Position numbers and translations under genes: made by a program | Notes under the pieces: generated by a model | The model's input: only the letters and a program-made list of their open reading frames with translations | Told to the model about the DNA's origin: nothing | The model's database searches: none | Shown here: one piece after another, positions 1 through 64,000 of the stretch | How the letters are laid out: each line of letters starts with the position of its first letter | How positions within the stretch are numbered: position 1 is the stretch's first letter | Assembly (NCBI GenBank): GCA_010093995.1 | Contig: ML992501.1 | Span: 1 to 64,000 of the forward strand | Length of the DNA: 64,000 nucleotides | Direction: 5' to 3' | Source of the DNA: Elsinoe ampelina | Lineage: Eukaryota

Positions 1-2
1 TA

Positions 3-362
3 CTAGTTATTTAGAAGTTAAGGCTATAGAAGATTATTATGTTATTAAGTACTAAGGCTAAATACCTTACCCTTACTAAGACCTATAGAGAGATTAATTA
101 GTTAAGAAACCTTATTATTAAACTTAGGCTACTTACTAATATCTACCTTAGTCTAACTATAGTTTTTATTAATAACAAATTAGCTATTAAACTTATAAGA
201 GATTATACTAACTTAAGAAGATCTAAGTATATTAATCTAAAGAATTATTACTATAGAGAGTAGTATAAACTTAAAGTAATTAAGCTTAAGTATATTAATA
301 TAACTTAGTAATTAGCTAATATACTTATAAAGCTTAAGTCTCCTAATAAGATTCTTAATTAA
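3..362 (+). pseudogene. Copia pol C-terminal RNase H domain (RIP-mutated)
   Basis: The frame from position 3 reads LVI*KLRL*KIIMLLSTKAKYLTL...IN*LRNL...INNKLAI...RSKYINLK...**LANILIK. Reversing G>A and C>T changes gives W-KS-LQK-V-LSSTEAEY-AL...WLRNL...DNKSAI...RSKHID...QLADILTK, the canonical Ty1/copia RNase H motifs. Confidence 0.92.
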
Positions 363-501
363 TTAGTAAAGGCTAATTACTTAGTATATATCTATACTAT
401 ATACTTATTTAGATTTTATATATATTATTATTTTAAGTATATTATTTATACTACTACTACTTATTAAGCTATCTTATTTGTCTAAAGCTTAAAGTAAATT
501 A

Positions 502-792
502 NNNNNNNNNNNNNNNNNNNNNNNNNNNNNNNNNNNNNNNNNNNNNNNNNNNNNNNNNNNNNNNNNNNNNNNNNNNNNNNNNNNNNNNNNNNNNNNNNNN
601 NNNNNNNNNNNNNNNNNNNNNNNNNNNNNNNNNNNNNNNNNNNNNNNNNNNNNNNNNNNNNNNNNNNNNNNNNNNNNNNNNNNNNNNNNNNNNNNNNNNN
701 NNNNNNNNNNNNNNNNNNNNNNNNNNNNNNNNNNNNNNNNNNNNNNNNNNNNNNNNNNNNNNNNNNNNNNNNNNNNNNNNNNNNNNNNNNNN
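502..792. other. Assembly gap (N run)
   Basis: Run of N inside the repeat-derived region. Confidence 0.99.
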
Positions 793-1792
793 CTTATAAG
801 CTCTACTATATAGTTTATTACTATAGTAGCTAAGTTATAAACCTTAGTAGTAGTTAAGTTAGTAGGATCTATAAAGTTTATAGGGACTACTATAAAGTAG
901 CAAGAGTTAGTATAAGTTATTAAGGTATTAACTATACCTAATAATACCTCTAGTATATAGGCCCTTAGTAAGAACCTCTAAGGTAAAGTACTACTAAAAG
1001 AGATAGACCTTAGAAGCTCTATTAGTAGGTATATTAGGCTATATAAAATAGGCTAGGTAATAACCCTTAAGCTACTTAGAGTCCTTATAGGTTTAGGAGA
1101 GCTAATAGGCCTTAGAGTTAAAGTATAGTTAGCTAGGAAACATCTAGTATATTAGTTACTATAAGTATAGTAAGTATAGATCTTATTAAGCTAACTAGGT
1201 AAAGTAATATACTTACTAAACTTACTACTCCTACCCTTACTCTAATTATCGCTAGAGTTAGATCTCTAATACTTAGTATAGTAATTAGTGCTATAGTAGA
1301 CTACTCTACTAGTAGTACTAGAAGCTATTAAAGTAGTAAAGTAGTTAGTAGATCTAGTAAAGTTAACTTACTTAGTTAAATCCTTAACTAGAATAGGATT
1401 AGTAACTACTAGGTATACACTATAGGTACTAAAGGCTTAGACTACTATAGACCTCTAGATAGAATATAAGTTAGTATAGTTATAGTAACTAATTATTCTA
1501 AGCCTAAGGAGAGTATTCTAGATTATATCGGCTAACTATTAAGTTAAAGTCTAAGTTAATTAGGCTATTAATGTTAGCTTATGCTATTAATGCTTTATAG
1601 CTACTTACTAAGAGTATTAAGACAAGTAATTAGTCTTATAGTAGTATTATAATTAATATTAGAAGTACTAGGTAACCTTAATAGAGAATTTCTCTTCTTA
1701 TTACTACCTCTACTACCTAGTAAACTACTTAGAGCACTAGCACTAGTAGTAATGCTACTAATACCTAGCTATTACTATACTATAGTACTTAT
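793..1792 (-). pseudogene. RIP-mutated, intron-containing putative secreted-protein gene lying antisense inside the copia element
   Basis: Minus-strand TATATAA at about 1837-1843. ATA (probably a RIP-mutated ATG) at 1792, then an Ala/Ser/Leu leader and AAG AAG AGA (KKR). A 44-nt GTAAGT...GCTAAC...TAG intron at 1608-1565 joins the two best-reading frames in phase 1. One frame then runs to the gap with only TAA/TAG stops, which RIP can make from CAA/CAG/TGG. Confidence 0.6.
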
Positions 1793-1952
1793 ATTATAAG
1801 TGTTATTAATATAGTATAGTAAGAAGGTAAAAGTGTTATATAAAAGAAAAGGCTACTACTATAAGTATAATAAAGGAAGGAGAAATTATAAAGAGACTAG
1901 TTAGATACTTATATCTCTTTAATTAAGACTTATAAGCTAGTCTATTTATATA

Positions 1953-2083
1953 AATAATAGCTACCTAGCTATTATTAATAGTTACTATTATTACTAGTAA
2001 TTATAAGCCGAACTAATAGTAGCTAGGTAGCTATTATTAATAGTTACTATTATTACTAGCAATTATAAGCCAAACTAATAGTA
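1953..2083. repeat. 62-bp-period tandem duplication plus overlapping 18-bp inverted repeat
   Basis: tagctattattaatagttactattattactag...aactaatagta occurs at 1966-2021 and 2028-2083. aataatagctacctagct (1953-1970) is the reverse complement of agctaggtagctattatt (2021-2038). Confidence 0.85.
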
Positions 2084-2204
2084 AATTCTTACTAATAATT
2101 AGCTAACACTAACAATTATAAGCAATTATAAAGAGATAAAGTAATAAGCTAATTACTTTACTTACATATAATAGAACAGTTCTCTAGCTTTAATAATCTA
2201 TACT

Positions 2205-2214
2205 AGAGGGGGAG
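2205..2214 (+). promoter_or_regulatory. Polypurine tract (plus-strand primer site) of the copia element
   Basis: AGAGGGGGAG directly abutting the TG that starts the LTR. Confidence 0.9.
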
Positions 2215-2356
2215 TGTTATAATAGAAGGCTAGTACAGCTTCTCTAGTACTAAAGAACTGGCACTAATAAGTCAGCGTACGCATAGTAGATAAATCGGTT
2301 ATTGTAACTCTCTGAATAAAACACACGTCTCTCGATCCGATTTGCCAGTTACAACA
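2215..2356 (+). repeat. 3' LTR (142 bp)
   Basis: Starts TGTTATAA and ends TTACAACA (reverse complement TGTTGTAA), an 8-bp terminal inverted repeat with one RIP-type G>A mismatch. AATAAA at about 2315-2320. Follows the PPT. Candidate TSD CTTGG at 2357-2361. Confidence 0.88.
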
Positions 2357-2524
2357 CTTGGGGGTCATGTCTTGGCAGACTGGGCTCGATCAGGAAGGCG
2401 TTTCAAGCTTCAAGCACATGCAAAGTCCGACTCCTACAGCATCATCAACGTATTGCAGTCGCTTCAGCTCCAGTTCTGTGGCCCCTGCTGGATACTAGAC
2501 GATGGATCTTGAGACCACACAGAC

Positions 2525-2845
2525 ATGACTACATCCTCTGCTCAAGCTGCACGTCGCTGGATTATCACCCTCGGGGTCGCTGCCATCACCGTATCTGGAG
2601 CATATGCCGGAGCGAATCTCGCAGTGGACCAGGACAAGAAAAAGGTATACCGGTGTGCTCATAACCTCGGTAGGCTATCTGACCATGTTTAGGAGCGACA
2701 AGCACTCCAACAGGCGGGTCCCACAGAATTGATAGCCCAACTCGAAATGTACCGAACTCGCTTGATAGGGCAGCGGAACGATCTAGAGAAAAAGCTAGAC
2801 GAGATTAGTAGAAGGAAAGCGTCAAAGCAGCAGAATGGAGGATGA
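2525..2845 (+). CDS. Small 90-aa protein with one TM segment and a coiled coil (2 exons: 2525-2644, 2693-2845); absent from the ORF track
   Basis: MTTSSAQAARRWIITLGVAAITVSGAYAGANLAVDQDKKK|ERQALQQAGPTELIAQLEMYRTRLIGQRNDLEKKLDEISRRKASKQQNGG*. The 48-nt intron GTATAC...CTGAC...TTTAG is in phase 0. Confidence 0.75.
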
Positions 2846-3483
2846 GAGGTCACGGGTGATATCATGCGTACTGCAGAACCCATGGCTCATGGACATGTGT
2901 CCTCAGTGACAGCTGCACATCCATGCGGCTCTTCACCCCACCAGCCACCGATTAAGAGCGCCAGTAGTCACACTTGCCACCCCTGAGAGCATTCCCGAGA
3001 CCAGACTTGCCGCACAAGCCACGGCTCCGACGGGAGCACTCGGCCACGAGGGTAGGCGACCAGGATACTTGGCAGGGGTACGACGAGAGGCATACAGAGT
3101 TGATCAGCTCACGATGGGTGAAACCGACGGGAACGGTGGTCGGACATATAGTGCATGTAGAGTGACTTTTGCCCTCCAATCTGGCGGACTGGATTGGTTT
3201 TTCTCGCCTCGATTTGTACAATGTGATGTGCCGGCAGCTTGCTCGTGAAGCAACAAAAGCGAGTCCGACTCGAGGTATCTGGTAGGTAATTCCGATCGCA
3301 TTGGTTGGCTTTGGCGGTCATTGACACAACCTGAACGGCAGCCATGCTCCGAGGCACGTGCACAAAATTGCTGCTGCCGCCTTTGCCACGTCTTTCCGCG
3401 TCACGCGTTTCGCCTTCGCCAGATACAGCACATTTGCTCTTTACTGATCGAGACGATTTCAGAGGGCGTGTATCTCGCCCAGC

Positions 3484-5745
3484 ATGTTCTATTCGCACGA
3501 GAGTCAGTGGCACACCCCCCGCCCAATATCTGCTGCTGACCATCGATAGTCCTGACCAGTCGCAAATATGGAGTAGCGACGGTATGGTGAGTGTCAGATG
3601 GTAGCCAATTGCTCTGCCCTAGCTAACCAATTCACAGGCTTGTCGCTACTTTGGGCGCCAGTGAGGCTCGACGCAAGCTCAACAAAGCAGAGATACAGAA
3701 GGTCGACGTCCCAAAAGCCTGCGAGACCATCACGAATCCCGAAACACCCCTAGCACTTCGTCTGCAAAGCAACCTCCTCTTCGGCGTCTCAAAAGTCTAC
3801 TCACAGCAGTGCATCTTCGTCCTCAACGATGCAGAACATGTCCGGTCACAAGTACGCAGCGCTTTGGGAGTCATCCGCGCGGCGACAACGACCTCTTCCA
3901 AACAGCATCTCGGCAAGAAAGACCAGATTAATTTACCTGACGATCCTAATTTCAACCTCGAGCTCGACTTGCTTGTTGATCTTGACGAGTTGACGACCAA
4001 CGCAACGACCCGCATACCGGATTCCAATCTAGAGAGCCTCAATCCTCAGTCCAGCCAGCAATCTTTCGAGCAGGATTTCGCGGCTTTGACACAGGACAAT
4101 CCGCTCTACTCGGATGGTATCTCAGTCGGCGAGAATTTCAGATCACGCACAGAGTCCAGAGCAGGGAGTGTACATGATGGTCCAATAAGTCGACTTGGTA
4201 GCGATCACTTGAATGAGAGCACACAAAGACGCCTTCTGGATGATGTCGGCTTTTCTGTCGGCGAAGATGGGACTATCATTGACGATCCGCCTGCGGGGGC
4301 GGTCGCGTCAACAGACACAGGTGGAGCTCTCCTCGGGCAAGACGACATGATGGAGGACAGACCAGCCGCTGACGAAATACGAGACCACATGGTATGTTGA
4401 CAGCCCTTTGGCGCGAGATGTGGATCTTCGGCTGACCACAATCTCTCTTCAGAGTGATCCACAGCTTCCTCCGCTCGATGACTTCCATCTCTTCCCAGAT
4501 GCCCAAGCTTTCTCTCCTCGCCCGCAGCAGCAGGAGCAGCCGGATGTTGACCTACCAACTGGATCCGCTGCAGAAGTTCAGCAACAAGAAGATGAGGATA
4601 CTCCTGCCCAAGCACATGAGCAGTCAGCGGCTGCTCCGAATCGTGCCCAGCGCCAACGTAGGACGCTGCCTCTGGACTCTCAAATGGAGCTGCGCAACCA
4701 AGATATCTCGGACTGGAATGACAACTACGTACAGCACATGCAGCGAGATGCTGCTCATCGTTTCCATCAACGTAATGCTCATGTTGCGAGGATCAACGCC
4801 CAGGCTTGGCTCAATGGGGCTGGCTTGCTGGGAATTGGAAACCTTTTAGCCAATGACAATATCCCAGCTGCTCTGCGCATGTTTGCAGGTCCGAACATTC
4901 TCACTCCGCCTGACACACCACCTGATCATGGAAGTCCTGTATCATCCAAGCGGGCACGTTCAAACTCTTCGACATCTTCGTCACGGAGAGTTAGACCTCG
5001 CCTGACCTCGCAGGATCTGGAGCAGGGTCGTGGTAATGCCGGCGACGTCCAAGTTCCTCAACTCGACGACGATTTTGCGGTCGGGGCTGCAGACGAAGCT
5101 GAGCTGCCGACCGAAGTAGGTCGAGAGGCTCAGACCCCACTGGCCGATCGTCAGTCGTCGCAAATGCCATGGAACTTGTCCCACGGATCGTCCGCCCAGC
5201 GTCGCTTCAACTTGCCTACTGGCGGCTATGGTAGCAGTAGTGTCGCTGGTGCACCGCTCAGCCAGGGATTGAGAGGAAGCAGCATCGCGCCCAGTCCACT
5301 TCTGGGACGCGATCGACACGCGGAGGAAGAGGGCATTCTGGGAGAAGAAACGTTTCAGCTGCCCATGGATGATACCGCCATGGAAGATGCAATGCCTACT
5401 GGAGAAGATGAGAGCCAGCTGGATTCGCAGGGAGTCAGACGCAGCAGCCTCCCATGGGCGGTCAAGACGATGGACACAGAACAGCTCAACTTTGTGGCTT
5501 TTCTCATGGACAAGATCGATGAGAAAAGAGCCACAGAGCAAGACGGGCAAGACGGGCAAGAAGGTATCGCGCTGACATTCGAAGAAGCCTTTTCACCAAA
5601 GAATACAGACAAGGTAATCGCCAGTCAGGCACTCATGCACATCTTGGCCTTGAACGGCAGGAACGTGCTTAAGGTCGAGCAGGACAATGACGAAGGATTC
5701 CGTCCGATATCCTTGACCGTACTTGAGGGTACTGCACCGGCATGA
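3484..5745 (+). CDS. rec8: Rad21/Rec8-family kleisin, meiotic Rec8 type (exons 3484-3502, 3550-3586, 3638-4391, 4453-5745)
   Basis: The spliced N-terminus MFYSHEILTSRKYGVATVWLVATLG...PLALRLQSNLLFGVSKVY is the Rad21/Rec8 N-domain. The C-terminus has the winged-helix motif ASQALMHILAL...VEQD. Introns are canonical. Confidence 0.85.
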
Positions 5746-5918
5746 GGTGGCTTTTCCCGATGAGAAGCTAGTACGGTATGACCTTTGAGAGTAAAAGAGT
5801 TGGACCAGCATGAAGTTATGACAGCATGATGTTAACGCACTAAGATACTCCATTAGCCGTCCCAATGCATTTGCCCTTGCCTCTTATGGCTTATTCCAGT
5901 AGCCTCTATCCAGTCTGA

Positions 5919-6510
5919 CTAGAGCCCCAAACCACCTCTGCCCTGTTCCAAAATGCCGGCCTGCTTCCTCAGGGCTTCTACCCTGAACTTCCTAAAGGCA
6001 TCCTCGATTCGCTTCCGACTTTCCGGATTACGGTTCACCGACCTTTTCGCTGCTGCGCCTCCCAATAACAAGCCCAGCTCACCACCCAACAGCATACCTC
6101 CCAAGCCAAAGAATGTGTAGGTCGCCACATCCCCCGCCGTCGTCGGCTTGAGGTGCGGAGTAAAGTCTGGCAAGCTCTCCGTCCGCCCATTGGCGAACTT
6201 GACCTCGACGGGTTTCTCAGCGGCTTTGAAGGCGTTGAACATATTTAGCCGGGTACGGCGAAGGCGAAAGGCTGAATAGACACCCAAAGACAGGCCGATG
6301 ATGGAGCCGATGGTGGTGGCGCTCGAGAGGCGTTTGGCTGCCGATTGGATGGCGTCGCGGTCTGATTGCTCGAGGCTTGACGGGTCAGCTAGTAAGTCCG
6401 AGGACTTGAAGAGAGCCTTCCACCTACTCATGGCGGTAGTGCTCGTCTGCGAGCTTTGCCAGATCCTGAGAGAGGCCCTTCCGGAGGGCGGCGGGGGTGT
6501 CGAAGGACAT
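5919..6510 (-). CDS. Hypothetical membrane protein with 2 TM segments (intron 6376-6427)
   Basis: Spliced start MSFDTPAALRKGLSQDLAKLADEHYRHD|LEQSDRDAIQ joins ORF 5919-6431. Two Gly-rich hydrophobic helices. Confidence 0.75.
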
Positions 6511-7303
6511 GATGGAAGGGGTCACGAGTCAAGTGCAATTGAGATGTGTGATCAAGGAGGCAAGTAACAGATACAGGTATGAGAGTTCTGGTACCGAAGG
6601 TAGTCGACCTCAAGCTCGTCGTGGTCGACGGATGTGTGATGTCATTCCGAGCTTCGCCGTTCAAATGCCAGTGATGAAGTTAGATGCAACCATGACATGT
6701 AGGTTTCCTCGTGGTCCGCAGTGCGTGATTCTGGCTTTACTTTTTCGCTTCTGTAAATGAAACGAGAGCGGATTCTACTGGCGAGCGCCCCCGAGGTCGT
6801 TGGTTGTTCAGTCACGCGGTTGTCCGGACCATTGCCTACCAGGCCAGAAAGCTACCCACAACCAGCATCCAAAATGGCTCGTCTCACGCTTGACAGCCAT
6901 CTTGCTTGACCGTAGCCATCAGGCCATCGTCAGGTGCCTTCCAGACCCGTCGCCATCGTCGCTGGTCATGCTACGGCCGCAGATCCAGGCACCAGCTTCA
7001 TCAAAGCCGTACTTCCGCGCTTTTGCATGATAGCAAGGCCTGATGTAATCCGGACGGATCAGATATGATGTATCGCAATCTGATAACTATTATCTGATTC
7101 GCCAAGGAGAGATGCGGGATCCAGGGAGCAAGGGACTGGAGCGATAATGGTGTATGCGAAGGTTGTGCGAGGGTGCGATGTCGGCTCCACATCTGAAGCA
7201 GTTCGAGGATGGTGTCACCGACGGATCAAAAACGCTATAAAAGGACCAGGAGTATCCTGCCAGGACTCCGAAACCCATCCCGTATCTTGATACAGCATCA
7301 ACA

Positions 7304-8032
7304 ATGGCAACACAACCACCAAGTGACGCTCTGCACGAGAAGGATCCAAGATGGACTGCCGTCGACGACTTTGCCTATGGCCATCTCTTCCCCGCCTCCA
7401 CATCCCTGACAAAGACCCTGGGTCAGGTCCTCAAGCATCAGCATGATTCTGGTCTGCCAGACATTGCCGTCTCTCCTCTGCAAGGTGCCTTTTTAGCACT
7501 TCAGACTCGGCTCCTGGGCTCAAAGAACGTGCTCGAGGTCGGCACTCTCGGTGGCTACTCCACGACCTGGTTCGCCGCTAGTGACACTGTGAACAAAGTG
7601 GTCACGGTTGACTTCAATGCTAAGCACACCCAGGTCGCCAAAGAGAATATCCATACCGCCGGTCTGAGTGACAAGGTCGAGTTCATCACAGATACTGGCA
7701 TCAATGCTCTCACCCAGCTCTGTGACCAGGTCAAAGCTGGAAGTAGGCCAGAGTTCGACTTTGTCTTCATCGACGCCGACAAGGAGAACAATCTCAACTA
7801 TGTCTACCTAGCCCTGGACATGACTCCCGTCGGAGCTTGCATCATCGTCGACAATATCGTCAGGAGAGGCAAGCTCGCCGATCCAGAAGTCGCAAAGACC
7901 AATTCTGTCATCAAGGCCAGCCGAGAGTGCGTCGAAGCCGTGGGCAAGGACGACAGGCTCGATGCTACTTTGATCCAAACGGTGGGGGAGAAGAACTACG
8001 ATGGCATGCTGATCTGTCGTAAAGTCAAATAG
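7304..8032 (+). CDS. O-methyltransferase family 3 (CCoAOMT/COMT-like)
   Basis: Motifs VLEVGTLGGYS, FDFVFIDADK and IIVDN. TATAAA at about 7237. Confidence 0.92.
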   Translation: MATQPPSDALHEKDPRWTAVDDFAYGHLFPASTSLTKTLGQVLKHQHDSGLPDIAVSPLQGAFLALQTRLLGSKNVLEVGTLGGYSTTWFAASDTVNKVVTVDFNAKHTQVAKENIHTAGLSDKVEFITDTGINALTQLCDQVKAGSRPEFDFVFIDADKENNLNYVYLALDMTPVGACIIVDNIVRRGKLADPEVAKTNSVIKASRECVEAVGKDDRLDATLIQTVGEKNYDGMLICRKVK

Positions 8033-8661
8033 GCATCTTATCCCGCAGCAAAGTACGATAGTTCATGCCCAAACATGCAAAGTACCCCATATAACACTAT
8101 CGACTAGCTGCTCAAACACACGCATGAGGCATCCTCCCCGGAACAATCACGGGCCCTGCATCTGTTCTACCAGACCCTAGATCTATTCTCATCCAATCGC
8201 AACATCTCCTTCCACTTCTGATACATCGGGTTATGCAATCAAAACCCGGCCGCGGTGGGGGATGCTGGATCGTCCCCTCCGCCTGACGATCATTTCAATC
8301 TACATGCCTTGCTCTGCGGGGAAGGACCTGCTAACTTCAACTTCTCCTCACACGCCGTCGGAACATGGTCACAGTACTGTCACAAGACGATGACACTCAG
8401 TAACGTGTGAGATGGGGTTTTGCACACGTCCCCCCCTTTGCACGCCACGTTATATACTTCTACACGTTCCGGTAAATTATCGGCGTTGATCGCGAAAATG
8501 TGATTGGTAAAGGACCCTGAAGTGTGCAAAGGGCATTCTCAAACGTTAATATGCACGGGTGCTTCGGTATAGACGACCAAGGGCAAGAGATTTCTCCTCG
8601 TATAAGAACACCATGTCTGCCAGGGATTTGGTCTTTGGCCACCCACGACCGCTATACGCTC

Positions 8662-11424
8662 ATGATGGGCCGTTTCTCTTCCTTTGCCTTGGTGGCAACA
8701 TATGTGTTGTCCGCCACTGCCCAGACGACCGTTGATACCACTGCCTTTGCTGCTCAACTCGCGGCAGGCTCAGGCGTCCTCCAGTCCCTCCGACCAAAGT
8801 CTGCTTCCACCTTTGACTTTTCCCCCTCGGACTATTTCTCTTTCCGCAGAGGAAATGGAAACTTCCACACTGGCGATCTGACCTTGAGGTTCCGTCAAGG
8901 TACATCGGGCAACTGGACATCTTCAGACACGGCCGCCAACAGGAACGTCCAGCTCACTACCTTGAATCAATCTGGTCGCTACACCACCGACCTCAACCCA
9001 GCCCTTCCTCAGGTCGGCTCTACCCTTAGTGTCTCACGCACCTGGTCCCAAGTCGATGGTGACTTGGCTCTCGAGTTCACAATCCGCAACAATGCTCAAG
9101 GGACGGTCGAGATTGGTGCCCTCGGATTCCCAATCGAATTCAACAACATCTTCGTCAACCGATCCGCGACGGATACCACCAACAAGTGTGTCCTGATCGA
9201 CCCATTCATCGGCTTGCACGCAGGCTTCCTTCAAGTCACCCGACTCACAGGTACTGGACCTGAGCTCGTTGTCACTCCTTATGGTGCCGAGTCCAAGTTC
9301 GAAGCTTGGAGATTCTTGACCGAGCCTGACAATGCTCAACTCCCCTACCAAGACCAAACCTACGAGGGAAATTATGAGTGGCAGGTCTTGAGTAAAGCTT
9401 ATGCCGAGAATGAGTGGAAGGGTGCTCAGCCATGGAACACACCTACCTCAAAGACACTGCAAGCTGGTCAATCTTTCACAGTCGGTTTGCGTTTCTCTGT
9501 AGCTCCCAGCGTGCAACAGATCGAGAGCACAATCTCAAAGACTGGCACCCCAGTAGCCGTCGGTATCCCAGGATACGTTCTACCAGCCGACCTCCAGGCC
9601 AGACTATTCATCAACACACGCCAGGCCATACGCTCCGTTGCCGTTGAGCCTCAAGGATCCATCAGTCTTAGAGCCGATTCAGACGTCCATGGGTGGAAGG
9701 CCTACACCCTGACTGCTGGCAGCGGAGCTTTTGGCCGGAGTCGTGTTGTGGTAACCTTCCAAGATGGTCGCCAGCAGTCCATACACTACTCAGTGACCAA
9801 GGCTGGCGCCACGACTCTCCGTGACATGTCCAACTTCCTCACCACCAAGCAGTGGTACACCGATGCTTCTGATCCATTCAAGCGAGCTCCTTCAGTGCTC
9901 TCCTGGGACCGCGAAGCCAACAACTTCGTCGCCCAGGACTATCGAGCTTGGATCGCAGGCATCTCTGATGAAGGTGGCGCTGGATCATTCCTGGCTGCCG
10001 GCATGAAGCAAGCCTTCAGCGCCGACCCAACAGAAGTCGACAAGATGGAGCAATTTGTCAACCAGACTGTTTGGGGTGATCTCCAGATCTCCAGTGGCAC
10101 ACAGACATACGGCGTCAAGAAGAGCTTGTTCTTTTATGAGCCGGCTGCTCTCCCGAACTACCAGTACAGGACCGACATCGACTGGAACACCTGGACCGCG
10201 TGGGACCGCCAGACTGCTTTTGCTGTCGACCGAGCCTATGACTATGTTCACGTCGCGAATGTGTACTGGTCTTTGTACCGTGCCGGCAAAACACACCCTG
10301 GTCTGTTGAAGCGCAACACTCCTCAGTGGTATCTGCTACAGGCCTACAACACGTAAGTCAGACTGCGTAATTCTACCCCGACAGCTACTGACCATCATAG
10401 TGTAATGTTCGTCTACGGTAACAACGGTGTCGGATACGGCGACGTCGGCCTCATGGGCGAGACCATCTGGGGTTTCATCCTCACTAGTCTTCGAGACGAG
10501 GGCCTCAACACCCAGGCCGATGCTTATGAAGCCAAGATGCGTGCTCGTCAAGCTACATGGGCGGCTCGCGCCAACCCATTCGGATCCGAAATGGCCTGGG
10601 ACTCTACTGGTCAGGAAGGTGTATACTACTGGTCCAAGTATTTCAAGGACGAGACCACCGCTGCAAAGACGGTCAGTTCCATCAGAGGATACATGCCTAC
10701 CATCCCTCACTGGGGATACAATGGCAATGCTCGAAGATACTGGGACTTTATGTATGCTGGCAAGTACACCGGCATTGAGCGTCAGATCCACCACTATGGC
10801 TCCGGGCTCAATTCGCTACCACTCTTCGAGACCTACCGCCTGTCCTCCAACCCAAGCAGTCTTGACTCCATCTATGACCTGCGTGTCGCCTATGGAGGTA
10901 ATCAAGGTCCATTGTCCAACATCCAGTCAGACGGTTTTGGATCCATGGCCTTCCATTCCTTCCCCGAGGACCTCTTCTGGGACCCTTACTCGGGTGATTA
11001 TGGTCCAAACTTTGTCGGCCACGCTCTGGGAGTTGCAACCTATCTCGTCCAGCACCCTACCTTTGGCTGGGTAAGCTTTGGCGGCAACATCGTATCCCAG
11101 AATGGTGATGTCGTGGTCGAGCCCAAGGATACCTTGAGGAAGCGTGTCTACGTCGCCCCGCTGGGGGTGTACATCACCCTGGATGCAGGCACCGTCAGCC
11201 GCTTCTCATATAGCGCTCAGTCTGGTAGGATCTCGTTGACTGTCAATGCTCAGGAATTGCCCTACCAGGCTGCACTACCGCCCAGAGCGACAGTGACGGT
11301 TGAGCAGGGCTCGCTTGGTGGAAATGTGGTAGTTACTGACCCGAAACTGGAGGGAGCCAACGGCAAGTATGTCATCAACTTCTCCAGCGGTCAAGAGCAG
11401 ACGATCATTCTAGCACGTCAGTGA
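8662..11424 (+). CDS. Secreted DUF5695-type putative glycoside hydrolase (intron 10353-10400)
   Basis: Signal peptide MGRFSSFALVATYVLSATAQ. Motifs FGSEMAWDSTGQEG, WGYNGNARRYWDF and ERQIHHYGSGLN. The intron joins the two ORFs in frame. Confidence 0.8.
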
Positions 11425-12707
11425 TTACTATACAGTACTCGTCGGCGAATCATTGAGATAGTGAAGAGTAAATGAAAAGTACAACTTGGCCTGCGTATCG
11501 ATAAGAGCAGCTGATACGAGAAGTCAATGGTGCTGAGTCGTTGATGGACTCTAGAATCTTCTCCTGCAGCTGAGGCAAGTCATGGACATGAGGCAGACCA
11601 GACGATAGAAGACGCTGAAGGGACTGCTAAGCTTCTTGACTCGCGCTGGTGGGAGATGAAGTGTCGATCATGGTGATCCGGGCGCTGATCTGCCTTCCCT
11701 AAACGTGTTCGCCTTGAACTTCAGCTCGGATATGGCCGCTTGCTTTTGACCGACATCGCCAACCACACTCTTCCTTTTTCCGTTACTCCACTTTGTACTT
11801 TGGTCACGCGATAAGCTGTCATGTATTCGTGCAAGCGAGCTGTGCCGGGTCCAGAAGAGGGTGTAATTGCCGGAGTGCTACAAGGGTGTCACAGAGGAAT
11901 AGAGCATGGCATTTCATGGACGCTTCTGTACGGCAAAACGAGGCAGAATCTACTACATCTGAGACCTGCAGCGATCAGCCACACGATGGATCACCATGCC
12001 CCCCTTGAGATAACACCATTGTCCCTGCCAGACGATGTACCAGCAGCCCTGCAGCACGCGATGTAACTCTCGATGCAACTCCAAGCACGGAACATCCCCC
12101 TCTCGAACCGCCGGAGATTTGATAGTCTGGCATGCAGGGGCATAGACTTTAGGACAAGCCCTTCTATCGAATCTTCCTCGACTGGTCAGGAGCGTGCTTC
12201 TATGCGCCAAGCTCGTCGTCCGCCGGACCTGATGCTTTTCGCCCAATATCATTCGCTGGCCATTGCTCGGTACCTGATCTTCAACACCACAACCACGCCC
12301 GGAAACACTGATTAACCTCTGCATTCACCTCACATGCTTATTTTACAGCTGGGGGGATCATCCTTGCCCAGACACACCGTCCATATGCCAAGGCTCCGAA
12401 TATGGGAGGTCGCCACAACACCTGCTGGAATGGATAGTAGCTGCGCTCGACATGCTTCAAAGGCACCATCACGAGACTTTGCACACCATGATAACATGTC
12501 GCGTGCACCCATCTGGCAGAGGAAGCAGTATCGCCGATAACATGGCACCCAGTGGGGTGTCTCACGGGGACTGTGACGGTTGACATGTATAAGTAAGACC
12601 TCGTCGACCCTGACATGTCACTACCAGGCACTGCTTCCATTCTCAGCACTTCCAACAGGTTCACCGGCGACAACCGAGTCTAGACTCCACACGTTCATCA
12701 CTACAGT

Positions 12708-13939
12708 ATGCGTTCAGCACTCATTCTTTCCCTGGCGGCCGCCGCTATTGCTGCACCGACGCCAGCCGAGGACCACTTGGTCCGCCGCGATGTGGCCAAG
12801 ATCATTCCCGGCAAATACATTGTTAAGCTGAAGGCCTCTGCACAAGGCGATGTCGCCAGCTTCATTGGACGGTCCGCTGCTAGCCGTGGCAAGGCCCCAA
12901 CCAGGACCTTCGAGTTTGGAGACTTCAAGGGCTTCGCTGGGTACCTCAGTGATGCGCAAAAGGCCGAGCTCGAGAAGAACCCCGATGTAAGTTTTGAAGC
13001 ATGCATGAACTACCAGCACGCACTGACTTCGGACAGGTCGAGTACATTGAGAACGACGCCACCCTTCCCCTTGCCGCCTTGACCAGCCAGACTGGCGCCA
13101 CCTGGGGTCTCGGCAAGATCAGCCACCGCAGCACCGCAGCCAGCACCACTTACGTCTACGACACCACCGCCGGCGCCAACACCTGCTCCTACGTTGTGGA
13201 CACCGGCATCTACACTGCCCACCCGGACTTTGGCGGACGTGCTGTCCAGGGTGTTAACTATGTCGAGGCCGAGAGCAGCGCCGATCTCCAGGGCCACGGT
13301 ACCCACGTTGCTGGCACCATCGGCTCAAACACCTATGGTGTCGCCAAGCGCACCAAGCTTATCGCCGTCAAGGTCTGCAATCAGTCAGGTGGTTGTGATG
13401 CGTCCGACGTCGTTGCCGGCCTGACCTGGCTCACCCAAGACCGCTCCACACGTGGCTGCTCTGCAGGTTCCACCGCCAACTTGTCCCTCGGCTCCACCCA
13501 GACCTCGTGGCAAGCTGTCCGTGACGCCGTCACCACCGCCACTGCCAACGGTGTCTTTGTCGCCGTCGCTGCTGGTAACTCCAACATCAACGCCGCCAAC
13601 ACCTACCCCGCCTCCTCCCCCAACGCCTGCACCGTCGGCTCCGTCGACTCTGCCAACGCCCGCTCCTCCTTCTCCAACTACGGCGCCGTAGTCGATGTCT
13701 TCGCCCCTGGTTCGGCCGTCATCTCCCTCGCCAACTCTGGCTCCGGCACCCGCTCCCTCTCCGGTACCTCGATGGCCTCTCCACACATTGCCGGTCTCGG
13801 TGCCTACCTCCTCGCTCTCGAGGGTGCCCGTGACCCGGTTGCTCTCTGCGACCGCATCAAGGCTCTTGCCACCACCAACGCCATCAGCGGTGTCCCATCT
13901 GGCACTGCCAACCGTCTTGCCTACAACGGTGCCGCATAG
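12708..13939 (+). CDS. Secreted subtilisin-like serine protease (S8, proteinase K subfamily) with I9 propeptide (intron 12987-13036)
   Basis: Signal peptide and IPGKYIVKLK propeptide. Catalytic motifs VVDTG, HGTHVAGT and GTSMASPH. Confidence 0.96.
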
Positions 13940-14754
13940 AGGACATGATTGAAGACAGCATCAAGGCGTACGGTGGAGCGTAAAGTTCACTGAAGATATT
14001 GGTTGCATACCTGTACATATCAGGATAGCATGGATTGGCCCAGTCCCTTGTATATACGGGCAAAAAGCAAAATTGCACATATTTTGGACATTACTCCCAG
14101 CTCTTTTCCTTGTGATGATCTTCACCATGACCTGCTCAACGCAACACCTTTGGCTGCCTCCTCGGATCATACCCAATCCCCTTGCCTTGATCCAACACCA
14201 GTCCCTCCCTCGCCCAGACAGCAAAACTATTCGCCAGCTCAATCTTCCCCGCCGCCCTCTCAAACACCTTCTTCTGCAACCCCCCTCACCGCTGCCTGAC
14301 CCCCTCTACTCTTCAAAAACACCTTGTACGTCAACGCATGCAATCCCAATCCGCAGCTCGTCTTGATGAAGGACATTGTGAACGCAGGTGGTTCAACCAC
14401 AGAGGAGAATCAGGTGAATGTGTAGCTTACTTGGCCTGTACCCTATAGATTGTGCACGGCGTTCGGTAATTCCGCTTACGCATAGTCAACCACGGACGTT
14501 CGGCGTCAAAGGCCAGAAAATGCCGATAGTTCATGCGGAGGAGTATGAGGGATCGGGCGAATGTGGAGAGCTTTTGTGTTGCCCTTGATTGAACGCCACC
14601 ATCCATGAAGCAACAGCCGGGAACAATTGTGGGGGGTAGCGATCAAAGGATGGGATAGATTCTTTACCAGACAGGTAATGAAAGTAGTGAGAAAGCTTTT
14701 TTGATACGTACAAAATTATGTGGTCGTCATTCGTGAGGGTATCTCGCTCTTAAA

Positions 14755-17700
14755 TCAGTAACCTGGCGCCGTTGTGCGACTCGTGACTGGTAGCAAATGT
14801 CCTCCGTTAGCCCACACCGACTCACGCCTGTAACGACTGACGTTGCTATATGCAGACTTGACACTCTGCATCTCGACACTCTTCCTGTATTGCTCCTCGC
14901 TGGTGACTTGGACACGAGGGGTATCCTGTCTCGGTCTCCGCTCCCAGACATGGCGGAGCATTCGCCTCCAAGCATCCCCCAAGTCGTCGAGAGACAAAGC
15001 AATGGCAATCATAGGGATGGAGATGGCAAACCCGATGCCGAATATGTATTTGAAGACGTAGCCCATAGGCAGTCCCCAATCGTTCTGTGGATCTCGTGGC
15101 AGATCGCGGATATTGATGGTGAAGATGCCGGCAATGAAGCTTAGTGGCAGGAAGACGATGGTGACAATGGTAAAGACCATGATAGTCTGGCTCTGTTTGG
15201 CAGTGCCAGCGGCTTGATCTCTGGCGAATCTGGCCTCGAAGGCGTTGGCATGCTTCTGCTTCAGGTCCAGCAGATTGGTGATGGAATCGTATATACGAGC
15301 AGCCTGCTTGTCCATACGATCGAGATCTTTGACGGTCATATCGATGGCCCGGACCTGATCCCTGACACGGCGCTTGACTTCCTGCTGATTCCGCTGCTCG
15401 TCAAGGTAGATCTCGCAGATGGCTTTGCCCATGTCGTCTAGGATATGCTTTTGATCATCCAAGACCTTGTTGATCATGTTGATCTCGTCACGAATATCCT
15501 TGGACTCTGCTAGCAGGTCCGTCTCCTTTCCAATGTCTAACAGTTGGTCGACAAACATTGGGTCGGTCCTTCGGTCATCATCAAACTCGAATTTTGCATC
15601 GTGACCATTGGGTGAGGTACGATTATGCCATTTCTGTTCATGTTCTTTTGCCCTGGTAGTGCTTTCAAGGTTTTTGCTGAACCTGTTCGGTTTGCGGTGA
15701 TTTAGTAGCCAGTCTGAAGCTGAACGTGAAGCGTCGTTGAATTCGGTGAACAGGTTGGTTTCCCGATCTGTAGCATTGCCTATGCTAGACTCAAACATGT
15801 CCAGGAACTGATAGTCGCCATCTCCGAGTCTGTGCCTGTCGAACACTCCCGTACAGCGTGCTGTGATAGTGAGAGCCAGATCATATACCGACTTGATCGG
15901 ATCGCGGGTCTTGCAGTTTACGTCTTCGATGATCCCGTCAAGCACGTTCAATGGATCGTTACGAGGCTGATTCCATCGTTGCGGAAAGCAGGTGACTACC
16001 AGATCTTTTCCAAGAACCCATAGCCACAGTTGATCGACCATGAATATCTTTGGATCGCAGGTGTGACTTGACCCTTGGTTAGTGTACTGATAGCGATATA
16101 CCACTTGATCTTCGTCTCGCGAATCTGTGTCGATATTGTGATAGAAGAATTGATCCAGGGTACGGCGGACGTGTAGGGACGTCGAAGAACCAGTAACGTG
16201 AGCTCTGATGAGCATCTCATCAGAAGTGAGCTTCCGACCATGATGATCAGTATTGATCTTGGATTTGGCTTTGCAAATGGCTTCTTGCATTTGCCGTCGC
16301 GCGGAAGAGGTTTCGAAATGCAGGAAAGGAGCGAAACAGAAAAGATTGCTGCGCGGCTGAGTCTCGACAGGCTTGAGGCCAAATGGCGATTTGGGTCTAG
16401 TAGGCGTGGGAGTATCAATCGGTGCCCAAGGCTTCTTCATTTGGCTGAGTTTGGGCGTGCTTTGACCATCTTTGCTGGAAGCCTTCTTGTTCATCTGTGG
16501 GCGAGTATTTGCTTTCCGGGGCTTTCGTCGTGTTGAATCGCTACTATCTTTTGACGGACCGCCCCTCTCGTTGATACCGTCAATTGCAGAAGTGATCGTG
16601 GTTGCGTCACTAGAAACAGCCGTAGCACCAGTCATAGCTCTCTCAAGCTTCGCTACAGGAGTCGGCTCTTCGGCATTGCTACCAGCACTACTTTCATCCA
16701 GCTTTGAGAACGGCACTGCTCTCGGAGTGGTCTGGCACATGGGCCGCATGAAATGGGAGTGCACCTTCAAACCTCGATGCTGGTTTGAGAATGACTTCTC
16801 GATGGCCTTGAATCCATCGACGTCATGATTGCCCTCTTCGACGAAGCACTTTGCCATTAATGCCTCCACCCAAGCAATGTTGTTTGCTGGTAGGTGAATC
16901 CATCGAAAATTGGTCGGCTTGCAATTGGTGGGCAGGGCTTCGAAGGCTGCCTTGCGAGGGTTGTCCACAGCTCTTCCGTAGAGCAGCTCGTACATGGAGA
17001 TGCGCTTGACTTGGTTGCCATTCTTGTAATTGCCAAAGTCCGTGACTGTCGCAAAGAATCCTTGACAGGCACCAAGAGCATCGTAGGACAGAGAATCGCT
17101 GTGATTGCAAGGAGCCAGGAGGTCCACGCACGCTGAGTGCTTCTGCTGAGCGGCGAGCAAGAAGGCCGTGAAACCAAAAGAGTCTCGGGCGACGCGGCGG
17201 ATGCCTGGCTCACCCAGCAGGATCTTGAGGACTTCCTCGTGACCGGACTCTGCAGCCGCATGAAGCGGAGTCCTACCAGAGAAGAGTCTCGCATTGACGT
17301 CTGCGCCAGCTCTGAGCAGCGTCTTGACAATTGTGGTGTTGCCTTGAGCGCAAGCATTGTGCAGAGCCGTCCAGCCACCTGTGCTCTTTGCCTGTATATC
17401 GGCACCGGATTCGAGGAGCAAATCAACCAAGTCGTCCCTGTTGTGAATGACCGCCATATGCAACGGTGTCTTTTGGCCTCGCTCGATAGCATTGACATTG
17501 GCACGTGGGGATAGTTGTCTGTACAGAAGCTTCTGTGCGAGGACCATCTTGCCAGTCGCACAGCACCAATGTAGGGGAGTGCGCATAAGCTCATCTTGCA
17601 GATCTGGGCCTTCCAAGGAGACGTCGGTGTTTAGCAGGAGGTCGATGACTTCCTGACCCCAGTCGCATTGTTTGTCCGCAGCGAGGTTGTGTAGTACGGT

Positions 17701-18165
17701 GCGGCCCCGGGCGTCTCTTGCATTCACATCAGCTCCTGAGCTTAAGAGCAATTGTAGGATGTGGTAGTGATTCTTCCATGCCGCTGTCATGAGCGCTGTC
17801 CGACCCTTCTTGTCCTTCTCATTTTTGTTGACTGGGTTGACCCTATTTTCCAGCAGGACCTTGACAATGCCAATGTGATTGCGCTCCACGGCTCGCATGA
17901 GGGGGCCGACTCTGTTTCCATACCCGTCTGGCCTGGCTCCTTGCTTGAGAAGGAAGATGGTGGCATTGAGCTTGCCTTTCTCTGCTCCTTTCATCAAACC
18001 AATCTTGAGTAAATTGTCGATGGGCTGGCCGTTCTGCTTTGCAAAATCCAGGAGGTCTTGCAGACCAGACACGCTGTTCTCCTCGACGCAACGGATGAAG
18101 CTGGGCTCGAGTCGTCGTTCGTTGTCGCCGGTTCCATCGCTACCACGCGACCGGTCTCGAGGCAT
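14755..18165 (-). CDS. Ankyrin-repeat protein with C-terminal CorA-like two-helix membrane domain
   Basis: Multiple ANK motifs (GRTALMTAA, TPLHMAV, GWTALHNAC, GRTPLHAAA). Central WIHLPANN / RRTLDQFFY / MVDQLWLW segment. TM segment FTIVTIVFLPLSFIAGIF. Confidence 0.85.
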   Translation of the reverse strand: MPRDRSRGSDGTGDNERRLEPSFIRCVEENSVSGLQDLLDFAKQNGQPIDNLLKIGLMKGAEKGKLNATIFLLKQGARPDGYGNRVGPLMRAVERNHIGIVKVLLENRVNPVNKNEKDKKGRTALMTAAWKNHYHILQLLLSSGADVNARDARGRTVLHNLAADKQCDWGQEVIDLLLNTDVSLEGPDLQDELMRTPLHWCCATGKMVLAQKLLYRQLSPRANVNAIERGQKTPLHMAVIHNRDDLVDLLLESGADIQAKSTGGWTALHNACAQGNTTIVKTLLRAGADVNARLFSGRTPLHAAAESGHEEVLKILLGEPGIRRVARDSFGFTAFLLAAQQKHSACVDLLAPCNHSDSLSYDALGACQGFFATVTDFGNYKNGNQVKRISMYELLYGRAVDNPRKAAFEALPTNCKPTNFRWIHLPANNIAWVEALMAKCFVEEGNHDVDGFKAIEKSFSNQHRGLKVHSHFMRPMCQTTPRAVPFSKLDESSAGSNAEEPTPVAKLERAMTGATAVSSDATTITSAIDGINERGGPSKDSSDSTRRKPRKANTRPQMNKKASSKDGQSTPKLSQMKKPWAPIDTPTPTRPKSPFGLKPVETQPRSNLFCFAPFLHFETSSARRQMQEAICKAKSKINTDHHGRKLTSDEMLIRAHVTGSSTSLHVRRTLDQFFYHNIDTDSRDEDQVVYRYQYTNQGSSHTCDPKIFMVDQLWLWVLGKDLVVTCFPQRWNQPRNDPLNVLDGIIEDVNCKTRDPIKSVYDLALTITARCTGVFDRHRLGDGDYQFLDMFESSIGNATDRETNLFTEFNDASRSASDWLLNHRKPNRFSKNLESTTRAKEHEQKWHNRTSPNGHDAKFEFDDDRRTDPMFVDQLLDIGKETDLLAESKDIRDEINMINKVLDDQKHILDDMGKAICEIYLDEQRNQQEVKRRVRDQVRAIDMTVKDLDRMDKQAARIYDSITNLLDLKQKHANAFEARFARDQAAGTAKQSQTIMVFTIVTIVFLPLSFIAGIFTINIRDLPRDPQNDWGLPMGYVFKYIFGIGFAISIPMIAIALSLDDLGDAWRRMLRHVWERRPRQDTPRVQVTSEEQYRKSVEMQSVKSAYSNVSRYRRESVWANGGHLLPVTSRTTAPGY

Positions 18166-19037
18166 CCTCACCGATGTGTTGTGTGCTCACGACCTCGGAT
18201 GGTCCATTTCGAGGCTTCGCTTAGTTCAGCGCCTAACGGAGTTGCTGTGATTTACGTGTCGTGCGCTTTGGTTGATACCACAAGCGATCACGATACAGGG
18301 TCCTGATGTGCTGGATGCTGCCAAACGAGTGACTTTGAACGACTCGGTAAGATTGGCAGAATCGAAGAATACTACCTCGGCGGTCTGGCCATGCTGACAT
18401 ACGGAGGAGAGACTTACCCAAAATTGATCGTGTGGCACAGACGGATGAGAGAATCAGCCACAAGCCGAAGACGAGCATCAGAGGGTCTTGAACCTCTTTC
18501 AATCAATATCCACGACGAGGGTCTTGTTTTCGTTCCTTTCGTTGCTTGTTCTCCCCTCGAACCCCCGGCTGGAAGACGTGCCGGTGCTAATCCATATCAA
18601 GAAGGCAGAACCAGTTTTGATTTCTCTGCTGCAACCACTCTTCGGCCAAGTCCTATCAGATAACCACGTTTGTCTGATCAGTCATTCGTTGGTCGCGTGC
18701 TGCTGCGATTCGTCCATGTAGCGCCTGTACCTGATTTGCGCGACGAGTGAATATCACCGCTCCTGACCGACTGACTGGACAACGTGATCATGCCCGTCAA
18801 CTTTAGCGACATGTTGATCGAGAGAATCAGGTAGGTGATGCTCGTTTCATATCTTGTTATGCTTTTAGCCCTGGCACTACCACATCTCGCTTGGATGATC
18901 ATGCCCGAAACATGCTTGAGCCACTACTCGCCAAGTGAGTATAAAACCACACAAGACCTGCATCCCAAAACCGTGATGGACACACCAACGCCAGGCACAA
19001 TCAGATAGCCAATCGCCCCACCGCCACACTAGCCAAG

Positions 19038-20039
19038 ATGCGTACCGCCGCACTCCTTCCCCTGGCCCTGACCAGCATCCCCACCGTCTCCGCCTGGGGA
19101 GCTCTCGGTCACTCCACTGTTGCATTCATCGCCCAGAACCTTGTCGCCCCCCAGACCGCCACCTGGGCCAAGAACATCCTCGGCGTCACTACCAGCACCT
19201 ACCTCGTCGACGTCTCCTCGTGGGCCGATAGCTACCGTTCCCAGGCAGGCGGTGGCTTCACCTCGCCCTTCCACTACATCGACGCCCAGGACTCGCCCCC
19301 CAAAACCTGCAATGTAGACTACAACCGCGACTGCACCTCCTCCGGTTGCGTCGTCTCGGCCATCGCCAACTACACCCGCCGCGTGACCACCACGTCCCTC
19401 AGCAAGACAGAGCGCGACTACGCCCTGCGCTTCATCGTGCACTTCCTCGGCGACGTGCACCAGCCTCTGCACAACGAGAATTACGCCCTCGGCGGCAACG
19501 ACGTGGACGTCACCTTCGCCGGCGCGGACAGGAACCTGCACGGGATCTGGGACACGCAAATCCCCGAGCGGCTCCGGGGAGCATCCTACACTGTCGCCGA
19601 AGCCAAGGCGTGGGCTGCCGAGTTGACCACGGATATCAAGAGCGGTGCTTACGCGAGCAGTGCCGCAGGCTGGAAGACTGTCAACACCAAGGATGCTGTC
19701 AACCAGGCCCTCAAGTGGTCCAACGAAGCCAACGATTACGTCTGCACTGTCGTCGCGCCAAAGGGGTGGACTGCCGTGCAGAGCGGAGACTTGGCCACCA
19801 ACGGGTACTATGCCTCGGTCACATCGACCATTGAGCTCCAGATTGCCAGGGCTGGTGTCAGGCTAGCGGCATGGTTGGATCAGTTGTCGGGAGCAGCGAC
19901 CTCGGCGAAGAGGGACGAGACGCCGTTCGATTTGCAGGGCAGGGATCTTTTGCCCCCTACGAGCAGAGTCACGAGGGCGCAGTTGGCCAGGAGGGCTGCT
20001 GGTGCTGGTTGTGGATGCGGCGAGCACGCTCACGAGTAA
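19038..20039 (+). CDS. Secreted S1/P1 nuclease
   Basis: Signal peptide followed by mature N-terminus WGALGH. Zinc-binding motifs WAD, HYID, HFLGDVHQPLH and NLHGIWD. Confidence 0.96.
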   Translation: MRTAALLPLALTSIPTVSAWGALGHSTVAFIAQNLVAPQTATWAKNILGVTTSTYLVDVSSWADSYRSQAGGGFTSPFHYIDAQDSPPKTCNVDYNRDCTSSGCVVSAIANYTRRVTTTSLSKTERDYALRFIVHFLGDVHQPLHNENYALGGNDVDVTFAGADRNLHGIWDTQIPERLRGASYTVAEAKAWAAELTTDIKSGAYASSAAGWKTVNTKDAVNQALKWSNEANDYVCTVVAPKGWTAVQSGDLATNGYYASVTSTIELQIARAGVRLAAWLDQLSGAATSAKRDETPFDLQGRDLLPPTSRVTRAQLARRAAGAGCGCGEHAHE

Positions 20040-20146
20040 GTGCTGGTAGTGATGATGAGTGAGATGATAGTGATGAAGATGATGTCAAGCTTCCATATAT
20101 TCTTACCTAGCTGTTGTACACAAAAGTAAGGTATCTGATGAGAAGT

Positions 20147-21214
20147 CTACAAGATATCCTCCGGCTTGACTACAACCCAACTCTGATTTGCTGTTGCTCC
20201 AATCCCATTCTCCACTTGACCTCTCGCTGCATCTTGATATAGCTCCTGCAGTTCCTCGTAGTAAGCTTCCCTGCGGTTGATCCATAGATGCACACCACCT
20301 TCGGTTGTGTTGACACCTTGGAACAACATGTATGTGTCACTGCCAGGCGTGTCTCCCGCTACAAGCACGGGCTTCTTCCACTCGTCAATGTACTCGAGTA
20401 TAGCAGCCCACTTGCCACTGAACCACGTAAGAGGACTCCACAGGTACGGCGTCAACACAAGGTCAAGGTTGGCTTCGGCATCGTATGTGCCCTCCTTGAC
20501 TTGCTTCCTCGCGGTGGTGAGTGTGCCGTTCTCGGAGCGCAACAACATCGAAACACCAATGACGTTCTCGGGAGGCACATTGTAGCCGTACTTGGGATCC
20601 GAGGCGACCATGCGGACGATTTCCTCGTTGGCGGCTGTGATGACGTAGACGGAGATGTTGGCTGCCTGTAGCGCGGTGTAAAGCTGGACTTGGCCTGTGT
20701 AGAGGCGCGGTGGCGAGACCGAGATGGGCGTCACGACATCACCTACGAGGTAGGTTGTATTGATTGGCGCTGGCAGGGCCATGAGCTCGTCGACGTATGT
20801 CTTCAATTCGCGCAGGGAGAAGCCAGCGAATGACTGAGCGATCCATGGGTAGCAGACGTAGTCGTCAATCTCGCAAAGACGGTTGTAGTAGCTGTAGAGG
20901 GATTCGGTGTAGTTTGCCGTATCTTTGAAGGGGACCAGCTTGAGAGATGGGTCCAAATTGGAGCGGTTGAGGATACCTCGAGTAGATAGATATGCCAGCA
21001 AAGATTCAGTCAAGTCGTAGCGGTAGCTCGTGTTGTCCATGTCAAAGGCGGCATAGTTGGACGAGTTCGCCTTTCTGTTGATGAGGTTTGTCAATGTTGC
21101 TCTCGCACCACTCGGCCAGGCGGAGAGGTCGGAGGAGCCATTGTATGCTTGAGCGGCGGTAGAGCCAGCAAACGACGAGGCGAACGCAATCGACACCAGT
21201 TTGAAGTACTTCAT
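20147..21214 (-). CDS. Secreted HAD-family phosphatase, phosphorylcholine phosphatase (PchP)-like
   Basis: Signal peptide MKYFKLVSIAFASSFAGSTAA. HAD motif I FDMDNT and motif GDTPGSD. Intronless. Confidence 0.85.
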   Translation of the reverse strand: MKYFKLVSIAFASSFAGSTAAQAYNGSSDLSAWPSGARATLTNLINRKANSSNYAAFDMDNTSYRYDLTESLLAYLSTRGILNRSNLDPSLKLVPFKDTANYTESLYSYYNRLCEIDDYVCYPWIAQSFAGFSLRELKTYVDELMALPAPINTTYLVGDVVTPISVSPPRLYTGQVQLYTALQAANISVYVITAANEEIVRMVASDPKYGYNVPPENVIGVSMLLRSENGTLTTARKQVKEGTYDAEANLDLVLTPYLWSPLTWFSGKWAAILEYIDEWKKPVLVAGDTPGSDTYMLFQGVNTTEGGVHLWINRREAYYEELQELYQDAARGQVENGIGATANQSWVVVKPEDIL

Positions 21215-22200
21215 GCTGAATGAAATTGTGCAAAGCAAGAAAATTTGTTGCTATTGAACAGCAGCTTGTTTATACTTATCCCAACGTGAAAAGCCACTGA
21301 TCGACCACGAAAATTTGACGTAGTGATCGTCCCGGTATCGTTCAGGGTGGATAGCCGTGAAAAGGCAGATAGATACCGGAGGATCCGAGCAACCTTGATA
21401 AGGTGACCGAGAAAACTCACCTTGATGGAGAGACTTATTCTCAGCAAAGATGCAGTCAACTCAGACTTCTTGATGTTGGTATGTGGAAGAGTAGACTCAT
21501 GCAGAACAACTGGAAGGGATGACCGACATGAGGTACAGTACTGTACCTTTGGTGAATGACTCGTGATGATTCGTGCGCAGGGATCGCATGAATAATGAAT
21601 GACCCACGGCTTTTGCATCGGGGAATGGGGCCGACGACAAGTACTTGGCTGCTGCTCAAGCTTCTTGCATCTCCGTTCATTCTACCTTCACAAGGTCGCC
21701 TCTTCTTGATATCTCTGGCCCCGACAGTGTTCCTTCCATGATCTTGCCTTGACGATCAGCCTCATCAAACAATCCTCAAATGGCAACCCAAGTGTCCGTC
21801 CAGGCCAGGAGAGGCTCCTCTTTGTTCAAAGTGTCTGGTAGGTCCTTGGCCTCAATTTGCTATATATGATCACCGGATCGTCCGACTTGGCATCACGTCT
21901 GAATGGTAGTCAGGGCAAGCATGATCGCCGACATGCCAATCAGAGGGATGCCAATGTCCGAAGCCCTTGTCTCAAACAACCACATCTGGGAAGCAATATT
22001 GAGGGGTGTATTCTGTCGCGTGGAACCGGGCATTTTCTGCTTGCGCCTGCAGACAGTATTGAGGGAGAGGGTGGTGTGGTCTTAGGGCTGTCAGCTAGGC
22101 GGATGAGATATATCAGGCCGTCTATCGCACCTCGCAATGCATTCATCCACTGTTCCCTCTTCTTGACATCCAGATCAAGCTCCTATTCTACAGTATCAAG

Positions 22201-23897
22201 ATGGCTCCGACTACTGACGCCGAGAAAATGGATAGAATCACCGTCGTCGAAGCTGGTAGCGACAACGACAACAACAGCCAGGAGAAGTTAGGGAACGCTG
22301 CTGATGATGTGGATGAGGCTTACCGCTTCCTCGTCAATGTCAATGTCACCGAAGAGGAGTTGGTGGCCACTGATCTCAAGAAGATTCAGCGCAAGATTGA
22401 CTCACGTATGGTCCCAATCATGCTGGCAGGATACTTCTTCACCTTTATCGACAAGGTGCTCCTCAACGTAAGCGCACCTTTGACTCTCATAGATGCCTTC
22501 AGCTGACCGGAGCAGTATGCAGCCGTCATGGGCATGAATCGTGAGATCAAGCTCGTTGGCAATCAATTCTCCAACGCCAATTCCTTCTTCTTCATCACTT
22601 ACCTTGTGGCTACGCCTTTGAATGGTATGCATCATGCTGTACCGAACCATACATCTCTCTGACTCCAACACAGGCTATGTTGTCAATAGACTACCAGCAG
22701 CCAAATGGCTCGGAACAAACATCTTACTCTGGGGAGTAACGACCGCATGCGGTGCAGCTATCAAGAACTACGGTACCTTGCTCGCCATTCGTCTCTTCCT
22801 GGGTCTATTCGAGTCTGCCATGAACCCATCCACGCCCATCATCCTGAGTGCCTGGTACACCAAGAAAGAACAGGCGGCACGGTTTGCATCTGCTGTTGCT
22901 GGAATGGGCGTCGGCCAGGTCATCGGCGGTCTATTGTCATTCGGTTTTCAGCATGTCAACAATCCATCTTTTTCTGGCTGGAGAGCTTTGCACCTGTTCT
23001 GCGGAGGTTTAACATGCCTGCTTGGGCTATGCTACTGGCTCTTCATCCCGGACAGCCCTTTAAAGGCTAAATTCCTCAGCGACGCTGAGAAGGTCGTCTT
23101 GCTTCGACACATTGCCAGTAACAGAACGACAGTCAGCAATTACAAGTTCACCAAGTCTCAGCTAGTGGATCTGGCCAAAGACCCTCAGACATACTTTCTG
23201 ACAATCCTCATGATACTGGTAGGTTGTCATCATAGCTCTACAAGGCATTGGCTAAAGATCACAGACAATGACACCATCCGGCGTGATCGCCGCATACTCG
23301 ACAACTCTCATCAGCGGCTTTGGCTATGGACCTCGACACGCCGCACTACTCAACATTCCCTCGGGCCTCGTGGCCGTCATCTTCATCATGGGCTCAGCAT
23401 GGGGTTTCCAGAAATACCAGTCCCGAGGCTTCTGGCTCGCTCTGGTCTGCGTCCCTGGCATGATCGGTGGTGGGCTAATGTCATTCATGCCCAGATCACA
23501 GAAAGGTGCTCTGCTGGCAGGCGTGTACCTCGTCAACTCGATCCCGGCAACAGTCACACTCAACCTCGCCTGGGCCAGTTCCAACTTCGCCGGCGTCACG
23601 AAGCGAGCATTCATCATGGCTGTACTGTCTGGGGCGTTTGCCATAGGGTCGCTCATTGGTCCCCAGACATTCCAAGCCAAGGATGCACCCGACTATATTC
23701 CTGCCAAGTTGACCTTGATGATCGTGCTTGCAGTCGCCATCGTGCTAGTGGGAGTTCTACTGGCTTACTACCGCTGGGAGAATGCCCGTCGGGACAGGGT
23801 GTATGGCAAACCTTCAGTCAGGATCCAGGACATGGATCCAGATACGTGGGCCAACGTCACGGACAGACAGAACACGGAGTTTCGCTATGTGTACTAG
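22201..23897 (+). CDS. MFS transporter, Dal5/allantoate permease (ACS) family (introns 22468-22515, 22625-22673, 23219-23264)
   Basis: Motifs KIDSRMVP, FIDKVLLN|YAAVMG, RLFLGLFES, WYTKKEQ, NFAGVTKR, GPQTF and TDRQNTEFRYVY. Confidence 0.92.
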
Positions 23898-23964
23898 ATC
23901 ATGCGAAGAAGAGTTCATTCGAGATAATCCATGTAGCTAGCCCACGGACACAAATTTTGGAAAA

Positions 23965-24762
23965 TTACCATCCAGCACCACCGGCCGCACCGCCAGTAGA
24001 TGCCACACTCCCCGTTGCAGTACCACCCGGCAGCATCGTTCCGTAGATGTGTGGTCGTTGCACCATCTTGACGTCGATGGTCGGCCCCAAGGGCTCTCGC
24101 TTGGTGACTTGTCTGTCTCTGTGAACTATCGCTGCTATCAACAAAAGTGCCCCGTCCTGTAGGGTCTGGTCGATGGGAAGATGAAGATCGAGTTGCCCGA
24201 CCTCGGTGCCCTGGGATGTGGTCGCGTTTTTAGCAGGAGCCAGGAGTGACAGGGTGGCTAGTCTAGGCCCCTTGGGCGGCTCAGCAGTTTTCTTGCCAGT
24301 TTCCTGCACTTCGCTACCCGCTGATGCCGTGGGTGCGTCGTGCAGGTCGTACTGGATGTAGCGCCTCGAAGGACGGAGGACGTGGCGCTCGGTCTGGTAG
24401 GTCTTGATCCAGCGTAGACTGCGAGCGTTTACTGTGAAGGGAATGTCGTTGGTCAAAGCTGGGAAAGACCATTCCGAGTGCTTAGGTTTGGTGTCGGAGG
24501 GGTGACCAATGGCGAGGCTGCCATCGGTGGCGGAGTTATAGGTGAGACTGGCGAGGGTTGGGCCAGAAAGGGATGATGGGTGGAGAGTGAGGTGTGGTGT
24601 TGTGGGTTCTCGAGTGAGGTGAACGAGATAGCTACTGTTTGGCGAGGAATAGATGAGGTCGTAAGGATCATTCAATGCTTCGAGTAGTTTGTATGAAGAA
24701 GGACTGTGGCCAAAGTAGGGGGGAGGTGGAGGTGCGGGACTGGATTTGGTGTCGGATGTCAT
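23965..24762 (-). CDS. Hypothetical protein
   Basis: About 265-aa open frame from MTSDTK with protein-like composition. No family recognised. Confidence 0.6.
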   Translation of the reverse strand: MTSDTKSSPAPPPPPYFGHSPSSYKLLEALNDPYDLIYSSPNSSYLVHLTREPTTPHLTLHPSSLSGPTLASLTYNSATDGSLAIGHPSDTKPKHSEWSFPALTNDIPFTVNARSLRWIKTYQTERHVLRPSRRYIQYDLHDAPTASAGSEVQETGKKTAEPPKGPRLATLSLLAPAKNATTSQGTEVGQLDLHLPIDQTLQDGALLLIAAIVHRDRQVTKREPLGPTIDVKMVQRPHIYGTMLPGGTATGSVASTGGAAGGAGW

Positions 24763-25915
24763 TTTGTGCTTGTTTCTCGCTGGTAGTAGTTTGATAGCGC
24801 ATTTCACAATGGACGAGGGCAAGGATACTTATATGCGACTCTATCTCAAGAAGATCATCTGTTCTGTTTGTGGTACATGGTATGCTTGTGCGGTACTGTC
24901 GTGGCTGAGTTTCCACCAAGTCTAAATTCAGGCATTTTCAGGCCAGCTCCGGTAACGAGGTCACGCTGCATCGTGACCATAGGCTAGAAGGCCGCTAGAA
25001 GGCCACTAAAACAAGGCATCAGCATCAAAGAGAGCAAGATCGTCACAGGGACAAGCACCGAGCTCCTGTCTAATAATAATAAAAGCCTTGTGTTCATCAC
25101 GGACGATCAATCACCTGGACTGTGGACACAAAACATTAATCTCCCGCGGCGCGGCTCCAGAATGAATAGCATGGCGAGTAACTTACACTATCAGTGCAAT
25201 TTGGACACATCGCTTGGAACTTCTCCGTCTGGCAGGTCTGAATTGAAAGACCAAGGACCGCGCGGCTTGGTACGGTATTCACTTTTGCCGTTGAATAATC
25301 TGTCGCCTTCTTTTCTCTTTTCCCCTCCTCGACCTCTACTCACCACCACCCCACCGTTCATTCTCCGCGGCCATTGAAACTCTGGCAAGTGGACGAGAGC
25401 TGAATCCAGCTACTCCACCGGCTCTGGAGATGCTTCTGGCTATCCAACGTGCTATAGTCCCTCTCCAACGTTCCCCGATCAGTCGCGCCGTTGTTGCTGT
25501 CTACGACCCCAAACGTCTTCAGCCTATCGCACTGCCATACGAGATACATGCGCTGCCACTTCTAGGCCACGCGCTCGCCCGTCGCTAGGATCACTAGTCC
25601 TGTTGGCGAACAGGTTCATTTTGTCTTGCGTTATGCCCCGAACGTCGTCGGTGGTCAGCTCTCGCTGTCGCCGACAACCCAGAGCAACTCCAGCGTCTAT
25701 TGAGCCACATGCTTCTAGCCAATCTTGATCCAGTTCGACGTTATTCTGCCGTGTCAACTATCCGACAAGCTTCATTTTGTATGCTTGATCTGGTCCAGGA
25801 ACCATGGTATAAAGAAGTTGAGCCGTACCCTTCTAATTGTTTCCTGCTACCAGTCCATACACATTAATCGTCCTCGACCACATTCTTTACCCATTCATTC
25901 TTCCACATTGTCAAG

Positions 25916-27490
25916 ATGCATTTTAATATCGCTACCCTTCTCGCCCTTGGCGTCGCAGTCCCCTCTGTCGTCGCAGGCCCTGTCGCCCGTCGGGACGAGT
26001 CAAGCCTCGTCACAAAGGATGAAGATCCTTCCGTCCTCGTCCCTGCTCCTCTTCTCCGTAGCTTCGCCGAGGATGGTCCGGATAAGCGCGACGTAGCCGC
26101 TCCCGAGTCAAAAGCCAAGGGCAAGGGTGGCAATGGCGGCAATTCCAACAAGGGCGGTAATGGAGGCAACAAGGGCGGGAACGCTGGCAAGGGTAATGGA
26201 GGCAATGCCGGAAAGGGCAACGGAGGCAACTCTGGTAGCTCCGGCAACAATGGCAACAGCGGAAAGGGCAACGGCGGAAAGGGTGAAGGTGCTCAACCAA
26301 CCAAGGCAAGCGGTGGCAAGGGCAACGGCGGAAAGGGTGAAGGTGCTCAACCAACCAAGGCAAGCGGTGGCAAGGGCAACGGTGGCAAGGGAGAGGGCGC
26401 TCAACCTACCAAGGCCAGTGGCGGTGGCAAGGGCAATGGATCCGGCAAGGGTAATGGTGGTAAGGGCAATGGAGGAAAGGGCAATGGCGCGCAGCCTACC
26501 AAGGCCAGCGGAGGTGGTGGTGGAAAGGGTAAGGGCAATGGTGGCAAGGGCAACGGCGGCAAGGGCAAAGGCGGCAAGGGAGGCTCGAAGACAACCCCAG
26601 CACCAGGCAAGCCCACAAAGGGCCCCGGCAAGGGCAAGAAGACCAGCTCTCCTACGCCAACCTTCACCGCGCCATCCAACGGCACCGGCACCAAGACCAA
26701 GGGTCCCGGCAAGCCAGGCAAGGCCACTTCTCTGCTCCCCTCACCGACCGCCAACCCGCTCCAGAGCAACTTCAACATCGTCTCGGTGAACAACGGAGGA
26801 AATGAGCTCGCCACTCTCGAGCACGGTGACAACGGAGAGGGTTTCGACCTCGGCGGAGAGGACGGAGTTTACACTTACAACGAGGCATCTCAGTACGTTT
26901 ACCTCGGCAACAGCACTGAGCTCCTCGTAGTCGTCGGCAGCTCGACCGTCGATGGCACAGACCTCCCTAAGCGTATCGCTGCTGCTGCACCCAGCGACGC
27001 CAACGTCGACGATCGTCTCATCTGTGCCTTCACCCAGAAGGGCAGCCAGGGTCAGTTCGCCGCTTGCCACACCACGGCCGAGCCAAGCGGTGTCCTTGCA
27101 AAGGTCACCGTCGAGGAGTCCGGCGAGACTTACCTCACCCTGACCACCACCGACGCCTTGACCAAGGATACCATTCTCTACCTCAAGGCCGTTGCCTCGG
27201 AGGACGATGGCAGCGACGACACTGGTGATGATGACACTGGTGATGACTCGGGAGACGACTCGGGAGACGACTCCGGCGACGACTCGGGCGAAGACTCTGG
27301 CGAAGACTCTGGCGAAGACTCCGGCGAAGACTCGACTGGAGATGATTCCACCGGTGATGACTCTGCTGGTGACGACCCCGCTGATGATGATTCCACTGGA
27401 GACGATTCGACCGGTGACGAATCTACTGGCGATGACAGCTCTGACCCTGCCGACCCTGAGGACCCTGAGGATCCTGAGGAGACTGATTAG
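25916..27490 (+). CDS. Secreted low-complexity repeat protein: Gly/Lys/Asn block, P/T/K linker, small globular domain, Asp/Glu-rich tail
   Basis: Signal peptide MHFNIATLLALGVAVPSVVAG. RR and KR sites, GKGNGG repeats, and GDDS/GEDS tail repeats. TATAAA at about 25808. Confidence 0.85.
   Translation: MHFNIATLLALGVAVPSVVAGPVARRDESSLVTKDEDPSVLVPAPLLRSFAEDGPDKRDVAAPESKAKGKGGNGGNSNKGGNGGNKGGNAGKGNGGNAGKGNGGNSGSSGNNGNSGKGNGGKGEGAQPTKASGGKGNGGKGEGAQPTKASGGKGNGGKGEGAQPTKASGGGKGNGSGKGNGGKGNGGKGNGAQPTKASGGGGGKGKGNGGKGNGGKGKGGKGGSKTTPAPGKPTKGPGKGKKTSSPTPTFTAPSNGTGTKTKGPGKPGKATSLLPSPTANPLQSNFNIVSVNNGGNELATLEHGDNGEGFDLGGEDGVYTYNEASQYVYLGNSTELLVVVGSSTVDGTDLPKRIAAAAPSDANVDDRLICAFTQKGSQGQFAACHTTAEPSGVLAKVTVEESGETYLTLTTTDALTKDTILYLKAVASEDDGSDDTGDDDTGDDSGDDSGDDSGDDSGEDSGEDSGEDSGEDSTGDDSTGDDSAGDDPADDDSTGDDSTGDESTGDDSSDPADPEDPEDPEETD
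26261..26430 (+). repeat. Coding tandem repeat, 54 nt / 18 aa (GKGNGGKGEGAQPTKASG) x3
   Basis: Near-identical copies of ggcaacggcggaaagggtgaaggtgctcaaccaaccaaggcaagcggtggcaag. Confidence 0.9.
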
Positions 27491-27872
27491 ATGGAGGTAA
27501 ACACGATCATGGGCAGGATCTAGGGAGTGGGAAACTTTGAACAAAATACACTTATTACATACTTAATGCATAATACTCTCTTCATGATGCACATCCATAA
27601 CATGACCGAGCGACAAAACGAGTGCACTGTGCATCTCAACTCGTGGGATCCATGATCGACATTTCTCCGCCTCCCCACAACCGACTTGGTCGCCATTGGT
27701 GGACCTGATCTCTACCAAGACAAGACAAGCACCTCCCTCATTTAACCTTGCCTTCCGCCGTAAATGCCCAAACTCACCGAAGCGATGTCGCCTTTGACAT
27801 GTCCATACATGAAAAAGGCCAAGTCCACCTCGTAGGTAAGTTTCATTCGTCCAACCACCAACCCTGCCCACA

Positions 27873-28646
27873 ATGCACGCCTCTATCCCCTTGGTCGCAC
27901 TGTTTGCGACCCTCGCGTCTGCCCTGCCAGATCCTGCTTCGAAGAAAGCCAAACCGCCTTCATTCTTTCTCGCCGGCGACTCCACCACTGCTACCCAATC
28001 ACCAGGCGGTGGTGGCTGGGGCGATGGCTTCCTGAACACCACCCTCTCTCACGGCGCCTTTGGCAAGAACTTTGGCCACAACGGTGCCACCACCGTCTCC
28101 TTCCGTGCAGGAGGCGACTGGGCCGCCGTGCTCGCCGCAGCCAAAGCAGCCCTGCCCAGCTCAAAGCCCTACGTGACGATCCAATTCGGCCACAACGACC
28201 AGAAGCCGGACAAGAACATCTCCATGGGCCTCCTCACTGCGAACCTCGAGAAGTTCGTGGCAGAAGTCAGAGCTGTACCCGCCACACCGGTGCTGGTCAC
28301 CAGTCTCAGTCGACGATCTTACAAGAACGGCACCGTGGTGTTGAACCTCGCGGACGTAAGGGCGGCAGCGCTTCAGGCGGCGGAGAACAGTGGTGCCGCC
28401 ATCATCGATTTGAACGAGAAGAGCACGGCATACCTCAATGCGATTGGGGAGACGGATGCGCAGCAGTATAACTTGAACCCGACGGATAGGACGCACTTGA
28501 ATGTTGCCGGCAGCGTCGTGTTTGGTAGCATGGTCGCTGGATTGTTGGATGAGGAGGTCAAGGAGGTGAGGAAGTATGTGAAGCCCGTGAAGGACATTGC
28601 GGAGGCGATTGAGGAGGGAAAGTTCATCTTGCCGACAGTACGATGA
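27873..28646 (+). CDS. Secreted SGNH/GDSL esterase, rhamnogalacturonan acetylesterase-like (CE12)
   Basis: Motifs FLAGDST, GWG, GHNGATT, QFGHND and DRTH. Confidence 0.9.
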   Translation: MHASIPLVALFATLASALPDPASKKAKPPSFFLAGDSTTATQSPGGGGWGDGFLNTTLSHGAFGKNFGHNGATTVSFRAGGDWAAVLAAAKAALPSSKPYVTIQFGHNDQKPDKNISMGLLTANLEKFVAEVRAVPATPVLVTSLSRRSYKNGTVVLNLADVRAAALQAAENSGAAIIDLNEKSTAYLNAIGETDAQQYNLNPTDRTHLNVAGSVVFGSMVAGLLDEEVKEVRKYVKPVKDIAEAIEEGKFILPTVR

Positions 28647-29501
28647 GGCATGATTAGAATAAATCGCTGAATATCATACCATACCATATTGTCTCTGCGC
28701 CCTTTTCCAGTGCCTCATGTTTTGAGTGGAGAAAAGTCGTGCGGAATTCATATCAAGTTGGACACTAGCTCAACCGTCTCCTCAGATCGTCCTGCAAAAA
28801 ACGGCTTGACGGTGTGAGGGAATTCTTCCGCTACTTTTGCACCAGCTTCATGATCTCTCTATCGCTCCAATCCGGCAATCGCATGTCGTGTCATTTCGAA
28901 CCTCTTTTTGGGAGGTGCTCGCTGCACGACGGCGAGCATCGGCTGAGCCCTGAGCTTCCAGAATTGCACCATGGCGCTCGCTATGCAGATCTGGCACCCT
29001 GACACGAAACCCTGCCTCTCAAGCGCATGAGCGCCTCCAAGAGCACCTTCCTGGATGATCTACAAGATGCCGAACTTGGTCAGGTCATTCACAAAGCTTG
29101 TCCAAGGCTTGGAGAGCTTGTCAATGCTTGACGAGCCAGCTATCTCACGCTAACGTGACACCGCTGGTCTCTGGACCGCGATCAAACATCCTACCAGCCA
29201 ATCATCTCGTCTGGCGGCGTGTTCCTGAACCCTTCCATCAATTTGTCTTTGGTTTCGACCACTGATTCGTCTTCGCCTCGCCTGCCTCCGTGATGACCTC
29301 CTTCCGAGGCAGTACCTGTCGTCAAAGTGTATCTGCTTGCTTGCAAACATCGGGCAGGTGCACTCGCTTCTAGCATGCACCTCTGGAAAGTGCCCTCAAT
29401 AGCCTCTCTACTACCTCTGTCCATGATAACAAAACCACTCGCAAGAGTGGTATAAAGCCATCATCTCCCACACGTATTCCTTCCTTGTTCATCATATCAT
29501 T

Positions 29502-31068
29502 ATGAAGTTCACTCTGGCAGCTCTCACTTTGGCCACGGCCGTCGTCGCCGCCCCCTTTGAGGGCACTCTCAAGGACAAAAGATCCTTCGTCGAACGCGAT
29601 GGAGTCAACTACACCGTTTTTGAGCATGCTGCCACGGGGGCCAAGCTGCAGTTCGTCACCAACTCTGGTATCTGCGAGACGACGCCGGGTGTGAACCAGT
29701 ATTCCGGCTATCTTTCCGTCGGAACCAACATGAACATGTGTAAGTCCTACCAGCTCAACTGTCTGACCCCTACTGAATCCCCAGGGTTCTGGTTCTTCGA
29801 AGCCCGCAATAGTCCTACCACTGCCCCTCTCGCTACCTGGTTTAACGGCGGTCCTGGCTGCAGTTCCATGATCGGCCTCTTCCAGGAAAACGGTCCTTGC
29901 CACTTTGTCAATGGTGCTTCGACCCCATCCCTCAACCCCTACAGCTGGAACACCTTTGCGAACATGCTGTATATTGACCAGCCTATCGGTGTTGGTTTCA
30001 GCTACGGTACCGATTCTGTCACTTCCACCGTCACAGCAGCTCCCTATGTCTGGAAATTACTGCAAGCCTTCTATGCTCAGTTCCCGCAGTACGAGAACAG
30101 AGACTTTGGCATCTTCACCGAGAGCTACGGTGGTCATTACGGTCCAGAATTCGCCGCCTACTTCGAACAGCAGAATGCGGCGGTTGCTGCAGGCACTGTA
30201 TCCGGTCAGAAGATTCCTCTTGTCGCCCTTGGTGTCAACAACGGGTGGTTTGATCCTACCATTCAGTACAAGGCCTATGTCGACTACAGCTACAACAACT
30301 CCTACAACAAGATCATTACTAGCGCCGCGACATACAACAGCTACATCAGTGCTTACAACAATAAATGCGTACCAGCGTTGAAGCAATGCACTGGACTTAC
30401 AGGCGCTGACTCGGCTTGTGCCAATGCGCAGAATGTATGCTACAATGCCATCGAGGGCCCTCTTTCAGAGATTGGCGACTTTGACGTCTACGATGTGAGG
30501 GAACCGTCGAATGACCCATACCCACCCGCTGTAAGTCTTTCGTCTGTATAGAAGGACCCTGCTAATACTACCAGACTTACTCTTCTTACCTGACTAACCC
30601 CTCTGTCGTCAAGGCAATTGGCGCTCAATCAACCTACCAAGAGTGTCCCAATGGACCCTACCAGAAATTTTCAAACACTGGTGACGACAGCAGATCACTT
30701 CTGTCGACTCTCGGCACGGTCATCTCCAGTGGTATTCGTGTGCTGCTCTGGGCAGGTGATGCCGACTGGATCTGCAACTACCGTAAGTCACCTCACCATG
30801 CTGATAGGGCTCAAGTGCTGACTTCCACGTAGAAGGTGGTTTCGCTGTGGCCAACGCCGTCAGCTGGACGGGTAAGACGACCTTCGCGTCCACTGCGCTC
30901 AAGCCATACACTGTCGCCGGCAAGGCAGTTGGACTCTTCAAGACCGTCAGCAACTTCAGCTGGTTGCAATTGTATGCATCCGGTCACGAAGCGCCGTACT
31001 ACCAGCCTGCGGCATCCCTTCAGATCTTCAAGCAGATTCTGTCCAAGCAGCCGTTGACCAGCACTTGA
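29502..31068 (+). CDS. Secreted serine carboxypeptidase S10 (introns 29740-29784, 30531-30574, 30783-30832)
   Basis: Motifs WFNGGPGCSS, DQPIGVGFS, TESYGGHY and SGHEAPYYQP. Confidence 0.95.
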
Positions 31069-31217
31069 GAGGCAGATGTACGCGTGGACATTAGTCGAAA
31101 GTCCGAGGCAAATCGATGGAAGGTTGGATGCTCCAGCGACGTTGGACGTTCGTATCCTGGTAGTGTCATAGATGAATGTCAATCATGTCTCATCATCTTA
31201 CTCTGCGACACCAATCT

Positions 31218-31536
31218 TGATAACATTGAAACTGTGTATCTCCACGCAGCGATATCGGAGCCAAGCCGGAAAAAGCCCAGACCCCTCCACGACCTCATCC
31301 GCGCGCCAAAAAGCAAATTATCTTTCTCATTCAGGGTCCCAATTCCGCCCCTCGTTATCTTTGGTGCCTTGGCATTCCCGGACGCCGCCGTCCCCCACCG
31401 TCGTTTCTCGCCGGCCTTATCAGAGCGTTTACGACTTTCCTGACCTTCTCATTCGCTCCGACCATGTCTTAGCTCGCCAAGAAGGCCCCCCGTTCCCATG
31501 TGGCTCTGGCTCGGCATAACGCTGGCAGAAAGATAG
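31218..31536. promoter_or_regulatory. Cluster of five HGATAR (AreA/NIT2-type) sites upstream of the purine permease
   Basis: TGATAA at 31218, TTATCT at 31318 and 31355, TTATCA at 31417, AGATAG at 31531. Consistent with nitrogen-metabolite control. Confidence 0.5.
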
Positions 31537-31655
31537 GTAATCAGATCGCGTTACATACATGAGTAGGCCGCTCGCGTGCTCTTCTGCTTGAACTTTCCCG
31601 ACAGCTTGGGTAGTGTTGACTTTGCTTTCATTGTTGTTGTACTACCACGGTCATC

Positions 31656-33567
31656 ATGAAGTCGATCAGGTCCTACGTGGACCAGCTCAACTACACCGTC
31701 GCCAGGTCGGCGGTGGGCAAGTACTTTCATCTCGAAAATTCTGGTCACGTAAGGTGCCTCGATGAGCAATAATGCCAGACCAGTCAATTGACAGTCTCCC
31801 AGACCAACGAGATCACCAATGCCAAACTCTCCACCGAGATCCGCGCCGGTCTCACCACTTTCTTCACAATGGCCTACATCATCGCCGTCAACGTCCGTCT
31901 TTTCGTCCCTACACGACTTTTGTAGTCCCAGGCTAACAATGCCCAGTCCGCCATCCTCAGCGACAGCGGCGGCACCTGCATCTGCAACAGCACGCCCGAC
32001 GACCCCATCTGCACCACAAACGAAGAATACGCCCTCTGCCTCGTCGACCTCAACCGGGACTTTGTCACCGCCACCGCCGCCATCTCGGCCCTCGCCTCCT
32101 TCATGATGGGTCTGTTCGCCAACCTCCCCGTCGCCGTCGCCCCCGCCATGGGCATCAACGCCTACTTCGTCTACCAGCTCGTCGGCTTCCACGGGTCGGG
32201 ACAACTCACGTACCGCGTCGCGCTCACGGCCGTGTTCATCGAGGGCTTGATCTTCGTGGCGCTGAGTCTGTTCGGCATCCGGCAGTGGCTTGCGCGCACC
32301 ATCCCCGCTAGCATCAAGGTCGCGTGCGGAGTGGGTATCGGTTTGTTCTTGACGATTATCGGGCTGAGTTACTCTGCTGGTATCGGTGCGATTACAGGGG
32401 CGGTGGCCACGCCGTTGACGCTGGGCGGGTGCACGGCTGCGCAGCGCGATCCGGATACCGGGGAATGTTTGTCCGGCAAGGCGGCGTCGCCGACCATGTG
32501 GATTGGGTTCACGCTGGGGTTGTTGCTTACTGGCATCTTGATGACGTATAAGATTCGGGGTGCGATCATCTTTGGTATCCTGATTGTGTCCATCTTCTCG
32601 TGGCCGAGGAACTCGGACTTCACGTACTTCCCGAGGACGCCGGTGGGGGATTCCAGGTTCGACTTTTTCAAGAATGTGGTCACTTTCAGGCCGATTCAGG
32701 ATACACTGGCTGCGCAGGACTGGAATATCTCGGGCGCCGGCGGGCAATTCGCTCTGGCCATCTTCACGATGTTGTACGTCGACATTTTGGACTGCACTGG
32801 TACCCTGTACTCCATGGCTCGCTTCAGCGGAGTCGTCAACGAGCGCACTGGAGACTTCCCGCGTTCTACCATTGCGTACTGCTCTGACGCCGTGTGCATC
32901 TCCATTGGCTCGCTTTTTGGTCTGGCGCCGGTCACTGCCTTTGTCGAGAGCGGTGCAGGTATCCAGGAAGGTGGTAGGACCGGTCTTACAGCGATGGTGA
33001 CCGGTCTGTGCTTCTTCATCTCGCTCTTCTTCGCGCCAATCTTTGCGAGCATTCCACCTTTCGCAACCGGTGGAGCGCTGATCTTGGTCGGAAGCATGAT
33101 GATGAGGGGAGTCGTGGCTATCAACTGGAAGTATCCGGGTGACGCAATCCCAGCGTTCATCACGCTGATGTTCATGCCATTCTCTTACTCGATCGCATAT
33201 GGTTTGATTGCGTAAGTTGATCTCGTAGAATCGTGATCCAAATACTAACATATCCTAGTGGTCTTCTCTCCTACGCAGTCATCAACTCCACCATCTGGAT
33301 GCTCAAGGTTGTCTCGAGGGGTCGCATCCAGCCACCAGATTATGATGCGAAGGAGTCTTGGTCATGTAAGGATACCTCTGAGCAAAAATCTTGTACAAAC
33401 CTGACATCCTTGCAGTCAAATATTCGGACGAGAACGACCCTCATTGGCTTGTCCGAGCTGTTCAGGGAGACAGGCAGTTCTGGAGGAAGAGGACCGTCAT
33501 CGAGAGCGAGCCCGTGTCTGATGAGAAGCTGGAGACACAAAGCGCCGATGCACAGCAGAAAGTCTAA
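31656..33567 (+). CDS. azgA: AzgA-like purine permease (introns 31749-31802, 31893-31946, 33212-33258, 33366-33415)
   Basis: Motifs EIRAGLTTFFTMAYIIAVN, NLPVAVAPAMGINAYF, ESGAGIQEGGRTGLTA and PFSYSIAYGLIA. Confidence 0.92.
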
Positions 33568-34072
33568 CCCAAGGCGTTGATTGACAAGGCCAATGGCTTC
33601 TGAGAATGAAAGTTGTGGTTTGCCGAAGAGATCCATCACCTCGTGTAAGATTGACATGTTCGTATGCTTGGAAATTCTAGCCCACGCCGCTGTTTAGTGT
33701 TGCTTCCCACTACTATACGCCATTCAACGAAGCCTCCAGCACGTTGAAACTCGAATGGGAAGCATATTCCCTAATCCATCCCGAAGCTCACCGGCGAGGG
33801 TACCGTAAACATCAGTTAATCCACAATCCTAGCGGTCAACCGCCACGCGAGGCTTCACATATCCCGACCAAGGAGGCTTCGGCGATACTGACACTTGAAA
33901 TATCGCCTTTGCTGCCTCCGGTATCCGCCATGGTCGTCGATGAATTGAAAACGGTGTTGTTGGTGGAGAACAAGAGCAAAAGCGGAACTGTAGGACCTAT
34001 CGATAGGTGCGTCATAGTCTTATAATTGCGATGAATCGGTTATATATTGGAGATCGCCGTGGCGGGCTCATG

Positions 34073-35167
34073 CTAAAGGTGCACATCGACCTCGATCGAA
34101 GGCTTCTCATGACCTTCTGGCGCTATGAGGTACTGCTTGGCCATAGTGGAGGCACTAGTACTGCTCCGACGGATAATGAGTCGACTCGGAATCAAAACAG
34201 GTCTTTTGAATCTCATCTCGAGCCGGCGTCCTTCTTGTGGTATCTCTGAGCCGGTCTGCGTGCCGATGACTTCGATTGCTTTGGCTACTACATGGTTGCC
34301 ATGCGCAATGCGGCCCTTCATGCCGAAAAGTCGAGCTACCAGCGTTGAGAAGTGGATAAAATTGTAATCCTTACAGATACGGGCCCAATTGCTCGGATCT
34401 GCATGTGTCATCTTGAACGATCCGACGTCGATGGAAGCATTGATCGAATGATCAAGTTGGTTGACAGACTCCTTGCCATTGGCATGTGCACGGCGGGCTT
34501 GCTTTCTGAACTCTAACATGGTGAAGGTGAGCCGATAAATCTCTCGCTTTCCATGCTCGGTTGTCTCCTCGATGATAGACACCACCAGATTTGTCTGAAT
34601 CCCCCGCTTGACAATCTGTGCATGCTTTGGTAGAGACGCCGAGATCGTGTAGGACCAAGCAGCACCACCAGACTCAACGTCTGTGTCCAGCACAAGCCTC
34701 CTGCAAGCTGCCACATCGATCATCTCGGCTCTATTGGAGACGTTGACTGCCCCTAGAGGCCGGATCGGGGAGCGTTTTCTGGCGAGCAGAAGTGGTATTG
34801 CTGGCTGGATCAAGGAGCCCAGAAACATTGCAAGATGGGCTTGATTTGATGCGATGTGTTTCGAAATCTGACGGGCGCTCATCTCTGACTTGATTGTATT
34901 GATAGCTGTGGCGTAGTCTTGAAATTGTGATGATCTTATGCGAAGGGGCATGGAGATGGATTGCTCTGGGAGTCGTATTCGATCATCAGTGACTGTCGCT
35001 GCGCTTCCTGTCGACGATCGTGTGACGCTCAATAGGCTGCGGGCAAGCAGAATGCATATCGTCCAGAGGATGTCGATAAATGTAAGCTGATCCGGGCTGA
35101 TTGTGAGATGGGCATGTTGCTGTGTACCACGCAGTCCATACAAGGATGAGTTGCTGAGGAACACCAT
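34073..35167 (-). CDS. MaoC-like (hot-dog fold) dehydratase; start uncertain
   Basis: C-terminal DYNFIH...ARLFGMKGRIAHG...FKRPVLIP resembles the hydratase-2 motif. Confidence 0.7.
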   Translation of the reverse strand: MVFLSNSSLYGLRGTQQHAHLTISPDQLTFIDILWTICILLARSLLSVTRSSTGSAATVTDDRIRLPEQSISMPLRIRSSQFQDYATAINTIKSEMSARQISKHIASNQAHLAMFLGSLIQPAIPLLLARKRSPIRPLGAVNVSNRAEMIDVAACRRLVLDTDVESGGAAWSYTISASLPKHAQIVKRGIQTNLVVSIIEETTEHGKREIYRLTFTMLEFRKQARRAHANGKESVNQLDHSINASIDVGSFKMTHADPSNWARICKDYNFIHFSTLVARLFGMKGRIAHGNHVVAKAIEVIGTQTGSEIPQEGRRLEMRFKRPVLIPSRLIIRRSSTSASTMAKQYLIAPEGHEKPSIEVDVHL

Positions 35168-35662
35168 CCTCGCTACCGAGGTGTTATGCAATCTCCTGGA
35201 GAGTCACTGCCGGATCAGTGGTGCGATAAAGTCCTCATGTCGCTGTTCGGAAAGGGTCGTGATGGCTGGTGTGGATAGAAGATGTCAAGATTTACATCGG
35301 CTTCGTGGGTTTCCATTCAATTTTGACCTGGACGACCACCTCATGCGATTCGGATACGCTAGCTCAGATTGGGCGAATGTCATGCCTTTGGACAAGGTCG
35401 ATCCAGGTATATTATGATTGCATGCATATACAGCACTCTCCGGTAAGATCGTGGACGCCACAGTTTCCTCTTCAAAAAGTCTAAAGCCCCTATCACGAGC
35501 AAGCTAAAAGTCAGGAATGGCTACCACCAAACATGGTAGTGTCATATGATACTGTCGTCACGAAGGCCTGGGTAATGGCCATTTGATCTTTCAACCTTTC
35601 TTGCTTGCGCTTCTCGGTCCGCCAACCGTCTGGTGATACTACGGTAACAACAGCGCCTCAAG

Positions 35663-36363
35663 ATGCCTTTCGAACCCGCGAGTGTGCATCAAACTGGCTT
35701 CCAGAGCAATGATGTTGTCGAAGATCATCATGATAGAATACAGCACCGTAGACCCTTCACTGGAGACTTTCAAGACTTCTTGGGGTCTATCGAGGTGAGA
35801 CCCGCAGTCAGCAGCGGTGCTTCCACAGAATTTGACGTCTTCAGGTCATCTACACCGACGATTCAGATCAGCCCTTTGGCACCATCAAGGAGATAAATGG
35901 AGAGAGCGCGGACCTGAACAAGGGCATGGGAGGGGAGTAAGTTGTCCAGATGCAGGTGATCTGGTAGTTCCTACGCTGACGTTTTTGCGCTCAGCTGTGT
36001 CTGGCTGAAGGGCCACTATTCCACCTCACCAGGCGAGATGGTCCATGAGATTGGCATCGAGATGCGTGACAAGGGTCAGCACGGTGTCGATAATATTAGT
36101 AAGGGAGCGGAAGGGTCTCCCCGTTTTCTTGACCTGAAGCGAGACGTCAACAAGAACGAGTGAGTTGTGCCCACAGCCTCAAGGACATGCCAATCATACT
36201 TTCGAACAGGTTCATCAGAACGTATGGGCTCTGGAGAACGTCACGGGAGCAGGGGTATCCACCTTCCGGATGGAGTGGAATATCGAACGATATCAACACA
36301 GGCCGTGGAGGCGACTGTCTGTACATCGTGTGGCGGTTCAGAGAGTACAAAAGCGGCGCTTGA
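35663..36363 (+). CDS. 180-aa protein with 3-fold internal repeat, beta-prism (MABP-like) (exons 35663-35794, 35845-35936, 35995-36159, 36210-36363)
   Basis: Three GT-AG introns join the exons in frame (543 nt in total). Repeats DLNKGMGGDCVWL / DNISKGAEGSPRFL / DINTGRGGDCLYIVW. Confidence 0.75.
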
Positions 36364-36485
36364 TTCTGAAGCATGGCGGTTGTCACCAGCTAGAACGTGG
36401 TCTCGTGTCCCATAATCTACGATTACGAATCGAAAGCGAACTCCGTACTTCTGTCGTGCGAATTGTGGATGGCGTCCACGGCTTC

Positions 36486-37924
36486 CTACCTCAACAGCCC
36501 CCCAAGACCACGCATTACGCCCCATCCTCCACATACGGTAGCCAAGCCAGTGTAGATGATCAGAGGACCATAGATACTGCCATAACCTGCTCCTACCATG
36601 TTCGAGTCTTCGCCCACCTTGAGCAGCTGCACCCCAATCAATCCTCCTGCGGTGTACCCCACGCCTCTCGCCCCATTGAGTAATCCATAGACGACGCCAC
36701 TATCTACAGCCTCATTCCGGTCAGCGGACTCCTGCTCCATTTCCTTGATCATGCCGCCCCAGGTGGCAGAATAGCCGCCAGCGAAGAAGCCGTAAATGGC
36801 TGCAAAGAGGGACAGTAGTACCATGGCGTTGTTACTACCACTTGACGATCCCCAGAAACAAAAGACAGCCAAAGCGGATGCGAAGGCAGATATGAAGGCC
36901 GTCGCTGATGCAGAGAGGCGGAAGCGGCGGTTGTCCGAGAGGAAGCCAAAGAAAGAGGAAGATATAATACCTGGGGCGTTGAAAAGGGTGAGCAGTAAGG
37001 TCGTGGATGTGGGGGATAGTGCAACGGTGGACGCGTAGGTGGTAAGATATGTTTGAGGAAGACCGTAGCCGGACGATTGTAGAAGAGTCGCCGAGGCATG
37101 AATGTAAATGGCTGGGCGTCGAAGGAATGCCCATGGTATGTTGCGGGCGCGGATTGGTAGCTGCGGATCGTAGCTGAGCGAATGCATGGGCATCAGCAAA
37201 CAGGGTAGGGACGATACCAGAGCGATGGCGGTCCAGATGCGAAGGACAAGAGTTATTGAATAGTTGGAGAGAAGATAGTGGAGCAGGAACGGACAAGCTG
37301 TGCCCACGATATTCTTAGATGAGAGGACGATCCCGAGAGCGAGGGCACGATTGCTACTATCGAAATTCTCGGAGAGCGACAGAGTGGTCGGGCTGTAGAT
37401 GAGTGCACATCCCAAGGCTGAGAGGACTCCTTGAGTAATGACCAGTTGCCAGACTTTTGTGCTGAAGGAGGATAGGAGGAAGCTGAGACACGCGAGAATG
37501 ATTCCAACCACGGCTGCTACGCGGCGATAGCGAGCCCAGCGTCGACTAAGCAGGGCGAACAAGAATGGCATGGAAAGATACATGACTCCGTTTGATGTGG
37601 TTCCGATAACACCAGCGATGTCTTTGTTGCCTTGGAAAGTCCAGTTGCTCTGGTAGTATTCTTGGAAGATGCCATAGGTCATGGCAAAGCCTAGAGATCT
37701 GAGTAGTGTCCGTGACACTGAGAGCACTGATGTTTCTGCTTACCCCAAATCGGCAGCTGAAGCACTGAGCAACTGACGAGTACATGCAAGTGTCGGCCAG
37801 TCCACCTCGACGTTGGCGGACTTGTTGGTGTATATTGTTCAATTTCAATCTCGTGGCTTGCAGCGGCTACATCCCGCAGCTCGAGGGTTGTAGAGGACTG
37901 CATCGTCATTGGAGGTGTATGCAT
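36486..37924 (-). CDS. MFS monocarboxylate transporter (Mch-like) (intron 37691-37743)
   Basis: Motifs W|GFAMTYGIFQEYY, LVITQGVL and YGFFAGGYSATW. About 12 TM segments. Confidence 0.88.
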
Positions 37925-38450
37925 TCGAATTGAGGCAGTAGTTGGCAGATGTTTGACTGAGAAGCGGGCTCATGTATTTATGGAGACATGCATGTAGAAG
38001 AGATGATACTCATCTGACTCACGATCGGATATCGAGGCCGTGGTCGGCGATCCTTTATCATCCCACGTCTATGATTTGTCGCGAGGTCAATAGCCTCGAC
38101 AGAGACCGCTGAATCGCGTCAGACGATAGCTAGGGCGACGATATCTGATCTATGACGATCAACCTTGCCATAGCGTAGCCTTTGAAGCGACCGGAGCCGG
38201 GCAGGTAGTTGTAAAAGACGACTTGAAAGTGTCAGCAAGTCGAAGAGCAATCTTGACCAAGACGAAACGCATATTGCCTCCATACTGATTGGAGGATCGG
38301 CCCGCCACCAAAAACACGTGGGCCCTGGGCCTTTTTGCCGGCCCAAAAAAAAAAACTCCTTGAACGGGCATGAATTGAAATTTTGGGTGGATAGCGGAGG
38401 TCAGATTTCAACTTCAGCCCGGGCATCCTTTTTCGTCTCAACACAACAAT

Positions 38451-38482
38451 CTCCACTCTCCACTCTCCACTCTCCACTCTCC
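38451..38482 (+). repeat. (CTCCACT)4 heptamer minisatellite upstream of NEW1
   Basis: ctccactctccactctccactctccactctcc. Confidence 0.9.
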
Positions 38483-38640
38483 TTTCCTCGGTACGACAAG
38501 GCTGCTGAGCAGCTGTAGTTCATCCAGCGACCGAGTTCCTTACAAGGCCGGTCTTGCATAGCGACAAGAGGGACCACAATACGTCACAGAACCCCCTGCA
38601 TCTCCATAGCCTTGAACACAAGACTACGATACACTGCGGC

Positions 38641-41600
38641 ATGCCGCACCACGAATCGCCTCCCATGGCTGCCGCGAACCCATCCATCATAGCGCCAAAA
38701 GCCGCAGCCCCCGCTCCCGCCGACATCGAGCACTTCAATAACATCATCTACACATCCAAGACCGCCCAGGAGTCGCTTGATGCCTCGTACGCTCTGACCG
38801 ACCTCCTCACCAACAGCGTTGGCCACCGCGGCCTGATCAACTACGATGTCCTCAAGACAGTCAAATCGGCTGCGACAGATAAGAAGAATGGCGCGAGGAG
38901 GGAGGGATCCATGTTTGCTCTCGGGGCCCTACTCGAACGTTTCCCAGCGAAGCACAGGCTCTCCGAGGCTGTCTTCCTGCTGCAAGAGTCCTACACAGTC
39001 CCGGTCGCTCTGGACGCGCTTGCGGATAAGGGCTCACATGTGAGAGAAGGGGCCAAATATGCGCTTGATACCCTGTTCGACAACCTCGGACCCGAAGCAA
39101 AGGTCCTTGGGCTTTTGCCAGTCCTGGTTGAGTATCTGGGCAAGATTACTGGCAAATGGCAAGGCACGGTCGGCGCATTCGAGTTGGTCGGTCGGATGGC
39201 GGACAAGGCAAAGATGGGTATGGGCACCGGAGAAGAGGAGGAGATCAAGGATGTTCTGCGGGATTGTATGGGGAAGAAATTGGCGGGTTTGATACCCATC
39301 GTTGAAGCCGGCATGCACGATCTGAAGTCCGAGGTGTCGAAACAAGCCATCAAGACCATGAACAGCTTGACCACGCTCCTCCAGAACGATGACGTTGCAC
39401 CACGGATACCTCTTCTGATCAACAGCATGGAGCATCCGAGCACGGAGAGTTTGCAAAAAGCCATTCACGCCTTATCACAAACCACCTTCGTCGCCGAAGT
39501 CACGAGCCCCGTCCTTGCTCTGCTTACACCACTCCTGGAACGCTCGCTCAACACGCCCACAACTGCCCAGGAAGTCCTGCGACAAACCGTCATCGTGGTC
39601 GAGAATTTGACCAAGCTGGTCCACGATCCGGTGGAAGCCCGTGTCTTCCTGCCTAAACTCAAGCCTGGTGTACAGGGTGTGAAGGACAGGGCGTCGCTCC
39701 CTGAAGTGCGAGAGATTGCACAAAGAGCATTGGACGTCATCAAAAAGGCAATGGGTGAGGAAGACGGCGCCACAAATGCATACACAAGGACAAGCCCAGA
39801 TCAGGTTGCCGTCATCTTGGACCAAGAAATCCAGGCTCACGGAGGCTTGGTGACATACCCTGGCGACCCTCAGCTCTGGAGCCTGGCGAAGCCATACATT
39901 TGTTCCATTGTAGCCGAGGACGTCAACCAGAGGCAAATCGAGCGGATCAAGAACAACGTTGGACCATACCTCCAAGCCATCACGAAAGACGGAGCCGCAG
40001 ATAGCATTGCCGAGAAGGTCCACGCGCATTTCCTCGCTGAAGACCACCGCAAATTCGGTGCTCCTCCCCAGCCCGAGGATGGAGAAGTCGAGATTGTGAA
40101 TGCTACCTTCTCCCTGGGCTACGGTGGTATGCTCCTTCTTTCGCGCACCAACCTCCGACTCCTCAAGGGCCACCGCTACGGTCTTTGTGGTCGCAATGGT
40201 GCTGGTAAATCCACGCTCATGCGCAGCATTGCGAACAACAAGCTCGAAGGCTGGCCAGGGCCAGATGAAGTTCGAAGTGTCATGGTCGAACACAACCAGG
40301 GAGAAGATGCTGATATCACAATCTTTGAGTACTGTCTCAAGGATCCGGACATCGCCAAGGAAGGCGAGGAGAGGATTCGCTCGATTTTGGAAGAGGTCGG
40401 CTTCACATCTGGACCAGAAGGTCGTCAATCACAAAAGGTTGGGACCCTATCAGGAGGCTGGAAAATGAAGCTCGCCTTGGCTCGTGCTATGCTGCTGCGC
40501 GCTGATGTGTTCTTGCTGGACGAGCCTACCAATCACTTGGACGTTGGAAACGTAGCCTGGTTGGGCAACTACCTCAAGACACACCCGGAGATCACCTCTC
40601 TCATCGTGTCTCACGACTCAGGATTCCTCGACGATGTTTGCACAGACATTATCCACTATGAGCAGAAGAAGCTCGTCTCGTACCGTGGCAACCTCGCTGC
40701 CTTTGTCCAGCTCAAGCCAGAGGCCAAGGCATACTACACCCTGTCCGCAACTTCCACCGAGTTCAAATTCCCTCCTCCTGGTATCTTGACTGGTATCAAG
40801 TCAAACACTCGCGCAATCATGAAGATGACGGACTGCTCCTTCACTTATCCCAACGCACCAAAGCCGTCTCTGCACAACGTCTCTGCTTCCCTCTCGCTTT
40901 CTTCCCGAGTCGCTGTGCTTGGGCCTAACGGAGCTGGCAAGTCGACCCTCATCAAGGTCCTGACTGGTGAAGTCATCCCACAGACTGGCCAAGTTCAAAA
41001 GCATCCCAACTTGCGAATCGGTTACATCAAGCAGCATGCTCTCGAGCACGTTGAAATGCATCTCGAAAAGACGCCCAACCAATACCTTCAATGGCGATAC
41101 GCAAACGGAGATGATCGTGAGGTGCTCATGAAGCAGACTCGTCAGCTTACGGCCGAAGACAAGGCACAAATGGAGAAGATGATCTCTCTGCCTGGTCTCG
41201 GAGGCGAGCGCAGGGTTGAAGCACTTCTCGGTCGTCAAAAGTTCAAGAAATCGTTCCAGTACGAAGTCAAGTGGCTCGGTATGCTCCCCAAGCACAACAC
41301 CATGATCAGTCGCGAAACCCTGTTGGAGCTCGGCTTCCAGAAACTCATCCAAGAATTCGATGACCACGAAGCAAGCAGAGAAGGTCTTGGTTTCCGTCAA
41401 CTCGAGCCCAAGGTCATCAGCAAGCATTTTGAAGACGTCGGTCTCGACCCGGAAATCGCCAACCACAACGCCATCAGCGGCCTCAGCGGTGGTCAAAAAG
41501 TTAAAGTCGTCCTCGCAGGTGCCATGTGGAACAATCCTCATCTCCTCGTGCTTGACGAACCTACCAGTAAGTCCAATCCCCTTCCCGCCCTTTAAGAACG

Positions 41601-42127
41601 ACCACTAACCCCCTCTCTCAGATTTCTTGGACCGACAAGCCATTGGCGGTCTCGCCGTCGCCATCCGCGACTGGAAGGGCGGCGTCGTCATGATCTCCCA
41701 CAACGACGAATTCGTCGGCGCCCTCTGCCCCGAACAATGGCACGTCGAAGACGGCCGACTCACCCACAAGGGCCACCTCGGCGTCGACTCGTCCCGCTTC
41801 GAAGACTCTGGCGCCTCCACGCCTCTCAACGGCGCCATGTCCCCTCGTCTCGGCGCGGGTTTGGCCGCCGGCGTGGCGTCCGGTCTTGGTTCCGGCGTGA
41901 CTTCCGGCGTCAGCTCGGCGATGCAGTCCGAGGCGAGCAGTGCTGTGCAGTCCGAGGCGGAGGGCGGGAAGAAGGATGACGACATGAAGTTCCGCGCGAG
42001 GAAGAAGAAGAAGATGACGAGGGCGGAGAAGAAGGAGCAGGAGGCCAGGAGGCGGCTGAGGCATATTAATTGGTTGTCGAGCCCGAAGGGGACGCCGCAT
42101 CCGCCGGATACGGATGATGAGGGTTGA
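38641..42127 (+). CDS. NEW1: eEF3-like ABC-F ATPase New1/Elf1 (intron 41567-41621)
   Basis: HEAT region and two ABC cassettes (GRNGAGKST, GPNGAGKST). The chromodomain GRQKFKKSFQYEVKW and the C-terminus RLRHINWLSSPKGTP...DTDDE are New1-type rather than Yef3-type. Confidence 0.9.
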
Positions 42128-42650
42128 GGTTGATGTCGCAAAAGATGAGAGGGAATGCATGTTTGGGCGTTAGATATAGAGGTTGGTACTTGTTGTGTCT
42201 TGTAGACAAGACAGGGGCATGTCTGTGATGGTTAGCGTTGCATAGAATGATAGACTGCGTATATGACCGGGGGCGATGATGTTTCAGAATGCCACATTTC
42301 TCTTTTACCATTTCCGTCAGTAATCGCTGGTGTATGGTCGTTTTACATCTGCAGTATCCGTTCATCACTCATTGTTCAACCATAACTTCATATAGTTGTA
42401 GTCATACACAATATACATACAGTATACTCGTTCAGAACCGAAACATCATCCTCTTCCTACGGCCAGCGTCAGAATTAGCAATACTCCCCCTACTCTCGCA
42501 CCCACTGCTTCTGAACCTCTCAGTACCTCATCGCCTCACGCACCTCGTCGACCGTCCTCTCTACCCCACTCCGTTGTTTGCCCCGTCCTCCTGCCATTAT
42601 CTATCCCTTTCACCAAGTCCTTCCACCCCTGTGCCTCGGCTTCACTGACT

Positions 42651-45600
42651 TCAATCAAAATTGATCAAACTAGTATCCATCATCCCCCTAGCCCGCATGT
42701 ACGTGTCCAACGCACTCCTCTGACTGGCTCTACTCCTCCCACTGCCCACACTCCCTTTACTCCTCCCCGTCCCCACACTACCCAAGCTCTCCTTACTCGC
42801 CCTACTACCACCACCCCTCCCACTGCCCTCACTGCCCTCACTCCCCTGCCTCCCCGCACCCCGCCTCCCCACACCAAGCAACATATCAGCAGTCTCCTGC
42901 CTCGCCCTCAGTATATCCCCGTCCGTAACCTCATGCACCAACGGCGGCGAAGGGGTGGAGCGGACGGGAGGCTGGGACCACGCTGTCACGTCCTGTGTCC
43001 CTGGGTGGGAGAAGGACGGGTTAGAGAAAGCAGGATGCCCGATGGCGGTCAGGCGGCGGAAGGTGGCGTCTTCTTCCCTAACTTCCTGGTCTGTTTCGTC
43101 GGAGGAGTGGGAGTGGGAGTCGGGGCCGTGGTTGGTTGCGTCAGAGTTCGGAGGCGGGGGGCGTCTGTTCTCGGATGAGAGGGCGGTGGCGAATACACGG
43201 GATGAGGCGCCGCTGTGTGAAGGGGAGGGGATAAGGTTTGGACTGCCGTTTTGAGGGTGGGGTTGGAGGGAAGGACTGGTGAGCGTCTGTTGTAGGAGGT
43301 GGAGAAGGGTGTCCTGGTTGCTGGAGCTGGCGACGTCTGGGGTGCGTAAGATGCCCATGAGAGCGGCTTCGAGGAAGCGGTTGTGTCGCTCGATGCCGTC
43401 CATGCGGGCCATCATGACTGAGAGGAGGGCGGATTCTGGGGCCTGTCCATTGGAAGTGTCGGGTCTTGAAGTATTAGTCGAGCCAGTGGCAGGAGCAGTG
43501 TCACCGAAAAGTTGTGCTCGCTCTTTGCCAGTGACGGCGGTGGAGAACTTGCTTGTTGGCACCTTTAGGCTGAATTGTCTTGCCACATGAGACGATGGCG
43601 TGGGAAGGGCACTTCCTGGTTTGGTTGGGCTAGGAATGATGAATTGTCCCGGAGACCGTGCTGAGGTAGGTGGGGAGGGGAACTTGTTGACCACCTTTTC
43701 GATGTTGAGGGGCTTGGGACCCTTGACCTTCTTCTTGGGGGACAGAGTGGTGGAATAGACAGATGCCGAAGTAGCCGAGTGACCAGAAAGGTTGCGGATA
43801 TGCCCTTTTGCAAAGATCTTCTGGTCTGGCGTCGGTGGCAGACCACGTTTGGGCGGTGGCGACGGGAGAGAAGGATCGATGGTCATTGGCGAGATGGTGG
43901 ATATGTCTTTGGCTCTCGCAAGTCCGTTTCTTTCTGTGATCGGAGTTTGAGGCCTGGTCGAATTATTACCAATGGCATTCCCCTTGACAGGTGACGAGAT
44001 GCTAGGCGATATAGCCAGTTGTCTGGAATGTCGCTTTGGCATTTTTGCAGACCTTGGTCTTGGATGCCGTGAAGGTGCAACAGGTGACTTTGGTTTGCTT
44101 TTGCCCAGCGTGTTGGTGCCTGCACTCTTCTCACTCGGTGCTCGATTGTTGACCTTGCCTTTTGTAGCGGGGATAAGGGTCGACTGAGTTGGTGCGCTGC
44201 TAAGTAACGGCCTCACGATAGGATTGCTGGGAAAGTGCATCTCTTCTTCTTGAGCCATGTAACGACCAATCATGTCAATATCATCCCAGCTCTGCAGAAC
44301 AGACATTCTCTTACTGATGCTGCCGTCTCTCTGATCAGCACCTTTACCCTTTGATGCGGGTCGTGCCCGGCGAAGTACCTTCCTCTGTCTTGGACTTGGA
44401 CCAGCAGATGGTGATCCTTGTACATCGACCACAGGTACTTCTCGACCTGACGCCTTGGAGTGTACCACCCATCGACGACCCGTGGCAATGGCAGCTTCGG
44501 AACTACCACTGCTGTGCGAAGACTCGACTTTGCCATTACTTGAAGGACTGGCAGGTAGAGAAGAGTACGGCACAGTCTTCAAAGTGGTATCGGTTGTGCT
44601 AGTCGCTTCAGGAATTTGGTCCTGTGGGGAAATGGGTGATACTGGTGACACCCTCTCTCCACTACTCATCGATGCCATGGTACCATCGATCGAGCCCGTA
44701 GCTCTTGTCATTCGAAGTGGAGAGCGAGGAGGTGGAGGACCAGGGGAAACCGAGCCTTCGGATCCAACACGACGGTGTGGTAACACAATGCGGCGGGACG
44801 TGTTGGGCACATTGTGGCTGACACTGCGAGGCGAACGCATGGCGTAAAGGCGCCTTGAATGCTTCTTGCTCAGCGTGGGAGAGACCGGCGGAACAGGAGG
44901 CAGGGCAGTGATTGGAGATCGGGGGTGAGAATGTAACGGGTTCGGACACGAGTCCAAGAAGCGGTTGGACGTAGATTTGGTCGATGCAGGCTTGGATGGG
45001 CCAGGTCCATGATCATGACCTGATGACTGTTTTGGAGACGGTGGTGGGGTCGCCGAAGGGCGGATAGGTGTGCTGTCCTCGTCTGTAATGATCCGAACTG
45101 TCTGGCCACTTGCAGTACGTTCACGCTGTGCTTCATCGTGGTTGTTTTCCTCGTCTTCTGTGATGGCGTTCCAGTCTTCGATGCTCTTCTCGAACAGGAC
45201 AGCGACATTTGGATCGATGATGATGTCAGCACTGCGAGCATCAGTAAGGCTTTCACGAAGGAGAGAAAGCGTGATCTGTGAGACCTCAATCTTGGAGCCT
45301 TGTCCAGCTCGACATCGGTCTTCGACGGTTCCGCAATCTGGTAGTATTTGACACCTTGAACGGTTAGTACAACGAATCTTTCATAATATACCAGTACTAA
45401 CCACTCTTGGAGATTTTAACCTCAACCGACTTTGGTAGGTCCTCTTGACGGGGTAAGAGCTGATTCGTTGTCTTCGACTTCTGCATCCGTCCACCACTAA
45501 TGATTGTCAGTTATCACGATGTCGTTTAAGCTGAACACCTTCTGACCCTTTGGACGACCCCGACGAGCGAATGTCCTTGGCTCCGAAGAGTCTGAAGCTT

Positions 45601-45992
45601 CTGGGAACAGTCGTCGATCGCTTGTGTTTCTTAGACTTGTCCGGCAAGGTATCTTCTGGTCCAGTGGTCCTTAGGAATTGGGCCAGTTGGTACGAATCAC
45701 ATCTTGCTGGCATGACCCATAAACTTGCTTCGGTATTCATGTCGTCGATATGTTCGGCAGCTTTGAAGTCTAGCTTCTTCGCCGTTTCTGTCTGGTTGTT
45801 GGAAGTAGAGGATGTGACGTGTTTCTCTTCGATAGATTCGAGTTCAGTCTTCTCACCGAGGTTGGAGGCTTGTATGGAAGAGTGATCGCTGAAAGGGTCG
45901 GATCGTCTCTTTGGAGCAGCATGCGTATGCTTTGAGGGTGCAGCTGGTAGGATGATGGGATCCACGGCCATTCCAGTGGGACCGAAGAGCAT
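42651..45992 (-). CDS. Large Ser/Pro-rich, probably disordered hypothetical protein; multi-exon, 5' structure tentative
   Basis: The frame of ORF 42651-44957 stays open upstream to about 45350. It is plausibly spliced to LPKSVEVKISKS|GVKYYQI and to ORF 45507-46121 (AQFLRTTGP). Coiled coil RMDGIERHNRFLEAAL. Confidence 0.6.
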
Positions 45993-46805
45993 GTTGTCTT
46001 TGTGTTCGTGAAATGTCAAATCAATCAGAGTTTGAGGCAACGGGTTACACAGGTTGGGGGCATTTGAAACCTGTGCGTCCAAGATGCCTCGTACGAATGC
46101 AAGAGAACGATGCAAATACAAATTTGAAATGAAAATCTTGCAAACCTCGTTCTGAGGATGTCATTTGAGTCTATCCGACGCGAGGGACCTTGGACTGGTA
46201 CGCATCATGATAGAGCAAGGGCAAGTTGGCTGCAGATGCATGCGGATACATGCCCTCTAGTGCGAAGCAGCTTTGATCGAGTCTGCCGGGCGACTTGCAG
46301 GAGCTGAAAAGTCTGTCGGACAGCTTCCTACAGCTGTGCATGGTGAAGGAGGGGCAGTGTCGTACAAGGCGTTGCTAGGCGCAGGGATGGCGGCTGGCAA
46401 GCAAGGAGTGAGTGTTGGCCGTCCTCAACAGCGGCCGGATACGTCGCCATTGGTGAATCAACGATGATGGACCAGCTAGGTCAGTAGGATGACATGGGTG
46501 TCGATAGCAAGGTCAAACCCGATAGTGCCGCCTGACAGGTCGATGGAATTGGAGGAGAGGTTGTTCTGGTAGGAAGTGCAGGAAAAGTGGCGGGTGGCTG
46601 ACAAACACCCTTATGTATTGGCAGAAGCACGCGCAGATTTAATCCGACGAGATTCAGATATCGATCAAAGCTCGCTGATTGCGTATTGAAACCATTGCGG
46701 TCTCCATCATGCATGTGACCGCTCATTTTGAAACTCCGCCGCTATGCTTGCCACGCTATGAACATTCCCATCAGATATGCAAGTCCTTATCCACGATGCG
46801 ATGCT

Positions 46806-49800
46806 TCACTTTTTCTTCTTCGGCATAAACACGCTGCCTGCCGCTTTTCTTTTCAGCGGCGGTCCCTGTGGCGGTTTCGATTGCACCATGCCGCCATGGA
46901 CCTTCTTCACCTCCCCCCGGTCTTTGCCGACTTCAGTCTTTACATCTCTGTCGGATGCATTCGACATACTACCAGGTGTCCCTGGCGCTCCAGGAGTGGT
47001 AGTCCTACTCCGTGGCGGCTCACTGCTTCTCACGTCGTCCATCAGCTGCTTCTTCGCCGGCTTGACGTCGTTTCGAAACTTCATCTCTTCCTTGCTGTCG
47101 ATATCCATCTTATCCTCACTAACGCTCGATTGCCTCTCTCGCTTCATGCCTTTGATCCTGTCCTCTGCCTTTACCTTGATCCCCTCCATGCGGTCACTTG
47201 ACGGCTTGCGTTGCACGACAGAGGGTTGTTCCTTCTCAGCGGGTCGGAAAATGTCAAGGTCTTGCGGTTTCGGACTATGCACGCCATTGGGTTTGCCATT
47301 CGAGTGTTCCGTCTTGATTGTTGACGGTTGGGGCTTGGACTTTGCCACTCTCGCCTTGGCCGGGAAATCTTTCGAAGGTCTCCTCAACATGTCTTGCACA
47401 TTCCCAGTCGTGAACACATCTCGGGCTTGCGCATCTTCGACAAGTTTCTTCCACCACTGTCCCCTGATCAGACTCTGACTGTTTCCGAGCACCCAGAGAC
47501 TACATTTGGCTCTGGTTAAGCCCACGTTCATACGTCGAATATCTTGCAAGAAACCGATGCCACCCGCAGGAGATGCTCGCACGCAAGAGAAGATGATAAT
47601 CTCACTTTCTCTCCCCTGGAATGCATCGGTGGTGTTGAATTCGACCTTGTCCATGATGGAGTCGCCGAATTGGCGCGCAAACGTCTCCTTCAGCATGCGT
47701 AGCTGTGACTTGTACGGTGTGATGATACCAATCTTCTTGTCGAAGTCGTAGTCTGCAAAGTCCTGGGTCAATCGATTATAGAGGGACAACGCCACCTGGA
47801 TCTCATTCCTGTTGACCAGTGAGGGACCCTTGACAGCCTTCTCATGCTGACCAGAAACGTCAAAGAAGCGATACGGCGCGAGAAGTGAGGATGTGTGCCA
47901 TGGTCTAGCACGCAGAGCTTCCATACCATCACCGTCAAGCAAGCGGCTGTCGTAGAATGAAGCGCTAGGGAATGAAGAAATGTCAGGGTGCATGCGGTAC
48001 TGCGTGTCGAGAAGATGCACAGCATCTGGATGATTGCCTTGCATTCGGACGAAGAGAGATTGCTCATACTGGAATCGAGCCGCTTCTTTGGAGAAGACTG
48101 TTGGTGGTAATTGTTTCGGATCCCCGACCAGGATACATTTGGCGCAGCCGTACTTCAGTGGGATGAGAGCGCTCATCTCGACACACTGAGCCGCTTCGTC
48201 CACAACGACCGTTTCAAATTCGACATTCAGGTTCTGAAAAAGCTCATGACCACTACCGCTCAGGGTAGCACAGATGATGTGACTGTCGTCGATGACAGCC
48301 TGCTGGATTCTTCTGCGTTCCAGCTCTTGATTCCTCCCTGCTGCTCCTTCTGCGTCCTTTGCTGCATCGATCTGTGTACCAAGGTCGTTCTTCCGTTTGC
48401 GTAGTGCGTTGATGTCGTCTTGTAATTTGGGCTTATCATCACCATGAGTACGGTCGCTGTCCATCTTCTCTCGTGCCTCCCGTAGCAATTCTGACACCTT
48501 TTTGTGCTCGCCCATGATGGCCTGGGTACGCTCGCGAGCTCCGTTATCACCGTTGGCATTACCGAGCTTCTTGTTCACAAGCTCGTCGAGAGTGACATCC
48601 TGTACGGCACTGTTGATGGCTTCGCTTCGACCAAGACGGACGACATTGATCTTGCGCTCCGACCCGCGAGTGGTCTTGATGCCGTCCTTGAAACGCATCA
48701 CAAGCTCATCGACGGCCGCGTTACTTGGTGCACAGACAAGCAGCTTCTTCGCCATGTCTCCACCGGCTTGACCAGCCCCCCTGGGAGTATTGATGCGTGT
48801 GGTTCCTGCTGTGGACCCCAAGCTATCCGTTAGCAGTGCACCAACGATTGCGACGATCGTCTTGGTCTTGCCCGATCCAGGCGGACCTTGGATCAAGGTG
48901 AAGGCATCGTTGTCGAGAGCCGACTTGATTGCTTTGGCTTGCGCTTTGTTGACGTTGTAGTTGGAAATAAGAGGATCGAGTTGCTTGTCGTTGTACTGAA
49001 GAAGTGGTGATGGACGAGCTTTGACAATCTCATCGCATAGATCATAATATTCCAGACCGGAGATGGATCCGAACTCACGCTCCAGCGGGATGATCGACTG
49101 AACCTTATCACCGAAGATCTCAGCGCCGGGCTTCAGCATGGCACTGGCCTTCCCATTACCGTGTGGCAGAACTTTGTAGATCACCTCGACAGTCTTGCCC
49201 TTCCGCTTGACCTTGTCGACTCTTGAAAGACAATTGGGCGCCTCCTTGTCGCTCGTTGGCTTCGTGGCAGTCGATAGCAGGATGATGTCACCTTCCGACA
49301 GCTGCGCTTCTCTCAGGTCTGCATGAGAGATGGCAGTACTGATCTCCACAAATGCGTCGACACTGCTCCTGCTCCCAATCTTGATTTTGTACGGCTTCGG
49401 TGAGTCCTCCTCACGAGCACGGACAATGGCTTGCCAAGCCTCGAGGGTCAGGAGTGGCTGGAAAGTGTCTCTGTACTCTTGCGCATGTCTGAAAGCATTG
49501 CTGACCTTCTTGAATTGCCAATCCTCGGATCCGGGTGGATAGTCTCCTTCATGGAAGAAGTCCCATCCAAGGATGATCTTGTGAAGAGGGCCGAGATCTG
49601 GTGCCAGACGGGCTCGCATATCCTTCTTGTTTCGCACTTGTCGAATCACTCTGGTCGGCTTGACTTCCTTCTTCAAGCCGACAACCCCATTCGAATCCAT
49701 CTTGATGCTATTTTTGCTCTTGGTGGTCTTGGAAGCAGGTCCGAAAAGCTCGGCGTCCAGTCCACCCTCGTCGTCATCGTCACTCTCATCAGAAGACACC

Positions 49801-52800
49801 ATGACTCCTTCGCCTTTTGCAGCACTATGGTCCTTGTCGTCCACGCCGATGCCCGCCAGACCAGACCCAGCATTGCCCAGGCCATCTCGTTGTCGTCTTG
49901 CTTTTGCGATAGCAGCTGCGTCTCTCCTCTTCTTTTCTTCCAGGGCTTGTTGGCGCTTTCGTCGGAATTCTTCTCGTTGCTTATCATTCTGCTCCTTGAA
50001 ATGAAGATTCTGCTGCGGCTGCTGCGGAGTTTTGAGCGCCTGGTATCCATCCGAGTCCTTGAATCGTTCAAATGCGGATGATGCGCTTTTGATAATCTTC
50101 TGCATCTCCGAATCATCCGACTGCTTGACATCTTTACGATGAGTAGCAACGTCTTTCCATGCAGCCATATCGATACTACCTTTCTTCGGGCCGTCGTGGT
50201 TCATACCAGAAGGCGTAGATGATCCGGATGACATCCATGGCAGTAAGGAACCTTGTTTACCCACTGGTCGCGAGTCTGTGATCAGAACCTCGTCTACATG
50301 CACTTCGAACGACTTCCTCAGTCGAGCCTTGATGTTGGCAGGAACTTTGTTGCGAATCTCATTTGACAAGATACCTTCAATGAATTCAAGGGCTTTGGCG
50401 GGCAATTCCACCTCGACCGTCCTCAATCTCGTCATGATCTTACAAGCGAAGTCCACTGCCTTTGATATGAGATATTCGTCACGAAGTCGGAACCACGTGA
50501 CGATGGCGGCGGCCGTGTTTGCGGGTGCTGCTAGTAGATGTCGATCAGTCTCGACTCGACTTGTTTCTGACGAGGCTGAATCATGCAAAGCGCCCGAGAT
50601 GACGCTGTATGCATCGAACACCATATTGGCAAAGTCCATGGCGTCACGGCAGAATGCGACCATCAGATCTTTTGAGTGACCCATAAGTGCCCAGGCCTCT
50701 GTGGATTGGAAGATGGTGTTGATCTCGGTCCAGAAGGCCTGCCACACATCTTCGACAACGTCAATATCTTCGTCAGACAGGGATCGTAGTCTCACAATGC
50801 CATCGGAGGAGTCCGACAGAGCCGAGATAAAGTCCTTGCCCGCTTTGACGGTCATCTGTGCTGGTCCAAAGACTTGGGCCTGTGATATGTTTCGTAACAC
50901 GGCTGCTAGAGCTTGCATGCTGGGCACGAATGAATCTCGGAGTAGGCTTTTGATCGCTTCACCACGATTGTTCTCAGAGGTCAGCACCTTGATCAACGAG
51001 GCGGCACTTTGCTGAGTCGTACTGTCACCGGCAAAGAGGAGAGACAGCAGGCCTTCCGCTCGTTCAGCATTTTGCAGTAATACTTTGAGAGCGTGAGGTG
51101 GGAAGTCCTGCATACGATCGAAGAGATCGGACAAAAATTCGTGTTTCTCGTTCAAGCGCTGAGTCCAATTGCGGGCTTCTGGCGAGCTGGACTCCTTTAC
51201 AGGCAGAGCCTCAAATAGGGGAAAGCGGCTACATCCTTGTATGATGGCAGATGCGAGATCAAAGCTATGTGATTTGACACCACGAATTGACGCTTGCCAT
51301 AAGCTCATGGAAGCGTCATCAGATTCCAAAGCTGGCGGCTTGCGGCGTTTGAGTGCATCTCGATCAATTGCTAGAAGCATGACATCTGCGGCGATCGCTT
51401 GCCTTATGACCTGCAGGGCCTCCAAGCGAATTTCATTGGTTGGCGATTTCTCCACGTCCTCCATCACAGAGTTGAGATGAGATTTGAGAACGTCTAGCAA
51501 CGACGAAATGGCAGATCCAGCATCGGAAGCTTCGATGTCAATCTTGCTGAAAGTGGTCGAGAGGACCCGCAATCCAGTCAATCGACAGCTGAGACGACTT
51601 CCTTTGGGGTATGACGCATCATAGTACTTATCCCATGCCTGATGCAGAAGGGACTTGCATGCATTTGGTAAAGCACCGGGGCGTAACGATGCCAGAAAGG
51701 GTACAATCCAGGTCAAACAGTTTGACAGAGCAGATGTGCTATTCACCCCGGAGTCTTGTGCTATGCGTCGAAGATTGGGGCTGTTGAAGATCTGCTCGAT
51801 AACGGTCTTTGGCGAAATGGCTCCGAAAGCATCCCAGACATGCGATGGCGCCTTCTCCCATAACATTTGCAGTGTTGCGAGCAAGTCGTTGAAACAGGGA
51901 GAATCAACTTGGAGGTGATCAAGGGCGAGTTTGCATATATCAGTATCCATGGCACGAAGGTGATGTGCGATAACATTGCGGTCAAGTCGGTCGACAATCA
52001 TGCGAACGCCGCGCCAGAACGAGGGCATGAATTCCCGCTCCAGAGACGTGAGTTGTACCCTTGCCATGGCCATGGATAATTGATCCTTGACAGCCCAGTC
52101 GAATTGTGCACCTGATATACCGCACTGCATTTTTTCCCAACATCGGATGGCAAAGTCCAGGCGCTGCTCGTTGTTGCTGAACAGGAACATGGTGAGCGCT
52201 GGAGAGTAGCCAGGGAGGGTAATCTTCTTTTTGGACTGAACCAGCTTGAAGGCTTGATCGAAATTCTCGGCAAGGAAAGCTTCATCAGTGATAACGGGCA
52301 TACAGTGCATAGTCTCCAGCAGCGCATATAGTCCTTGAGATGACAGCTTGTTGATTTTCCTGTCTTGCGGCGGCAAGTCGAGCATATCCTGTTTTGCAGC
52401 CTCCAAGCCATTCTTGATTCTCGTCTTGTTGACCCCATCGAAGCGATCCATGAATTGTTGTACTTGACCGGCTTCATATTGAGCCTGTAGGTCGTGTTCG
52501 AGTAATGATCTGCACTTATGATACTCGCGGATACAGATGGGACACCGTACGAGTTGACCAGCTATGCTCTCTTCGAATGCCTTCTGGAATGGCACCGCAT
52601 CGTCGCCGTCGTACGCGAAGATCGATACGGCTTCGAGGAATATGCTGCGTCGATCATGAGCCTTCTCTACCCGTTTGTGCCGTATGCCTCGCTGTTCAGC
52701 TGTCTCGTCTTCCTCGACCATGTCCTCATCAAAGAAGAATTGATCATCATCGCTGGGCTTCTCGCGCGGACAGAACCAGTGAGTCTCTTCTGGCACTCCT

Positions 52801-52885
52801 TTGAGCTCCCTGGGAAGCTGTCAGCGTAGTCCAACCTCTGTGTTCGTATGATTACTGACTCGATTTTGCCTACGATCTCAGCCAT
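46806..52885 (-). CDS. SEN1: Sen1/senataxin SF1 helicase (intron 52810-52859)
   Basis: SEN1_N start HWFCPR. Helicase motifs LIQGPPGSGKT, CAPSNAAVDE, VVDEAAQ, LVGDPKQLPP, QYRMHP, DAFQGRE and RRMNVGLTRA. Confidence 0.96.
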
Positions 52886-54305
52886 TGTGGCTATTGGTGT
52901 AGGAATTAGAAAGCTTGATCAAAGAGAGCAAATTTAAAGGTGTTCTAGTTCTCACATCGCCGTCACAGCCGTATCTGTTGAGTGAGTGAAGTCATGAATT
53001 CCGTGGAAGCGTTGGTTCAGTTGATCTCAGGAGCGAGGCGGCGCCTCCAGTGGTGGTAGATGCTGAGATTTAAGATCCCTGGCCGAGTGTGCGAGGGGGA
53101 GAGAGACCAGTGAAGAAGTAGAATAAGGGAAGCGTGCGACGGATCGCTCTATATCAGGCGAGGCATAGTGTTGATAGTAGGGGTCATGAAAGAACTGTGA
53201 CCATCACCAGGTCGAAGAAATGTACGGTTAGCTGGAAGACGCGGGCGCGCAGAAACGCGACGTCACGACATGCAACCACTTTACCGGTGGCTCCCCTGAG
53301 TCGCAAACGAGATCGACAGGCAGATGGGCATGAGAATTATCGAAGATTGACCAGTGCGATTTTGCGCCGCACAGCACGACCATACTGCTGAGGTATTCAC
53401 CGAATCATTTAATGGCCGCCGTCCTCGGATTGGTTGCAATGTGCATATCTCAAGGCCACCTACGGCAGTCACTTGCTTATCAAGTCATCATCGGATCACA
53501 GTACAGCAATGATTAGATGCTCATGTTCAGAACAGGGTGAATAGACAGGATCTTGCACTTGCATGCGAGCATCCATGTCGGAATGTAACCCATACCACAA
53601 TGCCAAGTTTCGGCAAGCTCTGCCCGCGAGTCATGCATGTACAAGGACAGACATGGAGATTGTCGGCGGCATATTGGACTAGACTCAACTCTCCCTGCCA
53701 ATTCAGTCATGTCTATTTCTGCCGTTCACGGAATTGTGTCCCTGATCAATATTGTGTAGCTTGAACATGCAGTGAAGCCAAAGTTGAGCATCTCGACGAC
53801 TGTCAACAAGGTTCAAGATACGTTAGCTTCAGTCCGACGGTCATCTCTCATTGGCTCTTCTCAAGGTCGCAGCGCAGCGGATCCCCACAAGCAAAGCTGG
53901 CGCACTGACCACTTGACCTCCACCCATCGGCCGAGGACACTTGGACCCCTCTTTCTTCCTTCTTTCCCGGTACCAAGGCGCGCCCGCACTTCTTAAGAAG
54001 CCCTCGATTTGCGCTTTCCCTTTTCGCAACGCTCTACGCTAACCCCTTCAGTTCACCCAGATCCTCTTGTCTTTCCAAACGAAACAGAAAGACGACAGCC
54101 CCGAGTCGTCAATCTTGTTCATATCAAGCAGAGAATCGAAGCAGGGATCACACAGATCTGCGTTGAATATTGCGGATTTGTTCGACTACTTGCCGTTCAC
54201 TGCGCCGTTGCCGTCGGTCGCACCCTGCTCTCTCCAACCCACGCCAACCTCTCTTCAGCAAGCTCCTCGTCAACTCACCTTTCCCTTTTCATACCGTCCC
54301 ACACA

Positions 54306-54321
54306 TTTCCCAAACGGGAAG
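54306..54321. promoter_or_regulatory. Mcm1/SRF-type CC-N6-GG site about 40 bp upstream of the MCM1 ATG
   Basis: TTTCCCAAACGGGAAG resembles the TTTCC-N6-GGAAA Mcm1 consensus. Confidence 0.5.
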
Positions 54322-54360
54322 ATTTCTTGAATTCACTTCACTCGACGCTTCACTTCCGAC

Positions 54361-55153
54361 ATGGCAAGTGAAATCACCGACCAAGACCCCGCCGGCTCCC
54401 CTTCCAACCAGGACGAGCTGCTGGGTAACGGCAGTGGTGCCGGCGACCAAGGAGGAGCCGAGAATCGTGGCATCAAGCGACAAAGGACCTCCACCGCCGG
54501 CGCCGACGACGATGATGATGACGACGACAAGCCCGGACGTGAACGTCGGAAGATCGAGATCAAGTTTATTCAAGACAAGTCGCGAAGACACATCACCTTC
54601 TCCAAGCGCAAGGCTGGCATCATGAAGAAGGTCGGTCATGACTGAACGCGATTCGACGCGTTCGTTATACATTGTCGCATTGTCTGACAGTAATAGGCGT
54701 ACGAATTGTCTGTCCTTACCGGTACTCAAGTCCTGCTCCTCGTCGTCTCCGAGACGGGTCTGGTCTACACGTTTACTACACCGAAGCTCCAGCCTCTCGT
54801 CACCAAGCCAGAAGGAAAGAACCTCATTCAGGTATGTTCACTCAGGTGAATCACATCATTGACGCGTCTGACACGTGGGACAGGCATGCCTGAACGCCCC
54901 AGAACCCGCCGATGCTAATGGTGTCGACGGCGGTGACAACGCGGTCGACTCGCCCGACGATGCTCACCAGAACCCCGCCGCGAACGCGGCAATGCCACCC
55001 CGCGGACCTCCAATGCCACCCCAGGCTTACGGCATGATGCCACCCGATCAGCAACAGGCTATGCAATATCAGGCTTACCTGCAGCAGCAGCAGGCGGCAC
55101 AACATGGTGGATATCCCATGCCAGCTCAGGCCATGGCACAGCGTCAGCAGTAG
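54361..55153 (+). CDS. MCM1: SRF-type MADS-box transcription factor Mcm1/McmA (exons 54361-54630, 54697-54831, 54884-55153)
   Basis: RRKIEIKFIQDKSRRHITFSKRKAGIMKK|AYELSVLTGTQVLLLVVSETGLVYTFTT. Q-rich tail. Confidence 0.97.
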
Positions 55154-55743
55154 GAGAGCGACCTCTTGATGTCACCATCACCTGTGGCGGAATGCCAGGT
55201 TGGTGAAACCGCATGAGGAAAGACCCAGAAGACAGCGGTCGGTTCACGATACCAACGATTCAAGGCATCACTGCCGTCAAAATCTTATTCGAGGGCGCAT
55301 ATGTGTATTAGGTCGCCAGGTGGTCATTCGAGCAACGAGCATGGATTTAGATCAGCCACGACCTCGCTAAATTCTCACCTGACCCGTACCATCCTCTGCA
55401 TGATGGATCGGGTCGGGACTTTATAGTCAAAACGAGCAGCCTTTTTGATGATGCGGGACTGCCCATGGAACAATTGAACAATTCACCTTCTCATGTCTTT
55501 TTATGCACCGAGAATTGTGTGACTGTGCTTGTCGCTTCCCTTGCCATTATGCCAATCTCAAACTTGTCTTCCTCGCCAGTGTATGTCAACGTTGGTGTTT
55601 GACCGAAATGGGAGGCTGACTGTTCGCAAATGATCTCTGTTCAGTGTTGATACATAGGAGCACTCTACCAGGATCCTCTAGCAGCATCCCTGAGGCTCGC
55701 ACCTGGTTCGGCCTGCCAGTCACACTCCACGTCTCGAACCGTC

Positions 55744-56431
55744 TTACCGCAAGCTCTTCTCAAGGAACACCCTCTCCAGCTTGCCCACCTGCACCTTGAA
55801 CTCCTCCACCTCCTTCCAGCAATCCAACGGTCTCCGATCATTCACCCTCAAGCACTGCACCAGATCATCCTTCGCCTTCTCCACCTCCGCCGACGGCTTC
55901 TCCAACTTCCGCCGACTGTCTAGCTTGGCCTTCATCTTCTCAATCTCCGCCTTGACGCTGCTGTGCGTCTTGTCTGCATCTGCTGAGCCGCCCGTCAGAG
56001 CGGAGCTGATCTTCGATCCGAGGGACTCGGAGTTGGAGTCGGAGTCTGAGCCGGATGTTGGCGAAGAGGGCTCCTCGTCGTTTTCGGGGGTGATTGAGGC
56101 GGCGAGATCGACTAATCGCGAGGCTTCAATGTCTCGTATCCTGGCCAGTTCGGTTTGTACTCTTTGTTGTACTTGGAGCTCGATGTTGCGCGCGCGTGTT
56201 GAGTCGGTCTAAAGAGTGGTCTTAGCCCCTGCTTTCACATTCGCGAGAATGTAGACCTACCTGTGGACTATTCTGTAGCTGATCTAATACTTGTTGAGAG
56301 AAGCGGACTGGTGTCTCCCTGTAGGGCGTCAGTACTCCCGCGCACCATATCTAATGGTTCGCTTGTGGTACATACGCCGAGAAGACATGTTGCGACGGAT
56401 CAGCCGTCTGTTTTGACCCTCCACTACCCAT
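55744..56431 (-). CDS. MIC19: MICOS subunit Mic19-like (DUF1690) (introns 56319-56375, 56209-56260)
   Basis: Myristoylation-type start MGSGGSK, then PVRFSQ and TDSTRARNIE. C-terminal CLRVNDRRPLDCWKEVEEFK. Confidence 0.85.
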
Positions 56432-56641
56432 GTTGTCGTGTCAATGGCTGTTTGAAGGGTGAAGCTCAAACTTGCCTGTAAGTCGGACATTGACGGGACC
56501 TCGACCCGAAGATTTTCCTGGCTTTCACCTCAAGTTGCGGTCGCCGCCAAGACGACTTCACATGATCGCGTGTCGTTCTGCTCATGCTCACAAACATTAT
56601 TTTGCTTTGATTGAGGAGATGCAGTGGAGGCGGACCTAGAC

Positions 56642-57457
56642 ATGCAGTCGTCCCTGTCTGCCTGGTTGAAGAAAGCAGTGGAGGTGAATAATAGTCCTGA
56701 CAAGGTGCCCAAGTCGAGCACTCATCTGCAAGCCGCCGCTCTCCCCACGCCTTCTCCAGAGCCACAGCAAGCATCTCACACGACACCACGGCCATCTGAT
56801 CTACTCAGAGCAAGATCTACTGGATGTTCAGCGGCAGAATTACAGCAGTACTCGCATCCGAACATATCAATCTTGCCGTTCTCAAAAGAGCACATTTCCC
56901 CTTTCAAACGTATCAATGCTCTGCTCTTGCCTATCCCCTATGGGAATTCTTTCTACGATGAGATTCTGTCGGACCAATTGACGGCTTCCATTTCTTTGGT
57001 AGCCACCTGGACAGACGATTCGACCTCGCTCAATGCTGGGAAAGTCATCGGCGGCATCCGTTGTCGGATCCTCAGCTCTGCTTCGACTGGCATCGAGAAG
57101 GGAATCGCCTCCTCCTTTCCGAGCTACGCGCCTGGATCTGGTCACAGGATTCCAGCCGACGCTAGCAGTGGACCGGAAGGTGAGAAGATACTCTACATCT
57201 CAACTCTCACACTCTTGTCGCCTTATCGAGGACACGGCGTAGCGAAAGCACTGCTGGAAAGGGTCGAGCAGGTGGCAAAGGTGAAGTATGGTGTTTCTGC
57301 CACTGGAGCGCATGTTTGGGTGGCCAATGACGATGGTCTTCAGTGGTACGCCAAGCGTGGGTTCAAGCAAGTAGGGAGAGACGATGGGTACTACAGACGT
57401 CTGGATCCGATGGGAGCTGTGGTGATGAGGAGAGAGATTCGCAGCGATACTGGTTGA
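56642..57457 (+). CDS. GNAT acetyltransferase, Naa50-like
   Basis: Motifs LLPIPYGNSFY, LYISTLTLLSPYRGHGVA and HVWVANDDGLQWYAKRGF. Confidence 0.85.
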   Translation: MQSSLSAWLKKAVEVNNSPDKVPKSSTHLQAAALPTPSPEPQQASHTTPRPSDLLRARSTGCSAAELQQYSHPNISILPFSKEHISPFKRINALLLPIPYGNSFYDEILSDQLTASISLVATWTDDSTSLNAGKVIGGIRCRILSSASTGIEKGIASSFPSYAPGSGHRIPADASSGPEGEKILYISTLTLLSPYRGHGVAKALLERVEQVAKVKYGVSATGAHVWVANDDGLQWYAKRGFKQVGRDDGYYRRLDPMGAVVMRREIRSDTG

Positions 57458-57641
57458 AGTATTCAATCAATGATATCTGGACTTTCTCAATCTTCTGGAG
57501 ACAGAGAGTCATCCGCCATATCGCAAAGCTGGACCGTCCAACAACGAGCTTGGCCCTATCATCACGGTGCGTCCGACCCAGCTGGCCAATTGGCCCCTAC
57601 CAGACCCAGCAGCATCCTCCTCACGCCACCCCCCCACCACC

Positions 57642-58079
57642 TCACTGCCCCTTCCTCCCCCCATCAACAGCCATCACCTCCGGCCTCACAACCAGACACC
57701 ACACCCTCCAAGCCGCCGCCCCCGCCAGAACCGCCGAACCCCCAAACACCATCCCCTCCCCAAACGGACTGCTCCCTTTCACCCACCCCGCCAACAACAA
57801 CGGCACAATCACCCCCTCCCCCATCCCCAGAGTAACGTACGCACTCCTCCTCTGCGCCTCCCCCGTCGGCGTATCCGAATATGCCGCGAGCAAAGGCACG
57901 GTGAGCGCGAGGGTGATGCCGCCTAGCATTTGCCAGAGGGTGAGGGAGAGGGGGTTGAGGGCGGATGGGTCGCGGACGAGGAGGGAGAGGGTGAGGCGGG
58001 GGGTGAGGAGGAAGGAGAGGCCGCCTAGGATGTTGCCTAGGGATTCGAGGAGGAGGGCGTTTTGGACTAGGGAGGGCAT
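57642..58079 (-). CDS. Small 4-TM hypothetical membrane protein
   Basis: MPSLVQNALLLESLGN... with four hydrophobic segments. Confidence 0.65.
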   Translation of the reverse strand: MPSLVQNALLLESLGNILGGLSFLLTPRLTLSLLVRDPSALNPLSLTLWQMLGGITLALTVPLLAAYSDTPTGEAQRRSAYVTLGMGEGVIVPLLLAGWVKGSSPFGEGMVFGGSAVLAGAAAWRVWCLVVRPEVMAVDGGRKGQ

Positions 58080-58633
58080 TGTGGGTTGTCCCTTGGAAGG
58101 TGAGCTGGTCGTTGCTGGAGGTGGTTGTGGGGGATAAAGCGGGGATCGTGGTCTGGTGGTTAATGAGGTCTGGTGGAGACTTTCGAGGGAGCGGGAGGCA
58201 GGACGATATCCGGCCGGACTGCTTGGTAGATGAAGTTGGACGATGAAATTGAATGCTAGTAACTCTATGAAATACCCATTTCGATAAGGTATTCCTAAAG
58301 ATGAAGAAATCAGGACCCGCTTCTGATGCACTCGTCGCTCATGACGCAACCGCCAGATCTACCTTACCCCTGGACGTCGATCGGATCGGCACCCTTGTCG
58401 ATCAGGTACAAGCCGCATATTAACACCATAGAAATTGACTGTCTATATTTGTGGTACTGGCTGAGGAACACACTGGCAGAACATCACTACCACAACAGGT
58501 CTGTCCGTTGGAAGTCGCTCATCATTTCGATATGTGCACTACTTTTCAGACTGTACAGCACGCTACAAAATGTCCAAAACATGACTTGTCCGCTTCTTAC
58601 CCCGAGCCATCTAGGTTGTAGATGTCCTGATCC

Positions 58634-60245
58634 TCAGTTCCTGCTCTGCGTGCGACTCAAGTCGCCTTTCGCCGCCTTGTCAGCGACCAGCGCAATCAGG
58701 GCAGCGCCTACACCCGACCCATCCTTTGCGATGCCGATTCTGATCCTCTTCTCGCCCCATGAGCCGATGCCGTCGATCTCACGGAGGGCCTCTCGCATGT
58801 AGTCCTCGAAACCGGGGTAGAACTCGACCAAGCTGCCGTCGACACCGATATCGACAATCTCTTCCTCGCCAGGCTCTTTGTCACCAACAGTGGCTAGATC
58901 ATCAGGGTGTTTGAGCTTGTTGGTCGCGAGAACAACAGCACCAAGAGCTACAGCTGACAGTCGGGCTGCACGGCGACCGATAGCTCGTGCGATAGCTTGG
59001 ACGGCTTCGGCGTCCTCTTTACTTGGAGCGTGAACGCCGTATTGGCCGTCTAGTGCCTGGCGAGTGACCTTGAGGCCGACGCTACTGTCGCCGTGGGTGA
59101 TTGAGAGGAAGCTGGTGTCTAGTCCCCACTGTTGGTAAAGCTTGCTGTGCTCGGCAATATTAGTCGTGCTTGAGACGTCGTTGTGCGAACTGTTGTCGTC
59201 GGCGAAGAGACCAATCTCCTTCTTCTGTAGAAGAGAGAGGATGGCGCGGCGAAGAATCTCACCCAAGAACATGCCGGATACTCGCTTCTCGAACATTTGT
59301 ATTCCAGGATTGACCGATTCGACGTCCAGAGCGGTATCGTAGGGAGTGTTTGGCAGATGCGACATGGCATTATCGAACGAGCCCCATTCGGTGTTGACGA
59401 TCATCTCCCCAGTTGATTTGTCATATTGAGCAGATGTGTTGCTGGCGAGCTTGCTGACCTTGCTCAATTTCTCCACGTAGGCGCCATTCGTGCCGGTACC
59501 GAAGATAGCGCCCAGCAATGTGCCAGTCTTGCCTGGAGATGTGTATGAGCGCGCCATCAGTGTCCCAACCGTGTCGTTAACTAGAGCCGCCACTCTTACA
59601 GGCAGGTGAAGAGCATCGATCTCATCCTGCAGCATGGCGCATACATCCTTGCCTACAGCATCCGCAATGTCGAAACCCTTTGTCCAGCGGATTAGTGTAC
59701 CCTTGTTGATGCCTACTTGTATCACGGGAAAAGAGAAGGTGAAGCCGAGTGAGAAAATTTCCTCGTCTGTGAAGCCTCGAGGATCAGAGACAGTAGTGCG
59801 CCGACGAATGGTGGAGTGATAATGCTCGTTGTGATGCGTTTCCAAGAACTTTGCGATTTGTGCAGCCAGGAACGAAAACAGCTCTTTCGATGTCTTTGCT
59901 ACCATGAGGTCTCTTGGTATGGCGACTTTGGACTGTGTGAGGGAAAAGGTAGAGTTGCCGTGCAGCTGAATGGAGCAGACGCGGAAATTGGTACCTCCTA
60001 GATCCACGGCCATGTAGAGACCTTTCTCTGTGCCATTGGGTACGGCCGTGACGTACGTTGGTATCTGGCTCATTTGTGTTCCGTCCTTTTGGAGACCCTC
60101 ATCTACGAAGGATTAGCAGAATCCAAGTAATCTGATATGAGCACCTACTCATCTGCTTGACGAACTCTTTCACACCATTGTTGACATCCTTGGCCGAGTA
60201 CTCGAACTCGGCCACCACCTTTTGTGCCTCCTCCGCAAGACCCAT
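58634..60245 (-). CDS. glkA: Glucokinase (hexokinase family) (intron 60103-60148)
   Basis: MGLAEEAQKVVAEFEY...QIPTYVTAVPNGTEKG is GlkA-type. Motifs DLGGTNFRV, LGFTFSFP, NDTVGT, GTGTNG and DGSGVGAA. Confidence 0.9.
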
Positions 60246-61078
60246 ATCGTATGGTACCGTACTATAGAGACTGTTGAACCTGGGTGGATCGGGTGGAGTT
60301 GTGCAGACACTATCTTGCAGGAAAGGATTTGGCGGTGGGCGACCAGGTGGTTGATAGGGAGTCTTGAGGGTAACTTGTATAGGTAAATACGGCCCGAGAA
60401 ACTGAGCGACTAGTATCCCAACTACCAGTAGGACGGAGAAGTAATAATACGGCTGGAAGACTAGCGATGTGGAGACAGACTGAGTTTGGAAGCGTGACGG
60501 GATGAGGTCCTGGTCGACAGAGGCAGCGTGAAGGTCGTCGAAGGAATTGGTCCTTGAGATATGAGGGAGAGACTTTGCTCGAATTCTGAATGCCAGCTTG
60601 ACTATCCAGGCGGGTAAGGTATGCAGGTGTTACAAGGCGGGTGGTGAGCTGTCGTGTGCAGCGTTGAGTAGTGGATGACGGAGCTCTCGGAGTCGAAATT
60701 GTTGGTTGAAAGATCTAGGTTCTTAGCGGGGAGTGCGGGGTCGTCATGGCTTGGTTTTGGCGGTATCGAGCTAGCCTCGTTAAACCTAGTTTCTCTTCGC
60801 TTGGGTTTGCAGAGTGCCACGACCTCACCTGCATCCTCTTTGCCATCCATTGGTCGCCCTTTGTCCATGGGTAGCACATGCGATACAGGATGGTATAGTC
60901 AGCCGTACAAATCTTGATTGTCGGACGCGTTGTAGGCCGTCATTGACGCGTGGTATCACGTGTCTTTTCAGCAGCAAGTATTTGTCGCCGAGTGCTTCTT
61001 TGAATTTCACCACTCACCTCGCGCATCTCCTCTATACACCTTTCTGGCGCTCACAATAAAGCGGGGGCTCGATCAATC

Positions 61079-61517
61079 ATGCCACAAGAGACAGTCTTCG
61101 ATCTGACGTCCTTGACGGAGAGCCTAGTAAATTCCACTAACGACAAGCAATACTTTGCAAATACTGACGCCTTGCAGCAAGATATCCAGCTGGTTGGTGA
61201 TGCACCTCCGCCACCCATGGGTCCTGAAGAAACAGTCAAGGTCACCGTACTCGATCGCATTCACAACGCCATCGTCTCATACCAGATGTCCTCCAACACT
61301 CGAATGGCGATCCTTATGACTAGACATGCCGAAATGGCCGCATACAACCTAGACACCGTGGTGTTCCAGCTCGGGGCTAGGAAGATACTGCCACAAGACA
61401 CGCCGTATTCTGTCAGTAACATGAATGTCATGGCCTTATTTACACACACTGACCCACCGACAGGCTAAGATCAAGGGTGCCGGAGGCTTCATTAGCGTTC
61501 GCCAAAGTGGCAGCTGA
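61079..61517 (+). CDS. Divergent SUMO-like (ubiquitin-fold) protein, 128 aa (exons 61079-61411, 61464-61517)
   Basis: VKVTVLD...YQMSSNTRMAILMTRHAE...DTVVFQLGARKILPQDTPYS|AKIKGAGGFISVRQSGS* follows the SUMO pattern (KIKxTT.L.KLM...LRF..DG.RI...TP). Intron GTCAGT...CTGAC...CAG. Confidence 0.65.
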
Positions 61518-62160
61518 TCTGTCTTCGATTGCCTGTGGTCTATGCCGATCGAGCATCATATCGAAAGCTGATGCGACAGGTTCGTGCCGTTAGGCGCTCA
61601 AGGATCCCTGTGGCACGACTTCTATTCGACGATCCAACACAAGAATGACATAACAAAGACAATGGCGTTGCAGTGCTGAGAAAGCTCACATCCGACGTTC
61701 GTTCAGCGAGTGACGATGGGATATTACCACCATCATGAGAACTTGAGCTCTGAGAATTTGTCCAGAGATGCAAGGCTGTTATGGGGTGACGACAAGCGGC
61801 ACGCGCGTCTGCAGAGGCTCAAATGTCGTGCAAAATATGCTAGACTTCCGTTCATGCACATATCAAGCACGATAGCAACGTGTGCCGACTCCGAAATGTT
61901 CACATCGTAGGGGGCAGTGATGAATGCTTCGCAAGAAAATGATCCGGAAGAGGGAGGCCTCGGCAGTTGTCGGAAGTGCTTGTCCGACTTCCGGAGCATG
62001 ACGATGTCAACAATTTTTCTGGAAAGTCAGTCGGCTTCGCGACAAACCACCTAAAAGACACCCTTACACGAGCAATTGGATATCTCTCAGCGCTTCTGAC
62101 CCTTCATACTCCTTCCTGCCCCCTATCTGCCTTCTCCAATCGTCCTCATCGCCCATCAAT

Positions 62161-63962
62161 ATGCAGAGAATAGCTCCTGCAGGCAAGCGAATTGCCTCGG
62201 GAGCGAAAGCTTCAATCCCCGCTCGCAGCCTGCATGCGGCCTCGCCCAACCTAGGTCAGTAGCCGATCCTTTTCTTCATACATATCACTGTCACACCCGT
62301 CTGACTATCCTTCAGCCTCCTCATCTCTCCGTTCCACAACCGCATTCTCAGCCACACGTTTCTCGCGATCAGCTGCAACCATTCCCGCGACCTCCCGATT
62401 CTTCTCACAAACAGCAACAATGGCGCAGAACACGAGGACGGAAAGCGATGCGTTCGGAAACATTGATGTCCCGGCCGACAAGTACGACAACCTCACCGCA
62501 TACATGGCTTCCTCAGACCAGCACAAGAGGGCGGTCGCGATGGTAGCATCAGCTAACATTGGCCAGGTACTGGGGAGCGCAAACCCAGCGATCTCTCACC
62601 AACTTCGAAATCAACCAGCCGACCGACCGTCAGCCACTGCCTGTCATTCGAGCTCTGGGAATCCTGAAAGGCGCTGCGGCCACTGTGAACATGCGATACG
62701 GCCTGGACCCCAAGGTCGGCGAAGCGATCCAGCAAGCAGCTTCAGAAGTCGCCTCCCTGAAACTGGCAGAGCACTTTCCTCTGGTTGTCTGGCAGACCGG
62801 TTCCGGTACTCAGTCAAACATGAACGCGAACGAGGTCATTTCGAACAGAGCAATTGAGATCTTGGGTGGCACGATGGGCAGCAAGAAGCCGGTACACCCG
62901 AACGACCATGTCAACATGTCTGCCTCATCAAACGACACTTTCCCTACGGTCATGCACATCGCCGCCGTTCTCGACTTTGAAGAGTCTCTTCTTCCATCTC
63001 TCCGCAACCTCCGGGGCGCACTTAAGAAGAAGGAAGAGGCATGGCAGCACATCATCAAGATTGGACGCACGCATTTGATGGACGCTACACCCCTGCGGCT
63101 GGCAGACAGCTGCGGAGCTTGGAGACAACAGTTGGATTACGGCATCGAGAGGGTGGAGTCCGCTCTTCCGAGACTACGACTTTTGGCACAAGGAGGTACC
63201 GCTGTCGGATCCGGTCTGAACACATTCAAGGGCTTTGCAGAAGGCATCGCAGAAGAGGTTACCAAGATGACTGGACACCAATTCCACACCGCGCCCAACA
63301 AGTTCGAGGCTCTCGCTGCACACGATGCGATCGTGGAGGCACACGGACAGCTCAATACCCTGGCAACCTCTCTCTACAAGATTGCTCAGGACATTCGCTT
63401 CCTCGGATCTGGTCCTCGTTGCGGTCTGGCCGAGTTGAAGCTTCCGGAGAACGAGCCCGGTTCTTCTATCATGCCTGGAAAGGTCAATCCGACGCAATGC
63501 GAGAGCTTGACCATGATTTGCGCTCAGGTCTTTGGCAACCAGACCGCTGTTACTTTTGCAGGCTCACAAGGCAATTTTGAGCTCAATGTGTTCAAGCCAG
63601 TCATGATCAAGAATTTGCTTCACAGCTCTAGGCTTCTTGCAGATGGCATGAGGAGCTTCCAGAAGAACCTGGTTGACGGAATGGAGGCAGACGAGGAGAG
63701 GATTGCCGCTTTGATGAGGGAGAGGTAAGACCTTACCACTTGACCGTGTTCCTCGGATTTTACTAACGCTTACAGTCTCATGCTCGTCACCTGTCTCAAC
63801 CCCGTCATCGGCTACGACATGGCCTCGAAAGTAGCCAAGAACGCCCACAAGAAGCGCATCACGCTCAAGGAGAGCGCCATGGAACTCAAAGCCCTCAGCG
63901 AGGAGCAATTCGACCAAACCGTGCGACCAGAACTGATGCTCGCCCCAAAAGAGAAGAAATAG
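62161..63962 (+). CDS. fum1: Fumarate hydratase class II with mitochondrial presequence (exons 62161-62254, 62316-62481, 62567-63724, 63776-63962)
   Basis: Motifs [28 protein letters not shown] and the [11 protein letters not shown] signature. Arg/Ser/Ala-rich leader without acidic residues. Confidence 0.96.
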
Positions 63963-64000
63963 AGTTGCAGTAGATACTGTACAGCATAGCTTATGCGAAT

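Follow-up and report, generated by a model that had tools for sequence, protein, structure and literature searches.

A probable antisense accessory ORF beside the polypurine tract and LTR of a RIP-degraded, high-copy retrotransposon in Elsinoe ampelina

What was once encoded between the worn tail of a copia-type pol gene and the LTR that follows it, and to which element did this sequence belong? The question is raised by the left end of the window, by which we mean the whole stretch of 64,000 nucleotides that was analysed (Elsinoe ampelina, contig ML992501.1). An earlier note, made from the letters alone, saw here a copia retrotransposon that carries an antisense, intron-containing gene for a secreted protein between pol and the 3′ LTR. 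Much of this has stood up: there is a degenerate, multicopy coding region in antisense beside a polypurine tract (PPT) and an LTR. The effector identity given to its product has not. The region is probably an antisense accessory ORF of an LTR element. The features that the argument depends on, each with its basis in brackets, are as follows.

3 to 362, plus strand: C-terminal tail of a copia-type RNase H at the end of pol, RIP-degraded (frame +3 translation, motifs)
363 to 501, plus strand: AT-rich stretch with which the 3′ non-coding region begins after pol (coding score absent in all frames)
502 to 792: assembly gap of 291 N (bridged by no placed contig)
795 to 1367, minus strand: main remnant of an ORF, stop-poor, 6 stops in 191 codons, still open at the gap (shuffles, purine periodicity)
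1062 to 1121, minus strand: Ser/Thr/Pro-rich stretch, 9 of 20 residues as they stand (residue count)
1122 to 1307, minus strand: stretch rich in codons of the Tyr/Cys/His class (YRY), 13 of 62 (codon count)
1368 to 1564, minus strand: upstream part of the main frame, stop-dense, 8 stops in 65 codons, weak periodicity (stop count, periodicity)
1565 to 1608, minus strand: candidate 44-nt spliceosomal intron, GTAAGT ... GCTAAC ... TAG (joins two coding phases in frame)
1609 to 1792, minus strand: putative exon 1 of 61 codons, with a cluster of 3 stops (in-frame ATA start, purine periodicity)
1793 to 2204: spacer, in which the promoter of the gene on the minus strand would lie (coding periodicity absent on both strands)
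2205 to 2214, plus strand: polypurine tract AGAGGGGGAG (10 bases, abuts the LTR)
2215 to 2356, plus strand: LTR of 142 bp, TGTT...AACA, with imperfect terminal inverted repeats (contig loose ends)

The pol tail, the LTR and the gap between them

The left end of the window is a RIP-heavy block that runs from 1 to 2214, with a GC fraction of 0.15-0.32. The RIP index, (CpA+TpG)/(ApC+GpT), is 0.07 in 1-501 and 0.09 in 793-1845, compared with about 1.3 elsewhere in the window, which bears out the claim that the segment beyond the gap was mutated as heavily as pol. Frame +3 of 3-362 still shows the RIP-worn motifs of a copia RNase H tail, and the proposed end of this domain near position 362 is confirmed. 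These motifs were spotted by eye against a consensus, with the exception of ADxxTK, which the passages of Donnart et al. (2017, PMC5445492) on these elements give as the RNase H end motif. The last motif of our frame is A-N-I-L-I-K, two canonical RIP transitions away: one TpG>TpA and one CpA>TpA change account for D>N and T>I, and read back in this way the frame would end as a Ty1/copia RNase H tail does. It contains 7 in-frame stops in 120 codons, and its purine content by codon position is 0.63/0.49/0.44 (p=0.011). RIP has erased the similarity that profile and sequence searches could detect, hence the blanks for the pol tail in Pfam (0 matches), for the RNase H tail against longer proteins (0 matches among 475 candidates) and for the same tail against the PDB (two chance matches only, E>1). 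The AT-rich stretch behind the frame holds a loose 26-nt tandem repeat at 383-477.

At the other end of the block lies the tract AGAGGGGGAG, which ranks third by length among the purine runs of the RIP block. The ends of the LTR that it abuts were read from contigs of four public runs. Contigs stop exactly at 2215 in X3, X5 and X4 and exactly at 2356 in X1, X5 and X4, i.e. each end is found in three of the four runs and at least one end in all four. The PPT and LTR proposed at 2205-2356 are both present, and a TG..CA-ended LTR adjoining a polypurine tract is one of the criteria by which LTR retrotransposons are recognised. The LTR itself is only partly RIP-mutated (index 0.67). An R/Y-coded search for further LTR copies, in either orientation, in 1-501 or 793-2214 gave none above shuffles, and an exact 36-base stretch of the LTR had 0 matches in metagenome contigs. 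RNA contigs of X5 and X4 carry the same LTR behind different, GC-normal sequence with a G-rich run, so the LTR occurs beside more than one left neighbour. As its ends are symmetric (TG..CA), it holds no orientation information of its own. An AATAAA at 2315-2320 was considered as a plus-orientation mark and dropped as a RIP product private to the present copy: position 2318 is G in 75% of the X1 depth and in all 5 X3 contigs there.

The block is highly repeated. In the DNA run X1 the mean summed word depth, which is not equal to copy number, reaches 83.7k for the pol tail, 78.9k for the ORF region and 74.8k for the spacer, whereas the single-copy flank has 118-160; for the LTR the estimate is 188k, or about 2.4 times the internal value. 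With a ratio of ORF region to pol tail of 0.94, the supposed cargo is indeed multicopy together with the element, and the idea that it is single-copy host DNA struck by RIP leakage is excluded by this depth. Between 6 and 36 distinct contigs cover each variant site, and the listed variants are all transitions. Inside the window, neither blastn nor a transition-blind R/Y-coded blastn found paralogues above a reversed-sequence control.

Do the pol tail and the LTR belong to one element? The earlier note gave a single piece of 1.85 kb from pol to LTR. Its end positions are right, but its unity is no more than probable, because 502-792 is crossed by no contig. Loose ends flank the gap; they continue rightwards from 491 and 500 and lead up to 793. 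The one that runs past 500, from two X1 contigs, closes with an all-purine run of 19 bases; the longest inside the RIP block of the window is 14. This run sits about 150-170 nt past the pol stop, at the usual place of a copia PPT, and may be the true tract of the copy that bears pol, in which case the gap would conceal an LTR. Two elements would then meet there. The copia element would end with its own short 3′ UTR, PPT and LTR, and 793-2356 would represent the 3′ portion of another element that shares this LTR, for example a non-autonomous partner or part of a tandem LTR-int-LTR-int-LTR array. The antisense ORF would belong to that other element. An assembly break is plausible at a 142-bp repeat with the highest copy number, and the several left neighbours of the LTR fit this picture as well. 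That said, the agreement in depth to within 6% would have to be a coincidence if the two parts were independent, and merely some 100 nt of the gap would be left over for the 5′ internal part of the second element. The length of 291 N also resembles an estimate from paired reads and no fixed filler, which suggests that the two sides are linked. We consider two elements rather unlikely, although the evidence on the linkage of pol and the minus-strand ORF points both ways, with the equal depth arguing for it and the purine-rich loose end against.

A former coding region on the minus strand

The strongest coding signal between the gap and the LTR runs opposite to pol. A run of 191 codons with at most 6 stops, as in 1367..795, was reached by 2 of 3000 dinucleotide shuffles of the one readable copy on which our ORF statistics rest. 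The in-register plus frame has about 23 stops over the same codons, which is expected if the minus strand is the sense strand since RIP makes Leu codons CTA/TTA. As a coding measure that RIP leaves unaltered we used the 3-periodicity of purines. By codon position the purine content of 1367..795 is 0.60/0.44/0.35 (p=3e-6; reached by 0 of 500 shuffles), in agreement at each position with the ORFs of the host (0.61/0.49/0.38), and an R/Y Markov score ranks the same frame first. Stops and coding periodicity thus agree that the ORF lies on the strand opposite to pol, as is required of an ORF of the ‘aORF-3R’ type. It is even better kept than its known neighbour, the pol frame with 7 stops in 120 codons.

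The minus frame meets the gap before a stop is reached. Its upstream part, 1564..1368, possibly contains indels or one more intron, for which 1371..1318 offers an in-frame candidate of 54 nt. The frame of “about 250 codons” described earlier is correct in length (256 codons, 1562..795), but it contains 14 stops and is stop-poor only in its last 191 codons.

Could all this be an accident? RIP-biased sequence of low complexity is TA-rich, repetitive and full of splice-like and TATA-like motifs, from which open frames and periodicity might arise where no gene ever was. The stop-free run of the candidate first exon, 55 codons, is indeed inside the shuffle range (mean 45, maximum 89), and the homologue search described below is blank. 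Against this, the shuffles very rarely reach the stop-poor run of the main frame and never its periodicity, the purine pattern equals that of host genes at each position, and the equally RIP-worn neighbouring spacer (1801-2214) has no purine periodicity (p>0.4). The absence of a gene is therefore very improbable, and our results support the view that protein was once encoded on the minus strand, just upstream of the PPT and LTR. The TATA box cited in the earlier note adds nothing to this: within 793-2214 the minus strand has 8 copies of TATAWA and the plus strand 13. The spacer, where such a box would be sought, contains a 62-bp tandem duplication at 1953-2076.

Two coding phases are required to describe the region (logL 19.8, versus 1.9 for the best single frame). 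The change point given by purine periodicity is best placed at 1534, with support over 1584..1517. The 44-nt intron with GTAAGT, GCTAAC and TAG is where the earlier note had placed it and connects both frames in phase. Its model is 1-3 log units under the optimum, the best change point being 30-70 nt downstream of the candidate, and 17 over the best model with no change. All combinations of GTAAGT, CTAAC and YAG that start in the phase-change zone use the donor at 1608, and among these the 44-nt version has the length that joins the phases. Donors with a full intron candidate number 3 on the minus and 0 on the plus strand, for a shuffle mean of 0.34. From these results we infer an intron, which would be shorter than all 5 nearby host introns (47-61 nt). 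The signals GTAAGT, CTAAC and TAG are readily generated by RIP.

Upstream of the candidate intron, 1792..1610 again has a coding-like purine distribution (0.71/0.50/0.34, p=2e-4). The start claimed at 1792 is half borne out: an in-frame ATA, but no ATG, is found there, and it is possible that RIP derived the ATA from an ATG. A small-residue stretch and K-K-R (1699-1691) stand where they were claimed. RNA data sets that contain the segment are not listed. Three runs behave as RNA, with spliced joints in the flanking genes. For 1-1800 they gave zero contigs, and for 1827-1977 a single contig of 151 nt at depth 2. This blank is no evidence about expression, the more so as intact copies would be less than 80% alike and escape placement.

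The explanation that we favour, with about an even chance of being right, is that 793-2214 represents the internal region next to the PPT in an LTR retrotransposon that reached a very high copy number, was killed by RIP and bears the remains of an antisense gene of the aORF-3R type. The element is most likely of the same copia family as 3-362; we infer membership in the element that bears this pol across the gap. The gene would read on the minus strand, with its promoter in 1793-2204, exon 1 at about 1792..1609, the intron at 1608..1565 and exon 2 from 1564 to at least 795, into the gap. If it was expressed, its transcription would have been antisense to the genomic RNA of the element. Splice signals would be the wrong way round in that RNA, so that the intron would pass through reverse transcription intact. 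The gene would have been copied at every retrotransposition, up to hundreds of copies, before RIP destroyed both gene and element.

Orientation of the LTR and nature of the product

The favoured explanation takes 2215-2356 as a 3′ LTR. It may instead be the 5′ LTR of a retrotransposon on the minus strand, possibly of the same family, in which case the ORF would be gag (followed by protease) and the phase change an indel. The LTR-to-ORF distance of about 420 nt is gag-like. So, by eye, is one C-x2-C-x4-H-like spacing in the YRY-rich stretch about 200 codons in, which resembles a zinc knuckle. If both belong to one family, this region and the pol tail would have equal depth, as is observed, and with symmetric ends and the AATAAA dismissed nothing in the LTR marks a plus orientation. 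Several observations disagree. The 10 plus-strand purines that abut the LTR become a pyrimidine run on the minus strand, which is no primer-binding site (PBS). Read by eye, the sequence that follows the LTR on that strand also shows no FunCo1 PBS and no GalEa CHSeq1 motif in the form given by Donnart et al. (PMC5445492). The fourth zinc ligand is absent (an AGG codon stands there), and by eye a D-S/T-G-like protease motif cannot be derived in the 110 codons past the stretch. The phase change, for its part, has an intron candidate of suitable length. We think an inverted element improbable.

We give a similarly low probability to a nested foreign transposon (Tc1/pogo- or hAT-like, or another mobile gene) that was inserted backwards in the 3′ region of the copia element and whose transposase would be our ORF. 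The interval between the pol stop and the PPT, gap included, measures about 1.8 kb, which is as long as a Tc1/pogo element. Transposase genes of fungi may contain short introns, and a DNA-binding domain that holds zinc could account for a Cys/His-rich stretch close to the N-terminus; both points would fit. However, inverted repeats between 341-501 and 1801-2214 are absent in plain and R/Y-coded comparisons, with scores at or below the shuffle mean, and no terminal inverted repeats were found within 793-2400; one end could lie in the gap. Nor is there a step in depth between the ORF region and the PPT-proximal spacer; an independent multicopy transposon would raise the depth and an insertion confined to some of the copies would lower it. 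A Pfam transposase domain is also absent, which is weak evidence owing to RIP.

Searches for relatives of the product were blank throughout. Eight read-through translations (X at stops) had 0 Pfam families, and phmmer with the 335-residue minus-frame read-through had 0 matches in 1.84 billion representatives. These results say nothing on novelty, because the RNase H tail, our positive control, likewise went undetected. The Cys spacings of CBM1, hevein, hydrophobins and zinc knuckles were compared by eye with consensus patterns, and none fit the changes that RIP allows.

Is the product a secreted effector? A special case of our favoured explanation holds that the copia family captured an intron-bearing gene of host type, with a secreted, Cys-rich product of the effector, toxin or cell-wall class, and amplified this gene in antisense to hundreds of copies, which RIP then destroyed. 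In 1307..1122 the YRY codons make up 21%, as if many TGY Cys codons had become TAY, compared with 9% in ORFs of the host (Fisher p=0.003, for a region picked after looking) and 7% elsewhere in the ORF. A Ser/Thr/Pro-rich stretch follows; the sequence as written has the small-residue N-terminal stretch and K-K-R, and the intron candidate suggests a gene of cellular type. The YRY-rich and Ser/Thr/Pro-rich stretches may correspond to the Cys/Tyr/Gly domain and linker that had been claimed, but the Cys content is ambiguous: TAY may derive from TGY, CAY or TAY, and Cys, His and Tyr are thus indistinguishable after RIP.

The other evidence also counts against an effector. As it stands the N-terminus lacks an ATG and a basic n-region and is interrupted by stops at codons 6-8, and the searches for homologues and domains are blank. 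The mature protein of a small secreted effector is under about 300 residues. The present reading already has 61 + 256 codons and is still open at the gap, so that at least some 320 codons must be reckoned with, which is unlike a small secreted protein. The secreted, effector, toxin or cell-wall identity, like an origin from a host gene, thus finds no support, and we think a captured effector gene improbable. We read the product as that of an accessory gene of the element, of no recognisable family, rather than as a demonstrated secreted effector.

Relatives among known elements and what the layout may mean

The closest description is that of ‘aORF-3R’ in the plant Ty3/gypsy elements Grande1, RIRE2, Retand and PvRetro13, in the passages of Vicient and Casacuberta (2020, PMC7264820) that treat them. 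As in these, the present ORF is of unknown function, lies opposite to gag-pol between pol and the PPT and 3′ LTR, and belongs to a high-copy family, although here the link to pol crosses a gap. Unlike the plant elements, ours combines an RNase H tail of copia type with a short, copia-like LTR, and it comes from an ascomycete. Plant aORF-3Rs are defined by conservation across copies, whereas the present ORF was read in a single copy. Introns go unmentioned in the text of that review; here there is an intron candidate.

The earlier statement that antisense extra ORFs are best known from plant Ty3/gypsy lineages is right as to the plant cases but incomplete, as a fungal one has been published. 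This is brtn, according to a short account the antisense additional gene of Boty-like retrotransposons in Botrytis cinerea and Sclerotinia (Zhao et al. 2011, Virology 417:248, cited in PMC7264820 and in a Botrytis preprint). Boty resembles our element as an LTR retrotransposon of Pezizomycotina with an extra antisense gene downstream of pol, and differs from it in being Ty3/gypsy; the likeness to brtn is one of that description only.

On the copia side, the passages of Donnart et al. (2017, PMC5445492) on fungal GalEa elements give LTRs of 138-311 bp and total lengths of 5.4-7.0 kb (mean 6.1 kb), compared with at most 4.9 kb in animals. The present element shares with GalEa/FunCo1 a TGT..CA LTR, whose 142 bp are within this range, the ADxxTK-type RNase H end, a host among the Pezizomycotina and exposure to RIP. 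Where it would depart from them is in its antisense ORF: those passages describe fungal GalEa copia elements with ‘a large single ORF’ and leave an extra or antisense ORF unmentioned (the clade-diagnostic RT and the 5′ PBS and hairpin would lie outside our window, with the PR, INT and RT domains upstream of its position 1). By analogy with these long fungal elements, a long part other than pol may not be exceptional.

Sireviruses, which are plant copia elements, have env-like extra ORFs on the sense strand between pol and the 3′ LTR. They share the copia type and the place of the extra ORF with our element, but theirs is on the strand of pol and intronless, and ours is antisense. No paper on extra antisense ORFs in copia elements of fungi came up in our literature search.

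If the gene belongs to the copia element, the layout with a backward extra gene extends from plant gypsy elements and fungal Boty to fungal copia, and such a wider spread would suggest that it arises repeatedly. It would also be a case of an antisense intron carried through reverse transcription, and of an LTR element that multiplied a gene other than pol to hundreds of copies, a possible route of gene amplification in fungi that RIP later erased. Were the captured gene an effector after all, the retrotransposon would be both vehicle and amplifier for an effector-like gene. The present copy is dead and its product unidentifiable, so its value is as a pointer to a family that can be sought intact in related fungi.

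A former gene in a RIP-worn block

The AT-rich part of the window is limited to its first 2.2 kb. Here the RIP index (CpA+TpG)/(ApC+GpT) is 0.07 at 1-501, 0.09 at 793-1845, 0.22 at 1846-2214 and 0.67 in the LTR, vs about 1.3 in the remaining window. The window is from an ascomycete, and one of its host proteins belongs to clusters dominated by Ascomycota. The analysis covers the window, public contigs matched to it, and the literature. RIP makes transitions only and thus leaves the original order of purines and pyrimidines intact. The features that we refer to are as follows (X3, X5 and X4 are public runs that behave as RNA).

502-792: run of N
1608..1565, minus strand: candidate intron of 44 nt, with GTAAGT at 1608, GCTAAC, and TAG ending at 1565
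2205-2214, plus strand: run of ten purines, abutting the 142-bp unit
2215-2356: LTR of 142 bp, first bases TGTT, last bases AACA
2643-2690, 3281-3340, 3503-3549, 3586-3636 and 4391-4451: GT..AG host introns of 47-61 nt, from spliced contigs of X3, X5 and X4

The minus frame in register with 2213 has 6 stops in 191 codons (1367..795), and a run this long appeared in any of the six frames in just 2 of 3000 dinucleotide-preserving shuffles. The recognised pol frame next to it has fared worse (7 stops in 120 codons). At the three codon positions, the purine content of the minus ORF is 0.60/0.44/0.35 (p=3e-6), compared with 0.61/0.49/0.38 for seven host ORFs and 0.63/0.49/0.44 for the pol tail. None of 500 shuffles matched this periodicity, and the spacer at 1801-2214, as RIP-worn as the ORF, has none (p>0.4). 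That the pattern is due to chance, with no gene present, is rejected by the shuffles. Periodicity alone is strand-blind; the plus frame in register holds about 23 stops across the same codons, as a sense minus strand would lead one to expect. With 21 host ORFs as training set, a Markov model of R/Y letters classifies modestly well (leave-one-out, it found the right frame for 14 of the 21 ORFs and for 33 of 51 570-nt chunks). Its first choice is the known pol frame and, for 793-1367, the minus frame. We conclude with good confidence that a former gene is present on the minus strand.

Gene model and encoded product

A second minus coding phase, in register with 2212, spans about 1840..1570, with purine contents of 0.71/0.50/0.34 over 1792..1610 (p=2e-4). 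A model with two phases gains about 18 log units over the best with one; its change point is optimal at 1534, with support over 1584..1517. The 44-nt intron proposed in the earlier note has its motifs in place and joins the phases exactly. This model lies 1-3 log units under the optimum, therefore the candidate is compatible with the phase change without being pinned by it. Donors with a full intron candidate number three on the minus strand and none on the plus (shuffle mean 0.34). The five nearby host introns are all longer than the candidate. A further intron-like candidate (GTAAGT, CTAAC, TAG; 1371..1318, minus) is 54 nt long, hence in frame, and excising it would remove one in-frame stop.

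Several features weaken the gene model, the shortness of the candidate intron among them. It is without an ATG; the ATA at 1792 is a possible product of RIP. Three stops fall in codons 6-8 of the candidate first exon and eight within the first 65 codons past the candidate intron. The frame enters the N gap without a stop, and a short loose end before 793, where contig sequence leaves that of the window, adds a few stop-free codons (by eye). Within the spacer, 1953-2076 is a 62-bp tandem duplication, 92% alike; its copies differ by, among others, two adjacent transversions (CC vs GG), so not all differences are RIP-made.

Judged by RIP-invariant codon classes, the overall composition of the minus ORF is ordinary. 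At 1307..1122, a region picked post hoc, 13 of 62 codons are of the Tyr/Cys/His class vs 9% in host ORFs (p=0.003), and Ser, Thr or Pro make up 9 of 20 residues just after it. A Cys-rich module with a linker would account for this, and a Tyr- or His-rich module would do so equally well. The translation has no family match in Pfam or a protein search. A RIP-worn positive control was also without match, thus the absent match is no evidence of novelty. The secreted, effector-type cargo of the earlier note is a guess, and a very improbable one.

The element and its probable linkage to pol

Translated, frame +3 of 3-362 reads as the C-terminal end of an RNase H of copia type, worn by RIP; the motifs other than the last were recognised by eye. 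The final one, A-N-I-L-I-K, is one TpG>TpA and one CpA>TpA away from ADxxTK, which Donnart et al. 2017 (PMC5445492) place at the RNase H end. Database searches did not confirm this reading. The RIP-degraded translation of the pol tail matches nothing in Pfam, nor among longer proteins (as a positive control), and gives chance matches only in the PDB. These failed searches show that RIP conceals homology thoroughly in this block.

The LTR boundaries in the earlier note are correct: contigs break off exactly at 2215 in X3, X5 and X4 and exactly at 2356 in X1 (a public DNA run), X5 and X4, four runs together. In X1, 3914 contigs match the window at at least 80% likeness. Their mean summed word depths, which are not copy numbers, are 83.7k for the pol tail, 78.9k for 901-1800 and 74.8k for 1801-2100; the single-copy flank has 118-160 and the LTR an estimated 188k or so, exceeding the internal region 2.4-fold. 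At every listed variant site there are 6-36 distinct contigs, and the listed variants are all transitions. Clearly, then, the segment exists in many copies, and the alternative raised in the earlier note, of single-copy host DNA into which RIP had leaked, is excluded. The flat 1 : 1 : 1 : 2.4 profile is as one LTR element family would give. A nested DNA transposon is disfavoured, as there is no depth step and no terminal inverted repeats were found between 341-501 and 1801-2214 or within 793-2400, although one end could lie in the gap. Were the element inverted, the LTR would be its 5' LTR and the ORF its gag. Three points disfavour this reading: the purine run adjoins the LTR on the plus strand, the PBS and hairpin motifs given by Donnart et al. 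2017 were not found next to the LTR on the minus strand, and the intron candidate is located at the phase change.

No contig crosses the N gap. The loose end beyond 500 terminates in a 19-base purine run (the longest in the window's RIP block is 14), which could be the PPT of a pol-bearing copy whose LTR is hidden in the gap. Two elements could then meet there; the antisense ORF would still precede a PPT and an LTR, those of a partner element. Pol tail and antisense gene are nevertheless likely to be parts of one copia element.

Some further observations concern the LTR and its surroundings. AATAAA at 2315-2320 was dropped as an orientation mark because it needs an A at 2318 that is private to this copy; G stands there in about 75% of X1 depth and in 5/5 X3 contigs covering the site. 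A TG insertion behind 2312 occurs in one X1 and one X3 contig. The LTR is also found in other, GC-normal, transcribed contexts with unrelated flanks in contigs of X3, X5 and X4 (e.g. at 250-391 of a 959-nt X4 contig), and in X3 its bin has about 4 times the depth of the gene beside it. Such copies resemble solo LTRs, or LTRs from other subfamilies, that are part of transcripts. At four different junctions, five G (or five C) in a row stand no more than about 10 nt from the LTR end: the window's left (2205-2214) and right (2360-2364) flanks, the left flank in the X5/X4 RNA contigs, and the consensus for the right flank in X1 (where agreement is only 0.54). A target preference could lie behind them, or a longer repeat unit, or chance. 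A small host gene starts near 2520, so close to the LTR that about 165 nt separate them, and a single-exon ORF of 1136 residues (14758-18165, minus) matches ankyrin-repeat clusters of Ascomycota (Atlas, score 0.99).

Relation to known elements

For plant gypsy elements, additional antisense ORFs located between pol and the 3' LTR are on record in a review (PMC7264820), which also names one fungal case, the brtn gene of Boty in Botrytis and Sclerotinia; a Botrytis preprint mentions it too. Fungal copia clades have short TGT..CA LTRs of 138-311 bp, lengths of 5.4-7.0 kb and 'a large single ORF', according to Donnart et al. 2017 (PMC5445492). Full-text searches, with papers judged mostly on title and abstract start, found no fungal copia element described as having an extra ORF in antisense.

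The sequence features themselves are real. Their best explanation, to which we give roughly even confidence, is that an LTR retrotransposon carries an extra gene in antisense orientation, probably with an intron. This gene is dead in this genome, and the layout itself, an antisense extra gene before the 3' LTR, is already known in other LTR elements.
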